A stretch of DNA of 47,473 nucleotides, taken from the IMG/VR virus record IMGVR_UViG_2585427964_000002. One strand, given 5' to 3'. Each line of letters starts with the position of its first letter. The first letter of the stretch is position 1. The notes beneath the pieces were generated by a model. The model ran no database searches and was not told the DNA's origin. It worked only from the letters and a program-made list of their open reading frames with translations. Both the position numbers and the translations under genes were made by a program. The DNA comes from a virus. Taxonomy: Duplodnaviria; Heunggongvirae; Uroviricota; Caudoviricetes. This document shows, piece after piece, positions 1 through 47,473 of the stretch.

Positions 1-1
1 A

Positions 2-1297
2 TTAATTTTTCATTGCTTCGTTATGGGGTATGGTTGGGGCAAACTCGCTTAACTGTGTATTTAACAAAGCTACCTGTGCATTATTGTTTTCAGACATCCA
101 TTTTCCGTATACCTGAAATACCATTTGCGCATCTGCATGGCCCATCTGGTTTGCTATAAATGCCGGGTTAGCACCAGCAGTCAGCGACCAGCAGGCATAA
201 GTATGTCTCGACTGATATGATTTTCGATGGCGGAGTCCGGCACGTTTTATCGCTGCGTCCCACATCTGCCTTATTGAGTCAACGGTAAAATGGTCACCAT
301 AATTTTTTACTCTCGCTGATACTTCAGGTTGAAAAACAAAGGTGCATTTTTGTTTTTCTGTTCTGCCATACTCTCTGAGGTGAACATCAATGATATGCTC
401 TTTGCTCAGTCTCGTTAATGTCATCTGACTCCGGAGAGCGTCGATTGCTGGCTTAATAAGATGAATGACCCGATTGGTTCCCGCCTGTGTTTTTGGTACC
501 GTGAAACGGTCTTTTGCTAAATTTCTCCTGATCATCATTGTTCCATTTTTCAGATCTATGTCCTCCCATCCAAGTGCACACAGCTCACCAGGGCGAACGC
601 CAGTATAAACAGAAACACACCATAAATTTTTGGCTTGCTGATTTCTGCACGCATCGATAAGACGGATGAATTCCTCCCGCGAAAGAGGATCCGGAATGGT
701 TCTTGATTCCTTTAATGGCGAGATCCCCTTAAACGGGTTATCTGCCAGGTAACCGTTATCAACACCAAACTGGAACACGGCGTTAAGATTTGTCATGTAA
801 TTATTTACTGTTACAGCCGATCTCCCTGGTTGTGTAACAATATAGTTACTTTTGGGGATCTGGTATCCAGTCAGTAGCTCTTTACGAACCTCCAGTAATT
901 TTTCTTTATTAATCGATGAGGCAAGATTTTTTTCACCGATTATGCTCAGGATATTTTTGATGACGGCACGGTATGTGTTGAGTGATGTTTTGGCAACTTC
1001 AGTTTCTTTCAGTGCCAGAAATTTTTCAGCCAGTTCTTTTATGGTTAAATCTTGTCGGGCCTCACCAAATTTTTCCAGATTGCGTGAGGAGGGAAACTGT
1101 TTTGCATAGTCGAAAACACCAGTTTTTATTGCGTAACAAACAGAGGCGCGTAGTTCACCTGCAACGCGCCTGTTTTTTGCTGTGTCAGGAACCCCCAGGT
1201 TTTCCCTGACTCTTACGCCTTTATAAACAAACCAGATACGTAATTTCCCTCCATGGTTTTCCACGCCTGTCGGATATTTCATTTCAACTTCTCTCAT
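2..1297 (-). CDS. int: Phage integrase, tyrosine recombinase family
   Basis: 431-aa ORF at the prophage end with xis directly upstream on the same strand. C-terminal region is tyrosine-recombinase-like (HxxR and RHTYACW context). Confidence 0.88.
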   Translation of the reverse strand: MREVEMKYPTGVENHGGKLRIWFVYKGVRVRENLGVPDTAKNRRVAGELRASVCYAIKTGVFDYAKQFPSSRNLEKFGEARQDLTIKELAEKFLALKETEVAKTSLNTYRAVIKNILSIIGEKNLASSINKEKLLEVRKELLTGYQIPKSNYIVTQPGRSAVTVNNYMTNLNAVFQFGVDNGYLADNPFKGISPLKESRTIPDPLSREEFIRLIDACRNQQAKNLWCVSVYTGVRPGELCALGWEDIDLKNGTMMIRRNLAKDRFTVPKTQAGTNRVIHLIKPAIDALRSQMTLTRLSKEHIIDVHLREYGRTEKQKCTFVFQPEVSARVKNYGDHFTVDSIRQMWDAAIKRAGLRHRKSYQSRHTYACWSLTAGANPAFIANQMGHADAQMVFQVYGKWMSENNNAQVALLNTQLSEFAPTIPHNEAMKN

Positions 1298-1316
1298 TAG
1301 TTAGTGTGGCTTTTAG

Positions 1317-1568
1317 TCAAGTAAGATGACGTCTTGGTCTTGCTGATGCCTGGCGCTCAATCCAGCGATCAATTTCTTCCAGGTTGTAAAAGCATGGACT
1401 GTTATCCCATGGCATACCATCATGAGCGACATGCTTATATTCCCTTCCTTCCATAAACGATTTTTCCCGGGCCTTTTTTAACGTACCTTTTTTTATTCCT
1501 TTCAGCGCAATTAACTGCTCTTCGGATACCCATTTGCCGGGAGAGACAATCATGATTACTTCGCTCAT
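1317..1568 (-). CDS. xis: Excisionase-like protein
   Basis: 83-aa basic ORF immediately upstream of int on the same strand, the canonical xis position. Start could be the internal Met a few codons in. Confidence 0.65.
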   Translation of the reverse strand: MSEVIMIVSPGKWVSEEQLIALKGIKKGTLKKAREKSFMEGREYKHVAHDGMPWDNSPCFYNLEEIDRWIERQASARPRRHLT

Positions 1569-1640
1569 CGATTTCTTTATCTCTTACATCAGACGAGCGC
1601 CGGTTGCAGAATACCAGTCACAACCGGCGACAGTTGAACA

Positions 1641-4079
1641 TTAAGAATCAGCCTGACTCGGGATCAGTTTTTGCCAGATAACTGAAACGTATTTTGCCTG
1701 GTAACGGGCGTCATCAAGTGCATTATGGCGCTCACCTTCGAATGGAATAGCCGTTCTGGCATCGAAGTCTATGGCTTTCCCCAGCTCAACGATTGTGCGT
1801 ACATCGCGATCGTTGTAGTAACGCCACGGGCAGGGGATCCCCTGCCGTTCGTATGAACGGCGCAAAATCGTGTTGTCGAAGTTGGCTCCATTTCCCCAGA
1901 CCTGAACAAAAAATTCACCGGAGTTTTCGTCGATAAATTCCCGCAATTGTAACAGTGCATCATCTAACGGGATTTCATCGGTCATAATGGCAGATTGCGC
2001 TTCGCGTGATTGCTTAAGCCACCATTTAATGGTGTCCCGATCAATGACTCCGCCAGCAGTTTCCAGATCGATAGTCTTACTAAATTCCGGTCCCATATCT
2101 CCGGTTTGCGGATCGAAAAATATTGCACCTATTGAGATGATCGGGGCATCAGGATTTTTTCCCATGGTTTCAAGGTCGATCATTAGATGGTCACACGTCC
2201 TGCTGGTGGATGTGATTTCGTGATGACCGTTCACATTAATTAAGGGATCTGTCGCCTCGCCAGTTTCATTATCGCTATCGTGATGCTGATTGCCGCCAGG
2301 GTTCTCCTTGTGTGGATGTTCAGCGCCTTCCATTTCCTCCGGATCATTTTCCTGAACTTCAACCTGATTCTCTTCATTGAATGTTTCCTGGTATGTTGCG
2401 TCGCCCATCACCACACCACAATCAGGGCAGTTGCCGCCGCCGGTCTGACCGCAGGCGGTACAGACTTTTTCCGGTTCTTGTTGCTCTTCTGGTTCAGGCT
2501 GTTTCGTTTTTGGCTCGTTTTGTAACGCATTTGAGCTGTTTTGTTCCGCTTTCTGGTCGTTCCGTTCCGATTCTTGCTGGTTCTGGTTCACAGAATCGCG
2601 GGTTTCAATCCCCTTCACCCATTTCGGATCATTCGGGTCGCTAATCCCTGCAACAAATTCACCACGTGATGCAGCAAGCAACTTATCGGCGTCAGGCTGG
2701 TTGATATTGGCTGCCTGCATAATTTTGTTTACTTCGTCAGCGGTGACTTTTACTTGGTTAGCGGAACTCACCTGCGACTGAGCATCCAGCGACTGCGCGT
2801 CCTGGCTATGTTCAGTTGTATCCGGTTCCATTGTTTCAGTTGTTGTCCGTTCACCTGCCATTGCGTCAGATGGTTGTGGTTTTTCTTCTGTTTCACGCTC
2901 AGTAACCACCTCGCGGTTAATTTCTTCCAGGATATCTTTTTCCGGCGTATGCCGGGCAACTGTGAGAGTTTCCTTGCTGGGGTTCTCGTGATCAGTTTCC
3001 GTCAAATAGGCGTTGATATACCCCTGAAGGCGTCCCGGGTAGTGATAAAATTCAGGGTGTGCGTTTCGGATAAGTGCAAAAATAGCGGCGCGGGAATAGT
3101 CCAGAATACCCGGGGTTGCACGAAGTGCTGCGGACCATTCTTTGAACGGACTTTCTTTTTTCAGGACGACTTCTTTTGCGCGACGATAAACGCTGCCCGG
3201 AATTTCATAAATATTAAAATCCATCGGAAGTGTGGCTGCTGCAATCTCCACATCCAGTGTGTCGAGGGTGTGTACTAAATTCGGATTGCGATCGGTTTTG
3301 TTCCCGCCACCGGCATTAGCACCGGAAGCCGTGCGGGTGATACGCGAAACACGATTTCCTTTCATCCACTCTTTTGTTAGCAGACCGCGATCGGTGTAGT
3401 CTGCGTCTAGGTATGCTTCGAAAAAAGCAGTCATCGGCCCCAGGCTTGAATTGCCAGGATTAGGGAAAACTTTGTCAGTATCACGCACCAGTTTGTGGAG
3501 GTCGCGAATCTCCAGCGGGTCGAGCAGGCTGGTTTTGTGGGAAACAGCCAGGGCAGTAACAGCCGGTAGTTCTTCAGCCCGTGCAATGTGTAATGCCTGG
3601 AGTTCGTCGCGTGAAACGTGCGTTACCGGTTTTTTGCTGCCGTGTTGAGCAAGCCAACGAATGGGCAGTTCCTGACCGGAAACAGGCAGAAGCATGCTCT
3701 CCTCAATCTCAGTCATGTCTTCGCCGTTGATGTTGGTATTGTCAGTGCTGGCTGGTTTGTCCTGAACTGAGGGGGAAGGGCCGATAAATGTCATTGTGAT
3801 GCCATCTTTCCCGCCTTTTTCATAGCGGTTGCAGAATTCCGTATCAAACACGCCTTCTGGCGGAAGGTCGTCAACAACGGGCAAATTGACGCGGACGGGT
3901 TTTTTAAAGTCGTCTTCATCATAATCGTTGTCATCCATTGCGGTAATGCAGCGGGAGATTGCAACAGATAATTTTTTTGCTGTAGTCCAGTAAAAACCAC
4001 CTTTAATTCCCAGGCGTTTTCTTACTTTGTCATTTTTTGCTTCGCAATATAGTGCAAATTCTTCTTTATCAGTGCTCAT
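1641..4079 (-). CDS. Exonuclease-family protein: C-terminal DEDDh 3'-5' exonuclease domain, central double-CxxC motif, acidic linker
   Basis: 812-aa ORF. C-terminal motifs [16 protein letters not shown] and HNALDDARY fit Exo I/II/III of DEDDh exonucleases. [16 protein letters not shown] is a zinc-ribbon-like motif. Long D/E/Q-rich low-complexity linker. The N-terminal half resembles RecE-type (exodeoxyribonuclease VIII-like) prophage proteins from memory, not verified. Confidence 0.75.
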
Positions 4080-4169
4080 TGATAAACCTCATTACAGATT
4101 TAAGGGTGAACAAATCTCTGCCATTGCTGACATATAAGAATGAAACTGGATATTTATTACGGTGCTGTT

Positions 4170-4361
4170 TTAAAATCCTGCCGGGATTTCGTTATTATTC
4201 TGGTAAATAACTTTATCGACCGGATAACAGTTGCCTGGAATTTTCTGTTCGGTTGCTGCTGCCATACATTCCTGCATTGTTCTGTGAACACTGACTGCAA
4301 TATCAACTGGTTCTCCGGAAACAAGAAAAACCGTCAGAATAAGTGCAAATACTGGATTCAT
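4170..4361 (-). CDS. ydfD: YdfD-like small lysis/membrane protein
   Basis: 63-codon ORF from an internal Met of the 81-aa track ORF (MNPVFALILTVFLVSGEP...). Hydrophobic N-terminus. Start overlaps the dicB stop by 4 nt. Matches recalled K-12 YdfD length and position downstream of dicB. Confidence 0.6.
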   Translation of the reverse strand: MNPVFALILTVFLVSGEPVDIAVSVHRTMQECMAAATEQKIPGNCYPVDKVIYQNNNEIPAGF

Positions 4362-4546
4362 TGTGCATATCCTTTTGGCTGCAGACGTAAACGGGCCAGC
4401 ATTGAAACAATGCATACTTTATTTAATAGCTCCCGTTCTTGTTTTCTCTTGTTAATGGCATCTTCAGTAAATACTGGGTTACTGATAGTGACACCAATTT
4501 CAAAACAACCTTCAGACGTATTAACGTTTGGTAATAACGTTTTCAT
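4358..4546 (-). CDS. dicB: Cell division inhibitor DicB
   Basis: 62-codon ORF from an internal Met of the 97-aa track ORF (MKTLLPNVNTSEGCFEIGVTISNPVF...KRKQERELLNK...). Matches recalled DicB sequence and the dicF-dicB-ydfD order. Confidence 0.8.
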   Translation of the reverse strand: MKTLLPNVNTSEGCFEIGVTISNPVFTEDAINKRKQERELLNKVCIVSMLARLRLQPKGYAQ

Positions 4547-4711
4547 TATCGCGTCCTCAACAATGAACTTTGTGATGCAGTGCCTGGTGCCTCCAGGTGA
4601 CGTTAACCAGTTAACAATTAACGCCGGATACAGAGAATCCACCCATAACACTGTTTTTGGTTTTAACTGTTCCGCGTGCGCTCAGCCGCATTCACCGCAT
4701 CACAAAATTCA

Positions 4712-4775
4712 CTTTAAAAAGGGCGCACATCAGCCAGCAATGAAACTGATGCCGCCAAAGGTACCAATCAACATG
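4712..4775 (-). ncRNA. dicF: DicF-like small RNA
   Basis: Minus-strand sequence just upstream of dicB reads ...CTTTGGCGGCATCAGTTTCATTGCTGGCTGATGTGCGCCCTTTTT: conserved TTTGGCGG 5' block, a hairpin and a T-run as in canonical DicF, but the central region differs from the K-12 sequence as recalled. Ends approximate. Confidence 0.5.
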
Positions 4776-5025
4776 GAGTGTTGTGGCAGGGTTGTCACTT
4801 AAGCGTATGGTCAACCTGACAACCCGGTGTCCTCAACGGGGAAGGAATAACCCCGCCATACTTACCGCCGCGCCATTTCGCGGAGTGCCACAACCGGAAG
4901 CGCACGGTCGACGAAAATTTAACGACAGGCTATCTATGAACCAGCTACCTCGCCGTGCGCTTTCGCGTTATGTGCCTGCTTTTAACCACGTCAGGCGAGG
5001 TGGTATCCTTAAAATCACCACAGTT

Positions 5026-5601
5026 TTAAGGATTCATTAAGCAATGTCGCAACCACCAATAAATCCGCTTAAGAACATGAAAATTGATTACTGGTATAAA
5101 GCGCTTACAGTTGTTGGCGCTGCGTTGTTTGTCTTTAATGGAACGTCTTTTTTTGACAGATATCCCGTTGTTCCATTGGGTTTTTTGTCCTCCGGCATCT
5201 TTTTTATTGGTTTGGGGGAGTGGATTAATCACCCTCTCAAAGTGAGATTTATTGGTCCTGGAGTTTGGACTCGTGGATATAATCGTTCTTCGTGCGCACT
5301 CGGTATCATCTTCGACATACTTGGTTGTTTCCTGATTGTTACAGGAGTCGTCAAGTTCTTCTGATGTAAAACCGCAAATGGGGCACGTAACGGGAATTTT
5401 GAAAAGCGTTTCACCGGGTTCCAGAACAAAATTTTCTGCGGTCTGATTTTGCTTCTCATATTTGTGCTCCGCGTCATTGTGAGAGCACATTCTTATTCTG
5501 AGTGCCTGTTTAAACTCACTGAAGCTGAGAGCTTCTTCGCCTTCGGCAAGGCCTTCGAAGTATTCTTCGTAAGCCTTTTTCATGATTGTGTCGAAATCCA
5601 T
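5026..5601 (-). CDS. YdfB/YdfC-like protein (possibly an unsplit ancestral form; 3' extent uncertain)
   Basis: ORF beginning MDFDTIMKKAYEEYFEGLAEGEE... immediately downstream of ydfA in the dicB operon; contains a CPICG motif. The C-terminal 80 or so residues are K/R/N-rich low complexity and may be non-coding read-through. Competes with a plus-strand membrane-like ORF at 5044-5364. Confidence 0.35.
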   Translation of the reverse strand: MDFDTIMKKAYEEYFEGLAEGEEALSFSEFKQALRIRMCSHNDAEHKYEKQNQTAENFVLEPGETLFKIPVTCPICGFTSEELDDSCNNQETTKYVEDDTECARRTIISTSPNSRTNKSHFERVINPLPQTNKKDAGGQKTQWNNGISVKKRRSIKDKQRSANNCKRFIPVINFHVLKRIYWWLRHCLMNP

Positions 5602-5602
5602 A

Positions 5603-5758
5603 TCACTCACCTGAGTTTCTTTCCAGCCAGCGACGGGCACCATTTTCGGTTTTAAACGTTTTGCTTTTGGTATATGTCATCGCGGTGAACGTGCCGTCCT
5701 GGTTGGGAAACACGCCGTACACCAGATATTCGTTGTTGCCAAGATCGATAGTATCCAT
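5603..5758 (-). CDS. ydfA: YdfA-like protein (DUF1391-type)
   Basis: 51-codon ORF from an internal Met (MDTIDLGNNEYLVYGVFPNQDGTFTAMTYTKSKTFKTENGARRWLERNSGE), first gene after dicA in the dicB operon. Matches recalled YdfA. Confidence 0.7.
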   Translation of the reverse strand: MDTIDLGNNEYLVYGVFPNQDGTFTAMTYTKSKTFKTENGARRWLERNSGE

Positions 5759-5950
5759 GCTGACCTCATTTCCCCTTAACGCCGGGGTAGCGGAACTGTT
5801 TGCTGAGAACACCGTGCGGTGTCTTGATGGAGGTAATTTAGTTTTCTCATTATTTTTCGTCAAGGTTTTTTGATGAGAAAACTCAAGTATTGGCGCAAGA
5901 TAAAGCCAATACATTGAAATGTAAGGCTTTAAAATTTTGTGAAGGGATGA

Positions 5951-6361
5951 TTATTGATGCTTGTTGCGTTTGCGAGCCTCTAATAGCTCGGTGAACAGGC
6001 GATTAAAATTCTCAACGCGGGCGCGGAGTTCGCTGAGTTGTGCTTGTTGCTCTGATTTAGGAAGTGCGCGATACAAACGCAGCATCTCTAACTCATCTTC
6101 CGATAAGTCTAAGGCACTATCGAGTGAAACAGGGGGAGCTGGTGTTTTGTCCTCGTCGCCAAACAGTATCCAGGTTGGTGAACATTGCAATACCTCGGCG
6201 AGGCGATGCAAATTTTGCCCGCGCGGGGCTGTATGGTCACTTTCCCATAATGAAATTGATGAGCCAGATACGCCAGCAGCTTTGCTTAAACCGTTTTGAC
6301 TTAAGCCTACCTGCTTACGTCTTTCTCTAATGCGTTGACCTAAAGTTTTCTCGTTCATATT
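5951..6361 (-). CDS. dicA: Prophage repressor, HTH XRE family (DicA/cI-like)
   Basis: HTH motif (GLSQNGLSKAAGVSGSSISLWE) and C-terminal ...LQCSPTWILFGDEDK...MLRLYRALPKSEQQAQLSELRARVENFN... matching recalled DicA. Divergent from the Cro-like gene. Start taken at the internal Met MNEKTLGQRIRERRK. Confidence 0.85.
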   Translation of the reverse strand, partial: NMNEKTLGQRIRERRKQVGLSQNGLSKAAGVSGSSISLWESDHTAPRGQNLHRLAEVLQCSPTWILFGDEDKTPAPPVSLDSALDLSEDELEMLRLYRALPKSEQQAQLSELRARVENFNRLFTELLEARKRNKHQ

Positions 6362-6435
6362 TAGATATCTTAATAACCCTTGACTTGAGATTCCTTGAGT
6401 GATTAGCATTGAGAAAACTCAATATTGGAGGTGCG
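6362..6435. promoter_or_regulatory. Divergent immunity-region promoter/operator interval between dicA and dicC
   Basis: 74-bp spacer between divergently transcribed repressor and Cro-like genes; contains TTGACT and TAATAAC-like hexamers. Operator half-sites not resolved. Confidence 0.4.
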
Positions 6436-6663
6436 ATGTTTAAATCAGACGTAATTAATTTTTACGGTACGAAAGCCAAAGTAGCGAAAGCTGCTGGCGT
6501 TGACCCATCTGCTGTTTCTCAATGGCAAGAGCTGGTTCCTGAAGGTCGCGCGATGCGTCTACAGGAGGCATCTGGCGGCGAGCTTCAGTATGATCCCAAG
6601 GTTTATGACGAATATCGTAAGACGAAGCGGGCGGGGCGGTTGAACAATGAAAATCACTCCTGA
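6436..6663 (+). CDS. dicC: Cro-like regulator DicC
   Basis: Small ORF divergent from dicA. GGAGGT Shine-Dalgarno 5 nt upstream of the ATG at 6436. Sequence ...LVPEGRAMRLQEASGGELQYDPKVYDEYRK... matches recalled DicC. Confidence 0.75.
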   Translation: MFKSDVINFYGTKAKVAKAAGVDPSAVSQWQELVPEGRAMRLQEASGGELQYDPKVYDEYRKTKRAGRLNNENHS

Positions 6664-7168
6664 ACAGGCTCGTGAGGCTCTGGATGCCTGGATATGTCGA
6701 CCAGGAATGACACAGGAGCAGGCGACGATATTAATCACTGAAGCATTCTGGGCTTTGAAAGAGCGCCCGAACATCGATGTTCAGCGTGTCACAGATGAAG
6801 GTGGCGCGGTTGATCAGCGAGCGCTTGGCGTTAATCGAGTGAAGATATTCGAACGCTGGAAGGCTATCGACACCAGGGATAAGCGTGAAAAGTTCACGGC
6901 GCTAGTGCCTGCAATTATGGAGGCTATCCGGATTAATGATTTCAGGTTGTATCGTGAAATTAGTGACGGAAAAAGCATCACGTACATGATCGCCGGGTTA
7001 AACAAAGAATATGGCGATGTGGTGGAGTCCGGACTGCTTTTTGCTGATCCTGCCGTAGTGGATCGTGAAACTGACGAACTTATAGAAAAAGCAATTGCTT
7101 TCAAACTTGCGTATCGACAGCAATACCAACAAAAAGCTGGATGGAATTATGAGCCTTCTTTTTGCTGA
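6647..7168 (+). CDS. cII-position hypothetical protein (full-length YdfX-like)
   Basis: 173-aa ORF overlapping the dicC stop, in the early-right operon. Family assignment from memory only. Confidence 0.5.
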   Translation: MKITPEQAREALDAWICRPGMTQEQATILITEAFWALKERPNIDVQRVTDEGGAVDQRALGVNRVKIFERWKAIDTRDKREKFTALVPAIMEAIRINDFRLYREISDGKSITYMIAGLNKEYGDVVESGLLFADPAVVDRETDELIEKAIAFKLAYRQQYQQKAGWNYEPSFC

Positions 7169-8114
7169 ACGCCCACTGGTTATAAACACACAGCTTGCGA
7201 TGAAGATTGGCTTAAATGAAGCCATTGTGTTGCAGCAGTTGCATTACTGGTTGAGAGATACCAATTCCGGCATGGAATGTGATGGTGTTCGCTGGATTTA
7301 CAACACAACGGAACAATGGCTGGAACAGTTCCCATTCTGGTCAGAGTCAACGTTAAAGCGCGCGTTTGCAAGTCTGAAAACGCTGGGGCTTTTGCGTTGT
7401 GAAAAGCTCAATAAATCAAAGCGCGATATGACCAATTTCTACACAATCAACTACGGGAGTGAGCTTTTAGATGATGGCAAATTGAGCGAATCCATCGGTT
7501 CAAAATGCGCCGCTCCATCAGGTCAAAATGACACGATGGAAGAGGTCAAAATGAAACGCTCCATTGGTTCAAAACGACCCAATGTCATCGGGTCAAAATG
7601 GCCTGATGATCTTACAGAGAATACAACAGAGATTACTACAGAGAATAAAAACACTTTTCGTCCGGAAGCTTCGCAACCGGACCCGCAGACGACTGAACAG
7701 GATTTTTTAACCCGGAACTCCGACGCGGTTGTGTTTAGTGCGAAAAAACGCCAGTGGGGTAGCAGGGAGGATTTGGCGTGTGCGCAGTGGATCTGGGGGC
7801 GGATCGTGGGTCTCTACGAACAGGCAGCCAGTGATGATGGCGAGATCATGCGACCAAAAGAGCCTAACTGGACTGCCTGGGCCAATGACGTGCGCACAAT
7901 GCGGATGCTGGATGGCAGAAGCCACAGACAAATTTGCGAAATGTTTGGTCGGGTACAGCGAGATCCATTCTGGGTAAAAAACATCATGAGCCCGTCAAAA
8001 CTTCGTGAAAAATGGGATGAACTGGTCATCCGTCTGGGGCGTTCGTCTGTACAGCGTTGTGTGAATCATATTTCTGAACCGGATACAGAAATTCCGCCTG
8101 GTTTCAGGGGATAA
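7149..8114 (+). CDS. Phage replication initiation protein (O-like replisome organiser)
   Basis: ATG at 7149 (the track start at 7095 is TTG). Located where lambdoid phages encode O. N-terminal winged-helix-like region; no DnaC/P-like loader gene follows. Confidence 0.55.
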   Translation: MSLLFAERPLVINTQLAMKIGLNEAIVLQQLHYWLRDTNSGMECDGVRWIYNTTEQWLEQFPFWSESTLKRAFASLKTLGLLRCEKLNKSKRDMTNFYTINYGSELLDDGKLSESIGSKCAAPSGQNDTMEEVKMKRSIGSKRPNVIGSKWPDDLTENTTEITTENKNTFRPEASQPDPQTTEQDFLTRNSDAVVFSAKKRQWGSREDLACAQWIWGRIVGLYEQAASDDGEIMRPKEPNWTAWANDVRTMRMLDGRSHRQICEMFGRVQRDPFWVKNIMSPSKLREKWDELVIRLGRSSVQRCVNHISEPDTEIPPGFRG

Positions 8115-8154
8115 GTGTTGATTTCAGGTCATGAGGTAATTTTAAGGGGGACTT

Positions 8155-8577
8155 GTGGCAAAAGTTTTTACACAAGAAGAGCGGGAAAAAATTAAAGGGC
8201 AGGTGGTGGAACTCGTGCGCCAGAGCGGTCGTGAGACGCTACGGCAACTGGAAGCTAAAACAGGTGCGACAAGATATCTGATGAGCGTTCTTGCCAGAGA
8301 GCTGGTTGCCAGTGGCGATGTATACAACTCCGGCTACGGGTTATTCCCCTCTGAACAGGCGCGTAAGGACTGGCAAAACGCCCGCAAAAAACTCTCGAGG
8401 GCAAAGGTGAAGAAACCTGCTGTGGTTGATCCGGACCTTATCTGGTCATTACCTGACGGAGAAATACGTCGCTACGACAGGCGTATGAACATAATCTGTC
8501 GCGAGTGCCGGAAGAGCGAAGTTATGCAGCGGATTTTGGCATTTTATAAGGGAAATATTCGAACATTACCACGGTGA
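8155..8577 (+). CDS. Hypothetical phage protein
   Basis: 140-aa ORF with ordinary GC and codon appearance, last gene before the AT-rich island. Confidence 0.5.
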   Translation: MAKVFTQEEREKIKGQVVELVRQSGRETLRQLEAKTGATRYLMSVLARELVASGDVYNSGYGLFPSEQARKDWQNARKKLSRAKVKKPAVVDPDLIWSLPDGEIRRYDRRMNIICRECRKSEVMQRILAFYKGNIRTLPR

Positions 8578-8921
8578 ACGAAATTAAAGAGCATTACTTC
8601 AGATATGAATTGACATTTTGATGGCACATGGCTAGAACTGGTCTGGTTGTCAGCTTTGTATCAAAAACAGACATTTTGAGTTTCAATATTTGCTAATGAA
8701 TTAAGACTGATTCTTATCTATATCAATTCATACGAAATACTATGCAATACATCATTGAATTTTACTAGATAAGCGCTATTTGGGTAAATGGAGGTCGCAG
8801 AAGACATGCCGCTATTCGTTGGTTTTTATAGACTATATCACTTTCCTCTGCGGTCTCTATTTACCTAACAGCTTGGATTTCTTTGCATGCAAGTCTGTAA
8901 TATCGAGTGTAATCAAACGGA

Positions 8922-9953
8922 ATGTATATTACTTCCAAACTGCGGCGTATCGCGTTACGCTACTCAAGATTATTCCAACATGAGTCCTCCTATATGGCAC
9001 GAAAATTAATAATATTCGGCAACGGTCTTGGTATGGCTTTAGATCCTGCTCATTTTTCCTTAGACAGGGCGTTGGCAGAAATTTGGCATCGATCCAATTT
9101 CTTAAACGATGTCCATAAGCAACTTATCGAACGTTGTCTTCAGCGGCAAGGTCCACCGGCAGGGGAACATGAGTTGGATACCCTTCACCAAGCTATCACA
9201 TATTGTAAGGCTCTTGCGCAAATTGGAGAAGGAAACGAGCATTGGCTTACTGACGATGGACTAAACTTCCCCGAAATCACCGCCACTTATATCCACAAAG
9301 TTGCAACTAGTTTGCATAATTACGGTGAAGGGTTGCCGCAAAGATTCGAAAATGCGCTAGTGGAATTTGTAAAAAATACACGCACTCATATTGCGACATT
9401 AAACTATGACAAATTATTATACAACTCATTCATAGATAATGATATATTCAGCGGGTATGATGGGTATCTGGTTGATGGGATGTTAGGCCACGGATTTTCC
9501 GCCGAAGCGCTCGAACGGAAATATAATCGTAGGTTTGGTTATTATTTGCATTTGCATGGCTCACCACTATTTGTTAATCAGGGTGAGACCGTCTTAAAAC
9601 TTTCACGTTCTCAACTTACGGTTGACAGGGATGAGCCTAGCGAACATATAGTGTTAACGCATATAAAAAGGAAACCGTCAGTTATAGCAGCATCTAATGT
9701 TCTTTCTACGTACTGGGATTATTTGCAGTTTGCATTATTTGAATCAGAAGAAATAATACTGTTTGGTTATTCTGGCCTCGATGAACACCTTAACCTGCTT
9801 ATTCGGCCTTACCTAACCTCTAAGCATTTAAGAGTAATTGAGTGGAGCGGTGCAGGTGAACAAAATGACCGTGAGGCATACTGGCAATATTTGTTAGGAC
9901 GGGAAGTTACTGTAACCAGGTTGGATAACATCACTGACTTCATCAATTGGTAG
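8922..9953 (+). CDS. SIR2-like (SIR2_2/DHS-like NAD-binding fold) protein, candidate NADase defence effector
   Basis: Ordered motifs of the defence-associated SIR2 family: Rossmann strand plus glycine loop KLIIFGNGLGMAL, catalytic-Asn motif ATLNYDKLLY, catalytic-His motif YLHLHGSPLF, and ILFGYSGLDEH. Alternative start at ATG 8994; neither start has a strong Shine-Dalgarno. Visibly AT-rich relative to flanking phage genes. Confidence 0.6.
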   Translation: MYITSKLRRIALRYSRLFQHESSYMARKLIIFGNGLGMALDPAHFSLDRALAEIWHRSNFLNDVHKQLIERCLQRQGPPAGEHELDTLHQAITYCKALAQIGEGNEHWLTDDGLNFPEITATYIHKVATSLHNYGEGLPQRFENALVEFVKNTRTHIATLNYDKLLYNSFIDNDIFSGYDGYLVDGMLGHGFSAEALERKYNRRFGYYLHLHGSPLFVNQGETVLKLSRSQLTVDRDEPSEHIVLTHIKRKPSVIAASNVLSTYWDYLQFALFESEEIILFGYSGLDEHLNLLIRPYLTSKHLRVIEWSGAGEQNDREAYWQYLLGREVTVTRLDNITDFINW

Positions 9954-9959
9954 CACAAT

Positions 9960-9997
9960 GCGAAGTTAGTATCGAGAGTATACGGTTCTAACTTCGC
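9960..9997 (+). other. Perfect 10-bp inverted repeat (GCGAAGTTAG...CTAACTTCGC) forming a stem-loop 7 nt after the SIR2-like stop
   Basis: Read directly; the 18-nt loop contains a GTATAC palindrome. No downstream T-run, so not a canonical intrinsic terminator. Confidence 0.5.
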
Positions 9998-10123
9998 TGA
10001 GCTGAAATATACACTTTACCTTCATTTCATTCTTTAGATGAACACCCAATAGTTGTATTGAATCATTGAAGAGGCAGTCTCATATTTATCAGTATTGGTA
10101 TACGTCCAATACAGGAGGTTATC

Positions 10124-10231
10124 GTGTTGGCTCTGACGTGTGTGTTGGCTATTGTGGCTGTGCTGGTAATTTATTGTCTTGTTGTTGCTTTCATGGAGCG
10201 ATTTTCTGATTGGCGAGGTAGAGGGAGTTAA
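10124..10231 (+). CDS. 35-codon single-pass membrane peptide (type I toxin-like)
   Basis: AGGAGG Shine-Dalgarno 5 nt upstream of GTG. Translation MLALTCVLAIVAVLVIYCLVVAFMERFSDWRGRGS: 22-residue hydrophobic helix plus charged tail. Below the 60-aa ORF-track cutoff. Confidence 0.4.
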   Translation: MLALTCVLAIVAVLVIYCLVVAFMERFSDWRGRGS

Positions 10232-10413
10232 GTAAAATTGCTGCGGGTGCTTGAGGCTATCTGCCTCGGGCATGAACACCAACGGCAGATAGAGAAAAGC
10301 CCCAGTTAACATTACGCGTCCTGCAAGACGCTTAACATTAATCTGAGGCCAATTTCATGCTAGACACATGTAGGTTAGCCTCTTACGTGCCGAAAGGCAA
10401 GGAGAAGCAGGCT

Positions 10414-10569
10414 ATGAAGCAGCAAAAGGCGATGTTAATCGCCCTGATCGTCATCTGTTTAACCGTCATAGTGACGGCACTGGTAACGAGGAAAGACCTC
10501 TGCGAGGTACGAATCCGAACCGGCCAGACGGAGGTCGCTGTCTTCACAGCTTACGAACCTGAGGAGTAA
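10414..10569 (+). CDS. hokD: Hok/Gef-family membrane toxin HokD (RelF)
   Basis: 51-codon ORF MKQQKAMLIALIVICLTVIVTALVTRKDLCEVRIRTGQTEVAVFTAYEPEE matching recalled HokD. An in-frame upstream extension (track ORF from 10357, 70 aa) is mok-like. Confidence 0.85.
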   Translation: MKQQKAMLIALIVICLTVIVTALVTRKDLCEVRIRTGQTEVAVFTAYEPEE

Positions 10570-10639
10570 GAGACCCGGCGAGGGAGAAATCCCTCGCCAC
10601 CTCTGATGTGGCAGGCATCCTCAACGCACCCGCACTTAA

Positions 10640-10668
10640 CCCGCTTCGGCGGGTTTTTGTTTTTATTT
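10640..10668 (+). terminator. Intrinsic terminator downstream of hokD
   Basis: CCCGCTTCGGCGGG hairpin followed by a T-run. Confidence 0.6.
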
Positions 10669-10785
10669 TCAACGCGTTTGAAGTTCTGGACGGTGCCGGA
10701 ATAGAATCAAAAATACTTAAGTAGCGCGCAGGGATAAGAGGGATGGTCCCTTAAAGGGGAGAGCTAATTATCCGGAAGAATTCTG

Positions 10786-11037
10786 ATGATGAACATCGAA
10801 GAACTGCGTAAAATTTTTTGTGAAGATGGCCTCTATGCTGTGTGCGTTGAAAATGGAAATCTTGTTAGTCATTACCGCATTATGTGTTTGCGAAAGAATG
10901 GGGCTGCGTTAATTAATTTTGTGGATGGTCGAGTGACAGACGGATTTATCTTGCGCGAAGGTGAGTTTGTCACTTCATTACAGGCACTGAAAGAGATCGG
11001 AATAAAAGCAGGCTTTTCAGCTTTTGCAGAAGAATAA
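10786..11037 (+). CDS. rem: Rem-like protein
   Basis: 83-aa ORF (MMNIEELRKIFCEDGLYAVCVENG...) downstream of hokD as in K-12 Qin (from memory). Confidence 0.6.
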   Translation: MMNIEELRKIFCEDGLYAVCVENGNLVSHYRIMCLRKNGAALINFVDGRVTDGFILREGEFVTSLQALKEIGIKAGFSAFAEE

Positions 11038-11103
11038 ACTCATCTACAATCTTGCGCGGGGCTGAACTCCCGCTGAGTAACACCGTGCCACCGGAGAAAA
11101 CCG

Positions 11104-11382
11104 ATGGCACGCAACGTAAAATATTACAATTCTGATAATTCGCCCGTTCTTGCCTGCACGCACGAGCGGTATTCTCACGCATTCAAGTCTGAATGGTTCC
11201 AGCACCCTCCATGCACTGAAGAGCGGGCTGAATGGATAATTCAGTGTTACCGCAGGCGCGGATACGAGGTTAAGAAAGCCCTTAGTCTCGACTACCGTCA
11301 CTGGATAATCTCAGTCAGATTGCCTTACTCCGAACGCCCACCGCGTCCGTCCCGTACATTCCAGCAACGCATCTGGAGGTAA
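11104..11382 (+). CDS. Hypothetical phage protein
   Basis: 92-aa ORF between rem and ydfU-like, same strand, compact spacing. Confidence 0.4.
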   Translation: MARNVKYYNSDNSPVLACTHERYSHAFKSEWFQHPPCTEERAEWIIQCYRRRGYEVKKALSLDYRHWIISVRLPYSERPPRPSRTFQQRIWR

Positions 11383-11383
11383 C

Positions 11384-12433
11384 GTGCGGGTATTACTTCG
11401 ACCTGTTCTGGTACCGGAACTCGGGCTGGTGGTCGTTAAGCCGGGCCGTGAATCCATGCCGGTATTCCACAATACCCGGGTACTGGTGGAGCCGGAACCG
11501 AAAAGCATGCGTAATCTGCCGTCCGGGGTCGTTCCTGCCGTTCGCCAGCCGCTGGTGGAAGACAAAACATTGCTGCCGTTTTTCAGTAACGCACGGGTAA
11601 TTCGTGCTGCTGGTGGTGCTGGTGCATTGTCTGACTGGCTGTTGCGCCATATTAAATCCTGCCAGTGGCCACACGGCGATTATCATCACAGCGAAACCGT
11701 TATTCACCGTTATGGTACCGGCGCAATGGTGTTGTGCTGGCACTGCGACAACCAGCTGTGTGACCAGACATCCGAATCACTCGAGCAACTTGCTCATCAA
11801 AACCTGTCAGCATGGATGATTGACGTCATCGGTCACGCAATAAGCGGTACGCAGGAGCGTGAATTATCTCTGGCTGAATTATCCTGGTGGGCGGTCCGCA
11901 ATCAGGTGGCGGACGCGCTACCGGAAGCGGTATTACGTCGTTCGCTGGGGTTGCGTGCGGAAAAAATCCGCTCAATGTACCGTGAAAGCGACATCGTACC
12001 GGGAGAGCAGACCGCCACCAGCATACTGAAACAGCGCACAAAAAATCTTGCGCCGCTGCCTCACGCCCACCAGCAACAGAACCCACCACAGGAAAAGACG
12101 GTGGTCAGCATTGCCGTTGATCCTGAGTCTCCGGAATCTTTTATGAAACGACCTAAACGTCGCCGCTGGGTTAACGAGAAATACACACGCTGGGTGAAGA
12201 CACAGCCGTGTGCGTGTTGTGGTAAGCCAGCCGACGATCCCCATCACCTGATTGGTCATGGTCAGGGCGGAATGGGGACAAAATCTCACGATATTTTCAC
12301 GCTACCGCTGTGTCGGGAGCATCACAACGAGCTTCATGCGGATCCGCTGGCGTTCGAAGAAAAGCATGGTTCTCAGGTTGATTTAATTTTTCGTTTTCTT
12401 GATCACGCCTTTGCAACTGGCGTGCTTGGGTAA
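11384..12433 (+). CDS. ydfU: YdfU-like DUF968 protein with C-terminal HNH-like Cys/His motif
   Basis: 349 aa, same length as recalled K-12 YdfU. C-terminal CACCGKPADDPHHLIGHG...CREHHNELH. Confidence 0.65.
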   Translation: MRVLLRPVLVPELGLVVVKPGRESMPVFHNTRVLVEPEPKSMRNLPSGVVPAVRQPLVEDKTLLPFFSNARVIRAAGGAGALSDWLLRHIKSCQWPHGDYHHSETVIHRYGTGAMVLCWHCDNQLCDQTSESLEQLAHQNLSAWMIDVIGHAISGTQERELSLAELSWWAVRNQVADALPEAVLRRSLGLRAEKIRSMYRESDIVPGEQTATSILKQRTKNLAPLPHAHQQQNPPQEKTVVSIAVDPESPESFMKRPKRRRWVNEKYTRWVKTQPCACCGKPADDPHHLIGHGQGGMGTKSHDIFTLPLCREHHNELHADPLAFEEKHGSQVDLIFRFLDHAFATGVLG

Positions 12434-12445
12434 AAGAGGTGACTG

Positions 12446-12820
12446 ATGCTCATAGATTTGGTTTTACCTTACCCGCCGACGGTGAACACTTACTGGCGAC
12501 GCCGTGGCAGCACATATTTTATCTCGGAGGAGGGAAAGCGTTATCGCCGGGCTGTGGCGCTTATTGTTCGCCAGCAGCGGCTGAAATTAAGCCTGTCCGG
12601 AAGGCTGGCGATAAAGGTGATTGCAGAGCCACCGGATAAGCGTCGTCGCGACCTGGACAATATCCTGAAAGCACCGCTGGATGCGCTGACGCATGCGGGA
12701 GTGTTAATGGACGATGAGCAGTTTGATGAAATCAATATCGTTCGTGGTCAGCCAGTATCTGGTGGACGTATGGGGGTGAAGATTTACCCCATAATGCATG
12801 AAGAGCAGGTCAAAAAATGA
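12446..12820 (+). CDS. rusA: Holliday junction resolvase RusA
   Basis: 124 aa with the RusA signature region ...DKRRRDLDNILKAPLDALT... and typical size and position upstream of Q. Confidence 0.85.
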   Translation: MLIDLVLPYPPTVNTYWRRRGSTYFISEEGKRYRRAVALIVRQQRLKLSLSGRLAIKVIAEPPDKRRRDLDNILKAPLDALTHAGVLMDDEQFDEINIVRGQPVSGGRMGVKIYPIMHEEQVKK

Positions 12821-13638
12821 AACTGGAAGATTTACCGAAATACTACTCCCCAAAATCCCCTTGCCTGACCGATGCATCGGCTTCAACGTCAAAAGATGCG
12901 CTGAGTATCACTGATGTGATGGCCGCGCAGGGCATGACACAGAATCGGGCTGAGATGGGGTTTTCTGCGTTCCTGGGGAAAATGGGCATCAGTATGAATG
13001 ACAGGGCACGGGCAACAGAATTACTGGCAGATTATGCACTCAGTCGGTGCGATCGTGTGGCGGCGTTGAGAAAACTTCCGGCAGAAATAAAACCGGTAGT
13101 GATGCGCATTATGGCTTCGTACGCTTTTGAGGATTATGCCCGCAGCGCAGCGAGTAAAAAGCAGTGCCCTTGTTGCTATGGGGAAAAATTTATTGAAAGC
13201 GTAGTTTTTACAAACAAGGTCCAGTATCCGGATGGTAAGCCGCCGGTATGGGCAAAGTGTACGAAAGGTGTGTATCCGTCTTACTGGGAAGAATGGAAAA
13301 AAGTCAGGGAGGTGGTAAAAGTTGCCTGTCCGGAGTGTGGCGGAAAGGGTGAGGTTTCCACCGCCTGTAAGGATTGCCGTGGGCGTGGTGTCGCCATTCA
13401 CCGTGAAGAGTCGGTAAAACGTGGTATGCCTGTTATCAGAGACTGCCAGCGTTGTGGTGGTCGTGGCTATGAAAGACTACCATCAACGGAGGCATTTAAT
13501 GCTATATGCGAGGTGACAAACCAGATAACACGCGCGTCATGGGAAAAAACAGTTAAGAAATTCTATGATGCGCTGGTGACCCGGTTTGATATTGAAGAAG
13601 CATGGGCTGAGCGGCAGTTAAAAAAGGTAACTAGGTAA
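12817..13638 (+). CDS. Q: Late-gene antitermination protein Q
   Basis: 273-aa ORF overlapping the rusA stop, with several CxxC zinc-binding pairs, at the position preceding the late promoter, tRNAs and lysis genes. Confidence 0.75.
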   Translation: MKLEDLPKYYSPKSPCLTDASASTSKDALSITDVMAAQGMTQNRAEMGFSAFLGKMGISMNDRARATELLADYALSRCDRVAALRKLPAEIKPVVMRIMASYAFEDYARSAASKKQCPCCYGEKFIESVVFTNKVQYPDGKPPVWAKCTKGVYPSYWEEWKKVREVVKVACPECGGKGEVSTACKDCRGRGVAIHREESVKRGMPVIRDCQRCGGRGYERLPSTEAFNAICEVTNQITRASWEKTVKKFYDALVTRFDIEEAWAERQLKKVTR

Positions 13639-13720
13639 CAAGGTTGATTTTTCCGGAATCTGTGGTAAATTCATCATAATGATGGGCTTTTTATGCCTGA
13701 CGTTAGAAGAGTTTCTACAA

Positions 13721-13743
13721 CCCGCCGCCGAGCGGGTTTTTTA
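13721..13743 (+). terminator. Intrinsic terminator (tR'-like) downstream of Q
   Basis: CCCGCCGCCGAGCGGG hairpin plus TTTTTTATT. A putative late promoter (TTGATT ... CATAAT) lies in 13645-13680. Confidence 0.55.
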
Positions 13744-13781
13744 TTGCGGAATTAATTACGGACCGTTATTATTCTGCTCCC

Positions 13782-13857
13782 GGCCCTTTAGCTCAGTGGT
13801 GAGAGCGAGCGACTCATAATCGCCAGGTCGCTGGTTCAAATCCAGCAAGGGCCACCA
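13782..13857 (+). tRNA. tRNA with CAU anticodon (Ile2/Met type, ileX/ileZ-like)
   Basis: 76-nt cloverleaf GGCCCTTTAGCTCAGTGGTGAGAGCGAGCGACTCATAATCGCCAGGTCGCTGGTTCAAATCCAGCAAGGGCCACCA; anticodon loop CTCATAA; encoded CCA end. Confidence 0.85.
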
Positions 13858-13957
13858 TCACAAACCGCCATTAGCTTATCAGGAAGAGCAGACGACACGA
13901 TAACAGGGTTGTTGGTGCGGGGGCGGGTCCCCGATGGCGGTCCATTATCGGTATTCA

Positions 13958-14034
13958 GCGTTGTTAGCTCAGCCGGACAGAGCAATTGCCTTCTAAGCAA
14001 TCGGTCACTGGTTCGAATCCAGTACAGCGCGCCA
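13958..14034 (+). tRNA. tRNA-Arg (UCU anticodon)
   Basis: 77-nt cloverleaf GCGTTGTTAGCTCAGCCGGACAGAGCAATTGCCTTCTAAGCAATCGGTCACTGGTTCGAATCCAGTACAGCGCGCCA; anticodon TCT; T-arm GGTTCGAATCC. Confidence 0.85.
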
Positions 14035-14144
14035 TATTCATTCTTCCAGATTCCTTCCGGCAGAGCCTTATACTGGAATATACCTTGCTCAGGATATTGT
14101 TGAAAACATAATATGTTTGTCAAAAATAAAAGTTCTGTTAAGTA

Positions 14145-14498
14145 TTGATTGAGTGTTTGTTATACGGTCTAATGGTTTTTTCAGCATTAAATATTTATCA
14201 TTCATATGGTGTGGGTAGAGTGAATATTGATGAGGCGTCGGGGTGTTTCATCCTTAGGCAGCGTATTGATATAGTCAATGCAGCACGAGCAAAGGCCTTC
14301 AGCCGTTTGACAGTTTTGTTCTGTGCTCCTGATCGTCTTTCGGGAAGAGACGTTATTATTCTGAATAGTGATGCTATACAGAGGGTTTGCGATGAGTTCA
14401 TGGTTGCTAATTCAGAATTATTTGCTCTTGTTCAGGAGTACAACAGAATAGCCAGGACCTGTGGTATGGATGAACTTCGGATTACTCATCTGGGGTAG
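14145..14498 (+). CDS. Hypothetical protein in the cargo position downstream of the tRNAs
   Basis: 117-aa ORF with a TTG start in the track (possible internal ATG start 27 nt in). No recognisable motif. Confidence 0.3.
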   Translation: MIECLLYGLMVFSALNIYHSYGVGRVNIDEASGCFILRQRIDIVNAARAKAFSRLTVLFCAPDRLSGRDVIILNSDAIQRVCDEFMVANSELFALVQEYNRIARTCGMDELRITHLG

Positions 14499-15031
14499 AT
14501 ACATATCTGGATTATCACCTGTTACGGTAAAAAGTGATTGCTTACTGTTTTTGTGAATGGCATTGCAGCAGCCGGATAATGTCAGTGCTGGCTGACGGTG
14601 TGCTGGTGGCGGGTGTGGTGGTTGTTGCTTTCCCGTTGCTGAAAAAGAAAACGCCAGACTGTTAGCCGGGTATCAGTTAGCGGGAGAAATTTTTAAATAC
14701 TTCACAATTCAGGCGGTTGACTGTTCTCTGGTTTGCGGGGAGTTTGTTAAAAGAAACTGGCATGGTGAATCCCCCTGTGCGGAGGGGCAATCAGCGAGTA
14801 GGTATATGGGATAATCGCGGATTCAGGTGCTGGTACTGAATTCACCGGGAGGCACCCGGCACCATGCACTTCAATAGATTCTCTCCACATTATGGATATT
14901 CTTTCAGAATATCCCACGCAGACTTTGTGTAAATGTTAACAAATGTGCGTTTTATTTGATCTGATTCGCTGTTTGAGCGTCCAAAACAACGGTATATATA
15001 ATCCTTTACTATATGACATATGTGAGGAAAA

Positions 15032-15460
15032 ATGGGTTTTCGTAGCGCATCAATTCTTACGTTGATTATTAGTGGGATTATTATCGGGTGCAGTGATGCT
15101 GTATCGACAAATTATCATGACCGTACATCATATTACTCCGATAAAGCAATAGAGACACAGTATGTGAGTTCATCTGAACGTACTTCTGATGTTAGTGAGG
15201 ATATCCGTCTGTATGCCCATCAAATCAAGAGCGCCATCGAAAAACAGTTCGGGGATGCGAGTAAGTATTCAGGAAAAGAGTGTACACTGAGAATGCATAT
15301 GGCCCCGAATGGCCTTCTACTGGAGGTTAAAAGAGAAAGTGGAGACCTCGATTTATGTCGTGAAGCGATGAATGCGATAAAGAATGCTGATATACCTGCC
15401 CCCCCTTCGCCGGAAGTATATAAAGTATTTCAAAATGGGGTGCTGGATTTTAAACCCTGA
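15032..15460 (+). CDS. Outer-membrane lipoprotein with TolA C-terminal (domain III)-like domain
   Basis: Signal peptide plus lipobox IIGC|S. C-terminal ...KQFGDASKYSGKECTLRMHMAPNGLLLEVKRESGDLDLCREAMNAIKNADIPAPPSPEVYKVFQNGVLDFKP closely mirrors the recalled TolA C-terminus (...AVYEVFKNAPLDFKP). Confidence 0.7.
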   Translation: MGFRSASILTLIISGIIIGCSDAVSTNYHDRTSYYSDKAIETQYVSSSERTSDVSEDIRLYAHQIKSAIEKQFGDASKYSGKECTLRMHMAPNGLLLEVKRESGDLDLCREAMNAIKNADIPAPPSPEVYKVFQNGVLDFKP

Positions 15461-15610
15461 TATTTATTGTTTTGTAATAAACGGTTTCGGCTTAGGTTTG
15501 TTCTGACACAACTACGGCACTGAGCTAAATTTAGCGGATAGTCAGCTCTGAGCCAGTGGCGGACGTAACAACTACTATTGCTGAGATTTTAATGGATTGA
15601 GGAGCAAGAA

Positions 15611-16006
15611 GTGGGATTAAAGAAAATCGTTATGTTGACTTTTTGGGTCGGTTTTGTTGCGGGATGCACACCTTTACACCCTTCAGATTGCCACAAAACT
15701 ACTGCTACAGGTAGTTGCAGTTCAGGACGCTGGGATGATCAGGATGAATGGGGGGCGCAAGCGCGGGGAATCAGAGCTGCAATTAATGCCAAACTTGATG
15801 AGCCGCATAACTGGAAAGGGAAAAAATGCAGGTTGCATATGGAATTCTCTCAGGATGGCACGGCGTTAAAAATATCTACCAGTAACGGTGATAAAGCCTA
15901 TTGCGAAGCGATAAAGTCCGCAGCTCATAAAGCCAAATTTCCGGCCTTCAACAATCCGGAAGTCTACAGAGATTTTCAGAAATCTGGCTTTGACATGCGA
16001 GGTTAG
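15611..16006 (+). CDS. Outer-membrane lipoprotein with TolA C-terminal-like domain (paralog of 15032-15460)
   Basis: GAGGAG Shine-Dalgarno before a GTG start. Lipobox VAGC|T. C-terminal ...KGKKCRLHMEFSQDGTALKISTSNGDKAYCEAIKSAAHKAKFPAFNNPEVYRDFQ aligns by eye with the first lipoprotein and TolA domain III. Confidence 0.7.
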   Translation: MGLKKIVMLTFWVGFVAGCTPLHPSDCHKTTATGSCSSGRWDDQDEWGAQARGIRAAINAKLDEPHNWKGKKCRLHMEFSQDGTALKISTSNGDKAYCEAIKSAAHKAKFPAFNNPEVYRDFQKSGFDMRG

Positions 16007-16131
16007 CTCTTCAATTACTATATCTCATTCATAGCAAACTGACAGATTTGATGATGTTCTATATACGAAACCTGTGATGTCAAGTCTGAGCTAATACAAA
16101 TAAACATAATATCAGAGAAATACATTTTATT

Positions 16132-16154
16132 AGCTCGCTACGGCGAGCTTTTTA
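16132..16154 (+). terminator. Intrinsic terminator after the second TolA-like lipoprotein gene
   Basis: AGCTCGC-tacg-GCGAGCT hairpin followed by TTTTT. Confidence 0.5.
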
Positions 16155-16257
16155 TATTGCATCGTCTCCAGCATATATATCAATTAAGGCTCTGATTGAT
16201 GTGTCTGGAAGCCTACACATAATAACTATGCCATCCGTTCCGTGCGGAGGTGAGGCT

Positions 16258-16473
16258 ATGAAATCCATGGACAAAATTTCAACAGGCATTGCCTACGGCA
16301 CCTCCGCAGGCAGTGCTGGCTACTGGTTTTTACAGCTGCTCGATAAAGTCACGCCCTCACAGTGGGCAGCAATAGGTGTGCTGGGTAGCCTGGTATTTGG
16401 CCTGCTGACGTACCTGACAAATCTTTATTTCAAGATTAAAGAAGACAGGCGTAAGGCTGCGAGAGGAGAGTAA
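16258..16473 (+). CDS. S: Pinholin, phage 21 S-type class II holin with dual start
   Basis: GGAGGTGA Shine-Dalgarno before [31 protein letters not shown]...[19 protein letters not shown], matching recalled S21 pinholin with its MKSM dual-start motif. Confidence 0.8.
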
Positions 16474-16477
16474 TCCA

Positions 16478-16785
16478 ATGACTCAAGACTATGAACTGGT
16501 TGTGAAAGGAGTCCGTAATTTTGAGAATAAAGTTACGGTAACTGTAGCCTTACAGGACAAAGAACGCTTTGACGGTGAAATTTTTGGCCTGGATGTCGCC
16601 ATGGACCGTGTTGAAGGAGCTGCGCTGGAGTTTTATGAGGCAGCAGCCAGAATGAGCGTCCGGCAAGTCTTCCTGGAAGTAGCAGAAAAATTGTCAGAAA
16701 AAGTTGAGTCTTATCTGCAGCATCAGTACTCCTTTAAGATTGAAAATCCTGCCAATAAGCACGAGCGTCCTCATCATAAATATCT

Positions 16786-16789
<4 letters not shown>
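16478..16789 (+). CDS. YdfR-like (DUF1327-type) protein between holin and endolysin
   Basis: 103-aa ORF, same length and position as recalled K-12 ydfR. Confidence 0.55.
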
Positions 16790-17813
<1,024 letters not shown>

Positions 17814-18175
17814 ATTAATATTAAATCGGATTATTTTTAGCGCTGAATGTGAAATTTAAATAAAAAGGACTCTTCCATGAGTCAAAATCCTTGAAATCTT
17901 AAGGGTAAGATAAAAGGTCATTAGACAGAATGACACGTTTTATTAATAAATAAAGCTATTGTTTCATTCGTGTGTTTTTCTTTACAAAAGTAATCCTTGC
18001 TATGGTTGGTTAATCATGCGTTAATGGTGTTCTGGTTTGTTACAAAATTATCTGAAGCAGTCATTGTTATAATTTTATTATTTGTACCTCTTGAGATTTC
18101 CTTGTTGGTTTTTCTCTCTGATATTTTTTTCGGACCATTCTGCCCAAGGGCTAACTTCTTCAAAAGGTAATAATG

Positions 18176-18388
18176 ATGTCTAACAAAATGACTGGTTTAG
18201 TGAAATGGTTTAACCCTGAAAAAGGTTTTGGTTTCATCACGCCGAAAGATGGTAGCAAAGATGTGTTTGTGCATTTCTCAGCTATTCAGAGCAACGATTT
18301 CAAAACGTTAACTGAGAATCAGGAAGTCGAATTTGGTATTGAGAACGGACCTAAAGGCCCTGCAGCTGTTCATGTAGTGGCACTTTGA
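18176..18388 (+). CDS. cspI: Cold-shock protein, CspA family
   Basis: [23 protein letters not shown]...[12 protein letters not shown]1/RNP2 cold-shock-domain motifs. Long AT-rich 5' UTR upstream. Symbol assigned by position (Rz-csp-ynfN-gnsB), moderate certainty. Confidence 0.8.
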
Positions 18389-18593
18389 GGTAGAAAATAT
18401 TACAAACCATATTCACTTTAGATGCCCGTGTTGCCATGGTTCTCAGTATAGAACATCATCTTTTGATGTTTCTGACAGAAATCCTTTCGGGGCAAAATGT
18501 ATCTTTTGTAAATCAATGATGATTACATTTGATAATATTTCACAATACTTAAATGTTAGCCATCTGTCGTTAGATTTAAGAAAGTGAAAATGA

Positions 18594-18616
18594 AGGCTCC
18601 TTCGGGAGCTTTTTTG
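18594..18616 (+). terminator. Hairpin plus T-run (possibly bidirectional terminator)
   Basis: GGCTCC-ttcg-GGAGC followed by TTTTTT, with an A-rich run upstream. Confidence 0.4.
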
Positions 18617-18662
18617 CTTAGTGTCTAGTCGATGGATACTCACATATTACGGTAACATTATG

Positions 18663-18890
18663 AAAAAAATAATAGTTTTTTTTAACTCTGAACCAGCAAT
18701 GGTAGTGCCAGTGATGACCGGAGTTAACACCATCATGCGTGAATATCCAAATGGCGAAACAACACACCTCACTGTAATGGCTGCAGGGTTTCCATCTCTG
18801 ACCGGAGATCATAAAGTCATTTATGTAGCAGCGGATCGACATGTAACTTCAGAAGAAATTCTGGAAGCAGCAATGAGACTCTTGAATTGA
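18663..18890 (+). CDS. YnfN-like small protein
   Basis: Internal Met start (MKKIIVFFNSEPAMVVPVMTG...) of the 89-aa track ORF; lies between csp and gnsB as in K-12 Qin (from memory). Confidence 0.45.
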   Translation, partial: KKIIVFFNSEPAMVVPVMTGVNTIMREYPNGETTHLTVMAAGFPSLTGDHKVIYVAADRHVTSEEILEAAMRLLN

Positions 18891-19062
18891 TTTGATTCTA
18901 ATACATTGATAATAAATGATAATCATCTTTATCTGTTTGTGTGAAATTTAGACCGTCGTATGTTGATTATTGCGATGTTTCATCTTATCTTTTATACGTT
19001 TGCTCCATATAATTGACACTACTGTGTACCAGGACAGTCATAACAGACTAAAAGAGGAAATG

Positions 19063-19236
19063 ATGAACATTGAAGAGTTAAAAACAAAAACAGAAGCAGA
19101 TATTTCTGAATATATAACAAAAAAAATCATTGAGCTTAAGAAAAAGACCGGGAAAGAAGTTACCAGTATCCAGTTTACTGCACGGGAAAAAATGACTGGT
19201 CTTGAAAGCTATGATATCAAGATTGATTTAATCTAG
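19063..19236 (+). CDS. gnsB: GnsB (Gns family) protein
   Basis: 57-codon ORF MNIEELKTKTEADISEYITKKIIELKKKTGKEVTSIQFTAREKMTGLESYDIKIDLI with AGAGGA Shine-Dalgarno; matches recalled Gns family. Confidence 0.75.
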   Translation: MNIEELKTKTEADISEYITKKIIELKKKTGKEVTSIQFTAREKMTGLESYDIKIDLI

Positions 19237-19301
19237 CATGTTTATAGTATTAGCATCAATTTCTCATCAGATGCTATTCAACAATACAAATTACCCATAA
19301 A

Positions 19302-19324
19302 CCTCGTTTTTACGGGGTTTTGTT
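19302..19324 (+). terminator. Intrinsic terminator downstream of gnsB
   Basis: CCTCG-ttttta-CGGGG hairpin followed by a T-run. Confidence 0.4.
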
Positions 19325-19365
19325 ATATTTAAACATTACCGAATAGATATAAATTGGATTTGCCC

Positions 19366-20271
19366 CTATATTTCCAGACATCTGTTATCACTTAACCCAT
19401 TACAAGCCCGCTGCCGCAGATATTCCCGTGGCGAGCGGTAACCCAGCGCACTATGCGGATGCCATTCGTTATAATGCTCGAACGCCTCTGCAAGGTTCTT
19501 TGCTGCCGTTAACCCGTCTGGTTTGGGCATGATACTGATGTAGTCACGCTTTATCGTTTTCACGAAGCTCTCTGCTATTCCGTTACTCTCCGGACTCCGC
19601 ACCGCCGTGTTCTTCGGTTCAAGTCCCAACATCCGGGCGAACTGGCGTGTTTCATTAGCCCGGTAGCATGAACCATTATCCGTCAGCCACTCCACTGGAG
19701 ACGACGGAAGATCGTTGCCGAAGCGGCGTTCCACCGCTCCCAGCATGACGTCCTGTACTGTTTCACTGTTGAAGCCGCCGGTAGTGACCGCCCAGTGCAG
19801 TGCCTCACGATCACAGCAGTCCAGCGCGAACGTGACACGCAGTCTCTCTCCGTTATCACAGCAGAACTCGAACCCGTCAGAGCACCATCGCTGATTGCTT
19901 TCTTTCACGGCCACTCTGCCTGTATGTGCCCGTTTCGATGGCGGTACAGCAGGTTTTCGCTCAAGCAACAGCGCATTCTGGCGCATGATCCGGTAAACAC
20001 GTTTGGCATTGATCGCAGGCATACCATCAAGTTCTGCCTGTCTGCGAAGCAGCGCCCATACCCGACGATAACCATACGTTGGCAGCTCTCCGATAACATG
20101 GTGTATACGGAGAAGCACATCCGTATCATCAGTGTGACGACTGCGGCGGCCATCCATCCAGTCATCGGTTCGTCTGAGAATGACGTGCAACTGCGCACGC
20201 GACACCCGGAGACAACGGCTGACTAAGCTTACTCCCCATCCCCGGGCAATAAGGGCGCGTGCGCTATCCAC
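19366..20271 (-). CDS. insD: IS2 transposase OrfB (InsD)
   Basis: 301-aa ORF with DDE transposase region, inside the IS2 boundaries. Confidence 0.9.
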
Positions 20272-20594
20272 TTTTTTGCCCGTCCATATTCAACGGCTTC
20301 TTTGAGGAGTTCATTTTCCATCGTTTTCTTGCCGAGCAGGCGCTGGAGTTCTTTAATCTGCTTCATGGCGGCAGCAAGTTCAGAGGCAGGAACAACCTGT
20401 TCTCCGGCGGCGACAGCAGTAAGACTTCCTTCCTGGTATTGCTTACGCCAGAGAAATAACTGGCTGGCTGCTACACCATGTTGCCGGGCAACGAGGGAGA
20501 CCGTCATCCCCGGTTCAAAGCTCTGCTGAACAATTGCGATCTTTTCCTGTGTGGTACGCCGTCTGCGTTTCTCCGGCCCTAAGACATCAATCAT
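20229..20594 (-). CDS. insC: IS2 OrfA (InsC), HTH protein
   Basis: 121-codon ORF starting [33 protein letters not shown]...; ATG at IS2 position 92 from the left end. Confidence 0.9.
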
Positions 20595-20867
20595 CTGTTC
20601 TCCAATGACTAGTCTAAAAACTAGTATTAAGACTATCACTTATTTAAGTGATATTGGTTGTCTGGAGATTCAGGGGGCCAGTCTATAAATCTCGATTGTC
20701 GATGGTATTGGTTGTGTGACAATACCTAGTCTTTCCGGTATGCCTGAAGAGAATACAAACGACAGATTATGTAAGGGAAACGCGCTGAAACTTTCACTCT
20801 TTCATGCTGAGTGATTTGACGTTATATTTTTAGCCGCAAGTGAAGAGCAAACGAATGGAGCGACAAA

Positions 20868-21074
20868 ATGCATAAAGATCAATACACTGATGCCCCCTCC
20901 CAGGAGCAGGTTCGTGTAAAAACTATGCTTAATAGCACCATTTCGATGGGTTACCCGGATGTTGTAATTGCATGTATAGAACATCAAGTATCTCTGGAAG
21001 CATTCAGGGCAATTGAGGCCGCGTTAGTAAAGCACGATAAGAATACGAAGGATTATTCCCTGGTGGTTGACTGA
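20868..21074 (+). CDS. Hypothetical small protein (ynfO/ydfO-position)
   Basis: 68-aa ORF with GGAG Shine-Dalgarno 8 nt upstream, just right of the IS2. Confidence 0.4.
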
Positions 21075-21424
21075 TCACCATAACTGCTAACCATTCTGAC
21101 CATTTCACAAGTGACAGAGTCAATATCGTATTCTGTCACTGTAAGGCTAATACAGTACTGCAATTCAACTACAGCAATGCCTCGTATTTAGGTGAATTTA
21201 CAATATCGTCCAGTTCGGATGCCGGCTGCATTTCTGAAGATAAGGCATTTCGGTTCGCGTATTTTCCCCTCATGCTCGTCAGTCCTGCGCGTAGTAAGAA
21301 ACAGGACACTCACACTAATTTGTGTGGGCATGCTGTGATGTCCTTCTGAATTATCCCCATGCCATTATGTAACGCTCTGTTTCAGATGCTCGTCACGGTT
21401 GTCAGGCTGTCGGGTCCTCCCAGT

Positions 21425-21480
21425 GGGGGTCCCTGCCACGGGGCGGGAGCGTCGCGGAAAAAGGCTAGTTTTTGAAATTT
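21425..21480 (+). other. Putative cos site (cosN/cosB-like)
   Basis: ACGGGGCGGGAGCGTCGCGGAAAAAGGCTAGTTTTTGAAATTTTATTCGTCATCACC resembles the lambda cos region (GGGCGGCGACCTCGCGG...TTTTC...TTCGTCATAAC, from memory), about 170 bp upstream of the small terminase gene. Confidence 0.4.
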
Positions 21481-21626
21481 TATTCGTCATCACCACTACT
21501 GTAATTGATTGATATTACAGTGGTTTTATTTTTATGGTGTCGATTCTGATTGTTTTTTGTTCATCACTAACACCGTTTGCCTAAAGTTGTTCGCAAGATG
21601 CATGTTTAAAACATTCTGGAGCGGGT

Positions 21627-22121
21627 ATGGATCGAGAGTTAAAAAATCTGACGCTGAATATCAGTCAACTGGCGGCATTGTCAGGTGTACATCGCCAGAC
21701 TGCTGCGGCAAGGCTGCAAAATCTACCCGTTGCAGGGGGGCATGAAAGCAACCTCAAGCTTTATCGGGTGGTTGATATTGTGTCGGCATTTCTGGCATTA
21801 CCACCGCCGGTTGCAGAAGGCGAAATGGACGCGCATGAGCGCAAAGCCTGGTATCAGTCTGAACGTGAGCGTCTTAAGTTCGAACAGGAAACGGCACAAC
21901 TCATTCCGGCCAGTGATGTCAGACGGGAGTTTGCCATCTGGGCAAAAGCGGTCGTGCAGGTGCTGGAGACATTACCGGATATTCTTGAACGTGACTGCGG
22001 TCTGCAGCCTGCCGCTGTGAGCCGTGTTCAGTCCATTATTGATGATCTGCGCGATCAGATAGCCCTGCGGGTGACTGAAGCAGGTGCGGATGATGAGGAG
22101 GAATTACAGCAGGAGGAGTAA
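21627..22121 (+). CDS. Terminase small subunit (Nu1-like)
   Basis: 164 aa with N-terminal HTH-like region and acidic C-terminus, directly upstream of and abutting the large terminase. Confidence 0.7.
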   Translation: MDRELKNLTLNISQLAALSGVHRQTAAARLQNLPVAGGHESNLKLYRVVDIVSAFLALPPPVAEGEMDAHERKAWYQSERERLKFEQETAQLIPASDVRREFAIWAKAVVQVLETLPDILERDCGLQPAAVSRVQSIIDDLRDQIALRVTEAGADDEEELQQEE

Positions 22122-24223
22122 TGCTGAATCAGGAAACCGCAAAGGCAGCACGAACCGATTCAGGTTATATCCTTCGCGCACCGAGACGAATGCGGGTTGC
22201 TGATGCCGTTGCTCAGTATATGCGGGTGCCTATGGGGGCAGGGAACTCAGTCCCGTGGGATCCGCTGGTGGCACCGTATGTTATTGAGCCTATGAACTGC
22301 CTGGCCTCGCGTGAATACGACGCAGTGATATTTGTTGGCCCGGCACGAACCGGCAAGACTATCGGCCTGATTGACGGCTGGGTGATTTACAACGTGATTT
22401 GCGATCCTGCTGATATGCTGATCATTCAGATGACGGAGGAAAAAGCCCGCGAACACTCCAAAAAACGACTCGCCAGAACGTTTCGCGTCAGCCCGGAAGT
22501 GGTCAGTCGCCTGAGTCCGAACAAAAATGACAACAACGTTTATGACAGAACATTCCTTGCTGGCAACTACCTGAAAATCGGCTGGCCGTCAGTCAATATC
22601 ATGTCTTCATCAGATTATAAATGCGTGGCGCTGACGGATTATGACCGTTTTCCGGAAGATATTGATGGTGAGGGGGATGCCTTCTCTCTTGCCTCAAAAC
22701 GTACCACCACATTTATGTCCAGTGGTATGACGCTGGTGGAGAGTTCCCCCGGCAGGGATGTGAAGGATGTGAAATGGCGACGGACTTCACCGCATGAGGC
22801 TCCACCAACCACGGGGATCCTGTCGCTCTATAACCGTGGCGATCGCCGTCGCTGGTACTGGCCCTGTCCACACTGTGGTGAGTATTTTCAGCCCTGCGGC
22901 GATGTGGTTGCTGGTTTCCGTGATATTGCCGATCCTGTGCTGGCAAGTGAGGCGGCTTATATTCAGTGTCCTTCCTGTTCAGGACGGATTTTGCCTGAAC
23001 AAAAACGCGAGCTGAACGGACGTGGGGTCTGGTTACGGGATGGTGAATCCATCAATGCAGATGGCAGTCGTTATGGTGATCCCCGGCGTTCACGTATTGC
23101 GTCATTCTGGATGGAGGGTCCGGCAGCTGCTTATCAGACACTCTCGCAACTCGTTTACAAACTGCTTACTGCAGAACAGGAATACGAGACAACCGGAAGT
23201 GAAGAGACACTCAAGACGGTTATCAATACCGACTGGGGATTACCTTATCTTCCCCGCGCCAGCATGGAGCAACGAAAAAGTGAATTGCTTGAGCAGCGGG
23301 CAGAGCCAGTTCCTTCCCGCAGTGTGCCGGATGGCGTTAATTTCCTTGTGGCGACAGTGGATGTGCAGGCGGGACGTCATCGCCGTTTTGTGGTTCAGGT
23401 AACGGGCTATGGCAGCCGTGGCGAACGCTGGATTATTGATCGTTACAACATCACGCAGTCATTGCGCGGTGACAGCGACGGGGAGAGCCAGCGAATTGAT
23501 CCGGCCAGCTATCCGGAAGACTGGGATGTCCTGCTGACGGATGTTTTTCATAAAAGCTGGCCGCTGGCCTCCGATCCTTCTCAACAAATGCGACTGATGG
23601 CAATGGCGGTGGACTCCGGCGGTGAAGACGGGGTCACTGATAATGCCTATAAATTCTGGCGTCGTTGCCGTCGTGATGGCCTTGGTAAACGTATTTACCT
23701 GTTTAAGGGTGACAGCATCCTGCGCGCAAAACTGATCAGCCGTACATTCCCTGATAACACCGGACGAACGGGCCGCCGGGCGCAGGCCGCAGGTGATGTG
23801 CCGCTCTGGCTTCTTCAGACGGATGCCCTGAAAGACCGGGTGAATAACGCGTTATGGCGTGACTCGCCAGGTCCCGGCTATGTGCATTTCCCTGACTGGC
23901 TGGGGAGCTGGTTTTACGACGAACTGACGTATGAAGAGCGGAGCAGTGACGGGAAATGGAGTAAGCCGGGTCGCGGTGCCAACGAAGCTTTTGACCTGAT
24001 GGTGTATGCCGAGGCTCTGGTCATTCTGCATGGATACGAAAAGATCCGCTGGCCGGATGCACCGGAGTGGGCGAGCCGGGAAACCTGGCTGGAGTGTGTC
24101 CCGGACAGTACCGAACCGTCACCCACACCGGAACCGGTATCCACGCCTGTTAAAAAACAAAAACGGAAGAAAACAGTAACTGACGATGTTAACCCCTGGC
24201 TGACTTCCGGAGGATGGTTATGA
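22121..24223 (+). CDS. Terminase large subunit (lambda gpA family)
   Basis: 700 aa with Walker A-like GPARTGKT and CPHCGEYFQPCGD motif paralleling lambda gpA CPHCGEE... Confidence 0.9.
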   Translation: MLNQETAKAARTDSGYILRAPRRMRVADAVAQYMRVPMGAGNSVPWDPLVAPYVIEPMNCLASREYDAVIFVGPARTGKTIGLIDGWVIYNVICDPADMLIIQMTEEKAREHSKKRLARTFRVSPEVVSRLSPNKNDNNVYDRTFLAGNYLKIGWPSVNIMSSSDYKCVALTDYDRFPEDIDGEGDAFSLASKRTTTFMSSGMTLVESSPGRDVKDVKWRRTSPHEAPPTTGILSLYNRGDRRRWYWPCPHCGEYFQPCGDVVAGFRDIADPVLASEAAYIQCPSCSGRILPEQKRELNGRGVWLRDGESINADGSRYGDPRRSRIASFWMEGPAAAYQTLSQLVYKLLTAEQEYETTGSEETLKTVINTDWGLPYLPRASMEQRKSELLEQRAEPVPSRSVPDGVNFLVATVDVQAGRHRRFVVQVTGYGSRGERWIIDRYNITQSLRGDSDGESQRIDPASYPEDWDVLLTDVFHKSWPLASDPSQQMRLMAMAVDSGGEDGVTDNAYKFWRRCRRDGLGKRIYLFKGDSILRAKLISRTFPDNTGRTGRRAQAAGDVPLWLLQTDALKDRVNNALWRDSPGPGYVHFPDWLGSWFYDELTYEERSSDGKWSKPGRGANEAFDLMVYAEALVILHGYEKIRWPDAPEWASRETWLECVPDSTEPSPTPEPVSTPVKKQKRKKTVTDDVNPWLTSGGWL

Positions 24224-24432
24224 ACCAGAATGATATCGAAGCCATGATTCAGCGTTATACGGAAGCTGAAATGGCGGTGCTGGACGGAAAATCCGTCACC
24301 TTTAATGGTCAGCAGATGACCATGGAAAACTTATCTGAGATCCGGCAGGGACGGCAGGAGTGGGAGCGCCGCCTTGCGGCTCTGATTACACGACGACGGG
24401 GGCATCCCGGGTACCGGCTGGCGAGGTTCTGA
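24220..24432 (+). CDS. Head-tail joining protein W-like
   Basis: About 70 aa between terminase and portal, ending ...RRRGHPGYRLARF (lambda gpW ends ...RRRGPAGFYV, from memory). ATG at 24220 has better Shine-Dalgarno spacing than 24214. Confidence 0.65.
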   Translation: MNQNDIEAMIQRYTEAEMAVLDGKSVTFNGQQMTMENLSEIRQGRQEWERRLAALITRRRGHPGYRLARF

Positions 24433-25940
24433 TGGCAATTCTTGATGATGTGATTGGCGTTTTTTCACCAGGATGGAAAGCGGCAAGGCTGCGTTCCCGT
24501 GCGGTGATCCAGGCTTATGAGGCCGTAAAAACGACACGGACACACAAAGCCCGGCGGGAAAACCGAACTGCCGACCAGTTAAGCCAGTACGGGGCCGTGT
24601 CGTTACGTGAGCAGGCCCGTTACCTTGATAACAACCACGATCTGGTTATTGGTGTATTTGACAAGCTGGAAGAACGGGTGGTGGGGAAAAACGGGATTAT
24701 TGTCGAGCCACATCCGGTATTACGCAATGGGGCCATTGCCCGTGATCTGGCAGCGGAGATACGCACCCGATGGAGTGAATGGTCTGTCAGTCCGGAAGTC
24801 ACCGGGCAGTTTACCCGTCCGATGCTGGAACGTCTGATGCTGCGTACCTGGCTGCGCGATGGTGAGGTGTTTGCCCAGATGGTTTCCGGGCGCATAAACA
24901 GCCTGACGCCTTCTGCCGGTGTTCATTTCTGGCTGGAGGCGCTCGAGCCGGACTTTATTCCCATGACCAGTGATGAGAGCAACAGGCTGAATCAGGGCGT
25001 GTTTGTTGATGACTGGGGGCGTCCCGAAAAATATCTGGTGTATAAAAGCCGTCCCGTATCCGGGCGGCAGATGGAAACCAAAGAAGTGGATGCAGAGCGA
25101 ATGCTGCATCTTAAATTTGTTCGCCGTCTGCACCAGATGCGCGGGACGTCTTTGTTGTCCGGTGTGCTGATCCGCCTCAGTGCCCTGAAAGAGTATGAAG
25201 ATTCTGAGCTGACTGCAGCAAGGATCGCCGCTGCTCTGGGGATGTACATCCGGAAAGGCGACGGGCAGAGCTATGAACCGGATGGTAATGGCAGCAAGGA
25301 GAATGAACGCGAGCTTACCATTCAGCCAGGCATTATTTACGACGATCTGAAACCCGGCGAAGAAATCGGAATGGTGAAGTCGGATCGTCCCAATCCTAAC
25401 CTTGAAACTTTTCGTAATGGTCAGTTGCGTGCCGTGGCGGCGGGCAGTCGTCTGAGTTTTTCCAGTACGGCACGCAACTATAACGGCACTTACAGCGCCC
25501 AGCGTCAGGAGCTGGTTGAATCCACTGATGGCTACCTGATCCTGCAGGACTGGTTTATTGGTGCCGTCACCCGCCCGATGTATCGTGCCTGGCTGAAACA
25601 GGCTGTGGCATCCGGTGTTATCAGGCTACCCCGCGATCTTGATCGTTCTTCACTGTATACCGCGGTGTATTCCGGACCGGTGATGCCGTGGATTGACCCT
25701 GTTAAGGAGGCTGAGGCCTGGAAAATTCAGATTCGTGGTGGAGCGGCGACAGAATCAGACTGGGTACGTGCAGGTGGTCGTAATCCGGATGATGTCAAAC
25801 GTCGGCGCAAGGCCGAAATTGATGAAAACCGCAAGCTGGATCTGGTATTTGATACCGATCCGGCCAGTGATAAAGGAGGCAGCAGTGCCGCAACGAAACG
25901 ACAGGAGCCGCAGCACACCGACGACCAGTCCGAAGAATAA
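24432..25940 (+). CDS. Portal protein (lambda gpB-like)
   Basis: About 500 aa following W, start overlapping the W stop; size and order typical of lambda-like portals. Confidence 0.85.
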   Translation: MAILDDVIGVFSPGWKAARLRSRAVIQAYEAVKTTRTHKARRENRTADQLSQYGAVSLREQARYLDNNHDLVIGVFDKLEERVVGKNGIIVEPHPVLRNGAIARDLAAEIRTRWSEWSVSPEVTGQFTRPMLERLMLRTWLRDGEVFAQMVSGRINSLTPSAGVHFWLEALEPDFIPMTSDESNRLNQGVFVDDWGRPEKYLVYKSRPVSGRQMETKEVDAERMLHLKFVRRLHQMRGTSLLSGVLIRLSALKEYEDSELTAARIAAALGMYIRKGDGQSYEPDGNGSKENERELTIQPGIIYDDLKPGEEIGMVKSDRPNPNLETFRNGQLRAVAAGSRLSFSSTARNYNGTYSAQRQELVESTDGYLILQDWFIGAVTRPMYRAWLKQAVASGVIRLPRDLDRSSLYTAVYSGPVMPWIDPVKEAEAWKIQIRGGAATESDWVRAGGRNPDDVKRRRKAEIDENRKLDLVFDTDPASDKGGSSAATKRQEPQHTDDQSEE

Positions 25941-25953
25941 TTCCTGGTTCAGG

Positions 25954-27912
25954 ATGCAGGCAGGTCACCAGAGTGACGCGGATATTTATATTTATGACGA
26001 GATTGGTTTCTGGGGTGTTACAGCGAAGCAGTTTATCAGTGATCTGAATGCACTGGGCGATATCACCCACATTAATCTCCATATTAATTCACCGGGTGGC
26101 GATGTCTTTGAAGGCATCGCCATTTTTAATGCACTGAAAACACATGGTGCGTCCATTACCGTTTATGTCGACGGTGTGGCGGCGTCAATGGCGTCGGTCA
26201 TTGCGATGGTGGGAAACCCGGTCATTATGCCGGAAAACTCCTTCATGATGATTCATAAACCATTTGGCTTTACGGGCGGTGATGCGGAGGACATGCGCAC
26301 CTATGCCGACCTGCTCGATAAAGTTGAGGCGGTTCTGTTACCCGCTTATGCACAGAAAACCGGGAAAACCACCGATGAAATTGCTGCCATGCTGGCGGAT
26401 GAGACCTGGATGTCCGGTGCCGAATGTCTGGCACAGGGATTTGCTGATCAGGTGACACCAGCCGTTAAGGCAATGGCATGTATTCAGTCAAAACGTACAG
26501 AGGAATTTAAAAAGATGCCGGAATCCATTCGAAACATGATTACTCCGCCACGCAACAGTGCTCCACGCGTACAGGATGATGAACCTGCAGCCTCCCGGAC
26601 GCCAGTGCAGGCAGCAGCACCCGTGGTGGATGAAAACAGTATCCGTGCGCAGGTACTGGCAGAGCAAAAAGCGCGTGTAAACGGTATTAATGATCTGTTT
26701 GCCATGTTTGGCGGGCGTTATCAGACGCTGCAGGCCCAGTGTCTTGCCGATCCTGAATGTTCGCTGGAGCAGGCCCGTGAAAAGCTGTTGAACGAGATGG
26801 GGCGCGAGTCCACGCCATCCAATAAAAATACCCCGGCTCATATTTATGCCGGTAACGGTAATTTTGTGGGGGACGGGATTCGCCAGGCGCTGATGGCGCG
26901 TGCCGGATTTGAAAAAACCGAACGTGATAATGTCTACAACGGGATGACCCTGCGTGAATATGCCCGTATGTCACTAACTGAACGGGGTATTGGGGTTTCC
27001 GGTTATAACCCGATGCAGATGGTCGGTGCGGCGTTCACACACAGTACGTCTGACTTCGGTAATATTCTGCTGGATGTTGCGAACAAAGCCATTCTGCAGG
27101 GCTGGGAAGATGCCCCTGAAACCTATGAACAGTGGACGCGGAAAGGTCAGTTGTCTGATTTTAAAATTGCCCATCGTGTGGGTATGGGGGGCTTCAGTGC
27201 TCTACGTCAGGTGCGTGAAGGGGCGGAATATAAATACGTCACCACCGGAGATAAACAGGCCACTATTGCACTGGCGACCTATGGCGAGCTGTTCAGTATC
27301 ACCCGTCAGGCCATTATCAATGATGATCTGAATATGCTGACCGATGTCCCGATGAAACTGGGCCGTGCGGCGAAATCCACTATTGCCGATCTGGTTTATG
27401 CCATTCTGACGTCTAACCCGAAAATCTCCACAGATAATGTAAGTCTGTTCGATAAAGCGAAACATGCAAACGTACTGGAGAGCGCTGCAATGGACGTGGC
27501 ATCGCTGGATAAAGCCCGCCAGTTGATGCGCGTTCAGAAAGAGGGGGAGCGTCATCTGAATATTCGTCCTGCGTTCGTACTGGTACCGACGGCGATGGAG
27601 TCTGTTGCTAACCAGGTCATTCGCTCCTCAAGTGTCAAGGGGGCTGACATTAACGCCGGTATTATTAACCCGGTGAAAGATTTTGCGACCGTTATTGCAG
27701 AGCCTCGTCTTGATGATAACAGCCAGACCACCTTCTACCTGGCTGCGTCAAAAGGCTCCGATACGATTGAAGTGGCTTATCTCAACGGTGTGGATACGCC
27801 ATATATTGATCAGATGGAGGGCTTCAGTGTGGATGGCGTGACAACGAAAGTGCGTATTGACGCCGGTGTCGCGCCAGTTGATCACCGCGGTCTGGTGAAA
27901 TGTACGGCGTAA
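25954..27912 (+). CDS. Prohead protease (ClpP/S14-like) fused to major capsid protein
   Basis: N-terminal ClpP-like region (...HINSPGGDVFEGIAIFNAL...GVAASMASVIAM...MIHKP) and C-terminal 400 or so aa major-capsid-like region. Start taken at ATG 25954 after the portal stop. Confidence 0.8.
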   Translation: MQAGHQSDADIYIYDEIGFWGVTAKQFISDLNALGDITHINLHINSPGGDVFEGIAIFNALKTHGASITVYVDGVAASMASVIAMVGNPVIMPENSFMMIHKPFGFTGGDAEDMRTYADLLDKVEAVLLPAYAQKTGKTTDEIAAMLADETWMSGAECLAQGFADQVTPAVKAMACIQSKRTEEFKKMPESIRNMITPPRNSAPRVQDDEPAASRTPVQAAAPVVDENSIRAQVLAEQKARVNGINDLFAMFGGRYQTLQAQCLADPECSLEQAREKLLNEMGRESTPSNKNTPAHIYAGNGNFVGDGIRQALMARAGFEKTERDNVYNGMTLREYARMSLTERGIGVSGYNPMQMVGAAFTHSTSDFGNILLDVANKAILQGWEDAPETYEQWTRKGQLSDFKIAHRVGMGGFSALRQVREGAEYKYVTTGDKQATIALATYGELFSITRQAIINDDLNMLTDVPMKLGRAAKSTIADLVYAILTSNPKISTDNVSLFDKAKHANVLESAAMDVASLDKARQLMRVQKEGERHLNIRPAFVLVPTAMESVANQVIRSSSVKGADINAGIINPVKDFATVIAEPRLDDNSQTTFYLAASKGSDTIEVAYLNGVDTPYIDQMEGFSVDGVTTKVRIDAGVAPVDHRGLVKCTA

Positions 27913-27932
27913 ACGTCGCAGACAACAACTCT

Positions 27933-27953
27933 GATGGCCCGTAAGGGCTTTTT
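27933..27953 (+). terminator. Intrinsic terminator/attenuator downstream of the capsid gene
   Basis: GGCCC-gtaa-GGGC hairpin followed by TTTTTTT. Confidence 0.5.
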
Positions 27954-27998
27954 TTGTACCTGAAATCAGCCCCTGAACGGGGCTGTGCGGAGACAGTT

Positions 27999-28322
27999 AT
28001 GGCAAAGAATTTTGTAGAAGAAGGAAAAACGGTGGCGATTGTTGCCAGTGCAGCCATCAGCAGCGGAGATCTGGTGCAGGTGGGCGATGTTTTTGCGGTG
28101 GCGCTGACCGATATTCCACAGGGTGAAACAGGCGACGGCATGACCGAAGGTGTGTTTATGCTGCCTAAGCTGAAAACGGATGACATGAAAACGGGTAAGA
28201 AGGTTTATCTGAAGTCCGGAAAAGTTCAGCTGACTAACAGCGGCTCTGATCCGCTGGTCGGGGTTGTCTGGGCAGATGCCGGAACCAGTGCAGAAGAAGT
28301 GCCGGTAAAACTCAATGTCTGA
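27999..28322 (+). CDS. Head decoration/accessory protein (DUF2190-like)
   Basis: 108-codon ORF with GGAG Shine-Dalgarno, directly after the capsid gene; Gly/Val-rich beta-type sequence. Confidence 0.55.
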   Translation: MAKNFVEEGKTVAIVASAAISSGDLVQVGDVFAVALTDIPQGETGDGMTEGVFMLPKLKTDDMKTGKKVYLKSGKVQLTNSGSDPLVGVVWADAGTSAEEVPVKLNV

Positions 28323-28590
28323 TCCCTTTTCCCGGCTGGCAGCGCGTATGGATGCTATCACGGTTAGAAAGATGGGAAAGACAGCCTCGATTAATGATGT
28401 CGATATGACTGTGATCCCGGGAGAAACACTGGCAGAGCTGAATGCTCTGTCCGGACCTGCGGTCTCTCTGGTGGTGTTTTCTTCGGGATACCGCCCACGG
28501 CGCGGGGATCGCGTTGTTTATGACGGACAACAATGGACGGTCACACGGCATGAACGTTTTAACGGTAAGCCAATGATCTTTATTGAGTAA
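28315..28590 (+). CDS. Head-tail connector/head completion protein (FII-position)
   Basis: 91-aa ORF between head and tail genes. Confidence 0.5.
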   Translation: MSDPFSRLAARMDAITVRKMGKTASINDVDMTVIPGETLAELNALSGPAVSLVVFSSGYRPRRGDRVVYDGQQWTVTRHERFNGKPMIFIE

Positions 28591-28601
28591 AGAGGTGTGG
28601 G

Positions 28602-29180
28602 ATGAAGGGGCTTGAGAATGCCATCCGTAATCTGAACAGCCTTGATACCCGTATGGTGCCACAGGCCAGCGCATGGGCGATAAACCGTGTGGCACAGAAA
28701 GCGGTCTCGGTCGCCACCCGGCAGGTTGCCGGGAATACCGTTGCGGGAGATAACCAGGTGAAAGGGATCCCCCTGAAACTGGTACGTCAGCGTGTCCGGG
28801 TGTTTAAAGCCAGTCCGTCAGGAAAAATGACGGCCAGGATCCGCGTTAACCGGGGCAATCTGCCCGCTATTAAGCTGGGGACAGCCCGGGTCAGACTGGC
28901 CCGGCGTGGTGGAAAACTGCAGTACCGTGGCAGTGTGCTGAAGGTGGGTAAATATCTTTTCCGGGATGCGTTTATTCAGCAACTGGCGAATGGTCGCTGG
29001 CATGTGATGCGGCGTATTGATGGCAAAAATCGTTACCCCATTGATGTGGTGAAAGTCCCGCTGTCCGGACCGCTGACACAGGCATTTGAAGATGCCCGCG
29101 ACCGCATTATTGCTGCGGAAATGCCGAAACAGCTGGGGTATGCACTGAAACAACAACTGAGGTTATGGCTGACCCGATGA
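28602..29180 (+). CDS. Tail completion protein Z-like
   Basis: 192 aa, the same length as lambda gpZ, at the Z position before U and V. Confidence 0.7.
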   Translation: MKGLENAIRNLNSLDTRMVPQASAWAINRVAQKAVSVATRQVAGNTVAGDNQVKGIPLKLVRQRVRVFKASPSGKMTARIRVNRGNLPAIKLGTARVRLARRGGKLQYRGSVLKVGKYLFRDAFIQQLANGRWHVMRRIDGKNRYPIDVVKVPLSGPLTQAFEDARDRIIAAEMPKQLGYALKQQLRLWLTR

Positions 29181-29578
29181 ACCGACATACACAAATCCGC
29201 CAGGCCGTACTGGCACGCCTTCGGGAACAGTGTGGAGACAGCGCCACGTTTTTTGACGGGCTTCCGGCATTTATTGATGCGCAGGAACTGCCTGCCGTGG
29301 CGGTGTGGCTGAGTGATGCTCAGTACACCGGAAAAATGACGGATGAAGATGACTGGCAGGCTGTTCTGCATATTGCTGTCTTCATCCGGGCACAGGCACC
29401 GGATTCAGAGCTGGATATGTGGATGGAGAGCACCATTTTCCCGGCCCTGAATGATATACCGGCACTTTCCGGACTCATCGACACCCTGATCCCTCTCGGT
29501 TTTAACTATCAACGTGATAATGAGATGGCCACCTGGGCGATGGCGGAAATCACGTACCAGATCACGTACACGAATTAA
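29177..29578 (+). CDS. Tail terminator protein U
   Basis: MNRHTQIRQAVLARL...ATFFDG...PAVAVWLSDAQYTG...DMWMESTIFPALNDIPALS... parallels recalled lambda gpU. Confidence 0.8.
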   Translation: MNRHTQIRQAVLARLREQCGDSATFFDGLPAFIDAQELPAVAVWLSDAQYTGKMTDEDDWQAVLHIAVFIRAQAPDSELDMWMESTIFPALNDIPALSGLIDTLIPLGFNYQRDNEMATWAMAEITYQITYTN

Positions 29579-29589
29579 AGGAGGTGGCA

Positions 29590-30333
29590 ATGACCACACC
29601 AAATCCACTGGCAAAAACGAAAGGTGCGGGAACGACGTTCTGGATGTACACCGGCAAGGGCGATGCGTTTGCGAACCCTTTATCGGACACTGACTGGCTG
29701 CGTCTTGCGATGGTGAAGGATCTGCAACCTGGCGAAATGACCGCTGATGCAGAAGATGACACTTATCTCGATGATGAAGATGCAGACTGGAAAACGACAA
29801 CCCAGGGGCAGAAATCCGTCGGTGATACTTCGGCGACGCTGGCCTGGCGTCCGGGTGACAGCGGGCAGAAAAAACTGGTTCAGTTGTTCGACTCCGGTGA
29901 AGTCTGCGCGTTTCGTATCAAATATCCCAACGGCACTGTTGATGTTTTCCGTGGCTGGCTGAGCTCACTGGGTAAAACCATTGCCTCAAAAGACGTGATG
30001 ACCCGCACAGTGAAAATCAGCGGTGTGGGGCGTCCGTATCTGGCAGAGGAAGGCACTGAAACAGTGAGCGTTACCGGGCTGACGGTGGCACCGGCATCTG
30101 CCAGTGTAAAAGTGGGAGCAACCACCACGCTGACCTTTACAGTAAAACCTGACGGAGCCAGTGACAAAGCGATCAGTGTGCATTCGACAGATCCACAGAC
30201 TGCCACGGTGACCCTGAACGGGCTTGTGGCCACGGTGAAAGGCGTGAAGCAGGGCAGTGTCAGCATTGTGGGCATGACTTCTGACGGCGATTTTGTGGCA
30301 GTGGCTGCGGTGGCTGTCAGCGCCGCAGGTTAA
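29590..30333 (+). CDS. Major tail protein V (with C-terminal Ig-like domain)
   Basis: AAGGAGG Shine-Dalgarno before ATG 29590; lambda gpV-like N-terminal domain and C-terminal Big_2-like region. Confidence 0.85.
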   Translation: MTTPNPLAKTKGAGTTFWMYTGKGDAFANPLSDTDWLRLAMVKDLQPGEMTADAEDDTYLDDEDADWKTTTQGQKSVGDTSATLAWRPGDSGQKKLVQLFDSGEVCAFRIKYPNGTVDVFRGWLSSLGKTIASKDVMTRTVKISGVGRPYLAEEGTETVSVTGLTVAPASASVKVGATTTLTFTVKPDGASDKAISVHSTDPQTATVTLNGLVATVKGVKQGSVSIVGMTSDGDFVAVAAVAVSAAG

Positions 30334-30393
30334 CAGGACGATACTCATCATTTGCCCCGGTTATCCGGGGCTTTTTTGCAGGTGGAGAACATG

Positions 30394-30780
30394 ATGTTTC
30401 TGAAACAGGGCACGTTTAATTATGAAAAGCAGTCCGTGGTGCTCAGTGAGCTGTCCGGGCTGCAGAGAATTGAATATCTGGCGTTTGTTCAGCAGCGAAC
30501 GGCAAAGTTTGATGCCGAAGAGGGAGAACTGCCGGAGGCTGAACGACAGATTGCTTTTCTGCGGATGGGGATGGATATCAATGCCTGGCTGGTTTCCCGC
30601 TCACTGTGGAATGCGGAACAGTCTCAGGATGTTGAGACGCTTTGCGCATCCGTTATTACAACATGGTCGTATGATGCCCTGGGAGCGGGGGCGGAGATGG
30701 TTCTGTCGCTGAGCGGTATGGGAGTCATTGAGAATGCCGGGGATTTGGAGCATGAGGTGCTGACGCCGGAAAAGTCCTGA
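30394..30780 (+). CDS. Tail assembly chaperone G
   Basis: Starts MFLKQGTF... like lambda gpG (MFLKTESF...), at the G position. Confidence 0.8.
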   Translation: MFLKQGTFNYEKQSVVLSELSGLQRIEYLAFVQQRTAKFDAEEGELPEAERQIAFLRMGMDINAWLVSRSLWNAEQSQDVETLCASVITTWSYDALGAGAEMVLSLSGMGVIENAGDLEHEVLTPEKS

Positions 30781-31118
30781 CGCGGGAAATGCAGTTTGTC
30801 ATGCGGCTTGCCCGGGAGTTCCGGCGGGCAGACTGGCGGCGGATGCTGTCGGAAATGTCGGCCACTGAGCTTGGTGAGTGGGGCGATTATTTCCGGATGC
30901 AGAGCTTCAGTGATGTGTGGATGGATGCGCAGTTTGCCTCGCTGAAGGCATTGATCGTGAGAATGGTGTCCGGTAGCAGTGATGCTGCGGTGGCTGATTT
31001 CAGCCTTTTACCGGAAGAGAACGGGATACCGGAGCGAACGGACGAAGAACTGATGCATCTTGGGGAAGGTATTTCCGGAGGTGTGCGTTATGGACCAGAT
31101 AGCCAACTTGGTCATTGA
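30769..31118 (+). CDS. T portion of the G-T tail assembly chaperone (-1 frameshift product)
   Basis: ORF in the -1 frame relative to G, beginning at the G 3' end (slip region CCGGAAAAG at about 30766-30774) and overlapping the start of H. Confidence 0.6.
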
Positions 31119-34100
31119 TTTGGGGATTGATGCGGCAGAGTTTAAAAATGAAATTCCCCGTATCAAAAACCTTCTGAATGGTGCAGCCAGCGATGCAGAA
31201 CGGTCTTCTGCCCGTATGCAGCGTTTTATGGAGCGTCAGACTCAGGCCGCCCGGCAGACAATGCAGGCGGCTTCTTCGGCTGCAACAGCCGCATCCGTCC
31301 ATGCGCAGACGGTGGAGAAGAGCGCACAGGCTCATGAACGCATGGCCCGCGAGGTGGAGCAAACCCGCCAGCGTATGGAGGCACTGAGCCAGAAAATGCG
31401 CGAGGAACAGGCGCAGGCCATGGCTCTGGCGGAGGCTCAGGATAAAGCGGCTGCCGCGTTTTATCGTCAGATTGACAGTGTGAAACAGGCCAGTGCGGGG
31501 CTGCAGGAATTACAGCGTATTCAGCAGCAGATCCGACAGGCCAGAAACAGTGGCGGGATTGGTCAGCAGGATTATCTGGCGCTGATTTCTGAGGTTACGG
31601 CGAAAACCCGTGTTCTTACGCAGGCTGAGGAAGAGGCTACCCGACAGAAAGTGGCGTTTATCCGTCAGCTTAAAGAGCAGGCAACCCGCCAGAATCTTTC
31701 TTCTTCTGAGTTGCTTCGTGCTAAGGCTGCCCAGCTGGGGGTAAGCAGTGCTGCAGAAGTGTATATCCGCAAAATGGAGCAGGCAGGAAAAGCCACGCAT
31801 TCGCTGGGTCTGAAAAGTGCAGCGGCCCGCCAGGAGATTGGCGTTCTGATAGGTGAACTGGCCCGCGGCAATTTAGGGGCGCTGAGGGGATCCGGGATAA
31901 CGCTGGCTAACCGTGCCGGATGGATAGACACTCTGATGTCACCGAAAGGCATGATGCTTGGCGGGGTTATTGGCGGTATTGCCGCGTCCGTCTATGGTCT
32001 GGGTAAAGCCTGGTATGACGGTCAGAAGGAGGGGGAAGAATTTAACCGCCAGTTGTCGCTGACGGGGCATTATGCCGGAGTCACTGCCGGGCAGCTGTGG
32101 ACGCTCAGTCGTGCTATTTCCGGGAATGGTATCACGCAACATGCTGCAGCCGGTGCGCTGGCTCAGGTGGTGGGGAGTGGTGCATTTCGTGGAAACGATA
32201 TCGGTATGGTGGCGAGAGCTGCCGCACAGATGGAGCGATCGGTTGGCCAGTCGGTCAGCGATACCATAAATCAGTTTAAGCGGCTGAAGGATGATCCTGT
32301 AAATGCCGCGAAGGCTCTGGACAATGAGCTGCATTTTCTTACTGCCACTCAGCTTGAGCAGATACGTGTCCTTGGGGATCAGGGACGGTCCAGTGATGCT
32401 GCACGGATAGCCATGTCTGCACTGGCAGAGGAAACCGGTCGGCGTACTGCGGATATTGATAATAACCTCAATGCGCTTGGCAGTACGCTGAAGTATCTGT
32501 CTGATTTGTGGAGTCGTTTCTGGGATGCGGCCATGAATATTGGTCGTGAAGACTCGCTGGATGAACAGATTGCCGCTTTACAGGAGAAAGTGTCGCGGGC
32601 GAAAAGACTCCCCTGGACGGCATCATCTTCTCAGGTTGAATACGATCAGCAGCGTCTTAACGATCTTCAGGAGAAAAAACGCCAGAAGGATTTGCAGGAT
32701 GCAAAAGAGCAGGCAGAGCGGAATTATCAGGAGCAACAGAAACGACGTAATGCTGAAAATGCTGCACTGAACCGGATGAATGAAACGGAAGCAGCACGAC
32801 ATCAGCGTGAAATTGCGCGTATTAATTCCATGCAGTACGCCGATCAGGCTGTCAGGGATGCAGCGATACAACGTGAAAATGAACGTTACGAGAAAGCCCT
32901 GGCATCCGGTAAGAAAAAAACACGCGAACCCCGTAATGATGAGGCCACCCGGTTATTGCTGCAGTACAGTCAGCAACAGGCACAGGTGGAAGGACAGATT
33001 GCTGCTGCCAGACAGTCAGCAGGCATTGCCACGGAAAGGATGACAGAAGCGCATAAACAGCTTCTGGCTCTGCAGCAGCGCATCAGCGACCTGGACGGGA
33101 AAAAACTGACGGCAGATGAAAAGAGTGTGCTGGCCCGTAAAGATGAACTGATTCAGGCACTGACGCTGCTGGATGTAAAACAGCAGGAGCTTCAGAAACA
33201 GACGGCACTCAACGAGCTGAAGAAAAAAACAATTCAGCTGACCAGTCAACTGGCTGAAGAAGAGCGCGCTCAGCGTCAGCAACATGACCTGGATATCGCC
33301 ACGGTGGGTATGGGTGATCAGCAGCGGCAGCGATATCAGGTACAACTGAGTCTTCGCCAGAAATACCAGCAACAGCTGGAGCAGTTGAGGCGGGATAGTG
33401 AGCAGAAAGGAACATATAACACGGATGACTACAGAAAGGCCGAGCAGGCGCTGACGGAGAGCCTGAACCGACAACTGAATGAGAATCGCCGTTACTGGCA
33501 ACAGCTTGAAGTTGTGCAGGGTAACTGGAAAAACGGAGTCCTGCGTGCATTTCAGGATTTTACCGTGGATGCAGATAATACGGCAGGAACAGCAGAACAG
33601 GTGTTCTCGTCAGCCTTCAGCAACATGGGAAATGGCCTGGCAACTTTTGTCACTACCGGCAAACTCAATTTCAAATCCTTCACCTCTTCTGTGCTGTCAG
33701 ATATGGCGAAAATCCTGGCGCAGGCAACCATGATGAAATCGATAAAAGGGATTGGCAGTGTGCTGGGATTTGATCTCAGCAGCCTTTCCCTGAATGCCAA
33801 TGGGGGGATTTATCAGTCTGCTGATTTGAGTCGTTACAGTGGCACGGTGGTTAACCGTCCGACGTTTTTTGCTTTTGCAAAAGGCGCGGGTGTGATGGGG
33901 GAAGCGGGACCTGAAGCCATTCTGCCACTGCGTCGTGGTGCTGACGGTAAGCTGGGGGTTGTGGCGGATATTGGTGGTTCAGGTATGGCGATGTTTGCCC
34001 CGCAGTACAACATCGAGATCAATAACGATGGCACGAACGGGCAGATAGGTCCGGCTGCCCTGAAGGTGGTTTATGACCTTGGGAAAAAAGCGGCAGCGGA

Positions 34101-34155
34101 CTTTATGCAACAGCAGGCCCGTGATGGTGGTCGGTTAAGTGGAGCATATCGGTAA
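31090..34155 (+). CDS. Tail tape measure protein H
   Basis: About 1020 aa, Ala/Gln-rich coiled-coil-like, with C-terminal ...GEAGPEAILPLRRGADGKLGV... lambda gpH-like region. Confidence 0.9.
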   Translation: MDQIANLVIDLGIDAAEFKNEIPRIKNLLNGAASDAERSSARMQRFMERQTQAARQTMQAASSAATAASVHAQTVEKSAQAHERMAREVEQTRQRMEALSQKMREEQAQAMALAEAQDKAAAAFYRQIDSVKQASAGLQELQRIQQQIRQARNSGGIGQQDYLALISEVTAKTRVLTQAEEEATRQKVAFIRQLKEQATRQNLSSSELLRAKAAQLGVSSAAEVYIRKMEQAGKATHSLGLKSAAARQEIGVLIGELARGNLGALRGSGITLANRAGWIDTLMSPKGMMLGGVIGGIAASVYGLGKAWYDGQKEGEEFNRQLSLTGHYAGVTAGQLWTLSRAISGNGITQHAAAGALAQVVGSGAFRGNDIGMVARAAAQMERSVGQSVSDTINQFKRLKDDPVNAAKALDNELHFLTATQLEQIRVLGDQGRSSDAARIAMSALAEETGRRTADIDNNLNALGSTLKYLSDLWSRFWDAAMNIGREDSLDEQIAALQEKVSRAKRLPWTASSSQVEYDQQRLNDLQEKKRQKDLQDAKEQAERNYQEQQKRRNAENAALNRMNETEAARHQREIARINSMQYADQAVRDAAIQRENERYEKALASGKKKTREPRNDEATRLLLQYSQQQAQVEGQIAAARQSAGIATERMTEAHKQLLALQQRISDLDGKKLTADEKSVLARKDELIQALTLLDVKQQELQKQTALNELKKKTIQLTSQLAEEERAQRQQHDLDIATVGMGDQQRQRYQVQLSLRQKYQQQLEQLRRDSEQKGTYNTDDYRKAEQALTESLNRQLNENRRYWQQLEVVQGNWKNGVLRAFQDFTVDADNTAGTAEQVFSSAFSNMGNGLATFVTTGKLNFKSFTSSVLSDMAKILAQATMMKSIKGIGSVLGFDLSSLSLNANGGIYQSADLSRYSGTVVNRPTFFAFAKGAGVMGEAGPEAILPLRRGADGKLGVVADIGGSGMAMFAPQYNIEINNDGTNGQIGPAALKVVYDLGKKAAADFMQQQARDGGRLSGAYR

Positions 34156-34484
34156 TGGAGACGTTTCACTGGAAAGTGCGCCCGGATATGAATGTGGTAT
34201 CAGAGCCGAAAGTGGTGACAGTGAAGCTGGGCGATGGTTATGAACAGCGTCGTGCGGCGGGACTGAATAACCAGTTGTCGATTTACAGCGTGACGATACG
34301 TGTTCGTAAATGTGAACACCCATCTTTAAAAGCCTTTCTGGAACGGCACGGTGGCGTCCGCGCATTTCAGTGGACGCCACCTTATGACTGGAAGCCGATC
34401 AGGGTGGTTTGTCGTAAATGGTCGGCAAGCGTGGGGGCGTTGTGGGTAACCATAACGGCAGATTTTGAACAGGTCGTGGCATAG
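34155..34484 (+). CDS. Minor tail protein M
   Basis: 109 aa at the lambda gpM position, start overlapping the H stop. Confidence 0.85.
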   Translation: METFHWKVRPDMNVVSEPKVVTVKLGDGYEQRRAAGLNNQLSIYSVTIRVRKCEHPSLKAFLERHGGVRAFQWTPPYDWKPIRVVCRKWSASVGALWVTITADFEQVVA

Positions 34485-34493
34485 GAGGCTCTG

Positions 34494-35192
34494 ATGCAGG
34501 ATATTCCACAGGAAACACATCATGAGACGACACGCCTCACTCAGTCAGCCCAGGTGGTGCTCTGGGAAATCGATCTGACAGAGGTCGGTGGTGAACGTTA
34601 TTTTTTCTGTAATGAGCAGAACGAAAAAGGTGAGCCGGTTACCTGGCAGGGGCGGCAGTATCAGGCATACCCCATTCAGGGGACGGGATTTGAACTGAAT
34701 GGCAAGGGCAGTGCTGCCCGTCCGACACTGATGGTTTCTAACCTGCACGGCATGGTCACCGGGATGGCGGAAGATCTGCAGAGTCTGGTCGGCGGAACGG
34801 TGGTCAGGCGTAAGGTTTACGCCCGTTTTCTGGATGCGGTGAACTTCGTCAACGGAAACAGTGACGCCGATCCGGTGCAGGAGGTGATCAGCCGCTGGCG
34901 CATCGAGCAGTGCAGCGAACTGAGCGCGGTGAGTGCCTCTTTTGTACTGTCCACGCCGACGGAAACGGACGGTGCCGTTTTTCCGGGGCGCATCATGCTG
35001 GCCAACACCTGCACCTGGACCTATCGCGGTGACGAGTGCGGTTATCACGGTCCGGCGGTCGCGGATGAATATGATCAGCCGACGTCCGATATCACGAAGG
35101 ATAAATGCAGCAAATGCCTGAGCGGCTGTAAGTTTCGCAATAACGTCGGCAACTTTGGCGGCTTCCTTTCCATTAACAAACTTTCGCAGTGA
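34494..35192 (+). CDS. Minor tail protein L
   Basis: 232 aa lambda gpL-like with C-terminal Cys cluster (CSKCLSGCKF). Confidence 0.85.
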   Translation: MQDIPQETHHETTRLTQSAQVVLWEIDLTEVGGERYFFCNEQNEKGEPVTWQGRQYQAYPIQGTGFELNGKGSAARPTLMVSNLHGMVTGMAEDLQSLVGGTVVRRKVYARFLDAVNFVNGNSDADPVQEVISRWRIEQCSELSAVSASFVLSTPTETDGAVFPGRIMLANTCTWTYRGDECGYHGPAVADEYDQPTSDITKDKCSKCLSGCKFRNNVGNFGGFLSINKLSQ

Positions 35193-35941
35193 ATCCCATG
35201 ACAGAGACAGAATCAGCGATTCTGGCGCACGCCCGGCGATGTGCGCCAGCGGAGTCGTGCGGCTTCGTGGTGAGAACACCGGAGGGGGAAAGATATTTTC
35301 CCTGCGTGAATATCTCTGGTGAGCCGGAGGCGTATTTCCGGATGTCGCCGGAGGACTGGCTGAGTGCAGAAATGCAGGGAGAGATTGTGGCGCTGGTCCA
35401 CAGCCACCCCGGTGGTCTGCCCTGGCTGAGTGAGGCCGACCGGCGGCTGCAGGTGCAGAGTGATTTGCCGTGGTGGCTGGTCTGCCGGGGGGCGATTCAT
35501 AAATTCCGCTGTGTGCCGCATCTCACCGGGCGGCGCTTTGAGCACGGGGTGACGGACTGTTACACGCTGTTCCGGGACGCTTACCATCTGGCGGGAATTG
35601 AGATGCCGGATTTTCATCGCGGGGATGACTGGTGGCGTCACGGCCAGAATCTCTATCTGGATAATATGGAGGCAACGGGGTTGTATCAGGTGCCGTTGTC
35701 AGCGGCCCAGCCGGGCGATGTGCTGCTGTGCTGTTTTGGTTCATCGGTGCCGAATCATGCCGCCATTTACTGTGGCGACGGCGAGCTGCTGCACCATATT
35801 CCTGAACAACTGAGTAAACGAGAGAGGTACACCGACAAATGGCAGCGACGCACACACTCCCTCTGGCGTCACCGGGCATGGCACGCATCTGCCTTTACGG
35901 GGATTTGCAACGATTTGGTCGCCGTATCGACCTTCGTGTGA
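35189..35941 (+). CDS. Tail assembly protein K (MPN/JAB plus NlpC/P60 domains)
   Basis: HSHPGG (JAMM-like) and a Cys/His peptidase region; lambda gpK-like size and order. Confidence 0.85.
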   Translation: MNPMTETESAILAHARRCAPAESCGFVVRTPEGERYFPCVNISGEPEAYFRMSPEDWLSAEMQGEIVALVHSHPGGLPWLSEADRRLQVQSDLPWWLVCRGAIHKFRCVPHLTGRRFEHGVTDCYTLFRDAYHLAGIEMPDFHRGDDWWRHGQNLYLDNMEATGLYQVPLSAAQPGDVLLCCFGSSVPNHAAIYCGDGELLHHIPEQLSKRERYTDKWQRRTHSLWRHRAWHASAFTGICNDLVAVSTFV

Positions 35942-36486
35942 AAACGGGGGCTGAAGCCATCCGGGCACTGGCCACACAGCTCCCGGTGTTTCGTCAGAAA
36001 CTGAATGAGGGCTGGTATCAGGTGCGCATTGCCGGGCGTGATGCAGGCGAAAATGAATTATCTGCCCGTCTTAATGAGCCGCTGGCAAATGGTGCCGTGA
36101 TCCACATCGTGCCGCGTCTGGCGGGAGCTAAAAGTGGCGGTGTGTTTCAGGTGGTGCTTGGGGCGGCGCTGATTGCGGTGGCATGGTGGAACCCTGTGGG
36201 CTGGCTGGGGGCCGCGGCTGTATCGGGCATGTATGCGGCAGGGGCCAGTATGATCCTGGGCGGAGTGGCGCAGATGCTGGCACCGAAAGCCAGGACGCCC
36301 ACGGCAGCCAGTACAGATAACGGCAAACAGAACACCTATTTCTCCTCACTGGATAACATGGTTGCCCAGGGCAATGTTCTGCCTGTTCTGTACGGTGAAA
36401 TGCGCGTGGGGTCACGTGTGGTTTCTCAGGAGATCAGCACGGCAGACGAAGGGGATGGTGGTCAGGTTGTGGTGATTGGTCGCTGA
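35839..36486 (+). CDS. Tail assembly protein I
   Basis: Overlaps the K 3' end as in lambda; conserved C-terminus ...NGKQNTYFSSLDNMVAQGNVLPVLYGEMRVGSRVVSQEISTADEGDGGQVVVIGR. Confidence 0.85.
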   Translation: MAATHTLPLASPGMARICLYGDLQRFGRRIDLRVKTGAEAIRALATQLPVFRQKLNEGWYQVRIAGRDAGENELSARLNEPLANGAVIHIVPRLAGAKSGGVFQVVLGAALIAVAWWNPVGWLGAAAVSGMYAAGASMILGGVAQMLAPKARTPTAASTDNGKQNTYFSSLDNMVAQGNVLPVLYGEMRVGSRVVSQEISTADEGDGGQVVVIGR

Positions 36487-36543
36487 TGCAAAATGTTTTA
36501 TGTGAAACCGCCTCCGGGCGGTTTTATCGTTTATGGAGCGTGA

Positions 36544-39945
<3,402 letters not shown>

Positions 39946-40011
39946 ATTTTATAACCCAGAACGGGCGTCAGAAATGACGCCTTTTTTATTGCAGAAAAGC
40001 GAGAGGTAATT

Positions 40012-40611
40012 ATGCGTAAACTTTATGCCGCCATTTTGTCCGCAGCCATTTGTCTGGCCGTATCCGGTGCGCCTGCATGGGCGTCTGAACATCAGTCCAC
40101 GCTGAGCGCGGGGTATCTTCATGCCCGGACGAACGTTCCCGGCAGTGATGATCTGAACGGGATTAACGTGAAATACCGTTATGAGTTTACGGACACACTG
40201 GGGCTGGTGACGTCATTCAGCTATGCAGGAGACAAGAATCGCCAGCTTACCCGTTACAGCGATACCCGCTGGCATGAAGATTCCGTGCGTAACCGCTGGT
40301 TCAGCGTGATGGTGGGGCCGTCTGTGCGCGTGAATGAATGGTTCAGCGCGTATGCGATGGCGGGTATGGCTTACAGCCGTGTGTCGACTTTCTCCGGGGA
40401 TTATCTCCGCGTAACTGACAACAAGGGGAAAACGCACGACGTGCTGACCGGAAGTGATGACGGTCGCCACAGCAACACGTCTCTGGCGTGGGGAGCTGGC
40501 GTGCAGTTTAACCCGACCGAATCCGTGGCCATTGATATTGCTTATGAAGGCTCCGGCAGTGGCGACTGGCGCACTGACGGTTTCATCGTGGGTGTCGGTT
40601 ATAAGTTCTGA
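40012..40611 (+). CDS. lom: Lom outer-membrane protein (Ail/Lom family)
   Basis: 199 aa with signal peptide and beta-barrel alternation, ending ...[10 protein letters not shown]; downstream of J. Confidence 0.85.
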
Positions 40612-40675
40612 TTAGCCAGGTAACACAGTGTTATGACAGCCCGCCGGTTCAGGCGGGCTTTTTTGTGGGGGGAAT

Positions 40676-42601
40676 ATGGCAGTACGGATTTCAGGTGTAC
40701 TGAAAGATGGCGCAGGTAAGCCGATACAAAACTGCACCATTCAGCTAAAGGCCAGGCGCAACAGCACCACGGTGGTGGTGAACACGCTGGCCTCAGAAAA
40801 CCCGGATGAAGCCGGGCGTTACAGCATGGACGTTGAGTACGGGCAGTACAGCGTTATTCTGTTGGTGGAAGGATTCCCGCCGTCACATGCCGGGACCATC
40901 ACCGTGTATGAAGATTCTCAACCCGGTACGCTGAATGATTTTCTCGGTGCCATGACGGAGGATGATGCCCGTCCGGAGGCACTGCGCCGTTTTGAACAGA
41001 TGGTGGAAGAGGTGGCGCGTAACGCGTCCGTGGTGGCACAGAACACGGCAGCCGCGAAGAAGTCAGCCAGTGATGCCGGCACATCTGCCCGTGAGGCGGC
41101 AACCCATGCGACTGATGCTGCAGATTCAGCACGTGCAGCCAGCACGTCAGCCGGACAGGCCGCGTCGTCGGCTCAGTCAGCGTCTTCCAGCGCAGGAACG
41201 GCATCAACAAAGGCCACTGAAGCGGAAAAAAGTGCTGCCGCTGCAGAGTCCTCAAAAAGCGCGGCAGCTACCAGTGCCGCTGCCGCGAAAACGTCAGAAA
41301 CGAATGCCGCAGCGTCACAACAATCAGCCGCCACTTCTGCATCCACCGCGACCACGAAAGCGTCAGAAGCTGCCACCTCAGCCCGGGATGCGGCGGCTTC
41401 AAAAGAGGCGGCAAAATCATCAGAAACGAACGCATCCTCGAGCGCCAGTAGCGCAGCTTCCTCGGCAACGGCGGCAGCAAATTCCGCGAAGGCGGCAAAA
41501 ACGTCCGAGACGAACGCCAGGTCTTCTGAGACGGCAGCGGGACAGAGCGCCTCAGCTGCGGCAGGCTCAAAAACAGCGGCTGCGTCGTCTGCCAGTGCCG
41601 CGTCAACAAGTGCCGGGCAGGCCTCAGCCAGTGCCACCGCTGCCGGAAAATCGGCAGAAAGCGCCGCATCGTCCGCTTCAACAGCCACAACGAAGGCTGG
41701 CGAAGCCACTGAGCAGGCCACGGCAGCAGCGAGGTCTGCTTCCGCAGCGAAGACATCCGAGACGAACGCGAAAGCGTCGGAAACCAGCGCAGAATCCTCA
41801 AAAACGGCTGCCGCATCGTCCGCCAGTTCGGCGGCGTCATCGGCATCATCTGCGTCTGCTTCAAAAGATGAGGCGACCAGACAGGCGTCAGCAGCAAAGG
41901 GCAGCGCCACGACGGCATCCACGAAGGCGACAGAGGCAGCTGGCAGTGCGACGGCGGCAGCTCAGAGCAAAAGTACGGCGGAATCCGCGGCAACGCGCGC
42001 CGAGACAGCGGCAAAACGGGCAGAGGATATTGCATCCGCCGTGGCGCTTGAGGATGCGAGCACGACGAAAAAGGGGATAGTACAGCTCAGCAGTGCGACT
42101 AACAGCACTTCCGAGTCACTGGCGGCAACGCCAAAAGCCGTTAAGGCCGCGTATGAGCTGGCTAACGGGAAATACACCGCACAGGATGCAACGACAGCAC
42201 AGAAAGGGATAGTTCAGCTCAGCAGCGCGACCAACAGCACATCTGAAATGCTGGCGGCAACGCCAAAGTCGGTAAAGGCAGCCTATGACCTTGCTAACGG
42301 GAAATATACTGCTCAGGACGCTACGACAGCACAAAAAGGAATTGTCCAGCTCAGTAGTGCAACCAACAGCGCATCTGAAACGCTTGCCGCGACACCGAAA
42401 GCAGTGAAAGCAGCTAATGATAATGCGAATGGTCGGGTACCTTCTGCCCGAAAGGTGAATGGTAAGGCGCTTTCAGCGGATATAACACTGACGCCGAAAG
42501 ATATTGGTACGCTTAACTCAACAACAATGTCATTCAGCGGTGGTGCTGGTTGGTTCAAATTAGCAACGGTAACCATGCCACAGGCGAGTTCTGTTGTTTA
42601 A
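40676..42601 (+). CDS. stf: Side tail fiber protein, N-terminal/shaft portion, ended by an in-frame TAA
   Basis: 641 aa with a conserved N-terminus and long Ala/Ser/Thr-rich shaft containing tandem 43-residue repeats. TAA at 42599-42601 is followed in the same frame by the distal-domain ORF. Confidence 0.7.
   Translation: MAVRISGVLKDGAGKPIQNCTIQLKARRNSTTVVVNTLASENPDEAGRYSMDVEYGQYSVILLVEGFPPSHAGTITVYEDSQPGTLNDFLGAMTEDDARPEALRRFEQMVEEVARNASVVAQNTAAAKKSASDAGTSAREAATHATDAADSARAASTSAGQAASSAQSASSSAGTASTKATEAEKSAAAAESSKSAAATSAAAAKTSETNAAASQQSAATSASTATTKASEAATSARDAAASKEAAKSSETNASSSASSAASSATAAANSAKAAKTSETNARSSETAAGQSASAAAGSKTAAASSASAASTSAGQASASATAAGKSAESAASSASTATTKAGEATEQATAAARSASAAKTSETNAKASETSAESSKTAAASSASSAASSASSASASKDEATRQASAAKGSATTASTKATEAAGSATAAAQSKSTAESAATRAETAAKRAEDIASAVALEDASTTKKGIVQLSSATNSTSESLAATPKAVKAAYELANGKYTAQDATTAQKGIVQLSSATNSTSEMLAATPKSVKAAYDLANGKYTAQDATTAQKGIVQLSSATNSASETLAATPKAVKAANDNANGRVPSARKVNGKALSADITLTPKDIGTLNSTTMSFSGGAGWFKLATVTMPQASSVV
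42064..42420 (+). repeat. Tandem near-identical 129-bp (43-codon) repeats within stf, about 3 copies
   Basis: Repeated KGIVQLSSATNSTSE(S/M/T)LAATPK(A/S)VKAAY(E/D)LANGKYTAQDATTAQ units read in the translation and DNA. Confidence 0.7.
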
Positions 42602-43591
42602 ATTACGTTGATTGGTGGCGCGGGATTTAACGTGGGGTCACCTCAACAGGCAGGTATATCTGAACTTGTTTTGCGTGCAGGTAATGGTAATCCGAAGGGG
42701 ATTACTGGTGCTTTATGGCAGCGCACATCGACAGGGTTTACAAATTTTGCCTGGGTCAATACATCTGGTGATACTTACGATATTTACGTTGCAATCGGAA
42801 ATTATGCGACTGGTGTAAATATTCAATGGGATTATACCAGTAATGCCAGCGTGACTATTCATACGTCACCAGCATATTCTGCTAATAAGCCGGAAGGGTT
42901 AACGGACGGTACAGTTTATTCACTCTATACGCCATCAGAGCAGTTTTATCCGCCTGGCGCACCAATCCCGTGGCCATCAGATACCGTTCCGTCTGGTTAT
43001 GCCCTGATGCAGGGGCAGACTTTTGACAAATCCGCTTACCCGAAACTTGCAACCGCTTATCCGTCAGGCGTGATCCCTGATATGCGTGGCTGGACGATTA
43101 AGGGCAAACCTGCCAGTGGTCGGGCCGTATTGTCTCAGGAACAGGACGGCATTAAATCGCACACCCACAGCGCCAGTGCATCCAGTACGGATTTGGGGAC
43201 GAAAACCACATCGTCGTTTGATTACGGCACTAAATCCACGAATAACACCGGGGCGCATACGCACAGTGTGAGCGGTACAGCCGCAAGTGCCGGAAACCAT
43301 ACTCATAGTGTCACAGGCGCATCAGCAGTCAGCCAGTGGTCACAAAATGGGTCAGTACATAAGGTAGTGTCTGCGGCCAGTGTGAATACAAGTGCTGCAG
43401 GAGCGCACACTCATAGTGTCAGCGGCACAGCTGCATCTGCAGGTGCTCACGCACATACTGTCGGTATTGGTGCTCATACGCACTCTGTTGCGATTGGCTC
43501 ACATGGACACACCATCACCGTTAACGCTGCTGGTAACGCGGAAAACACTGTCAAAAACATCGCATTTAACTACATTGTGAGGCTTGCATAA
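42602..43591 (+). CDS. Side tail fiber distal (receptor-binding) portion, separated from the shaft ORF by a stop codon
   Basis: ORF in the same frame as stf, starting right after TAA ([12 protein letters not shown]...). His-rich HTHS(V) repeat region typical of lambda/T-even distal fiber domains. Followed by tfa. Confidence 0.6.
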
Positions 43592-44166
43592 TGGCATTCA
43601 GAATGAGTGAACAACCACGGACCATAAAAATTTATAATCTGCTGGCAGGAACTAATGAATTTATTGGTGAAGGTGACGCATATATTCCGCCTCATACAGG
43701 TCTGCCAGCAAACAGTTCCTATATTGCACCGCCAGATATTCCGGCTGGCTTCGTGGCTGTTTTCAACAGTGATGAGGCATCGTGGCATCTCGTTGAAGAT
43801 CATCGGGGTAAAACCGTCTATGACGTGGCTTCCGGCGACGCGTTATTTATTTCTGAACTTGGCCCATTACCGGAAAATGTCACCTGGTTATCCCCGGAAG
43901 GGGAGTTTCAGAAGTGGAACGGCACAGCCTGGGTGAAGGATACGGAAGCAGAAAAACTGTTCCGGATCCGGGAGGCGGAAGAAACAAAAAACAACCTGAT
44001 GCAGGTAGCCAGTGAGCATATTGCGCCGCTTCAGGATGCTGCAGATCTGGAAATTGCAACGGAGGAAGAAATCTCGTTGCTGGAAGCATGGAAAAAGTAT
44101 CGGGTATTGCTGAACCGTGTTGATACGTCAACTGCACAGGATATTGAATGGCCAGCACTGCCGTAG
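43591..44166 (+). CDS. tfa: Tail fiber assembly protein Tfa
   Basis: 191 aa directly downstream of the distal fiber ORF; Tfa-family-like C-terminus. Confidence 0.8.
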
Positions 44167-44263
44167 GGTAAAACATATAAATTCTATAATTAGATGTATC
44201 TTTCCATTTACGGCAAGGAAGGGGGCTTGGAAGACGTAAAGCATCTCACACCGAGATTATTTT

Positions 44264-44854
44264 TTATATGTCAGGTGTCTGAAGTTTTGCTTTGGCTCTT
44301 AAAATGGTTTGCCGCGAGGTTTTGAATTCCCGGGCAATGGCACTTATACTTACACCTGACTTAATTCGTTCGAATACCACCTGTTTCTGTTCTTCATTTA
44401 ACACAGGTGGTCGACCAAAACGTTTCCCTGCGCCGCGGGCTCTTACTATCCCGGAATGAGTGCGTTCAAGTAAAAGGTCTCGTTCAAATTCAGCGACTGC
44501 TGAAATTACTTGCATCATCATTTTTCCTGTTGGACTGGTCAGGTCAATGCCCCCCAATGCTAAGCAATGCACTCTGATACCTGTTTCGGTCAGTTGTTCC
44601 ACTGTTTTCCTGATATCCATTGCATTACAACCAAGGCGATCCAGTTTTGTCACAATCAATTGATCACCACATTTCAGGCGAGCAAGCAACCGGTTAAAAC
44701 CAGGACGCTCACTGGTTGCTGCTGAGCCGCTAATGTGTTCTTCGATTATTTGCTGAGGTTTGATTTTAAAACCTGCACTTTCGATTTCCCGGCGTTGATT
44801 TTCGGTGGTCTGATCCAGCGTTGATATCCGACAGTAAGCAAAAATTCGAGACAT
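44264..44854 (-). CDS. pinQ: Serine recombinase / DNA invertase (PinQ/PinR-like)
   Basis: 196 aa with N-terminal catalytic region (YCRISTLDQ...; Ser-recombinase motifs) and C-terminal HTH; matches the recalled 196-aa PinQ/PinR class. Confidence 0.85.
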
Positions 44855-45170
44855 AGTGAGATTCTATACGAAATTGGTGTTCATATCATAATGCATCTCA
44901 GAAAATAATTTTGATTATTTTTGTACATATTTGTATGTACACGTTCGAAAATAAACGAATGCGTATGCAACCCCGTAATTTTGGTGAGACCCAAAATCGA
45001 TTTTGTGAAAAATGGCTTTAACTCGGTTTGTTTTTCGAGTTCCGGGCGGACTCAAGGAAGAAGAATAGTGTTGCGTGTTATTTTAACCAGATTTCAAGTT
45101 GTTTGGTCGTGGAAAAGTGGAGCAAAATGTTGTTAAAGTGGAAAAATGATAAAAAAGTAAGTTTATTATA

Positions 45171-45404
45171 TTACATTTTACCATTTAAATTTTGGTTGTC
45201 TTTAAGAACTGATATCGCTGTTTGTAATAATTCTTTGTTATCCAGCCATGATTTTTTCTTTATGTTTCCTTCAATGTAATCAAGCAATGTTCTGGTATTG
45301 ATAGGTCTTCCCTGTTTTGCTACTTCCACTACAGCATCCCCTAGGATAATTCTTACTTCAGGAAGCTGCGCAGGGAACCACTTTAGGGTGTCTTTTGATT
45401 TCAT
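45171..45404 (-). CDS. ydfK: YdfK/YnaE-like small protein
   Basis: Internal Met start (MKSKDTLKWFPAQLPEVRIILGDAVVEVAK...) of the 88-aa track ORF; adjacent to pin and the ydfJ junction as in K-12 (from memory). Confidence 0.55.
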   Translation of the reverse strand: MKSKDTLKWFPAQLPEVRIILGDAVVEVAKQGRPINTRTLLDYIEGNIKKKSWLDNKELLQTAISVLKDNQNLNGKM

Positions 45405-46189
45405 GAAGATATTCCTTAAAATATTATTGATTTTCATTGCGATATTGTATGTCTGATTCAGGATATGTTGGCTTATACATCGGTTTTGTCTGGGTTATTG
45501 GATATGCCAATCCCTAATTTTATTAGGGCATGACTAAAAATGCTGAATATGATAAGGAGAGAAGTGATTATCAGTATGCTGTTCATATAGCCTCGAATTA
45601 GTAATGTGTTATATATGATATAGTTGACAATTTTTATCTTGGGTGTTCTTAAAGTTCGTAGATAAACATTGTCGTTTCAGGTATACAGGAATGCTAACAG
45701 GTGGCAGCAAAAATCAGGCGGTTTATGGCGCAAGCTGAAGCGGCAACTGCAAACTATCTTATGCAGAGACTCTACACGGATTGGGTTTAAAAGTATACAT
45801 AGATAACAGTTTTTATCTGAAGAAGAAAAATATCAAGGTGATATAGCCTATATGCCTTTGATGCGGAGGAATGAATGTGATGGGAGTGATGTATCTGAAT
45901 AGTTGAAAAACCGCAGACACGCCTTATGCAAGAACGTGCTGCGGTTGGCTGGTAAATTTTTCGATAGTGTGAGTATTGAATGATTTCCAGCCGTTCTTGA
46001 TTTTACGCATAAATCCATGAAAAAACTACTTATCTGTTGGGGAGTTTTTTTGGGGCATATATGGGACAGAAATAGGCCCCAGATAGACACTGAGATCGAA
46101 CTTAGGATGCTTTTTAAAAAATGCAACTATCTGAAAAAACCTAGAAAACGCCAAGGAAACCACAGGATGGGAAAAAACACCTGTGAATT

Positions 46190-47473
46190 ATGGATTTCCA
46201 GTTATATTCGCTCGGCGCAGCGTTGGTGTTTCATGAAATATTTTTTCCTGAATCATCAACGGCAATGGCGTTAATTTTGGCAATGGGAACCTACGGTGCA
46301 GGTTATGTGGCGCGTATTGTCGGAGCATTTATTTTCGGCAAAATGGGCGACAGAATAGGGCGTAAAAAAGTGCTCTTTATTACCATCACCATGATGGGGA
46401 TCTGTACCACCTTAATTGGTGTGTTACCGACCTATGCACAGATTGGTGTTTTTGCCCCCATCTTGCTGGTGACGCTGCGTATTATTCAGGGGTTGGGTGC
46501 AGGTGCGGAAATTTCCGGTGCCGGTACGATGCTGGCGGAATATGCACCAAAAGGTAAGCGCGGAATTATCTCCTCATTTGTAGCTATGGGAACTAACTGC
46601 GGAACCTTGAGCGCAACGGCAATCTGGGCCTTTATGTTCTTCATTCTCAGTAAAGAGGAACTGCTGGCGTGGGGATGGCGTATACCGTTCCTGGCGAGCG
46701 TTGTCGTGATGGTCTTTGCTATCTGGTTACGTATGAATCTGAAAGAAAGCCCGGTCTTTGAGAAGGTTAATGACAGCAACCAACCCACAGCAAAACCTGC
46801 ACCTGCTGGTAGCATGTTCCAGAGCAAATCCTTCTGGCTGGCAACAGGGCTGCGTTTTGGTCAGGCGGGTAACTCCGGGTTAATTCAGACTTTCCTTGCA
46901 GGCTATTTAGTGCAGACGTTATTGTTTAACAAAGCAATTCCAACAGATGCATTGATGATTAGTTCGATTCTCGGCTTTATGACCATTCCGTTCCTTGGTT
47001 GGTTATCCGATAAAATTGGTCGCCGGATCCCGTATATTATTATGAATACCTCCGCGATTGTGCTGGCATGGCCAATGCTTTCTATCATTGTAGATAAAAG
47101 CTATGCCCCGAGCACCATTATGGTTGCACTGATTGTGATTCATAACTGTGCGGTGCTGGGATTATTTGCTCTGGAAAACATTACCATGGCAGAAATGTTC
47201 GGCTGTAAAAACCGCTTTACCCGGATGGCTATTTCTAAAGAAATTGGTGGTCTTATCGCTTCCGGTTTTGGTCCTATCCTGGCGGGTATTTTCTGCACCA
47301 TGACGGAATCCTGGTATCCGATCGCCATTATGATCATGGCATATTCAGTAATTGGTATAATCTCTGCGCTGAAAATGCCAGAGGTGAAAGACCGTGATTT
47401 AAGTGCGCTGGAAGACGCTGCGGAAGATCAACCGCGTGTTGTAAGAGCTGCGCAACCTTCCAGAAGTCTGTAA
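46190..47473 (+). CDS. ydfJ: MFS transporter, N-terminally truncated host gene (ydfJ-like) at the prophage junction
   Basis: 427 aa of multi-TM hydrophobic protein with MFS motif GKMGDRIGRKK. Only one TM helix precedes that motif, so TM1 is missing, consistent with 5' truncation by prophage integration. Confidence 0.8.
   Translation: MDFQLYSLGAALVFHEIFFPESSTAMALILAMGTYGAGYVARIVGAFIFGKMGDRIGRKKVLFITITMMGICTTLIGVLPTYAQIGVFAPILLVTLRIIQGLGAGAEISGAGTMLAEYAPKGKRGIISSFVAMGTNCGTLSATAIWAFMFFILSKEELLAWGWRIPFLASVVVMVFAIWLRMNLKESPVFEKVNDSNQPTAKPAPAGSMFQSKSFWLATGLRFGQAGNSGLIQTFLAGYLVQTLLFNKAIPTDALMISSILGFMTIPFLGWLSDKIGRRIPYIIMNTSAIVLAWPMLSIIVDKSYAPSTIMVALIVIHNCAVLGLFALENITMAEMFGCKNRFTRMAISKEIGGLIASGFGPILAGIFCTMTESWYPIAIMIMAYSVIGIISALKMPEVKDRDLSALEDAAEDQPRVVRAAQPSRSL

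Follow-up and report, generated by a model that had tools for sequence, protein, structure and literature searches.

The early-left region

The gene under study lies in a window of 47,473 nucleotides, the whole stretch of viral DNA that was analyzed, and forms there an intact ORF on the minus strand (positions 1641–4079) coding for 812 residues from an ATG start, with a GAGG Shine-Dalgarno sequence 7 nt 5′ of this ATG. A 100%-identical copy is present in E. coli SCU-113, where the product (WP_032163991.1) bears the PGAP name "exonuclease", and comparison with diverged intact copies gave an overall dN/dS of 0.22–0.34. The gene and its neighbors are the following.

2–1297, minus strand: tyrosine integrase gene (int), end of the early-left transcription unit (ORF list; annotation of the identical copy)
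1317–1568, minus strand: excisionase gene (xis), marking the place of recT in Rac-type phages (ORF list; excisionase-family annotation in the identical copy)
1641–4079, minus strand: whole gene for the 812-aa RecE-scaffold/DEDDh exonuclease fusion (ORF list; Pfam, NCBIfam, and PHROGs matches; identical annotated copy)
4170–4651, minus strand: dicB (within 4358–4651) and DUF1482/ydfD (within 4170–4415), upstream early-left neighbors (Pfam PF05358 DicB and PF07358 DUF1482)

The early region of the window runs in the order cI-like gene, ydfA, a ydfB-fusion ORF, dicB, DUF1482/ydfD, the exonuclease gene, xis, and int. The ORF list and the Pfam-identified neighbors confirm the early-left location that a preliminary description had given to the exonuclease gene, which is a modular gene of the early-left (pL-type) operon of a Qin-like lambdoid prophage. 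The dicB-ydfD order upstream of the exonuclease slot is also found in six of the compared loci (L001, L004, L005, L006, L026, and L027). A crude consensus scan for minus-strand promoter-like sites between ydfD and the exonuclease gene found none, though expression in a lysogen would still be possible. Rfam returned no dicF match in the window. The prophage keeps a RusA resolvase.

A DexA-type domain at the C terminus

The 812-aa product can be divided, from its N to its C terminus, into these segments.

3774–4079, minus strand: scaffold domain 1, alpha/beta, residues 1–102, holding the start of the PF06630 match (AlphaFold block-mean pLDDT 87–98; dN/dS 0.14–0.15)
3330–3722, minus strand: scaffold domain 2, helical, residues 120–250, the most RecE-like stretch (pLDDT about 80–97; dN/dS 0.15–0.21)
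2886–3296, minus strand: scaffold domain 3, helical, residues 262–398 (pLDDT about 69–97; alignments with RecE and the Tritos protein)
2238–2885, minus strand: acidic, largely disordered linker, residues 399–614 (composition and cysteine positions; pLDDT below 50 for residues 399–440)
1641–2189, minus strand: predicted DexA-type DEDDh 3′–5′ exonuclease domain (the tail), residues 631–812, plus the stop codon (PF16473; DexA alignment; AlphaFold; Foldseek)

Residues 631–802 match the Rv2179c-like family PF16473 of Pfam over model positions 2–177 of 177 (E 2.7e-67, 226.3 bits against a cutoff of 27). The motifs DLETMG (635–640), NGANFDN (730–736), and HNALDDARY (785–793) contain the complete catalytic set, D635, E637, D735, H785, and D790, in Exo I/II/III order, so that the DEDDh motifs announced earlier for the C-terminal ~180 residues are indeed present. 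These residues align to D7, E9, D119, H186, and D191 of T4 DexA (exonuclease A; PDB 8KEL/8KEN), a member of the same Pfam family (79.9 bits) that has all five catalytic residues in common with the tail, and the D735, H785, and D790 columns are near-invariant among 208 homologues. The tail was modeled by AlphaFold with a pLDDT of 85.9 and a pTM of 0.83; its top Foldseek match is DexA (8KEL, E 5e-11, TM 0.71), with RNase T, DnaQ domains, and Orn/REXO2 next, all among matches of probability 1.00, and the fold is of the RNase H-like alpha/beta type. DexA is also the best sequence match of the tail in the PDB (E 1.8e-6). PF12684, the PDDEXK family of RecE, had no Pfam match in the 812-aa protein, while Rac RecE matched it at 4e-28. 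The domain search, the DexA alignment, and the AlphaFold and Foldseek results therefore agree with the earlier assignment of a DEDDh 3′–5′ exonuclease fold rather than a PD-(D/E)xK nuclease. Judged from alignments and the predicted structure, the tail is a DEDDh fold of the DexA type, and 3′–5′ exonuclease activity is predicted for it.

DexA and the tail nevertheless differ in several respects. Identity is only about 26%, DexA has extra loops and helices, and DexA is a stand-alone protein of 227 aa from a virulent phage, whereas the tail belongs to a temperate phage and follows a scaffold of 630 residues in the same polypeptide. DexA W152, D169, and S87 correspond to Y755, A769, and P704 of the tail. 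Across the family, the residue in the W152 column varies (Y 66, W 57, C 19, T 19), and the equivalence of D169 to A769 is uncertain at about 26% identity, with D771 lying two residues on. For the tetramer contacts of DexA, S87 aligns to P704 and D90 to D707, where a one-residue shift would give A708.

The RecE-type head and the linker

The N-terminal region, which had been called RecE-like, matches PF06630 (Exonuc_VIII) at residues 57–189 (Pfam, E 3.8e-36), and BLASTP aligned residues 58–614 to residues 50–591 of Rac RecE at 59% identity, with nothing beyond RecE 591, which substantiates that resemblance. The NCBIfam exoVIII model PRK09709 covers only residues 1–614 (model positions 1–602 of 877, 932 bits against a cutoff of 1269). 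The likeness to RecE thus ends where the PD-(D/E)xK nuclease of RecE starts.

Scaffold domain 2 shares near-identical blocks with Rac RecE. Domain 3 shows weak similarity to intact YdfE at residues about 270–360 and is the best conserved part of the scaffold in comparison with a distant homologue (locus L019, pN 0.20). The linker carries a conserved ISDPNDPKW motif, and its residues 443–614 recur both in RecE and in intact YdfE. The acidic stretches described before are real (13 D/E per 40 residues in 361–400 and 11 per 40 in 561–600). The paired CxxC of the preliminary description was also recovered, but with a spacing of x7 instead of x9: the zinc knuckle reads C540xxC543-x7-C551xxC554 (nt 2418–2462). 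Since only 7 of 50 scaffold representatives possess this CxxC-x7-CxxC knuckle, it appears to be optional.

AlphaFold models the scaffold confidently domain by domain. Foldseek searches of the PDB and BFVD for structural neighbors of the scaffold gave nothing better than E 0.2, and a profile run against PDB sequences returned only low-complexity matches, apart from a weak one to the RecE nuclease that came through the tails. The best 120 matches of a homologue search with the N-terminal part were all near-identical E. coli fragments; scaffold diversity was drawn from a search of representative sequences.

Rac RecE (exodeoxyribonuclease VIII) thus has the PF06630 region, the ISDPNDPKW motif, and the CxxC-x7-CxxC knuckle in common with the window protein, and both genes lie ahead of xis/int in the early-left operon of a lambdoid prophage. 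However, the first ~57 residues of the window protein are unlike those of K-12 RecE, and the catalytic PD-(D/E)xK domain of RecE (PF12684, residues 615–850; PDB 3H4R) is wholly absent, its place being taken by a DEDDh domain of opposite polarity.

Relation to YdfE

The preliminary description suggested that K-12 Qin retains only a ydfE fragment here and that the window may carry the intact form of that gene. K-12 ydfE does lie in this slot, interrupted by IS2, but it is not a fragment of the window gene: direct BLASTP found no similarity between it and the 812-aa protein (best E 4.6), which rules out an "intact ydfE" identity. K-12 ydfE is instead the head of a different protein, being 99% identical to residues 1–256 of the 823-aa TRITO_27 of phage Tritos. 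PF06630 is absent (Pfam) from both intact YdfE proteins and the K-12 ydfE fragment. Like the window gene, intact YdfE (TRITO_27) sits after dicB-ydfD and before xis-int. Up to about residue 260, it bears no relation to the RecE-type head of the window protein; similarity is weak over residues about 270–440, and the last ~370 residues (linker, knuckle, and DEDDh domain) are about 97–100% identical. Because unrelated heads are joined to common C-terminal ~370 residues, the two genes are, at the sequence level, sister mosaics with a RecE-type and a YdfE-type head, respectively, on a common linker and DEDDh tail.

Distribution and selection

Among scaffold-bearing representatives (50% clustering), 18 have DEDDh and 18 have PD-(D/E)xK tails, a count made on the 150 best matches to a DEDDh-bearing query and for that reason biased toward DEDDh forms. 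H33, considered as a possible combination of a PDDEXK tail with a RecE-type head, proved to be a truncated pseudogene instead. The tail DNA was found in 4069 of 5426 complete E. coli genomes (75%), often in several copies per genome at 99% identity or higher, and the RecE nuclease in 1736. Intact ORFs are present in at least 1266 complete genomes, and the gene also occurs in phages on record, Tritos and vB_Eco isolates among them. Every module is under purifying selection (dN/dS 0.09–0.31).

Mosaicism is apparent within the gene, as the synonymous divergence of one gene pair was 0.73 in the head versus 0.026 in the tail, and breakpoints of DNA homology fall at gene nt about 1328 and about 1841. 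The RecE-scaffold/DEDDh architecture is old, diverse, and very common, extending beyond one prophage, and we rate the fusion as a common, uncharacterized variant.

Gene order and annealases

In Rac, the order is recE-recT-ralR-rcbA-xisR-intR, whereas none of recT, ralR, and rcbA follows the window gene. It had been observed previously that no recT- or bet-like gene lies between the exonuclease gene and xis/int, and this holds: the stop codon of the gene and xis are separated by a 73-nt gap, and the early-region ORFs of the window scanned with Pfam and PHROGs matched none of the annealase families. A hidden annealase among the early-region ORFs checked was rejected on the same searches. In the window and in the six loci listed above, the DEDDh-tailed gene is followed directly by xis/Exc and int, and the same synteny is kept in distant relatives at 47% (L019/L020) and 39% identity (L021). 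An annealase partner was found in none of 10 DEDDh loci, while a PF03837 RecT gene comes next in all three loci with PD-(D/E)xK-tailed scaffold genes (L002, L022, and L023), a small sample in which many of the DEDDh loci are closely related. Stand-alone, 189-aa versions of the tail fill the same slot, last before xis, and the E. coli and Salmonella members of the tail family that were examined occupy the last early-left slot of lambdoid prophages. For tailA, considered as a possible annealase, PHROGs gave only "exonuclease" labels by association.

Possible functions

We consider it fairly probable that the gene encodes an induction-expressed 3′–5′ DNA-end exonuclease that works without an annealase and combines a RecE scaffold with a DexA-type tail. 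Given the gene order and the negative promoter scan, it would be co-transcribed with dicB, ydfD, xis, and int upon prophage induction or infection. The intact catalytic pentad and the fold suggest that the tail would attack free 3′ ends of DNA as a two-metal-ion 3′–5′ exonuclease, probably dimeric as DexA and RNase T are. Synteny in the loci compared shows that no dedicated single-strand annealing protein goes with it, so that it is not a two-component recombinase of the RecET or Red type. The mosaic patterns show the RecE scaffold to be a common platform on which alternative end-processing tails are swapped by recombination within the conserved linker. Our best guess, made by analogy, is that the protein trims or degrades the 3′ ends of linear DNA in lytic development and does not serve RecT-dependent recombination. 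DexA has roles in double-strand-break processing (intron homing) and in DNA degradation (PMC12153337). A role in promoting recombination is not self-evident for the window gene, because a 3′–5′ exonuclease destroys the 3′ tails used by RecA- or annealase-based recombination.

The likeness to DexA could also point to superinfection exclusion of the HREX type, where the tail would selectively degrade the hydroxymethylcytosine-modified DNA of T-even phages entering the cell and leave that of the host intact, so that the prophage protects its host. EcD (HAK9828821.1; Kang et al., NAR 2025) is a homologue of DexA encoded by E. coli that retains the DEDDh residues and degrades T4 DNA; it cleaves 5hmC DNA but not unmodified dsDNA, and leaky expression from a plasmid suffices for T4 resistance (PMC12153337). 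The window tail and DexA belong to one Pfam family, DexA is the closest solved structure, and the wide occurrence of the prophage-borne tail (75% of complete E. coli genomes, often with several near-identical copies in one genome) would fit a selectively favored cargo function. Yet EcD is a different gene, stand-alone and starting with M-I-D-T-E-T, whereas the window tail is fused; identity with EcD was rejected, as its cloning primers match neither the window nor any compared locus and no MIDTET start was found among 385 proteins. Stand-alone relatives of the window tail (180–190 aa) adjoin xis/int in prophages, while the EcD paper frames the defense gene as bacterial, with the word "prophage" occurring 0 times in its main text and no RecE-type fusions (PMC12153337). 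In addition, the DexA residues for 5hmC recognition, W152 and D169, are not kept (Y755 and A769), and no PADLOC model matches the window gene, so membership in a defense system was set aside. The gene forms, moreover, the next-to-last block of an early-left operon under repressor control, and the scan found it no separate promoter-like site, so that silence would be expected in a lysogen. We regard exclusion of this type as rather unlikely.

E. coli in vivo cloning relies on the 3′–5′ exonuclease XthA without a phage annealase, a precedent for recombination or end-joining in which the scaffold would join DNA ends and the exposed 5′ tails would anneal spontaneously or with host factors, replacing RecET. 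Such a role would suit a gene with the scaffold, genomic slot, and operon position of RecE, in a prophage that has kept its RusA resolvase; against it stand the lack of an annealase partner in all 10 DEDDh loci and the precedent of sbcB/ExoI in E. coli, where taking away 3′ tails generally works against recombination. Linear-linear recombination is stimulated by full-length RecE but not by its nuclease domain alone, according to the account of Fu et al. 2012 given in a review (PMC11611040), and the 3′–5′ activity of DexA contributes to double-strand-break repair in T4 intron homing (PMC12153337). However, scaffold-free, stand-alone tails in the same slot imply that the scaffold is not needed for the basic role of the tail, and we find annealase-independent recombination improbable.

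Very unlikely, in our view, is that the tail is an RNA exonuclease trimming the 3′ ends of phage or host transcripts or of RNA phages, with the N-terminal part as an auxiliary domain. An RNA substrate is conceivable because PF16473 is annotated as a 3′–5′ exoribonuclease family and named for the exoribonuclease Rv2179c, and RNase T, oligoribonuclease, and REXO2 are the structural neighbors next after DexA; a 2026 preprint further shows that MS2 and Qbeta are blocked by DEDDh exonucleases that prophages and plasmids carry and that have a range of auxiliary domains (PMC13344964). These TONDO/ISG20-like proteins resemble the window gene in carrying variable N-terminal auxiliary domains beside a DEDDh domain. 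However, TONDOs are a different DEDDh subgroup, ISG20 homologues under 500 aa that target the 3′ UTRs of RNA phages, and nothing in the preprint places the window tail family among them (PMC13344964); we therefore did not retain TONDO as a home for the gene. The nearest characterized relative, DexA, and EcD both act on DNA, and the tail replaces a DNA exonuclease on a DNA-recombination scaffold. That the fusion is a non-functional recombination scar in a decaying prophage is hardly credible. Related prophage regions do decay, as seen in the IS2-cut ydfE of K-12, in the truncated H33, and in a locus whose long gene is split into three ORFs (L009), but the number of intact ORFs, the selection on every module, the near-invariant catalytic residues, and the recurrence of the same architecture and synteny at 39–47% identity in other lineages, and also in phage records, all argue against it.

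Significance

In the literature searched, we found no activity, substrate, or expression data on the 812-aa protein or on any scaffold-DEDDh fusion; as far as these searches show, the arrangement, very common in E. coli, is unstudied. The label "exodeoxyribonuclease VIII" on many phage records suggests a polarity and a pathway that are wrong for these genes. The defense claim made for EcD likewise needs another framing and testing, as the E. coli and Salmonella family members examined are prophage genes and the window form of the tail is carried by three of every four complete E. coli genomes.

A 2023 review lists the N-terminal two-thirds of RecE as "of unknown function" (PMC11611040). The scaffold is under purifying selection without the RecE nuclease and without RecT and must therefore have a role of its own, independent of RecT-type recombination. 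The question bears on a widely used enzyme, since RecE is a workhorse of recombineering, and the natural series of tail swaps (PD-(D/E)xK, DEDDh, and others) offers a genetic tool for finding this role.

More tentatively, and at low confidence, the N-terminal ~600 residues of RecE may be a general delivery platform for interchangeable DNA-end effectors, with the DEDDh version forming a second, annealase-independent pathway. The effectors would comprise PD-(D/E)xK with RecT, the DexA-type 3′–5′ exonuclease, and at least three further tails. If this is true, the DEDDh pathway would be either a new mode of recombination or end-joining via 5′ overhangs or an induction-coupled nuclease against competing phage or host DNA, and the natural tail-swap alleles would, for the first time, separate the function of the scaffold genetically from the RecE nuclease.

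Architecture of the exonuclease gene

The gene was found exactly where the preliminary description had placed it, with a GAGG Shine-Dalgarno sequence 7 nt upstream and no promoter-like site detected before it.

1641-4079, minus strand: exonuclease gene, 812 aa, ATG start (ORF list)

In the domain search that had been proposed, Pfam placed PF06630 (Exonuc_VIII, the RecE N-terminal family) at residues 57-189 (E = 3.8e-36) and PF16473 (Rv2179c-like 3′-5′ exoribonuclease domain) at residues 631-802 (E = 2.7e-67). The suspected RecE-like character of the N-terminal region was supported by alignment with the K-12-type RecE of the annotated Rac prophage (L002): residues 58-614 matched RecE 50-591 at 59% identity, with long near-identical blocks, ISDPNDPKW and the zinc knuckle among them, and no alignment was obtained past that point. 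As the RecE PD-(D/E)xK domain (PF12684) occupies RecE 615-850, the tail swap point falls where the RecE nuclease domain begins; a 2023 review sets that domain at residues 564-866 (PMC11611040). The NCBI equivalog model for exodeoxyribonuclease VIII scored below its cutoff because its match is confined to residues 1-614 (model positions 1-602 of 877). The acidic stretches described earlier are present in the protein, and the cysteine motif, first given with an x9 spacing, reads C540xxC543-x7-C551xxC554. The zinc knuckle, found in just 7 of 50 scaffold representatives, is optional.

The C-terminal tail carries all three DEDDh motifs reported (DLETMG 635-640, NGANFDN 730-736, and HNALDDARY 785-793), does not align with the RecE PD-(D/E)xK nuclease, and retains the DEDDh fold assignment. 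Its sole sequence match in the PDB was 8KEL/8KEN, which is T4 DexA (PMC12153337), an identity that agrees with the Foldseek description of 8KEL. The catalytic centre is intact: DexA D7, E9, D119, H186, and D191 line up in a multiple alignment with D635, E637, D735, H785, and D790, the last three of which are near-invariant among 208 homologues. The AlphaFold model of residues 615-812 was confident (pLDDT 85.9, pTM 0.83), and its best structural neighbour in Foldseek was DexA (E = 5e-11, TM 0.71), with RNase T, DnaQ domains, and oligoribonuclease/REXO2 next. T4 DexA also belongs to PF16473, with a score of 79.9 bits. Both the sequence and the modelled fold place the tail among DexA-type DEDDh exonucleases. 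A stand-alone 180-aa form, P0039 (28 member sequences), has NGANFNN in place of NGANFDN, so that the Exo II catalytic aspartate is lost, and may be an inactive variant.

The scaffold was modelled from a 44-sequence alignment as three confident domains (residues 1-102, 120-250, and 262-398, mostly with pLDDT >90) parted by disordered segments, and their relative placement is uncertain (pTM 0.40). Foldseek searches of the PDB and BFVD returned no fold relative better than E 0.2, and a scaffold profile search of PDB sequences returned low-complexity noise only. The literature likewise assigns no function to the N-terminal region of RecE (PMC11611040).

Selection and mosaicism

The gene is under purifying selection, as judged against the 91% identical intact copy in locus L026.

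dN/dS of the exonuclease gene against the L026 copy
Whole gene: 0.22
Domain 1, aa 1-102: 0.14
Domain 2, aa 120-250: 0.15
Domain 3, aa 262-398: 0.21
Linker, aa 443-614: 0.31
DEDDh tail, aa 631-812: 0.09

Synonymous divergence between the two copies reached 0.73 in the head but only 0.026 in the tail, indicating that these parts have separate histories. At the DNA level, homology to recE spans nt 339-1841 of the gene and homology to a ydfE-type gene spans nt 1328-2439; this overlap makes the shared linker (aa 443-614) the likely crossover zone at which heads and tails are swapped.

The gene had been proposed to be the intact form of K-12 ydfE. K-12 ydfE does occupy the same slot and is interrupted by IS2, but the gene is not intact ydfE, as BLASTP found no similarity between the K-12 fragment and the window's protein. 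The fragment instead matches, at 99% identity, residues 1-256 of a protein of 823 aa that is intact in phage Tritos and many E. coli genomes, and that shares its last ~370 residues with the window's protein at ~97-100% identity. Intact ydfE thus forms a sister mosaic to the window's gene: the heads differ, and the linker and DEDDh tail are common to both. Newer Pfam releases contain the YdfE-specific families PF27430 and PF27432 (YdfE_C), with precomputed hits in P0054, P0069, P0083, and P0247, showing that curators have begun to split the YdfE-type protein into domains. Another homologue, P0373 (631 aa), joins a PD-(D/E)xK tail to a YdfE-like region, so that RecE- or YdfE-type heads and DEDDh or PD-(D/E)xK tails occur in all four combinations.

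Tail type and the annealase gene

Upstream of the gene lie DUF1482/ydfD, dicB, a ydfB-fusion ORF, ydfA, and a cI-like repressor gene; xis begins 73 nt past its stop codon and is followed by int. No annealase family was matched by Pfam or PHROGs in the early ORFs scanned, the remainder of which were Cro-like, YdaT-like, O-like, DUF977, SIR2-like, HNH/DUF968, RusA, and Q, upholding the earlier remark that no recT- or bet-like gene follows. The same order, a DEDDh-tailed gene directly followed by Exc/xis and int, was seen in the window, L001, L004, L005, L006, L026, and L027, and likewise in distant relatives (L019/L020, 47% identity; L021, 39%). Conversely, the PD-(D/E)xK-tailed scaffold gene was followed by a PF03837 RecT gene at all three such loci examined (L002, L022, and L023). 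Tail type and annealase presence co-vary.

Stand-alone 189-aa tails fill the identical last-before-xis slot in Salmonella and E. coli lambdoid prophages. An apparent stand-alone form at L009 was rejected, being a long gene split into abutting ORFs of 456, 157, and 183 aa (L009 737-3127); some database "stand-alone 3′-5′ exonucleases" starting with MIDLETMG are thus pieces of broken long genes.

Distribution and architectures

Of 5426 complete E. coli genomes, 1266 carry the full-length gene at ≥80% coverage, 4069 contain the 550-bp tail when this is searched for by itself (up to 7 copies per genome, mostly at ≥99% identity), and 1736 have the nuclease tail of K-12-type RecE. HMMER, run exhaustively over 1.84 billion cluster representatives, gave 295 matches at E 1e-30 or better. 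Module probes sorted the representatives of at least 400 aa among the best 150 of these into scaffold plus DEDDh (n = 18) and scaffold plus PD-(D/E)xK (n = 18), a ratio biased by the DEDDh-bearing query, three further tail types (n = 10), a recE-recT fusion (n = 1), and proteins that were truncated or had an absent or unrecognised tail (n = 11). Pfam confirmed both PF06630+PF16473 and PF06630+PF12684 on examples. Despite the biased ratio, these sequences show the DEDDh form to be a diverse lineage and no recent accident.

Two representatives, P0257 (L024 5001-7996) and P0337, end in a different ~250-aa tail that matches no Pfam family and that PHROGs labels only "exonuclease"; at L024 the next gene is Sipho_Gp157 (PF05565), not recT, and this tail may be another end-processing or annealing module. 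In P0244, P0264, P0269, P0349, P0356, and P0384, the scaffold ends in a conserved ~45-aa tail with the motif QGLCANPA and no nuclease domain, so the scaffold also exists without a recognisable catalytic tail.

Other features of the prophage

5026-5643: 205-aa ORF in the place of dicF (phrog_35040)
8922-9953, plus strand: SIR2-like ORF, 343 aa (PF13289, E = 7.5e-6; weak PADLOC matches to Aga_SIR2 and PDC-S21)
10245-10569, plus strand: hok/sok-type toxin-antitoxin locus (sok RNA and HokD-like ORF)
10245-10419: sok RNA (Rfam RF01794, 115 bits)
10357-10569: HokD-like ORF, 70 aa, overlapping the sok RNA
12817-13638: Q antiterminator gene
13782-13854, plus strand: tRNA gene just downstream of Q
19366-20639, minus strand: two overlapping transposase ORFs (PHROGs 157/151)

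Unlike K-12 Qin and phage Tritos, where dicF lies just upstream of dicB, the stretch at 4651-5950 (minus strand) in the dicB operon of the window contains no dicF sRNA by Rfam; the N-terminus of the 205-aa ORF overlaps the PGAP partial ydfB of the identical SCU-113 copy. The SIR2-like ORF lies between DUF977 and hok/sok, in a slot that holds an "ATP-dependent nuclease" in the otherwise similar SCU-113 prophage and that looks like a variable defence-cargo position. The transposase ORFs point to insertion of an IS element in the prophage, with the lysis region on one side and the packaging region on the other.

Predicted function

The protein is predicted to be a metal-dependent 3′-5′ exonuclease acting on DNA 3′ ends, which would be expressed with the early-left operon upon induction and would work without a RecT-type partner. 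Its operon position argues for a gene silent in the lysogen. DexA is a 3′-5′ DNA exonuclease involved in host-DNA scavenging and in end processing during intron homing, and its E. coli homologue EcD reportedly degrades 5hmC DNA and confers protection from T4 (PMC12153337). We did not adopt an assignment to this 5hmC-recognising class (HREX), because EcD is a different gene, because the residues assigned to 5hmC recognition are not kept (Y755 aligns with DexA W152 and A769 with D169), and because of the operon position.

Three other readings stand as rivals to a DNA 3′-end exonuclease of the early-left operon: the gene may encode an exclusion nuclease, an enzyme of annealase-independent recombination, or an RNA exonuclease.

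The gene is already catalogued (PGAP "exonuclease"; PHROGs 607, 2082, and 20376), and public data include its two-domain Pfam architecture as a precomputed entry; our literature search found no paper on fusion of a RecE scaffold to a DEDDh exonuclease, on intact YdfE, or on how tail type relates to recT. The RecE-scaffold/DEDDh gene is common and probably functional, and is of use chiefly as an entry point to the unexplained N-terminal region of RecE and as background to the work on DexA and EcD.

Follow-up and report, generated by a model that had tools for sequence, protein, structure and literature searches.

The SIR2-like gene described here raises the question of what such a gene does in a prophage when it appears to stand alone. 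To our knowledge, every SIR2 defence characterised so far has a sensor, whether SLOG with ThsB, HerA, pAgo/APAZ, STAND, the C-terminal domains of DSR or KomAB, and the gene carried by the 47,473-nt stretch of DNA that was analysed (IMG/VR record IMGVR_UViG_2585427964_000002; hereafter the window) seems to have no such companion. RefSeq already labels it 'SIR2 family protein', and SIR2 NADases are a familiar defence theme; our searches found no paper on this SIR2-like family, on its two RefSeq accessions or on any SIR2 defence gene of this type that stands alone. Our results suggest that this compact, partnerless SIR2-fold gene probably encodes an anti-phage, NAD-depleting enzyme, and we give a probability of about 0.5 to the reading that it is a self-contained SIR2_2-type cargo that defends the lysogen by NAD+ depletion.

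The window is a complete Qin-like lambdoid prophage of E. coli, with its integrase at one end and a pin-type invertase gene at the other (Table 1), and it occupies the rspB/ydfJ site, as Qin does in K-12. Homology to thousands of E. coli prophages breaks off exactly at the stop codon of the DUF977 gene (8577) and homology to other E. coli prophages is back from about 10203, just before the promoter-like site of hokD, leaving an insert of about 1.6 kb between the DUF977 gene and the hokD promoter. The insert (8578-10203) has a GC content of 39.7% against 49.6% for the window, at the 4.7th percentile of equal-sized windows, and the GC3 of the SIR2-like gene is 0.375 against 0.51-0.54 for the flanking genes, so that the AT-rich character noticed in the first-pass annotation held when GC and GC3 were calculated. 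That annotation had also given the K-12 order as relB-relE-hokD-rem-ydfU and had placed the gene at the position of relBE. In K-12 the order is dicA-dicC-ydfX-ydfW-(flxA, ydfV)-relB-relE-hokD-rem-ydfU, in agreement with it, and the sharp borders, the atypical GC and the K-12 gene order agree on that position. These comparisons support the gene being horizontally acquired cargo in a slot of the Qin-like prophage.

Table 1. Features of the SIR2-like insert and of the prophage around it (positions in the window).
Feature	Position	Strand	Remarks
Integrase	2-1297	-	One end of the prophage
DUF977 gene	8155-8577	+	Last backbone gene left of the insert; PGAP
Upstream region (leader) of the insert	8578-8993	+	416 nt, AT-rich (36.1% GC)
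Palindromic arms in the leader	8713-8730 / 8756-8773		
uORF	8887-9009	+	40 codons, open; ends 13 nt past the start codon of the gene
SIR2-like CDS	8994-9953	+	319 aa, SIR2_2 / 'SIRim'-type; PGAP 'SIR2 family protein', WP_001533280.1
Hairpin past the stop codon	9960-9969 / 9988-9997	+	Perfect 10-bp arms
Small hydrophobic ORF	10124-10231	+	35 aa, GTG start; AGGAGG 6 nt upstream
Right backbone junction and hokD locus	10204-10569	+	Homology resumption, promoter scan, Rfam, PGAP
Promoter-like site of hokD	10210-10238	+	Promoter scan
sok/hok leader	10245-10419	+	Rfam sok RF01794, 115 bits
hokD CDS	10414-10569	+	PGAP
pin-type invertase gene	44264-44854	-	Other end of the prophage

Between DUF977, which belongs to the replication module, and hokD lies a slot whose cargo varies and in which defence-type genes are prominent. 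The DUF977 gene was found at 6,318 places in 4,083 E. coli genomes, but the SIR2-like gene is carried by only 46 of 5,426 complete E. coli genomes, always in single copy and on the chromosome, which argues for mobile cargo. The contents of the slot downstream of DUF977 were compared in seven sampled E. coli prophages and K-12 Qin. In K-12 it holds relBE, and in the sampled genomes a 798-aa AAA ATPase corresponding to the PADLOC candidate PDC-S06 (1067 bits), a cII-like plus PD-Lambda-2_C/beta-like pair, an orphan methyltransferase, an alpha/beta hydrolase or runs of small nin-like ORFs; one sampled genome lacks hokD and has non-prophage genes there, for a BCCT transporter and a DUF2254 protein. 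The contents thus differ from prophage to prophage, and cargo alternates at the site.

The first-pass annotation had left the start of the gene between 8922 and 8994, in an ORF (8922..9953, plus strand) that is present in the ORF list and whose translation contains all four motifs quoted from it. Numbered from the 8994 start, these are KLIIFGNGLG (residues 4-13), TLNYDKLL (135-142), HLHGS (186-190) and FGYSGLDEH (257-265). The ATG at 8994, giving 319 aa, is most likely the true start, since PGAP calls it, the family begins at M-x-R-K-L in an alignment of 35 sequences, and the frame ahead of the equivalent Met contains stops in most homologs, while in many this Met is preceded by an ordinary Shine-Dalgarno. 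The 343-aa product from 8922 is unlikely because most homologs have stops in place of the extension; several enterobacterial copies do keep these 24 codons open, but Serratia has a broken frame there and Pantoea a stop. The window allele is present in 16 of the 46 carrier genomes and a second allele, about 89.5% identical, in the other 30, of which the listed examples are O55:H7 and porcine ETEC strains. Comparison of the two alleles (dS 0.38, dN 0.055, dN/dS 0.14) shows purifying selection on the gene, and this ratio, together with 642 homologs recovered by a word-indexed search, places it beyond a chance reading frame.

The protein matches Pfam SIR2_2 (PF13289) just above threshold (26.5-26.7 bits, cutoff 24.5), as do all 35 aligned relatives; NCBIfam and PHROGs gave no match for it. 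An AlphaFold model made from the 35-sequence alignment is confident and single-domain (pLDDT 87.3, pTM 0.87), and its best Foldseek match is the Sir2 of E. coli Sir2-HerA (8sub_A, E 5.5e-11), so that profile and structure prediction both return the SIR2 domain proposed earlier from motifs. KomC (14.0) and ThsA (13.9) are next in the structural ranking, the canonical sirtuins rank just below ThsA (13.1, 12.9, then 11.6 or less) with Avs5 (11.3-11.5) interleaved, and further down come FAM118B (10.7) and then SirTM (10.3). Sequence identity to the structural matches is 10-18%, and no PDB sequence was found by single sequence or by family profile. In the model, the predicted fold is a Rossmann NAD-binding core with an all-helical small domain and without a zinc module. 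The sequence has only two cysteines (C48 and C71), with no CxxC pair and no zinc ribbon, whereas canonical sirtuin deacylases (CobB/SIRT) have a Cys4 zinc ribbon in the small domain. A missing zinc module is considered a hallmark of SIR2_2 proteins, which are treated as NADases and not as deacetylases (PMC12700824), and antiphage neighbours have been reported 12-fold more for the SIR2_2/SIRim clade than for the sirtuin clade (bioRxiv 10.1101/2024.09.18.613514).

When conservation was scored over 100 representatives at 31-66% identity, G9, N10, G11, Y138, D139, H188, G189, K227, L237 and D263 were invariant and N137, H186 and the FGYSG-D-HLN block nearly so; the catalytic set GNG, N137-Y138-D139 and H188-G189 is therefore invariant or nearly so. 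By motif, and from what is known of ThsA and DSR2, we take these conserved positions to be the sirtuin glycine loop, N-x-D and HG motif, and the N137/H188 region presumably corresponds, by motif only, to N112/H152 of ThsA. From the sequence and the model we infer that the protein would hydrolyse NAD+.

The fold is also that of the Sir2 subunits of Sir2-HerA/Nezha (PDB 8sub, 8j4u, 8w9l, 8yhx), but identity to them is only 14-18%, and Sir2-HerA Sir2 proteins are about 340-400 aa long. Sir2-HerA needs an adjacent HerA ATPase gene, and none was found in the window or at 82 family loci; HerA/DUF87 is likewise not among the commonest Pfam families (at least two matches; 25 of 119 listed) of 138 neighbours. 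Against the PADLOC SIR2 model the protein scores 23 bits (E 7e-6), and by sequence it does not belong to Sir2-HerA. Its PADLOC matches are weak throughout (21-27 bits), the HerA-type, PDC-S21 and pAgo-associated models being equivalent, and the last of these (Aga_SIR2) spanning only those same 21-27 bits. KomC of Kongming acts with KomA/KomB and a nucleotide signal, which are absent here, and ThsA of Thoeris has a SLOG or Macro/TM sensor domain and needs a TIR-domain ThsB, whereas the window protein lacks such a domain and no TIR gene was found near it. The large C-terminal sensor region of DSR1/DSR2 brings these proteins to about 1,000 aa, whereas the listed family members do not exceed 397 aa; in Avs5 (SIR2-STAND) a STAND NTPase and sensor repeats are fused to the SIR2 domain, unlike in the single-domain window protein, and SPARSA combines an APAZ domain with an adjacent short pAgo, whereas the window gene has neither an extra domain nor a pAgo neighbour. 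DSR1/DSR2, Avs5 and SPARSA are all of 570 to more than 1,000 aa with large sensors or partners, and the window family has none. By their defining features, the family is outside Thoeris, DSR, Sir2-HerA, SPARSA and Avs5; vertebrate FAM118A/B are eukaryotic and distant as a clade, and they function as paired paralogs.

Two other groups resemble the window gene in organization. DUF4917 (PF16263), which includes C. jejuni SliP, is likewise about 320 aa and stand-alone; it matches 25 of the 35 relatives weakly (best E 7e-8) and the window protein not at all at E = 1, and SliP lies in a dnaK/grpE neighbourhood whereas the window gene is prophage cargo. PADLOC PDC-S21, on which no paper was found, is likewise a single-gene candidate with a profile length of 336. 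It is matched weakly by 73-76 of the 100 family representatives (best E 1.6e-13) and by the window protein with 21-22 bits over profile positions 20-211 of 336 (about 55%), which would make it a sister family at most.

A HMMER profile run over 1.84 billion representatives returned 351 matches at E <=0.001, each a cluster at 50% identity, and 197 at <=1e-30. The 150 listed of these 351 are all 135-397 aa long, the full-length ones about 310-397 aa, and none is a fusion; from the 351 matches and the listed lengths the family appears small, sharply bounded and single-domain. For the neighbourhoods, 80 loci were taken from GTDB species representatives, ORFs of at least 70 aa within 6 kb were called and 1,011 neighbour proteins were clustered. 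No neighbour gene of at least 70 aa was conserved in more than 6 of 82 loci. The largest cluster, at 6 of 82, is a gene of about 200 aa with no Pfam match that abuts the 5' end of the SIR2-like gene; its six loci are in alpha-proteobacterial genomes from three orders. The window has no homolog of it and the genes upstream in Lonsdalea and Chromohalobacter are unrelated to it, so that it was rejected as a general partner. The ORF overview, family scans covering some of the ORFs and the PGAP annotation, which is that of a related shorter prophage, yielded no HerA, ThsB/TIR, pAgo or STAND gene in the 47-kb window, and the absence of described SIR2 partners, previously noted for several kb, thus extends to the window as a whole. 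These data support a stand-alone single gene without described partners or sensor domain, as had been suspected, and the lack of longer relatives among the 150 listed, with a dN/dS of 0.14, speaks against a fragment of a larger system.

The extent of the mobile unit is best seen in L107, a 90%-identical copy in a non-prophage context whose homology to the window spans 8649-10006 only. About 345 nt of leader accompany the gene there, and the gene therefore moves together with its 5' leader, and in some cases with the hairpin as well. The exact leader sequence is confined to the 16 E. coli genomes with the window allele and is 88% identical in the second allele. A promoter-like TTGACA (8610-8615), separated by 17 nt from TAGAAC (8633-8638), was seen by eye below the scan filter, and the candidate -10 reads TAAAAT in the second allele. 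The gene may be expressed from its own promoter in the lysogen, although the promoter scan upstream of it found no consensus promoter, which counts against this. No Rfam match was found upstream of the gene, and RNAalifold gave no conserved fold and no covariation in the leader. The uORF is open in three alleles and its changes are mostly non-synonymous; it was provisionally treated as non-coding, not as a coding uORF or an antitoxin. The perfect inverted repeat reported after the stop codon was located inside 15-nt arms, with a folding energy of -22.1 kcal/mol (z = -3.75). It is kept in L107, but it has no U-tract and falls in about 100 bp that are missing from the second allele (L002/L007), and therefore we do not regard it as a terminator or as a defining part of the unit.

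The first-pass annotation had further proposed that the enzyme might act with the small membrane peptide and hokD encoded downstream, and our comparisons do not bear this out. The hydrophobic ORF accompanies only the E. coli and E. albertii prophage copies and is shortened to 29 aa in the second allele and E. albertii (L002/L007); it is absent beside L107 and all other homologs examined, and PADLOC gave no match for it, so that it was discarded as a family partner. As for hokD, it is shared prophage backbone with its own promoter and sok-type leader.

The genomic company of the relatives is mixed. When 138 immediate neighbours from 75 loci of separate species were matched to Pfam and defence models, they were mostly housekeeping genes (enolase five times, NAPRTase three times, GatB, GyrB, LepA) and few matched defence models, which counts against a role in defence. 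Distant alpha-proteobacterial relatives occupy conserved positions after enolase or NAPRTase, and this branch looks vertically inherited, possibly with a non-immune role. The company differs in the gamma-proteobacterial clade that includes the window gene (copies at 66-90% identity). The V. parahaemolyticus copy belongs to an integron cassette array that also has IntI, CcdAB and Mrr, the Citrobacter farmeri copy is in an integrase island and adjoins Hachiman, the Serratia plymuthica copy adjoins SoFic, and the Chromohalobacter copy is in an island with HipA, a deoxyribosyltransferase plus QueC, NYN, Fic and AbiE. In S. rubidaea the gene adjoins an SMC-type ATPase with MComp1/CTD1 conflict genes and a transposase fragment, in Pantoea it adjoins P2-like Ogr and DinI genes, in Lonsdalea it is in an integrase island, and L107 has a TacAT/IS110 context. 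SNF2 helicases, a GHKL ATPase and an HNH nuclease were among ten large neighbours scanned at loci of 57-79% identity. The Klebsiella copy, the copies in two Aeromonas species and that in a fourth bacterium (L106, near rpoD/dnaG) are lone inserts among housekeeping genes, and the lack of defence neighbours in Klebsiella and both Aeromonas counts against the defence reading. Taken together, these sequence contexts show that the gene is mobile. Homologs were found neither among 50,697 deposited phage genomes, which also counts against phage defence, nor among predicted viral structures, and the plasmids searched gave one distant Marinobacter match only.

The main rival to NAD depletion is a protein-modifying role, in which the enzyme would use NAD to deacylate or ADP-ribosylate a protein of the host or of a phage, like SliP or SirTM, and its role would be regulatory or host-directed. 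SliP, a DUF4917 protein, has been reported as a secreted, host-directed deacetylase in C. jejuni (PMC10421069), and since it is the only characterised protein near the family, this report weighs against an NADase in defence, as do the housekeeping contexts of the distant alpha-proteobacterial branch. The zinc module is missing, however, and the structural ranking is contrary to such an activity, so we consider it rather unlikely. Less likely than this is a system of several components to which the gene contributes one, with a partner that works in trans or escapes detection by its small size or its variability; we regard this reading as improbable. HerA is indeed required by the Sir2 subunits of Sir2-HerA, which are the nearest relatives with solved structures (PMC13434337), the 35-aa membrane ORF keeps a perfect Shine-Dalgarno in both E. 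coli/E. albertii alleles, and the abutting 200-aa gene recurs across three alpha-proteobacterial orders without a Pfam match. But neither candidate follows the gene, as L107, at 90% identity, lacks the small ORF and the window lacks the 200-aa gene. No HerA-like gene is near any locus examined, and the presence of a Vibrio copy in an integron cassette speaks for a unit that suffices by itself.

The position of the gene also invites a reading as the toxic half of a prophage addiction module, a constitutively dangerous NADase restrained by its long leader, by the uORF or by an unrecognised antitoxin. The K-12 slot holds relBE and hokD adjoins it, the 416-nt leader has in three alleles a uORF that overlaps the start of the gene, and TA modules flank several homologs (CcdAB in Vibrio, TacAT in L107, ParE/Phd in Pantoea). 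Against this, no small partner gene is conserved across the family, the leader ORFs change mostly non-synonymously, no RNA structure is conserved there, most homologs have an ordinary Shine-Dalgarno without leader homology, and lone chromosomal copies would have nothing to stabilise; we find addiction a little less probable than a hidden partner, and both less likely than protein modification. A decaying remnant of a larger SIR2 system with no present function would account for the short length relative to DSR1/2 or ThsA, and the host prophage is degenerate in some strains. Its probability is very small, since this reading is already contradicted by the family data: members of the 351 clusters are conserved over their full length (319-345 aa) with no longer relatives among those listed, dN/dS is 0.14, the catalytic residues are invariant or nearly so and the single-domain model is confident.

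NAD depletion by a self-contained prophage cargo is thus the explanation that we prefer, and both it and abortive infection are drawn from the fold, the motifs and the genomic company. The SIR2-like enzyme would be held inactive in the lysogen before infection and would start to hydrolyse NAD+ when another phage infects; the resulting depletion would abort the infection and protect the lysogen against other phages. An NADase without a sensor needs some way of staying off, and this counts against our explanation. SIR2_2 effectors such as Sir2-HerA, ThsA, Avs5 and FAM118B are typically inactive and are activated by a change in assembly (PMC12700824, PMC13434337). A member without a sensor would have to achieve this through its helical small domain or by a switch that depends on assembly or on a metabolite, and the switch may be a changed oligomeric state or a phage product bound directly to the helical domain. 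More tentatively, the whole family could represent a minimal SIR2 immune module in which about 320 residues both detect infection and destroy NAD+, with either the helical small domain or a switch that responds to a metabolite or to assembly as the detector. Given its similar fold, such a module could be a free-living relative, or precursor, of the Sir2 subunit of Sir2-HerA that spreads as a single gene by way of prophage slots, integron cassettes and defence islands.

The comparison of the slot adds evidence that defence-type genes alternate at the DUF977-to-hokD junction of Qin/Rac-like prophages. The gene itself is a candidate variant within the SIR2 defence theme, from a family of 351 clusters without experimental annotation. 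If it proves to be a protein-modifying enzyme instead, it would be an unusual prophage-borne regulator. If NAD depletion is its role, a conserved, mobile, partnerless SIR2 protein of 319 residues would pose the question of how such an enzyme stays off and is then activated, and would offer a very small, easily cloned test case for SIR2 switching.

Our comparison with other E. coli prophages shows that the site between the DUF977 gene and hokD, where the SIR2-like gene of the window resides, behaves as a defence hotspot. In those prophages the same slot is occupied by an AAA ATPase matching PDC-S06, a candidate defence model of PADLOC (1067 bits), by a pair of genes, one cII-like and the other PD-Lambda-2_C/beta-like, or elsewhere by an orphan methyltransferase. 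A homolog of the SIR2-like gene in V. parahaemolyticus (73% identity) lies within an integron cassette array adjoining IntI (L098, 4773-11858), and its neighbouring cassettes code for CcdAB and a Mrr-type nuclease.

The leader of the SIR2-like gene contains two open frames, a uORF and an in-frame extension of the SIR2 ORF, and both of them are open in three alleles, namely those of the window, of the second E. coli type (L002) and of a non-prophage copy (L107). Changes between alleles in these frames are mostly non-synonymous, and no conserved RNA fold was found in the leader across the compared alleles. Before the SIR2 ATG the window allele has CCTCC, which is not a Shine-Dalgarno sequence. 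The leader also carries an imperfect inverted repeat, whose outer arms, CTTATCTA and TAGATAAG, are identical in the allele with 88% leader identity, and which may be a binding site for a regulator.

Downstream of the SIR2-like gene, a small hydrophobic ORF has its 3' end within the hokD promoter region; it has no RefSeq annotation and gave no match in the PADLOC search. Its counterpart in both the second E. coli allele and E. albertii is 29 aa long, with replacements that are all conservative and hydrophobic, and the ORF could code for an independent small membrane or toxic peptide.

Coordinates of features in the window and in the compared loci
Feature	Locus	Coordinates	Strand	Details
Slot contents, other E. 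coli prophages	L089	4025-6421
	L091	4784-6419
	L088	3920-4276
Early-left ORF	window	4140-4802	+	220 aa
Early-left ORF	window	5026-5643	-	205 aa
Leader inverted repeat	window	8713-8730 / 8756-8773		imperfect, 18 nt
uORF	window	8887-9009	+	40 codons; stop 13 nt past SIR2 start codon
In-frame SIR2 extension	window	8922-8993	+	24 codons; second open frame, overlapping stretch of uORF
Hydrophobic ORF	window	10124-10231	+	35 aa; GTG start, AGGAGG 6 nt upstream
TolA C-terminal domain ORF	window	15032-15460	+	E 2e-23
Adjacent TolA C-terminal domain ORF	window	15611-16006	+	E 1e-14
IS3-family transposase ORF	window	19366-20271	-	rve, HTH_21
~200-aa gene	L044	7342-8001
	L054	7385-7990
	L059	7402-8004
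	L060	6362-6976
	L074	7375-7989
	L079	7382-7996

Elsewhere in the window, the pair of TolA-domain ORFs lies downstream of the Q antiterminator (12817-13638) and may represent a moron that acts on the Tol-dependent entry of phages or colicins. Two more stretches are AT-rich (~36% GC), one at 17500-19500, with the IS3-family transposase ORF just downstream of it, and the other at 44500-46500, in the region of the prophage's pin/ydfK end. Neither early-left ORF had a match in Pfam or PADLOC.

Among the more distant homologs, those of six alpha-proteobacteria (Rhodobacterales, Sphingomonadales and Rhizobiales) have at their 5' end an adjoining or overlapping gene of ~200 aa with no match in Pfam. 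Only within that subclade is this gene a candidate partner. Distant Rhodobacteraceae relatives have directly upstream, in the same orientation, either enolase (L068, L077, L078, L081 and L083) or probably NAPRTase (L058, L065, L066 and L085), assignments that we deduced from the agreement of cluster sizes and lengths with Pfam counts rather than from locus-by-locus identification. Nicotinate phosphoribosyltransferase is an enzyme of NAD salvage. The position after enolase or a probable NAPRTase suggests that a metabolic instead of an immune role is possible for this Rhodobacteraceae branch.

What the first reader, a model, noticed from the sequence alone, without database searches (positions are those of the whole stretch)
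10100..10243. Unannotated 35-codon hydrophobic peptide gene with a consensus Shine-Dalgarno between the SIR2-like gene and hokD
AGGAGG lies 5 nt upstream of GTG at 10124, and the frame encodes MLALTCVLAIVAVLVIYCLVVAFMERFSDWRGRGS, a single 22-residue TM helix with a charged tail. That is the architecture of type I toxins and of small membrane effectors of defence systems. It is missed by the 60-aa ORF track and is overlapped only by a low-complexity antisense ORF (10034-10312). It may be a second toxin next to hokD, or the membrane partner of the SIR2-like protein.
Basis: seen in the sequence. Interest (0 to 1): 0.55.

Follow-up and report, generated by a model that had tools for sequence, protein, structure and literature searches.

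The report
Conserved prophage membrane microprotein gene beside hok
The small open reading frame is very likely a real gene for a one-helix membrane microprotein that sits just upstream of the hok toxin gene in many E. coli prophages; it is not tied to the neighbouring SIR2 gene, nothing shows it is a toxin, and its function is unknown.

Summary

It is very likely a real gene. In 31 distinct DNA variants of the ORF (from 59 distinct locus sequences) the 29-codon core has no stop and no indel. Substitutions are synonymous or hydrophobic-conservative, and pairwise dN/dS is 0.1-0.45. A diverged 34-aa subfamily (52-64% nt identity, synonymous sites near saturation) holds the same position upstream of hok in O157:H7 prophages. 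One member (ECs_5710 = XECs145) has published ribosome-profiling support.

The ancestral product is 29 aa (MLVLKCALAIAAVMAIYCLAVVLMDRLSD). The window allele is 35 aa only because an 11-bp deletion removed the stop, so translation runs into the hok promoter. Part of the "charged tail", and the 92-aa antisense ORF, are by-products of that deletion.

- **SIR2 partner:** rejected. There are 39 different upstream contexts in 121 loci.
- **hok linkage:** strong. About 96% of loci have hok downstream.
- **Type I toxin:** unsupported. No toxin-family match, no conserved antisense RNA or structured leader, and the homologue is well translated in growing lysogens.

The family is confined to Escherichia/Shigella, is present in at least 38% of complete E. 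coli genomes, and is named only "hypothetical" or "membrane protein". Interest is modest.

The parts
10044..10057 (+). Left edge of the block shared with other prophages. To the left lies the SIR2 cargo cassette.
   Evidence: Alignments: homology to loci with other upstream genes begins at ACCCAATAG.
10058..10063 (+). Putative -35 hexamer TTGAAT of the small gene's own promoter (inferred).
   Evidence: TTGA is invariant in diverged lineages (TTGAAT/TTGAAG/TTGAGT) and lies 17 bp from CATATT. It scores 8 of 12, below the threshold of the consensus scan. It is absent in E. albertii L024.
10081..10086 (+). Putative -10 hexamer CATATT (inferred). The transcription start would be near 10092-10094.
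   Evidence: CATATT(T/C)ATCAG is invariant in the blastn-derived loci L002-L009, which were not selected on it, while the surrounding flank diverges by 22-38%.
10092..10112 (+). Hairpin GTATTGG-TATACGT-CCAATAC in the short 5' leader. It is specific to the window allele.
   Evidence: Read from the sequence. Two of the seven pairs are mismatched in the common allele. The SD is not sequestered.
10113..10118 (+). Shine-Dalgarno sequence AGGAGG, 5 nt before the start codon.
   Evidence: AGGAG is present in all blastn-derived relatives. The 34-aa subfamily has GGGAGGG/AAGGAGGG.
10124..10210 (+). Ancestral 29-codon core of the microprotein gene (GTG start): one transmembrane helix plus the M-E-R-F-S-D end.
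   Evidence: No stop or indel in 31 distinct ORF sequences from 59 distinct locus sequences. 22 synonymous, 30 non-synonymous and 0 stop changes, the best of six frames. P(synonymous) = 0.011 and P(conservative replacement) = 0.0004. dN/dS is 0.10-0.45. Against the 34-aa subfamily pS = 0.62-0.89 and pN = 0.19-0.35.
10211..10231 (+). Allele-specific read-through tail WRGRGS plus TAA. An 11-bp deletion with its junction inside 10209-10213 removed the normal TGA.
   Evidence: relatives read TCTGATTGATTTTATATTGGCG where the window reads TCTGATTGGCG. The deletion lies between ATTG direct repeats. Only 16 of 5426 genomes carry this allele.
10210..10238 (+). hok promoter (TTGGCG, 17 bp, TAAAAT). It overlaps the extended 3' end of the small ORF.
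10245..10419 (+). hok mRNA leader, the target region of the Sok antisense RNA.
   Evidence: Rfam RF01794, 115 bits, E = 6e-27.
10242..10250 (+). 5' arm of the hok mRNA fold-back pairing; its partner is 10626-10634. It marks the hok mRNA 5' end, about 12 nt after the small ORF's stop codon.
   Evidence: Inverted repeat I10, 9 of 9 complementary. The fold-back inhibition element is established knowledge of hok mRNAs.
10414..10569 (+). hokD-type toxin gene, 51 aa. The in-frame mok-like ORF starts at 10357.
   Evidence: Pfam HOK_GEF 1.2e-23 and PHROG 251 2.8e-33.
10638..10655 (+). Intrinsic terminator of the hok mRNA.
8922..9953 (+). SIR2-like cargo gene. It is a neighbour, not a partner, of the small gene.
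   Evidence: Pfam SIR2_2 7.5e-6. Only weak PADLOC SIR2 hits.
9960..9997 (+). Hairpin that closes the SIR2 cassette.
   Evidence: Inverted repeat I3.

Best explanation
**What it is.** Positions 10124-10231 are a real protein-coding gene. It belongs to an uncharacterised Escherichia/Shigella prophage microprotein family with a 29-aa GTG-start subfamily and a 34-aa ATG-start subfamily (ECs_5710 / XECs145). The family's core is ALAxxAVxx[IV]YCLxVxLM[DE]R[LMF], a single helix long enough to span the inner membrane.

**Where it sits.** The gene lies in the conserved backbone on the right-hand edge of a cargo (defence/moron) hotspot in the nin region of lambdoid prophages, immediately upstream of the hok/sok locus. 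Its normal stop codon lies 8 nt before the hok -35 hexamer.

**The window allele.** An 11-bp slippage deletion removed that stop. The product is therefore 35 aa, and its last six codons are read out of the hok promoter.

**How it most likely works.**
- Shown: the reading frame is under purifying selection, and a sister gene is ribosome-covered in growing lysogens.
- Inferred: it is transcribed in the lysogen from its own weak sigma-70 promoter (TTGAAT, 17 bp, CATATT), and by read-through of the early right operon during lytic growth. It is translated efficiently from AGGAGG/GTG and inserts as a single-span helix.
- Inferred: it acts as a non-lethal membrane microprotein by helix-helix contact through the invariant Y-C-L face and the LM(D/E)R membrane-edge motif.
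- Guess: the partner is unknown. Because the gene travels with hok in about 96% of loci and in three replicon types, Hok or Hok's membrane target is the leading candidate.

It is not a component of the SIR2 system.
For: **Reading frame.** It is intact in every complete variant, namely 31 distinct ORF sequences from 59 distinct locus sequences. These were retrieved by a pattern that lies outside the ORF body.

**Substitution pattern.**
- 22 synonymous, 30 non-synonymous and 0 stop changes in this frame. It has the most synonymous changes and the smallest hydropathy shift of all six frames.
- Against random placement of the same changes, P = 0.011 for the synonymous count and P = 0.0004 for the hydropathy shift.
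- Pairwise dN/dS is 0.10-0.45. For example, pCP301 versus L141 gives dS 1.18 and dN 0.12.

**Second subfamily.** It has 52-64% nt identity over the shared 23 codons. Synonymous sites are near saturation (pS 0.62-0.89) while pN is 0.19-0.35. It sits in the same place, about 245 nt before the hok start codon.

**Translation.** XECs145 is the Sakai Sp6 homologue, read from an upstream in-frame start (confirmed). Its RIBOseq coverage is 0.99 and its RCV 4.35 in LB. The mean RCV of short annotated genes in that study is 1.55, and the calling threshold is 0.25 (PMC5597208 S2 Table).

**Helix.** The 19-residue hydropathy maximum is 2.7-3.1, and AlphaFold2 gives a helix at residues 2-32 with pLDDT 90.

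**Context.** There are 39 upstream contexts, and hok lies downstream in about 112 of 117 loci. The sORF-hok pair also occurs on an IncY phage-plasmid and, with a decayed hok, on Shigella pINV.

**Window allele still constrained.** All 9 replacements within residues 2-24 stay hydrophobic or small (A, V, L, F, T). That has P of about 0.01 under random non-synonymous change.
Against: - No experiment bears on the 29/35-aa subfamily itself. The ribosome-profiling evidence comes from a 46-54% identical relative that is multi-copy in O157 genomes, and the published ORF call was longer (54 aa).
- The promoter is only a sub-threshold consensus match (8 of 12). Its -35 is missing in E. albertii L024, and the 34-aa subfamily shows no such promoter.
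- The window lineage has a raised dN (0.20-0.25; one comparison gives dN/dS 1.18) plus a frame-extending deletion. This particular allele could therefore be under relaxed constraint.
- The counts are small (87 nt), and the variants are related to each other, so the P values are approximate.
- The proposed partner (Hok) is a guess from linkage. hok loci without the gene exist (R1, VT2-Sakai hokW, chromosomal hok genes), and so do copies of the gene without hok (L039, L100, L128, L142).
Confidence: 0.6

Rival explanations
1. It is a second type I toxin. The peptide would depolarise or permeabilise the inner membrane, and would normally be kept silent by an antisense or nearby small RNA that has not been recognised.
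For: - It has the right size and architecture: a hydrophobic helix with a short charged end.
- It sits next to a proven type I locus.
- In the commonest allele a minus-strand promoter-like site (TTAACT, 18 bp, TAAAAT) lies at the 3' end of the ORF and could give an antisense RNA.
- RNAalifold pairs the SD with the invariant CUUUCUG at the end of the ORF.
Against: - No hit to Hok, Ldr, Ibs, TisB, Fst or any other toxin model, and no BLASTP similarity to Hok.
- No Rfam RNA on or beside the ORF.
- The antisense -10 is not conserved (TATAAA, TGTGAA, TATGAA or TATGTA in different alleles) and is deleted in the window, which nevertheless keeps the ORF.
- The leader is about 30 nt and its fold is no better than shuffled sequence (z = -0.33).
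- The SD/anti-SD pairing has three G-U pairs, almost no covariation, and is absent from the 34-aa subfamily.
- The homologue is strongly ribosome-covered in growing cells.
Confidence: 0.15
2. The ORF matters in cis rather than through its product. Transcription and translation from its promoter would run into the hok promoter 8 nt downstream. That would tune hok by promoter occlusion, or by making 5'-extended hok transcripts that cannot form the 5'-3' fold-back.
For: - The spacing between the stop codon and the hok -35 is tight and conserved, and no terminator lies between the ORF and hok.
- Linkage to hok is about 96%.
- The hok mRNA 5' end is defined by pairing at 10242-10250, so an extension could disturb it.
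Against: - The amino-acid sequence, not merely the act of translation, is conserved. dN/dS is about 0.1-0.3, and the core motif survives between subfamilies whose DNA is 52-64% identical.
- The gene persists where hok is absent or truncated.
- In the 34-aa subfamily the distance to the hok promoter is longer and includes a 20-bp palindrome.
Confidence: 0.1
3. It is not a functional gene. The open frame would be a by-product of T-rich DNA conserved for other reasons, such as promoter elements or a recombination boundary of the cargo hotspot.
For: - Most variants are closely related, so the absence of stops alone is weak evidence (null P = 0.58).
- The window allele has lost its stop and has a raised dN.
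- PGAP usually does not call the ORF.
Against: - There is an excess of synonymous and of hydrophobic-conservative changes, and this is the best of six frames.
- dS reaches about 1 with dN about 0.1.
- There is protein-level conservation across subfamilies.
- The start codon is conserved (GTG or ATG) and so is the SD.
- A homologue has RIBOseq support.
Confidence: 0.08
4. It is the membrane effector or partner of the upstream SIR2-like defence protein.
For: - It is adjacent and on the same strand in the window, and in the 6 of 121 sampled loci that have SIR2 upstream, including E. albertii L024.
- The diverged window allele is found only with the SIR2 cassette: all 16 genomes that carry it also match the cassette's 3' flank.
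Against: - There are 39 different upstream contexts.
- Homology to the other loci starts 90 nt after the SIR2 stop, beyond a hairpin.
- In E. albertii the same SIR2 cassette abuts a different, ordinary 29-aa allele at a different junction.
- No PADLOC system pairs a SIR2 protein with such a peptide.
Confidence: 0.03

Closest known systems
ECs_5710 / XECs145 (E. coli O157:H7 Sakai prophage Sp6; WP_001278460.1 family, 34 aa)
   Same: - It shares the core ALAxxAVxxxYCLxVxLM[DE]R.
- It has the same strand and the same position upstream of a prophage hok.
- It has a strong SD.
- It is a single hydrophobic helix.
- It is uncharacterised.
   Different: - It has an ATG start and an acidic N-terminal extension (MSDDISLxMEG).
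- It ends in GN rather than SD.
- It is preceded by another tiny ORF rather than by its own promoter-like site.
- A 20-bp palindrome lies before the hok promoter.
- Identity to the 29-aa form is 46-54%.
WP_000960667.1 and similar 29-aa 'hypothetical' or 'membrane protein' entries (E. coli, E. albertii, Shigella pINV)
   Same: It is the same subfamily: GTG (or ATG) start, 29 codons, and the same flanks.
   Different: The window allele differs at 11-13 of 29 residues, all conservative changes. It is 6 residues longer because of the 11-bp deletion.
Type I toxins (Hok/Gef, Ldr, Ibs, ShoB, TisB, ZorO, Fst)
   Same: It is a hydrophobic single-helix peptide of similar size with a short polar end. It is carried on a mobile element beside hok/sok.
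   Different: - It has no sequence membership in any of these families.
- No antitoxin RNA was found.
- Its leader is short and unstructured.
- A homologue is well translated in growing cells.
- Toxicity is untested.
Small regulatory inner-membrane proteins of E. coli (for example MgtS, AcrZ, MgrB) and phage-encoded single-span morons
   Same: It shares their size range and single-helix build. It appears to be expressed in ordinary growth. The presumed mode of action is helix-helix binding to a larger membrane protein.
   Different: There is no homology, no known partner and no phenotype. The comparison is one of kind only, drawn from general knowledge.

Membership tests
Prophage hok-proximal microprotein family (WP_000960667.1 / ECs_5710 / XECs145) | Core motif ALAxxAVxx[IV]YCLxVxLM[DE]R[LMF] within one hydrophobic helix. 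| tested here: met
   The window has VLAIVAVLVIYCLVVAFMERF (alignment A5). The profile built from that alignment recovers family members not used to build it at E = 1e-12 to 1e-14.
Prophage hok-proximal microprotein family (WP_000960667.1 / ECs_5710 / XECs145) | Same strand as a prophage hok/sok locus and immediately upstream of it. | tested here: met
   The stop at 10229-10231 lies inside the hok promoter 10210-10238. About 112 of 117 related loci have hok downstream.
Prophage hok-proximal microprotein family (WP_000960667.1 / ECs_5710 / XECs145) | Reading frame under purifying selection. | tested here: met
   Selection looks weaker on the window lineage (dN 0.20-0.25).
Prophage hok-proximal microprotein family (WP_000960667.1 / ECs_5710 / XECs145) | Translated in vivo. 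| not testable with these tools
   Evidence exists only for the 34-aa relative: RIBOseq RCV 4.35 and coverage 0.99 (PMC5597208).
Type I toxin-antitoxin toxin | Small hydrophobic peptide with one membrane helix. | tested here: met
Type I toxin-antitoxin toxin | Sequence membership in a described toxin family. | tested here: not met
   No Pfam, NCBIfam, PHROG or PADLOC hit at E <= 1 beyond chance matches to membrane segments. BLASTP against Hok finds nothing.
Type I toxin-antitoxin toxin | Antisense or adjacent small RNA antitoxin with its own promoter and terminator. | tested here: inconclusive
   No Rfam family matches. One minus-strand promoter-like site exists in the common allele, but it is not conserved and is deleted in the window. 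No transcript data were available.
Type I toxin-antitoxin toxin | Structured mRNA leader that hides the ribosome-binding site, with translation silent in growing cells. | tested here: not met
   The leader is about 30 nt and the fold z-score is -0.33. The consensus fold has almost no covariation. The homologue has RCV 4.35 in LB.
Type I toxin-antitoxin toxin | Growth arrest or killing on over-expression. | not testable with these tools
   This needs an induction experiment.
SIR2-based defence system with a membrane component | Conserved co-occurrence of the SIR2 gene and the peptide gene. | tested here: not met
   SIR2 lies upstream in only 6 of 121 loci, among 39 different upstream contexts.
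hok/sok locus (is the ORF part of it?) | Lies within the hok mRNA, between the 5' fold-back element and the terminator. | tested here: not met
   The hok mRNA starts at about 10243-10245, and the ORF ends at 10231. hok loci on R1-type plasmids and VT2-Sakai lack the ORF.

The most novel reading that the evidence does not exclude
The microprotein and Hok could form a two-peptide membrane module. The small protein would be a protein-level modulator of Hok: either an immunity factor or brake that binds Hok in the membrane, or a co-toxin. It would be co-inherited with hok/sok across lambdoid prophages, an IncY phage-plasmid and Shigella pINV. That would add a protein layer to a system thought to be controlled only by RNA.
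Probability: 0.12. Interest if true: 0.6.

Novelty: new member of a known kind. Interest (0 to 1): 0.3.

Why it matters
The 29-aa form of this gene is present in 2057 of 5426 complete E. coli genomes, and a 34-aa form in a further 732, yet annotation almost always skips the 29-aa form. It is a good example of a real, selected microprotein hidden by length cut-offs.

Three practical points follow.
- The gene marks the fixed right-hand border of a prophage cargo hotspot that holds SIR2 and dozens of other inserts, which helps to delimit defence islands.
- Its constant pairing with hok gives a cheap, testable question about whether hok/sok has a protein accessory.
- It warns against reading any small hydrophobic ORF next to a defence gene as that gene's effector.

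No function is established, and relatives are already in databases and in one ribosome-profiling list. The gain is incremental.

Tried and rejected
**Protein searches that gave nothing useful**
- phmmer of the 35-aa peptide against 1.84 billion representatives returned nothing, because the query is too short for significance.
It worked once the alignment was padded with the 54-aa XECs145 reading, but found only Escherichia/Shigella 'hypothetical' or 'membrane protein' entries.
- Pfam, NCBIfam, PHROGs and PADLOC gave no family for either subfamily or for the neighbouring tiny ORF-A.

**Ideas tested and dropped**
- Distant homology to Hok, suggested by a 19-nt direct repeat between the two genes that is in frame in both (D1). 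BLASTP finds nothing, and the manual register gives 7 identities in 29 hydrophobic positions, so I treated it as chance.
- The antisense 92-aa ORF and the +1-frame 47/74-aa ORF as alternative genes. They were rejected on substitution pattern (8-15 synonymous against 35-42 non-synonymous changes, with stops) and on the frame break in relatives.
- A conserved 5' hairpin. It is specific to the window.

**Searches outside Escherichia**
- The genome contigs pattern scan gave 36 hits. Among named organisms only Escherichia and Shigella records were related, plus a few metagenome bins labelled otherwise that carry the same E. coli-type sequence. The rest were chance matches.

**Literature**
- Full-text searches for the peptide strings and WP accessions found no paper.
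- The CFT073 small-protein preprint and the Enterobacteriaceae microproteome supplements do not contain the family.
- Only the Sakai RIBOseq supplement does.
Full report
**1. The observation**

The sequence is as described. AGGAGG lies at 10113-10118, followed by the 5-nt spacer TTATC and GTG at 10124. The open frame runs to TAA at 10229-10231 and encodes MLALTCVLAIVAVLVIYCLVVAFMERFSDWRGRGS. The peptide is strongly hydrophobic: the best 19-residue window has mean Kyte-Doolittle hydropathy 3.13. AlphaFold2 models it as one helix over residues 2-32 with mean pLDDT 90. In the 16 complete E. coli genomes that carry 9960-10360 at 99.8-100% identity, nothing is annotated there.

**2. The surroundings**

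Just downstream lies a complete hok/sok locus.
- A sigma-70 promoter, TTGGCG, 17 bp, TAAAAT, at 10210-10238.
- The hok mRNA leader at 10245-10419, matching Rfam RF01794 at 115 bits.
- The 5'-3' fold-back pairing 10242-10250 with 10626-10634.
- The Hok CDS at 10414-10569, Pfam HOK_GEF 1.2e-23.
- A terminator at 10638-10655.

The small ORF therefore ends about 12 nt before the hok mRNA starts, and its last codons overlap the hok promoter. Upstream is a SIR2-like gene (8922-9953; Pfam SIR2_2 7.5e-6), closed by a hairpin at 9960-9997.

**3. Relatives, and what the ancestral gene looks like**

The block 10044-10243 has relatives in 2057 of 5426 complete E. coli genomes. It also occurs on Shigella pINV plasmids, in phages mEp460, Tritos, Evi and HannyBb, and in E. 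albertii and E. ruysiae.

In all of them the ORF has 29 codons (consensus MLVLKCALAIAAVMAIYCLAVVLMDRLSD) and stops at a TGA 8 nt before the hok -35 hexamer. The window allele lacks 11 bp: CTG[ATTGATTTTAT]ATTGGCG, a deletion between ATTG repeats. That deletion removes the TGA, so the frame runs six codons further (WRGRGS) into the hok promoter. The 35-aa length and half of the 'charged tail' are thus specific to a rare allele.

In L005 that frame is only 35 aa.

**4. Is it coding?**

I collected loci with a pattern that lies entirely upstream of the ORF body (CATATTYATCAG-N18-22-AGGAGRTT). Of the hits, 132 were related, giving 59 distinct locus sequences and 31 distinct ORF sequences. Every complete copy keeps the 29 codons, with no indel and no stop.

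Counting each variant base once gives 22 synonymous, 30 non-synonymous and 0 stop changes in the proposed frame. This frame has the most synonymous changes, and the smallest mean hydropathy shift (1.9), of all six frames. When the same numbers of transitions and transversions are placed at random, the synonymous count is reached with P = 0.011 and the hydropathy shift with P = 0.0004.

Nei-Gojobori comparisons between diverged lineages give dN/dS of 0.10-0.45. For example, pCP301 versus L141 gives dS 1.18 and dN 0.12.

A tblastn search then uncovered a second, diverged subfamily of 34 aa:
- MSDDISLVMEGALAVIAVVGVYCLVVFLMERLGN (WP_001278460.1).
- MSDDLSLAMEGALAVISVVGVYCLVVFLMDRMGN (WP_077779993.1).

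It occupies the same place, about 245 nt before the hok start codon, in O157:H7 and other STEC prophages and on an IncY phage-plasmid. It is present in 732 of 5426 genomes, with a median of 3 copies per genome. Over the 23 shared codons, DNA identity is only 52-64%. Synonymous sites are near saturation (pS 0.62-0.89) while pN is 0.19-0.35. The core ALAxxAVxx[IV]YCLxVxLM[DE]R is retained. This is the signature of a protein-coding gene.

**5. Experimental support from the literature**

Huecker et al. 2017 (PMC5597208) list XECs145 among the 465 intergenic ORFs they found translated in E. coli O157:H7 Sakai. Its sequence, MCYLSVGVKTFAGIHTKGGN-MSDDISLAMEGALAVIAVVGVYCLVVFLMDRLGN, is the 34-aa gene read from an upstream in-frame start.

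I confirmed that it maps to prophage Sp6 directly upstream of the hok gene ECs_1520. The locus is now annotated as ECs_5710, 34 aa.

| Condition | RNA RPKM | Footprint RPKM | RCV | Coverage |
|---|---|---|---|---|
| LB | 79 | 346 | 4.35 | 0.99 |
| BHI control | 121 | 150 | 1.14 | 0.84 |

The study's calling thresholds were RCV 0.25 and coverage 0.5, and the mean RCV of short annotated genes in LB was 1.55.

Caveats: this is the sister subfamily, it is multi-copy in O157 genomes, and the published ORF was called longer than the likely product.

**6. What it is linked to**

The far-upstream sequence falls into 39 different contexts among 121 loci. Examples are SIR2, DUF4145 in either orientation, an MFS transporter with GGCT, TPR/DUF262, and QueH. 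Only 6 of the 121 are SIR2. In the main family the conserved block begins at a hairpin, GTCCGCT-N10-AGCGGAC, about 170 nt upstream of the -10. In the window the SIR2 cassette reaches to 10044, and in E. albertii the same cassette reaches further and removes the -35. The gene is therefore the fixed right-hand border of a cargo hotspot, not part of the SIR2 insert.

To its right, about 112 of 117 loci have hok. That count is 106 with the same leader plus 6 with a more diverged Hok/Gef gene. The sORF-hok pair also appears outside the nin region, on an IncY plasmid between IS elements. On Shigella pINV, upstream of icsP, the hok leader is truncated but the small ORF is intact and starts with ATG.

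A few loci have the small gene without hok (L039, L100, L128, L142). Many hok loci have no small gene, for example VT2-Sakai hokW. The linkage is strong but not obligatory.

**7. Type I toxin?**

The architecture fits, but nothing else does.
- No toxin family matches, and there is no similarity to Hok.
- No Rfam RNA lies on or beside the ORF.
- The one minus-strand promoter-like site (TTAACT, 18 bp, TAAAAT in L005) varies among alleles and is deleted in the window.
- If the promoter TTGAAT (10058-10063), 17 bp, CATATT (10081-10086) is real, the leader is only about 30 nt. The fold is no better than shuffled sequence (z = -0.33).
- The consensus fold has almost no covariation. Its SD/anti-SD pairing is weak and absent from the 34-aa subfamily.
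- The homologue is well translated in growing lysogens.

Toxicity itself cannot be tested here.

**8. Most likely mechanism**

- Shown: a selected reading frame for a single hydrophobic helix, conserved SD and start codon, and a sister gene translated in lysogens.
- Inferred: expression from its own weak promoter, whose -35 and -10 are islands of invariance in an otherwise 22-38% diverged flank, and from early-operon read-through. Insertion as a single-span inner-membrane microprotein. Action through helix-helix contact using the invariant Y-C-L face and the LM(D/E)R edge.
- Guess: the partner is Hok or Hok's target, suggested only by linkage.

The window allele has more replacements than its relatives, 11-13 of 29. 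All 9 replacements within residues 2-24 remain hydrophobic or small, which has P of about 0.01 under random non-synonymous change. It is therefore probably still functional despite the extension.

**9. Novelty and verdict**

The family is confined to Escherichia/Shigella as far as these searches reach. It is already in databases as 'hypothetical' or 'membrane protein', and one member is in a published RIBOseq list. No paper discusses it.

The finding is a correct spot of a real but uncharacterised microprotein gene. Its two functional suggestions do not hold up: the SIR2-partner idea is rejected and the toxin idea is unsupported.

- Interest: 0.3.
- Novelty: a new, C-terminally extended member of a known though unstudied kind.
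- Most novel surviving reading: a protein accessory of hok/sok, with probability about 0.12.

Noticed in passing
window 10034-10312 (-): The 92-aa antisense ORF exists only because the 11-bp deletion fuses two frames. In relatives it is about 35 aa (L005 2673-2780). Phage HannyBb nevertheless annotates antisense ORFs here instead of the small gene.
   Followed up: yes
L172 2345-2428 (Sakai Sp6); also L168 about 1870-1947, L169 about 1864-1947, L166 about 1396-1480: A second family of tiny hydrophobic ORFs ('ORF-A', 24-27 aa, for example MIWPEAFAITGVAIAIDFLVYVICRWG). Its ATG overlaps the stop of the preceding gene (ATGA). It sits just upstream of the 34-aa gene. In VT2-Sakai a frame-shifted or shortened version lies directly before hokW. 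It is unannotated and has no family match.
   Followed up: partly
L172 2577-2596: A perfect 20-bp palindrome, GATATGGGAATTCCCATATC, lies between the stop of the 34-aa gene and the hok -35 in O157 prophages. It could be an operator or a hairpin. It is absent from the 29-aa subfamily.
   Followed up: no
window 8922-10043, and L024 (E. albertii): The SIR2-like cargo cassette occurs in two species with different right-hand junctions. The E. albertii junction deletes the putative -35 of the small gene. The SIR2 protein has only weak PADLOC hits (Aga_SIR2, PDC-S21; E = 1e-5 to 1e-7), so its defence-system type is unresolved.
   Followed up: partly
loci L003-L007, L022, L037, L142: about 170 nt upstream of the small gene's -10: The conserved hairpin GTCCGCT-N10-AGCGGAC marks the left edge of the backbone block. 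It is the likely boundary of the cargo hotspot, which shows 39 different inserts in 121 loci.
   Followed up: partly
L009 2572-2660 and downstream (Shigella pCP301, upstream of icsP/sopA): The pINV plasmids of Shigella and enteroinvasive E. coli keep an intact ATG-start copy of the microprotein gene, while the adjacent hok leader is truncated after about 90 nt.
   Followed up: partly
window 10578-10659 (+): There is a weak isrK-like Rfam hit (25.7 bits, E = 0.007, below the gathering score) on the 3' end and terminator of the hok mRNA. It is probably just the terminator hairpins.
   Followed up: no
window 13782-13854, 13958-14031, 14731-14921, 18019-18434, 43934-44132: Other Rfam hits above the gathering score elsewhere in the window: two tRNAs, the sRNA STnc100, a cspA-type thermoregulator leader, and IS009 RNA.
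   Followed up: no
window 10151-10169 and 10468-10486: A 19-nt direct repeat (74% identical) links the small gene and hok. It is in frame in both (IVAVLV versus IVTALV). I judged it to be chance similarity between hydrophobic segments.
   Followed up: yes
L001 3531-4601 (strain KSC1031): In one genome with the identical small-gene allele, an ISEsa1-family transposase fragment follows where hok and rem lie in the window, and no hok is annotated. The hok side of the pair may be disrupted there.
   Followed up: no

Follow-up and report, generated by a model that had tools for sequence, protein, structure and literature searches.

All known ligands of TolA domain III (TolAIII) dock by β-strand addition: the strand at the N terminus of TolB, the epitopes with which group A colicins bind TolA, and N1 of the filamentous-phage protein g3p. 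When g3p is made in the host it occupies TolA, which leads to superinfection immunity and colicin tolerance. TolAIII exported to the periplasm is said to cause periplasmic leakage, in work attributed to Levengood-Freyermuth (1993) and Wan & Baneyx (1998), and the first of these reportedly also found tolerance to group A colicins. Strand β3 of TolAIII is bound by g3p-N1, colicin N and the TolB N terminus; either of the substitutions D418P and K420P abolishes binding of all three, TolA β3 mutants that fail to bind TolB show a tol phenotype, and the affinities of TolAIII for its known ligands are only micromolar (PMC4339652). The colicin A site consists of β2 (375-LLDIKP-380) together with K368, K379 and K396 (PMC3365938). 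Laboratory TolAIII exported to the periplasm has been used to release periplasmic protein (PMC6195910, which cites the 1993 and 1998 papers). Small phage-encoded outer-membrane lipoproteins that act at the periplasmic face to block the entry of competitors are represented by T5 Llp and by Cor of phi80, N15 and the mEp phages, all of which bind and plug the receptor FhuA. On Klebsiella cloacin plasmids, genes for TolA_C and TonB_C proteins have been noted as present (PMC10269471).

The genes described here belong to a lambda-like Escherichia coli prophage and lie within a window of 47 473 nt, the whole stretch of DNA that was analysed. ORF1 (15032–15460, plus strand) has an ATG start preceded by a Shine–Dalgarno sequence GAGGA (15024–15028) and encodes 142 aa; ORF2 (15611–16006, plus strand) has a GTG start and encodes 131 aa, with a Shine–Dalgarno sequence GAGGAG read at 15599–15604 (plus strand), 6 nt 5′ of the GTG. 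Both genes lie where the first-pass annotation had placed them, and its statement that they sit upstream of the lysis genes is likewise correct, since the holin (16258–16473), a DUF1327/YdfR gene (16478–16789), the lysozyme (16786–17319) and Rz with an embedded Rz1-like ORF (17316–17813) follow directly 3′ of the pair. RefSeq starts ORF2 at an ATG 21 nt further downstream, which would give an 11-residue signal peptide with no basic residue; taken with the placement of GAGGAG, this supports the GTG as the probable start. ORF2 homologues also keep the sequence ...KKIVML... upstream of the RefSeq ATG.

Each predicted protein begins with a lipoprotein signal peptide whose n-region is basic and whose h-region is hydrophobic. 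In ORF1 the signal peptide and lipobox (15032–15091, plus strand) end in IIG-C20, in the context GIIIG-C20-SD with Ser at +2, and in ORF2 (15611–15667, plus strand) they end in VAG-C19, in the context GFVAG-C19-TP with Thr at +2. The lipoboxes IIGC and VAGC, with no Asp at +2, had been read in this way in the initial annotation, and under the sequence rule applied here (lipobox [LVI][ASTVI][GAS]C, no Asp at +2) both proteins are predicted to be sorted to the outer membrane. A lipobox was present in 41 of 60 short relatives, none of which has Asp at +2. The signal is followed in ORF1 by a disordered linker (aa 21–50) and a copy of TolAIII (aa 51–142, 15182–15457, plus strand), and in ORF2 by a highly conserved, Cys-containing N-terminal segment (aa 20–47, 15668–15751, plus strand) and a TolAIII-like fold (aa 48–131, 15752–16003, plus strand; the bounds used to split the dN/dS analysis).

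A C-terminal likeness to TolA had been proposed, and the quoted C termini of both ORFs are exact, as is that given for TolA (...AVYEVFKNAPLDFKP) when set against the E. coli TolA sequence. The profile search and structural superposition bear the proposal out. Against Pfam PF06519 (TolA_C, gathering cut-off 25 bits), ORF1 scores 82.6 bits (E 2.4e-23) and ORF2 54.6 bits (E 1.3e-14). ORF1 is 59 % identical to E. coli TolA residues 334–421 over 88 ungapped residues, ORF2 about 31–34 % identical to E. coli TolA domain III. AlphaFold2 models of both domains have pLDDT >90 (for ORF2 the model is confident from about aa 41), and the best PDB matches found by Foldseek are in each case E. coli TolAIII, 2x9a_B for ORF1 (TMt 0.96, rmsd 0.6 Å) and 3qdp for ORF2 (TMt 0.92, rmsd 1.0 Å). 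On these models the fold is that of TolA domain III (PDB 1TOL, 2X9A, 3QDP/3QDR, 1S62), a three-stranded sheet packed on helices. Both ORFs share its disulfide pair, C363–C388, which is invariant in the alignment; both of these cysteines are kept in ORF1.

RefSeq names ORF1 as TolA (TIGR02794/PRK09510), yet neither protein is TolA, because the domain I membrane anchor and the Ala/Lys/Glu-rich domain II are both absent. A lipobox-bearing, cleavable lipoprotein signal peptide takes the place of the anchor, and a disordered tether of ~20–30 residues before the domain that of domain II, so that unlike TolA of the Tol-Pal system the proteins have no coupling to TolQR and the proton-motive force; moreover, their genes are located on a prophage and not in the tol-pal operon. 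The TolA profile is covered only at positions 293–386 (ORF1) and 304–382 (ORF2) of 387, and the PRK09510 scores of 107.9 and 53.7 bits, respectively, are both below the 213-bit cut-off. Calling such short lipoproteins 'cell envelope integrity protein TolA', or listing them as tolA pseudogenes, is a systematic annotation error. The first-pass annotation had implied that the genes were obscure; RefSeq in fact already carries TolA C-terminal domain annotation for them in hundreds of genomes. In PHROG a significant match was obtained to phrog_5772; phrog_5374 was matched weakly by ORF2, and neither group has an assigned function. No PADLOC defence model matches ORF1 or ORF2, no homology to described exclusion or defence families (Cor, Llp, PADLOC systems) was found with PHROG and PADLOC, and full-text literature searching turned up no functional work on TolAIII-only proteins of phages or plasmids.

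That the two genes are captured tolA fragments hitch-hiking in the prophage, with no function of their own, is an explanation we regard as highly improbable. It would account for the RefSeq label 'pseudogene, missing N-terminus' in some genomes, for the PGAP call of an identical ORF1 sequence in strain 1EC213 as incomplete tolA, and for the frameshifted variants present in databases. However, both genes are equipped with a start codon and ribosome-binding site of their own, both encode a complete lipoprotein signal peptide, a feature absent from tolA, and dozens of 50 %-identity clusters share the TolAIII-only design. Compared with a 65 %-identical variant, ORF1 has a dN/dS of 0.24 in the domain and 0.68 in the linker; ORF2 has a dN/dS of 0.08–0.11 against plasmid and chromosomal homologues, with an omega of ~0–0.09 in the N-terminal segment, where synonymous change is near-saturated. 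Purifying selection of this kind on both genes argues that neither is debris. A C7 homopolymer (15399–15405, plus strand) lies within ORF1 just 5′ of the codons for the last helix and β3, and database variants such as P0010 are frameshifted at this tract with loss of helix 3 and β3; the tract is nonetheless intact in 80 of 81 related loci, the remaining one having C8. Phase variation at the tract was considered and is not supported by this distribution.

Our working hypothesis, to which we give an even chance of being correct, is that ORF1 and ORF2 are mimics that compete in the periplasm for the ligands of TolA and so confer tolerance to Tol-dependent colicins and filamentous phages. We infer that the proteins would be expressed in the lysogen, secreted and held by a flexible linker on the periplasmic side of the outer membrane, each displaying a free-standing TolAIII that lacks both the TolQR-coupled anchor and the long helical domain II. 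A copy of this kind could bind what the tip of TolA binds but could not transmit force. The mimic would meet incoming epitopes at their point of exit from the outer membrane and capture them ahead of energized TolA, which would make the lysogen tolerant of Tol-dependent colicins and protect it from filamentous phages. ORF1 would act as the close mimic of E. coli TolA; ORF2, whose N-terminal segment is conserved and peculiar to it, would come from a more ancient lineage that has diverged and probably takes a different range of ligands. Since the affinities between TolAIII and its ligands are only micromolar, a decoy would have to be abundant. Titration of TolB by the mimics should also cost outer-membrane integrity, which counts against a decoy.

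The binding surface of ORF1 is consistent with such a role. Its edge strand β3 appears intact, reading LDFKP as in TolA with no proline at the equivalents of 418 and 420, as a ligand-binding strand would require. The idea first put forward, of a periplasmic TolAIII competitor, gains from this exact strand and from the relatives found on mobile elements, a plasmid for the Tol-dependent bacteriocin cloacin included, although the competition itself is a prediction. ORF1 agrees with TolA at 14 of the 20 positions mutated in the study of two g3p-N1-binding regions of TolAIII (PMC4339652). At the colicin A site it reads LLEVKR, with K379 and K396 kept and K368 replaced by His (four of eight positions identical). 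In ORF2, β3 reads FDMRG, a conservative change without proline that preserves the edge strand only in part, and the colicin A site reads ALKIST (two of eight identical); diverged at both binding strands, ORF2 may bind no TolA ligands. Identity to TolA is not significantly enriched at ligand-contact positions in either protein on either face (P=0.31 and 0.71).

The divergence of ORF2 bears on a further explanation, in which the proteins, and ORF2 especially, are envelope proteins with a ligand other than the known TolA partners. Such a ligand might be a motif like the TonB box on an outer-membrane protein, or part of the machinery for conjugation or phage entry, and the proteins would then serve exclusion of another kind or a housekeeping function. 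In its favour, besides the low identity to TolAIII and the altered residues on both binding strands, the 28 residues at the N terminus of mature ORF2 are as constrained as the fold and are modelled with low confidence, a combination typical of a linear binding motif. The ORF2 family is 78–89 % conserved across genera, many of which carry it on the chromosome; its members on IncI plasmids are located behind the relaxase gene, and ORF1 scores just over the cut-off for Pfam TonB_2. ORF2, in contrast, has no Pfam TonB match, and for its model Foldseek ranks TolAIII far above TonB C-terminal domains (TMt ~0.4–0.5). Nor could the resemblance of its conserved N-terminal segment (...GSCSSGRWDDQDEWG) to a colicin TolB box be sustained: compared with the published core DG[S/T]GWSSE and ColE9 32-GASDGSGWSSENNPW-46 (PMC2821528), only one Gly and one Trp align, the essential Asp is absent and the Trp–Trp spacing is one off, and the candidate was rejected. 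On balance we consider a ligand of this other kind improbable.

The surroundings of the genes are relevant to when they might be expressed. A sigma-70 promoter-like site, TTGAGC-18 nt-TATAAT (14973–15002, plus strand), lies 30 nt 5′ of the ORF1 start codon; with 10 of 12 positions matching, it scores highest in the region. The scan as a whole was not enriched, giving 11 sites against 7.5±2.6 in shuffled sequences, and the site is not conserved 5′ of the 65 %-identical ORF1 variant, a comparison that is uninformative because the upstream regions are unrelated. The site is therefore only suggestive of a promoter. Between ORF2 and the holin gene lies an intrinsic terminator, AGCTCGC-TACG-GCGAGCT followed by a T-run (16132–16158, plus strand), with a 7 bp stem containing five GC pairs and a predicted fold of −16.4 kcal mol−1 (z=−3.2). 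Site and terminator would bracket the two genes as a moron-like unit, and from lambda biology a Q-modified late transcript would be expected to read through the terminator. In weighing the decoy reading, the moron-like bracketing was counted in its favour, and the absence of a PADLOC match and the weak, unconserved promoter-like site against it. The genes also lie within the late operon, so that their main expression could fall in lytic growth, a further point against a decoy.

Late expression would instead suit a model in which the two proteins, made from the Q-dependent late transcript, are dominant-negative inhibitors of Tol-Pal that serve release. Titration of the TolB N terminus would stop the mobilization of Pal and loosen the outer membrane, giving a faster last step of lysis or more release of vesicles and virions. 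We consider this unlikely. It has on its side the position in the late operon directly 5′ of the holin, endolysin and Rz genes, the tol phenotype of TolA β3 mutants that lose TolB binding (PMC4339652), the leakage of periplasmic protein that periplasmic TolAIII causes in E. coli (PMC6195910), and a cloacin-plasmid homologue that adjoins an operon ending in a release gene. Yet the phage already has Rz/Rz1 to deal with the outer membrane, a terminator stands between ORF2 and the holin gene, and loosening of that membrane would not be expected of the TonB_C-only partner found on cloacin plasmids. Genes of the ORF2 family occur singly in chromosomal surroundings that are not phage and on IncI plasmids, with no lysis or release genes among their neighbours, and ORF1 variants share their slot with unrelated cargo (an AraC-type regulator, an esterase), which indicates that the Q-to-S interval is a general cargo slot. 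Thus, while the position upstream of the lysis genes stands, the role in lysis that the first-pass annotation attached to it is weakened, and from the distribution of the ORF2 family and the nature of the interval we disfavour a dedicated lysis role.

The same annotation had taken the two genes for tandem paralogues undergoing diversification. This does not fit the comparison, in which ORF1 is nearer to TolA (59 %) than to ORF2 (28 % identity, E 5e-18); such low mutual identity and the solitary occurrence of each lineage elsewhere point to separate lineages brought together rather than to a local duplication. The pair is found in 773 of 5426 complete E. coli genomes. ORF1 relatives occur alone in the same Q-to-lysis slot of other prophages. 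ORF2 relatives follow nikB on plasmids of the IncI complex, and are single genes at non-phage chromosomal sites across the Enterobacterales. Behind nikB the TolAIII-only design is seen on IncI/B/O/K/Z plasmids and pO157; in one chromosomal context a TolAIII-only gene adjoins GmrSD and HEPN genes. Further TolAIII-only lipoprotein lineages are carried by SSU5-like phage-plasmids, and TolAIII-only genes are also found on IncR plasmids, the design being present on 1337 PLSDB plasmids in all. Among viral contigs the scan yielded only near-identical copies with no diversity, and tblastn with ORF1 against a phage-genome collection gave mEp460_ev081 as the sole match. The recurrence of the TolAIII-only design on unrelated mobile elements was counted for the decoy reading. 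Most stand-alone lineages are 43–61 % identical to TolAIII as against 35–50 % to each other, as expected if resemblance to TolA must be kept.

On Klebsiella cloacin plasmids (e.g. NZ_CP043360.1) a TolA_C-only lipoprotein gene is followed immediately by a gene for a secreted TonB_C-only protein, beside a bacteriocin operon that ends in a release (lysis) gene. The design is that of the prophage pair, a signal peptide and the C-terminal domain of an energizer alone, but the lineage is another one (39 % identity of the TolA-like protein to ORF1), the partner is TonB-like rather than a second TolA-like protein, and the context is a bacteriocin plasmid. Mimics of both TolA and TonB on such a plasmid fit a blockade of import better than a loosening of the membrane.

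Set beside the other systems known, the laboratory periplasmic constructs likewise place free TolAIII in a cell with normal TolA, but they are soluble, overproduced and artificial, whereas ORF1 and ORF2 are natural, diverged, predicted to be lipid-anchored and under selection on mobile elements. A moron-like logic is shared with Llp and Cor; those proteins bind and plug a receptor, whereas ORF1 and ORF2 would imitate a periplasmic docking domain of the host. With g3p the pair shares the TolAIII–ligand interaction that is disturbed and the phenotype predicted, but the polarity is opposite, in that g3p saturates the TolA of the host and the ORF1 and ORF2 proteins would saturate the TolA-binding epitope of the invader. 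No description of defence by mimicry of a host receptor domain was found in the literature searched.

It is tempting to generalize, though we hold the generalization tentatively and give it somewhat short of an even chance, that mobile elements of the Enterobacterales repeatedly deploy periplasmic, often lipid-anchored copies of TolA and TonB docking domains as a general 'import firewall'. Colicins and filamentous phages would have their Tol- and Ton-binding epitopes captured short of the energized machines, and in the prophage described here a second, more ancient specificity (ORF2) would accompany the close E. coli TolA mimic (ORF1). The element types brought together in this way are lambdoid prophages, phage-plasmids and IncI, IncR and Col plasmids. 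If the decoy hypothesis is correct, an unrecognized factor for tolerance to group A colicins and filamentous phages would be carried by roughly every seventh complete E. coli genome and by many plasmids of the IncI, pO157 and Klebsiella bacteriocin types. Competition between strains in the gut would be affected, with a bearing on colicin-based antimicrobials, phage display and phage therapy with Ff-type vectors. The natural, selected TolAIII variants would be of use in mapping the ligand specificity of Tol-Pal, and periplasmic docking-domain mimicry would be a new mechanism among the exclusion systems of phages and plasmids.

The sequence features that the first-pass annotation had described for ORF1 (15032-15460) and ORF2 (15611-16006) are all present in the window. 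Both proteins begin with a canonical lipoprotein signal (MGFRSASILTLIISGIIIG-C20-SD in ORF1 and MGLKKIVMLTFWVGFVAG-C19-TP in ORF2) without the aspartate at position +2 that serves as an inner-membrane retention signal. The proposed TolA-like C-termini were borne out by a TolA_C (PF06519) profile search, which gave 82.6 bits for ORF1 and 54.6 bits for ORF2 against a cut-off of 25, and by AlphaFold2 models made from the family alignments, in which the C-terminal ~90 residues of both proteins are confident and the tethers disordered. The top PDB match of each predicted model was TolAIII, the ligand-binding domain III of Escherichia coli TolA (target TM 0.96 for ORF1 and 0.92 for ORF2), with TonB C-terminal domains ranked far below the TolAIII structures. 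ORF1 aligns ungapped with TolA residues 334-421 at 59 % identity and ORF2 is about 31-34 % identical to TolA; in the alignments, the TolAIII disulfide cysteines are invariant throughout both families. The domain identification itself is not new, the genes being annotated by domain already and their family, PHROG 5772, being listed with unknown function.

In RefSeq, ORF1 carries the name 'cell envelope integrity protein TolA' in some genomes, whereas in others identical DNA is labelled a truncated (N-terminally incomplete) tolA pseudogene; RefSeq annotation problems are located at 15611-15631 in the window and, in the comparison loci L002 and L132, at 8733 and 20301-20561, respectively. We rejected the reading of either protein as TolA, since neither has the membrane anchor for TolQR coupling or the long helical domain II. 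Decaying fragments were ruled against by selection and by the ribosome-binding site and signal peptide that each gene has of its own: the ORF1 domain has a dN/dS of 0.24, and ORF2, compared with its plasmid and chromosomal homologues, one of about 0.08-0.11. As selection and design both oppose it, a non-functional remnant is highly improbable. Among 5,426 complete E. coli genomes, 773 carry both genes at full length. ORF1 contains a C7 homopolymer (15399-15405) just 5' of the part that encodes the last helix and beta3, and the tract is C7 in 80 of the 81 loci checked; in database proteins frameshifted here (e.g. P0010, 158 aa), the product of an overlapping ORF (15384-15506) replaces the ligand-binding C-terminus.

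The suggestion that the genes are tandem paralogues arisen by diversification did not hold, since ORF1 is only 28 % identical to ORF2 as against 59 % to TolA, and each lineage occurs alone elsewhere. Low identity and separate occurrence point instead to two lineages joined in one prophage cargo slot. Single ORF1-type genes (65-73 % identical to ORF1) occupy the same Q-to-lysis interval in other E. coli prophages, beside unrelated cargo (an AraC-type regulator, TfpB and a DUF1737-SASA esterase). The ORF2-type family (368 clusters) is tightly conserved, with 78-89 % identity over Citrobacter, Enterobacter, Klebsiella, Raoultella, Leclercia and Serratia, where its members stand singly in the chromosome, in non-phage surroundings that vary by genus. 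In the chromosomal loci L120-L123 (about 7001-9736), the gene adjoins GmrSD-like (PF03235) and HEPN genes downstream of nrdDG, in what looks like a small defence islet. ORF2-like copies (87-88 % identical) also follow the relaxase gene nikB on IncI1/B/O/K/Z plasmids, with a gap of 68 nt (about 4995-5426 in the IncI-complex plasmids L003 and L004), and a nikB remnant on pO157 Sakai (L141, 4953-5384). The plasmid and phage copies become homologous no more than 30 nt 5' of the start codon; what moved is therefore essentially ribosome-binding site plus coding sequence.

Such proteins belong to a wider class. An exhaustive phmmer search with ORF1 of 1.84 billion cluster representatives returned 332 relatives, and among the best 150 of these ~60 are short proteins (110-170 aa) in which a brief variable segment links a signal peptide to TolAIII. 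A lipobox is present in 41 of the 60 short relatives fetched, never with aspartate at +2, while several of the rest carry Sec signals of the ordinary kind. Those with a name, from Serratia, Kosakonia and further Enterobacteriaceae, have without exception been auto-annotated as either TolA or 'colicin import membrane protein'. Most stand-alone lineages are 43-61 % identical to E. coli TolAIII but 35-50 % among themselves, and most keep the C-terminus L-[DE]-F-x-x, the ORF2 family being the outlier. By tblastn, 1,337 PLSDB plasmids carry such a gene. One further lineage resides on elements of 105-120 kb whose CobT, DNA ligase, PhoH and gp49_66 neighbours suggest SSU5/pHCM2-like phage-plasmids. 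Another is found on IncR Klebsiella plasmids (NZ_CP079123.1, 4173-5202), where the TolA_C-only lipoprotein gene follows a gene for a thioredoxin-fold (DsbA/TraF-like) protein that may be relevant to TolAIII disulfide formation. A third is carried by 10-kb Klebsiella plasmids encoding a cloacin-type, E3-like bacteriocin: in NZ_CP043360.1 (4944-5677), a TolA_C-only lipoprotein gene comes first and overlaps by 4 nt the gene for a secreted TonB_C-only protein downstream, the two being divergent from the bacteriocin-immunity-lysis operon (1912-4098). Judged by sequence, predicted mimics of both import energisers are encoded on one plasmid. The sole literature mention found notes the presence of these genes without interpretation (PMC10269471).

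A nearly complete lambdoid prophage makes up the window; it is integrated at a Qin-type site adjoining rspB, and in the region of interest it is 99.9 % identical to Escherichia phage mEp460_ev081. Antiterminator gene Q (12817-13638) and a terminator-like hairpin (13719-13738) are followed by two tRNA genes (13782-13857 and 13958-14034), small ORFs and ORF1. Rare-codon tRNA pairs of this kind are typical of Stx-type late regions; the tRNA with a CAT anticodon is Met according to ARAGORN and Ile according to RefSeq, and the second is tRNA-Arg(TCT). A full-length homologue of the prophage sRNA STnc100 (RF02076; 114 bits, E 3e-25) lies on the plus strand at 14731-14921, ~110 nt 5' of ORF1, at a site where RefSeq has a minus-strand pseudogene fragment. 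Stx2 phages have this sRNA 75 nt 3' of stx2B (PMC12370729), which places the TolA-like pair in the same late-operon cargo region as the Shiga toxin genes. ORF2 is followed by a strong intrinsic terminator (16132-16149), the holin gene (16258-16473), a DUF1327/YdfR-family gene (16478-16789), the lysozyme gene (16786-17319) and Rz with an embedded Rz1-like ORF (17316-17813). With the YdfR-family gene between holin and endolysin, the cassette order is S-YdfR-R-Rz and not S-R-Rz as first described. Directly 3' of Rz (plus strand, 18019-18434) come a cspA-type thermoregulator 5' UTR (RF01766; 111 bits) and a cold-shock protein gene (18173-18388), the arrangement of Qin-type prophages.

The late-operon position would suit a helper of lysis or release, and so would the leakiness that free TolAIII causes; its periplasmic export is used in the laboratory for periplasmic protein release from E. 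coli (PMC6195910). We nevertheless consider such a role unlikely, given that the phage has its own Rz/Rz1, that relatives are distributed outside phages and that the cloacin plasmids pair the domain with TonB_C.

How TolAIII binds its ligands is known in detail: the TolB N-terminus, g3p-N1 and colicin N bind by strand addition to beta3 (L417-K420), g3p-N1 also touching the first helix, colicin A adds to beta2 (375-380) using K368, K379 and K396, and one proline at TolA 418 or 420 abolishes g3p-N1, ColN and TolB binding and gives a tol phenotype (PMC7391070, PMC4339652, PMC3365938). ORF1 has beta3 exactly as in TolA, shares with TolA 14 of the 20 residues that were mutated in the two g3p-binding regions and keeps K379 and K396; ORF2 keeps the strand pattern with different side chains. 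In neither protein was identity to TolA statistically concentrated at the binding faces. A TolAIII domain able to bind these epitopes but not to be energised is a competitor by construction, and the molecular mechanism we settle on is that, at the periplasmic face of the outer membrane, ORF1 and ORF2 would compete for the ligands of TolA domain III.

A ligand other than those of TolA, for ORF2 especially, seems rather improbable, and the N-terminal 28 residues of mature ORF2 speak for it. This segment (residues 20-47; 15668-15751; TPLHPSDCHKTTATGSCSSGRWDDQDEWG) has two extra cysteines and an omega of about 0-0.09, with synonymous sites near saturation; it is constrained at least as strongly as the folded domain, yet mostly low-confidence in the model, as might be expected of a binding motif, or of a disulfide-stapled loop, for some partner. 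Its likeness to the TolB box of colicins was not borne out. The RefSeq model of ORF2 truncates the signal peptide by starting at an internal ATG, 21 nt downstream of a GTG. The ATG is probably wrong, as it would leave an 11-residue signal without a basic residue; the GTG has a suitably spaced GAGGAG Shine-Dalgarno sequence, and the KKIVML upstream of the ATG is kept in homologues.

For competition at TolA ligands, we give about an even chance that the physiological pay-off is protection, with filamentous phages resisted and Tol-dependent colicins tolerated. Periplasmic export of TolAIII reportedly confers tolerance to group A colicins. Protection is favoured because elements without a lysis function repeatedly carry the design as cargo on its own, because a partner mimicking the TonB C-terminus on a bacteriocin plasmid fits a double import block and not membrane loosening, and because a promoter-like site (a weak call) and a terminator flank the pair in moron-like fashion. 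It is also favoured because IncI plasmids would plausibly gain, their pili being receptors for phage If1; PDB 2X9A, among the best structural matches to ORF1, is the If1 g3p-TolAIII complex. Functions outside these readings have a small chance. TolAIII-ligand affinities are micromolar (PMC4339652), so decoy dosage matters, and titration of TolB should carry a cost. Natural TolAIII-only lipoproteins as a broad mobile-element class, the distinct lineages of ORF1 and ORF2 and the TonB counterpart on bacteriocin plasmids all appear to be new within the part of the literature covered, although a prior study may exist. The proteins resemble the exclusion and tolerance lipoproteins of other mobile elements, from which they would differ in mimicking a docking domain of the host.

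What the first reader, a model, noticed from the sequence alone, without database searches (positions are those of the whole stretch)
42560..42640. In-frame TAA separates the side tail fiber shaft from its distal receptor-binding domain at a mosaic junction
The 641-aa stf ORF ends ...SFSGGAGWFKLATVTMPQASSVV at TAA 42599-42601, and the next codons in the same frame continue [16 protein letters not shown]... into a 327-aa His-rich distal domain followed by tfa. Both sides of the stop begin a similar GGAG(W/F) motif, suggesting a recombinational swap of the distal cassette that left a stop codon. The fiber is either inactivated, expressed as two polypeptides, or dependent on read-through.
Basis: seen in the sequence. 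Interest (0 to 1): 0.45.

Follow-up and report, generated by a model that had tools for sequence, protein, structure and literature searches.

The report
Nonsense mutation in prophage tail fibre
A single C-to-A base change has put a stop codon into the middle of the side tail fibre gene of an otherwise intact lambda-like prophage of E. coli; it is an ordinary knockout like the one in laboratory phage lambda, not a recombination scar or a special two-part gene.

Summary
The in-frame TAA at 42599-42601 is real. Window 40676-43591 is base-for-base colinear with a single 2,916-nt, 971-codon side tail fibre gene (stf) that complete E. coli genomes annotate as intact. Codon 642 is TCA (Ser) in every relative read, and the window differs by one C>A change at 42600. 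The TAA allele was found nowhere else: not in 5,426 complete E. coli genomes, 50,697 phage records, GTDB representatives or IMG/VR, and 74 of 74 metagenome contigs have C.

There is no mosaic junction at the stop. The stop also does not lie between shaft and receptor-binding domain. It falls in the most conserved block of a ~160-residue module, in the third strand of a modelled all-beta domain. The T4 gp37-like tip, and the real cassette-swap junction, begin about 100 codons downstream.

Two-polypeptide expression and read-through have no support: no Shine-Dalgarno at the TTG, no suppressor tRNA, no downstream RNA structure, no conserved stop.

The best reading is a recent loss-of-function point mutation (or, less likely, a base-call error). 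All 20 other morphogenesis genes checked are intact and the sequence downstream of the stop has not decayed. The expected result is virions without side fibres, as in lambda PaPa. Low interest.

The parts
40676..43591 (+). Complete stf (side tail fibre) reading frame: 971 codons plus the natural TAA stop, interrupted once at codon 642
   Evidence: Same length as, and colinear without gaps with, single intact CDSs annotated 'prophage tail fiber N-terminal domain-containing protein' in L001, L002, L003 and L078-L083. tblastn of the JNEC-KY172 protein covers residues 1-971 at 99.3% identity with exactly one stop.
40676..42601 (+). Truncated product actually encoded (641 aa). It holds the tail-attachment domain (residues 1-134), the Ala/Ser-rich shaft, three Phage_fiber_2 repeats and only the first ~30 residues of the beta domain
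   Evidence: ORF list. Pfam on the 99%-identical intact homolog gives PF08400 at 1-134 and PF03406 three times, best stretch 462-502.
42599..42601 (+). Premature ochre stop TAA. The mutated base is 42600 (C>A; ancestral codon TCA, Ser642)
   Evidence: The allele is absent from all collections searched.
42434..42931 (+). Conserved ~166-residue fibre module (residues 587-752) that contains the stop. The modelled all-beta domain spans about residues 612-750 (42509-42925)
   Evidence: It travels as one piece in 110 phage records. Invariant columns lie on both sides of residue 642. AlphaFold model has pLDDT 75-89 over the domain, with residue 642 in strand 3. Foldseek matches tailspike-type beta domains 6TGF, 6E1R and 6C72.
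42602..43591 (+). Untranslated remainder of stf (residues 643-971). The '327-aa ORF' from TTG 42608 is a mechanical ORF, not a gene
   Evidence: No Shine-Dalgarno before TTG 42608 (+1.0 kcal/mol against -5.6 to -10.3 for real starts), and only a weak candidate at GTG 42632 (-6.0). No private substitution between 42601 and 46224.
42905..43588 (+). Receptor-binding tip (residues 744-971): collar plus His-x-His needle and head, homologous to the T4 gp37 tip
   Evidence: phmmer against PDB 2XGF chain A, E = 3.8e-89, aligned over query 203-430, which is Stf residues 744-971. Pfam Collar at 761-808 and Phage_fiber at 856-869.
43591..44166 (+). tfa, tail fibre assembly chaperone. It is intact, and its ATG overlaps the natural stf stop (TAATG)
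   Evidence: PF02413, E = 3.7e-43. 99% identical to TfaQ over its full length. Overlap read directly.

Best explanation
The window carries a full-length lambdoid prophage of the Qin type, inserted in ydfJ. Its side tail fibre gene stf has acquired one recent C>A transversion at 42600 that turns Ser642 (TCA) into an ochre stop (TAA).

Shown:
- Translation of stf ends at residue 641.
- The stop lies inside a conserved all-beta domain, about 100 residues before the T4 gp37-like receptor-binding tip.

Inferred:
- The 641-aa product keeps the N-terminal tail-attachment domain and shaft. It lacks the tip and everything on which the Tfa chaperone acts, so no functional side fibres are made.
- The distal 329 codons are silent DNA.
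- tfa starts on the natural stf stop (TAATG), so its translation is probably reduced as well.
- The central fibre J and all other morphogenesis genes checked are intact. Induced particles should therefore still form and infect through J, adsorbing more slowly or to fewer hosts, as laboratory lambda PaPa does with its stf frameshift.
For: - Single-base difference, perfect colinearity and TCA in all relatives read.
- One annotated CDS spans the site in every listed hit of 1,234 full-length genomes.
- TAA allele absent: no exact match among 1,299 genomes that carry the 80-nt region; no seed hit for a 31-mer centred on the A in E. coli genomes or phages; none in GTDB representatives or IMG/VR; 74 of 74 metagenome contigs have C; the 641-aa product is not on record.
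- Residue 642 is a sense codon (Ser, Tyr or Val) in E. coli and Salmonella homologs and sits between invariant columns, in a modelled beta-strand.
- The tip begins at residue ~744.
- Recent origin: no private change downstream of the stop within stf or tfa, and only two differences from B7A over 41900-43600.
- Isolated lesion: 21 morphogenesis genes from terS to tfa are full-length, and only stf has a stop.
- Real lineage divergence rather than noise: 30 private substitutions, about half of the scattered ones synonymous, and no frameshift in any compared CDS.
Against: - No reads are available, so a base-call error at 42600 cannot be excluded.
- The functional consequences were not tested here: no fibres, reduced Tfa, viable particles. 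They rest on analogy with lambda and T4.
- The domain model is a monomer prediction from a 24-sequence alignment (mean pLDDT 58.6, good only over the domain).
- The prophage also carries an IS2, and its inducibility is unknown.
Confidence: 0.8

Rival explanations
1. The TAA is a sequencing or assembly error. The real genome has TCA and an intact 971-aa Stf.
For: The allele is unique among all public sequences searched. The sequence downstream of the stop shows no decay at all. A very recent mutation would give the same pattern.
Against: The assembly looks clean. None of the 38 CDSs compared has a frameshift or another stop. The window's other private changes have the spectrum of real divergence, and a private synonymous change lies 149 nt away at 42451. 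The site is not a long homopolymer (TTT-A-AA context).
Confidence: 0.13
2. The stop marks a recombination joint where a distal receptor-binding cassette was swapped in.
For: Tail fibre genes of this family are mosaic, and alternative tips are joined to the same module in other genomes. A GGAG tetrapeptide occurs on both sides of the stop. Rare deletion endpoints at residues 630-634 exist in other genomes (P0007, P0008).
Against: The same flanks are joined without a stop in over a thousand genomes, and the window differs from them by one base. No similarity breakpoint lies between 42502 and 42891. Match counts are nearly equal left of the site and across it. The module spans the site as one piece in 110 phage records. 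The real cassette junction is at residue ~752-760. There is no DNA repeat under the GGAG motifs.
Confidence: 0.02
3. The fibre is still made, either by stop-codon read-through or suppression, or as two polypeptides that assemble, with the distal one re-initiating just after the stop.
For: GTG 42632, 31 nt after the stop, has a weak Shine-Dalgarno-like match (-6.0 kcal/mol). Termination-reinitiation over short distances is known in bacteria (general knowledge). Host suppressor status is unknown.
Against: No homolog has a stop here, so nothing has evolved around it. TAA is the stop read by both release factors (general knowledge). There is no suppressor tRNA in the window and no RNA structure after the stop (z = 0.15). 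TTG 42608 has no Shine-Dalgarno. The break is inside a beta-strand of a folded domain, so two fragments would have to complement within one fold.
Confidence: 0.05

Closest known systems
Phage lambda PaPa stf frameshift (orf-401 / orf-314) versus Ur-lambda
   Same: Same gene in the same position (J - lom - stf - tfa). The same N-terminal domain and gp37-like tip. One small lesion splits the gene into an N-terminal ORF and a distal ORF in an otherwise intact phage. In lambda the result is no side fibres, with viability retained through J.
   Different: Here the lesion is a nonsense substitution (TCA to TAA) and not a 1-bp deletion. It lies in an extra ~160-residue beta module that lambda Stf lacks. 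It is in a chromosomal prophage at ydfJ, and its phenotype has not been tested.
Qin defective prophage of E. coli K-12 (stfQ remnant, tfaQ, pinQ, ydfK, split ydfJ)
   Same: Same insertion site and same right end. pinQ and ydfK are 100% identical at protein level, TfaQ is 99% identical, and a truncated ydfJ flanks the prophage.
   Different: Relatives with K-12-type decay have lost the late region by a terminase-to-stf deletion. The window keeps all late genes and has only a point lesion in stf.
T4 long tail fibre tip gp37 (PDB 2XGF)
   Same: Residues 744-971 align end to end with the solved tip, including the His-x-His iron-binding needle (E = 3.8e-89).
   Different: Only the last 228 residues are related. 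Everything upstream is lambdoid Stf architecture.

Membership tests
Lambdoid side tail fibre Stf | N-terminal 'prophage tail fibre N-terminal' domain (PF08400) | tested here: met
   E = 7.5e-72, residues 1-134, on the 99%-identical intact homolog L002. The window aligns over residues 1-971.
Lambdoid side tail fibre Stf | Phage_fiber_2 repeats in the shaft and a gp37-like collar plus His-rich tip at the C-terminus | tested here: met
   PF03406 three times, PF07484 and PF03335. PDB 2XGF at E = 3.8e-89.
Lambdoid side tail fibre Stf | Gene order J - lom - stf - tfa, with a Caudo_TAP chaperone immediately downstream | tested here: met
Lambdoid side tail fibre Stf | One uninterrupted reading frame (a functional gene) | tested here: not met
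   TAA at codon 642. By this criterion the window copy is a pseudogene of the family.
Programmed stop-codon read-through / recoding site | Stop codon conserved among homologs | tested here: not met
   All relatives have a sense codon: TCA in L001-L003 and L078-L083, C in 74 of 74 metagenome contigs, and Ser/Tyr/Val at protein level.
Programmed stop-codon read-through / recoding site | Stimulatory RNA structure downstream, or a cognate suppressor tRNA | tested here: not met
   Fold z-score 0.15. Only tRNA-Met(CAT) and tRNA-Arg(TCT) are present.
Natural two-gene (split) tail fibre | Distal gene has its own start codon with a ribosome-binding site, and the split is conserved | tested here: not met
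   TTG 42608 has no Shine-Dalgarno (+1.0 kcal/mol). Homologs are annotated as a single CDS.
Din-invertase-switched fibre cassette (Mu G, P1 C, e14 P segments) | Serine invertase gene adjacent to the fibre genes | tested here: met
   pin at 44264-44854 (-): Resolvase plus HTH_7 domains, 100% identical to PinQ.
Din-invertase-switched fibre cassette (Mu G, P1 C, e14 P segments) | Inverted crossover sites flanking the distal fibre/tfa segment, and a second, oppositely oriented cassette | tested here: not met
   No inverted repeat has one arm at or near the stop and the other beyond tfa. No AAACCNNGGTTT core near stf; that consensus was recalled from memory. Only one tfa and one tip are present.

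The most novel reading that the evidence does not exclude
The lesion does not abolish the fibre. Ribosomes terminating at TAA 42599 would re-initiate at GTG 42632. The ~320-residue distal fragment, folded with Tfa, would then complement the 641-residue stub non-covalently within the split beta domain. Alternatively, the host carries an ochre suppressor. Either way the result would be a conditionally expressed or two-piece side fibre.
Probability: 0.03. Interest if true: 0.4.

Novelty: new member of a known kind. Interest (0 to 1): 0.08.

Why it matters
It matters little beyond annotation. The two ORFs should be annotated as one stf pseudogene, not as a shaft gene plus a receptor-binding gene. 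Host-range or adsorption predictions for this prophage should assume no side fibres.

It adds a natural instance of the lambda PaPa situation, in which side fibres are lost from an otherwise intact lambdoid phage. This is consistent with published evidence that stf knockouts arise readily and can be advantageous in structured environments (PMC2762979).

A by-product of the analysis is where cassette exchange really happens in this fibre family: residues ~587 and ~752-760. That is useful for engineering chimeric fibres.

Tried and rejected
- **Mosaic junction at the stop.** Tested four ways: a spread sample of BLAST hits, breakpoints in 78 loci, match counts for left-flank and centred 80-mers, and single-piece coverage in phages. 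Rejected. I re-examined it after noticing database fragments that begin at residues 630-634. These are contig-end partials (P0009, P0010), an ORF call at internal Met634 of an otherwise disrupted copy (P0013), or rare deletion fusions with 1-2 member sequences (P0007, P0008).
- **Invertible segment driven by the adjacent pin gene.** No flanking inverted repeats and no crossover core. Rejected.
- **Suppressor tRNA in the prophage.** None.
- **Read-through-stimulating RNA structure.** None.
- **Independent distal gene.** No ribosome-binding site at the TTG.
- **GGAG motif as a repeat.** It is enriched against shuffles (P ~ 0.00025 for that tetrapeptide), but the motif was chosen after seeing it, has no DNA or peptide similarity around it, and is present in intact homologs.
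- **Identifying the source genome.** The exact-product look-up and the 35-mer scans found nothing. The closest complete genome is JNEC-KY172, at 39 differences in 11.5 kb.
- **Large protein search.** It returned mostly short contig-end partials. It was of little use for the two-gene question, but it supplied the alignment used for the model.

Full report
**1. What is in the sequence**

TAA occupies 42599-42601 in the reading frame that opens at ATG 40676. The upstream ORF is 641 aa. The same frame continues open for another 329 codons to a natural TAA at 43589-43591. The mechanical ORF list gives a 327-aa ORF from TTG 42608. tfa follows at 43591-44166, and a pin-type serine invertase lies on the opposite strand at 44264-44854. 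The observation as a string of bases is correct.

**2. What the locus is**

The surrounding genes are J (36547-39945), lom (40012-40611), stf, tfa, pin, ydfK and a 5'-truncated ydfJ. In the closest complete genomes the equivalent region is annotated gpJ, Ail/Lom, 'prophage tail fiber N-terminal domain-containing protein', tfaQ, pinQ, ydfK, ynfT and ydfJ (incomplete). The window therefore holds a full-length relative of the K-12 Qin prophage, inserted in ydfJ. The left end of the window carries an integrase, a RecE-like exonuclease and a DicA-type repressor.

**3. The stop is a single-base substitution in an otherwise intact gene**

- In the homologs, stf is one CDS of 2,916 nt, exactly the length of window 40676-43591.
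- Ungapped comparison with three of them shows codon 642 as TCA (Ser) where the window has TAA. The only change in that codon is C>A at 42600.
- Six further close relatives agree.
- Over 41900-43600 the window is 99.9% identical to strain B7A. The two differences are 42451 (synonymous) and 42600.

**4. The allele is private**

- An 80-nt query across the site matches 1,299 complete E. coli genomes. None is identical, and the best are one mismatch away.
- A 31-nt query centred on the A can seed megablast only if the A is present. It finds nothing in 5,426 E. coli genomes or 50,697 phage records.
- An exact 35-mer with TAA is absent from GTDB representative genomes and from IMG/VR.
- The same 35-mer with N at the variable base finds 74 metagenome contigs, all with C.
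- The 641-aa product is not on record among 153 billion gene positions.
- At protein level, residue 642 is Ser in close relatives, Tyr in a sister allele and Val in Salmonella versions. It is never a stop.

The stop is abnormal.

**5. There is no mosaic junction at the stop**

- In a spread sample of BLAST hits, partial matches start or end at about 42147, 42435, 42891-42968 and 43266.
- In 78 loci that span the site, internal similarity ends at 42071-42080, 42203, 42431-42438 or 42502 on the left and at 43213-43309 on the right. None ends between 42502 and 42891.
- Those loci were selected by a 35-mer across the site. I therefore also compared match counts for the 80 nt to the left (1,480 places in 1,333 genomes) with the 80 nt across the stop (1,425 places in 1,299 genomes). 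The counts are nearly equal.
- Some database fragments begin at residues 630-634. They are contig-end partials, an ORF call at internal Met634 of a disrupted copy, or rare deletion fusions in other genomes. None applies to the window, which is colinear with intact genes.
- GGAG does occur at residues 622 and 647. However, the DNA beneath is 14/30 identical, the flanking peptides are not significantly similar (best E = 1.0), and intact homologs carry both copies.

**6. The stop is not at the shaft/tip boundary**

- Pfam places the N-terminal tail-fibre domain at residues 1-134, three Phage_fiber_2 repeats in the shaft (best stretch 462-502), Collar at 761-808 and His-rich repeats from 856.
- Residues 744-971 align end to end with the solved T4 gp37 receptor-binding tip (2XGF, E = 3.8e-89).
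- Alternative tips are joined to the same upstream module at residue ~752 in other genomes (P0011, P0012, P0014-P0016, P0030, P0041, P0085). This matches the DNA breakpoints at 42942-42968. Cassette swapping does happen in this family, but about 330 nt downstream of the stop.
- Residue 642 lies in a ~166-residue module (587-752) that occurs as one uninterrupted piece in 110 phage records. These include P1-like, ST64B-like, Yersinia myophage and T4-like fibres.
- In an alignment of 24 homologs, invariant or near-invariant columns flank the position on both sides: W, K, A, T, V, M, P, Q, S | I, L, G, G, G, N.
- An AlphaFold model is confident (pLDDT 75-89) over residues ~612-750 only. It shows a ten-strand all-beta domain with residue 642 inside strand 3. 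The fold resembles beta domains of tailspike proteins (6TGF, 6E1R, 6C72).

**7. Consequences**

*Shown.* Translation of stf ends at residue 641. The distal ORF has no Shine-Dalgarno at its TTG (+1.0 kcal/mol, against -5.6 to -10.3 for nine real starts nearby), and only a weak match precedes GTG 42632. There is no suppressor tRNA and no RNA structure after the stop. The tfa ATG overlaps the natural stf stop.

*Inferred.* The stub keeps the tail-attachment domain but lacks the tip. [quoted passage not shown] I therefore expect no side fibres and probably less Tfa. Particles should be otherwise normal and infect through J.

**8. Age and reality of the mutation**

- All 21 morphogenesis genes from terS to tfa align full-length, and only stf contains a stop.
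- There is no private substitution between 42601 and 46224, so the silent distal part has not decayed. The lesion is recent.
- The window has 30 private substitutions against its six closest relatives over 11.5 kb. Seventeen form a recombined patch in the first 42 codons of stf. Of the scattered remainder, about half are synonymous.
- No compared CDS has a frameshift.

The assembly therefore looks accurate and the lineage genuinely distinct. This favours a real mutation over an error, but only reads can settle one base.

**9. Comparison with what is known**

The closest precedent is lambda PaPa, whose stf is split into orf-401 and orf-314 by a frameshift (annotated in J02459; PMC12617516). Side fibres are dispensable and speed adsorption 10-30-fold. 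Knockouts are readily selected: 19 of 21 large-plaque isolates had stf mutations (PMC2762979). Other E. coli genomes carry independent lesions of this same gene, namely frameshifts near residues 675-680 and terminase-to-stf deletions of the K-12 Qin type.

**10. Verdict**

This is an ordinary, private loss-of-function point mutation, or less likely a base-call error, in a well-known gene. It involves no recombination scar, recoding site or split-gene architecture. It is a new instance of a known kind of event and is of low interest.

Noticed in passing
window 19366-20639: An IS2 element (TnpB 19366-20271 on the minus strand, with a second ORF at 20229-20639) is inserted in the prophage between gnsB (19063-19233) and the small-terminase gene (21627). 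It is the only other sign of disruption seen in the prophage.
   Followed up: partly
window 40671-40801: Seventeen of the window's 30 private substitutions against its six closest relatives cluster in the first 42 codons of stf. [quoted passage not shown] There is thus a real mosaic feature in this stf, but about 1.8 kb upstream of the stop.
   Followed up: partly
window 44264-44854 (-): The pin invertase is 100% identical to PinQ. No inverted crossover sites and no second fibre cassette were found around stf and tfa, so it appears to be an orphan invertase, as in K-12 Qin.
   Followed up: partly
window 13782-13857 and 13958-14034: There are two phage-borne tRNA genes, tRNA-Met(CAT) and tRNA-Arg(TCT), just downstream of a Q-like antiterminator (12817-13638). 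That antiterminator is only 41% identical to ydfT of the closest genome, so the late-regulation region is a different mosaic module.
   Followed up: no
window 42929-42968 (Stf residues ~752-760): This is the true cassette-exchange point of the fibre family. The same beta module is joined either to the T4 gp37-like tip, as here, or to an unrelated tip ending ...TWYNVAQV in other E. coli genomes (P0015, P0016, P0030, P0085).
   Followed up: partly
window 39347, 42451, 42600, 47357: Four of the 13 scattered private substitutions are transversions to A (C>A, T>A, C>A, T>A). The numbers are too small to infer a mutational bias.
   Followed up: no
P0007, P0008, P0043, P0054, P0040 (other genomes): Other E. 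coli genomes carry independent deletions that fuse the terminase small subunit, or the Stf N-terminal domain, directly to Stf residues ~492, ~586 or ~630-633. The late region of Qin-type prophages has been lost repeatedly in this way.
   Followed up: partly
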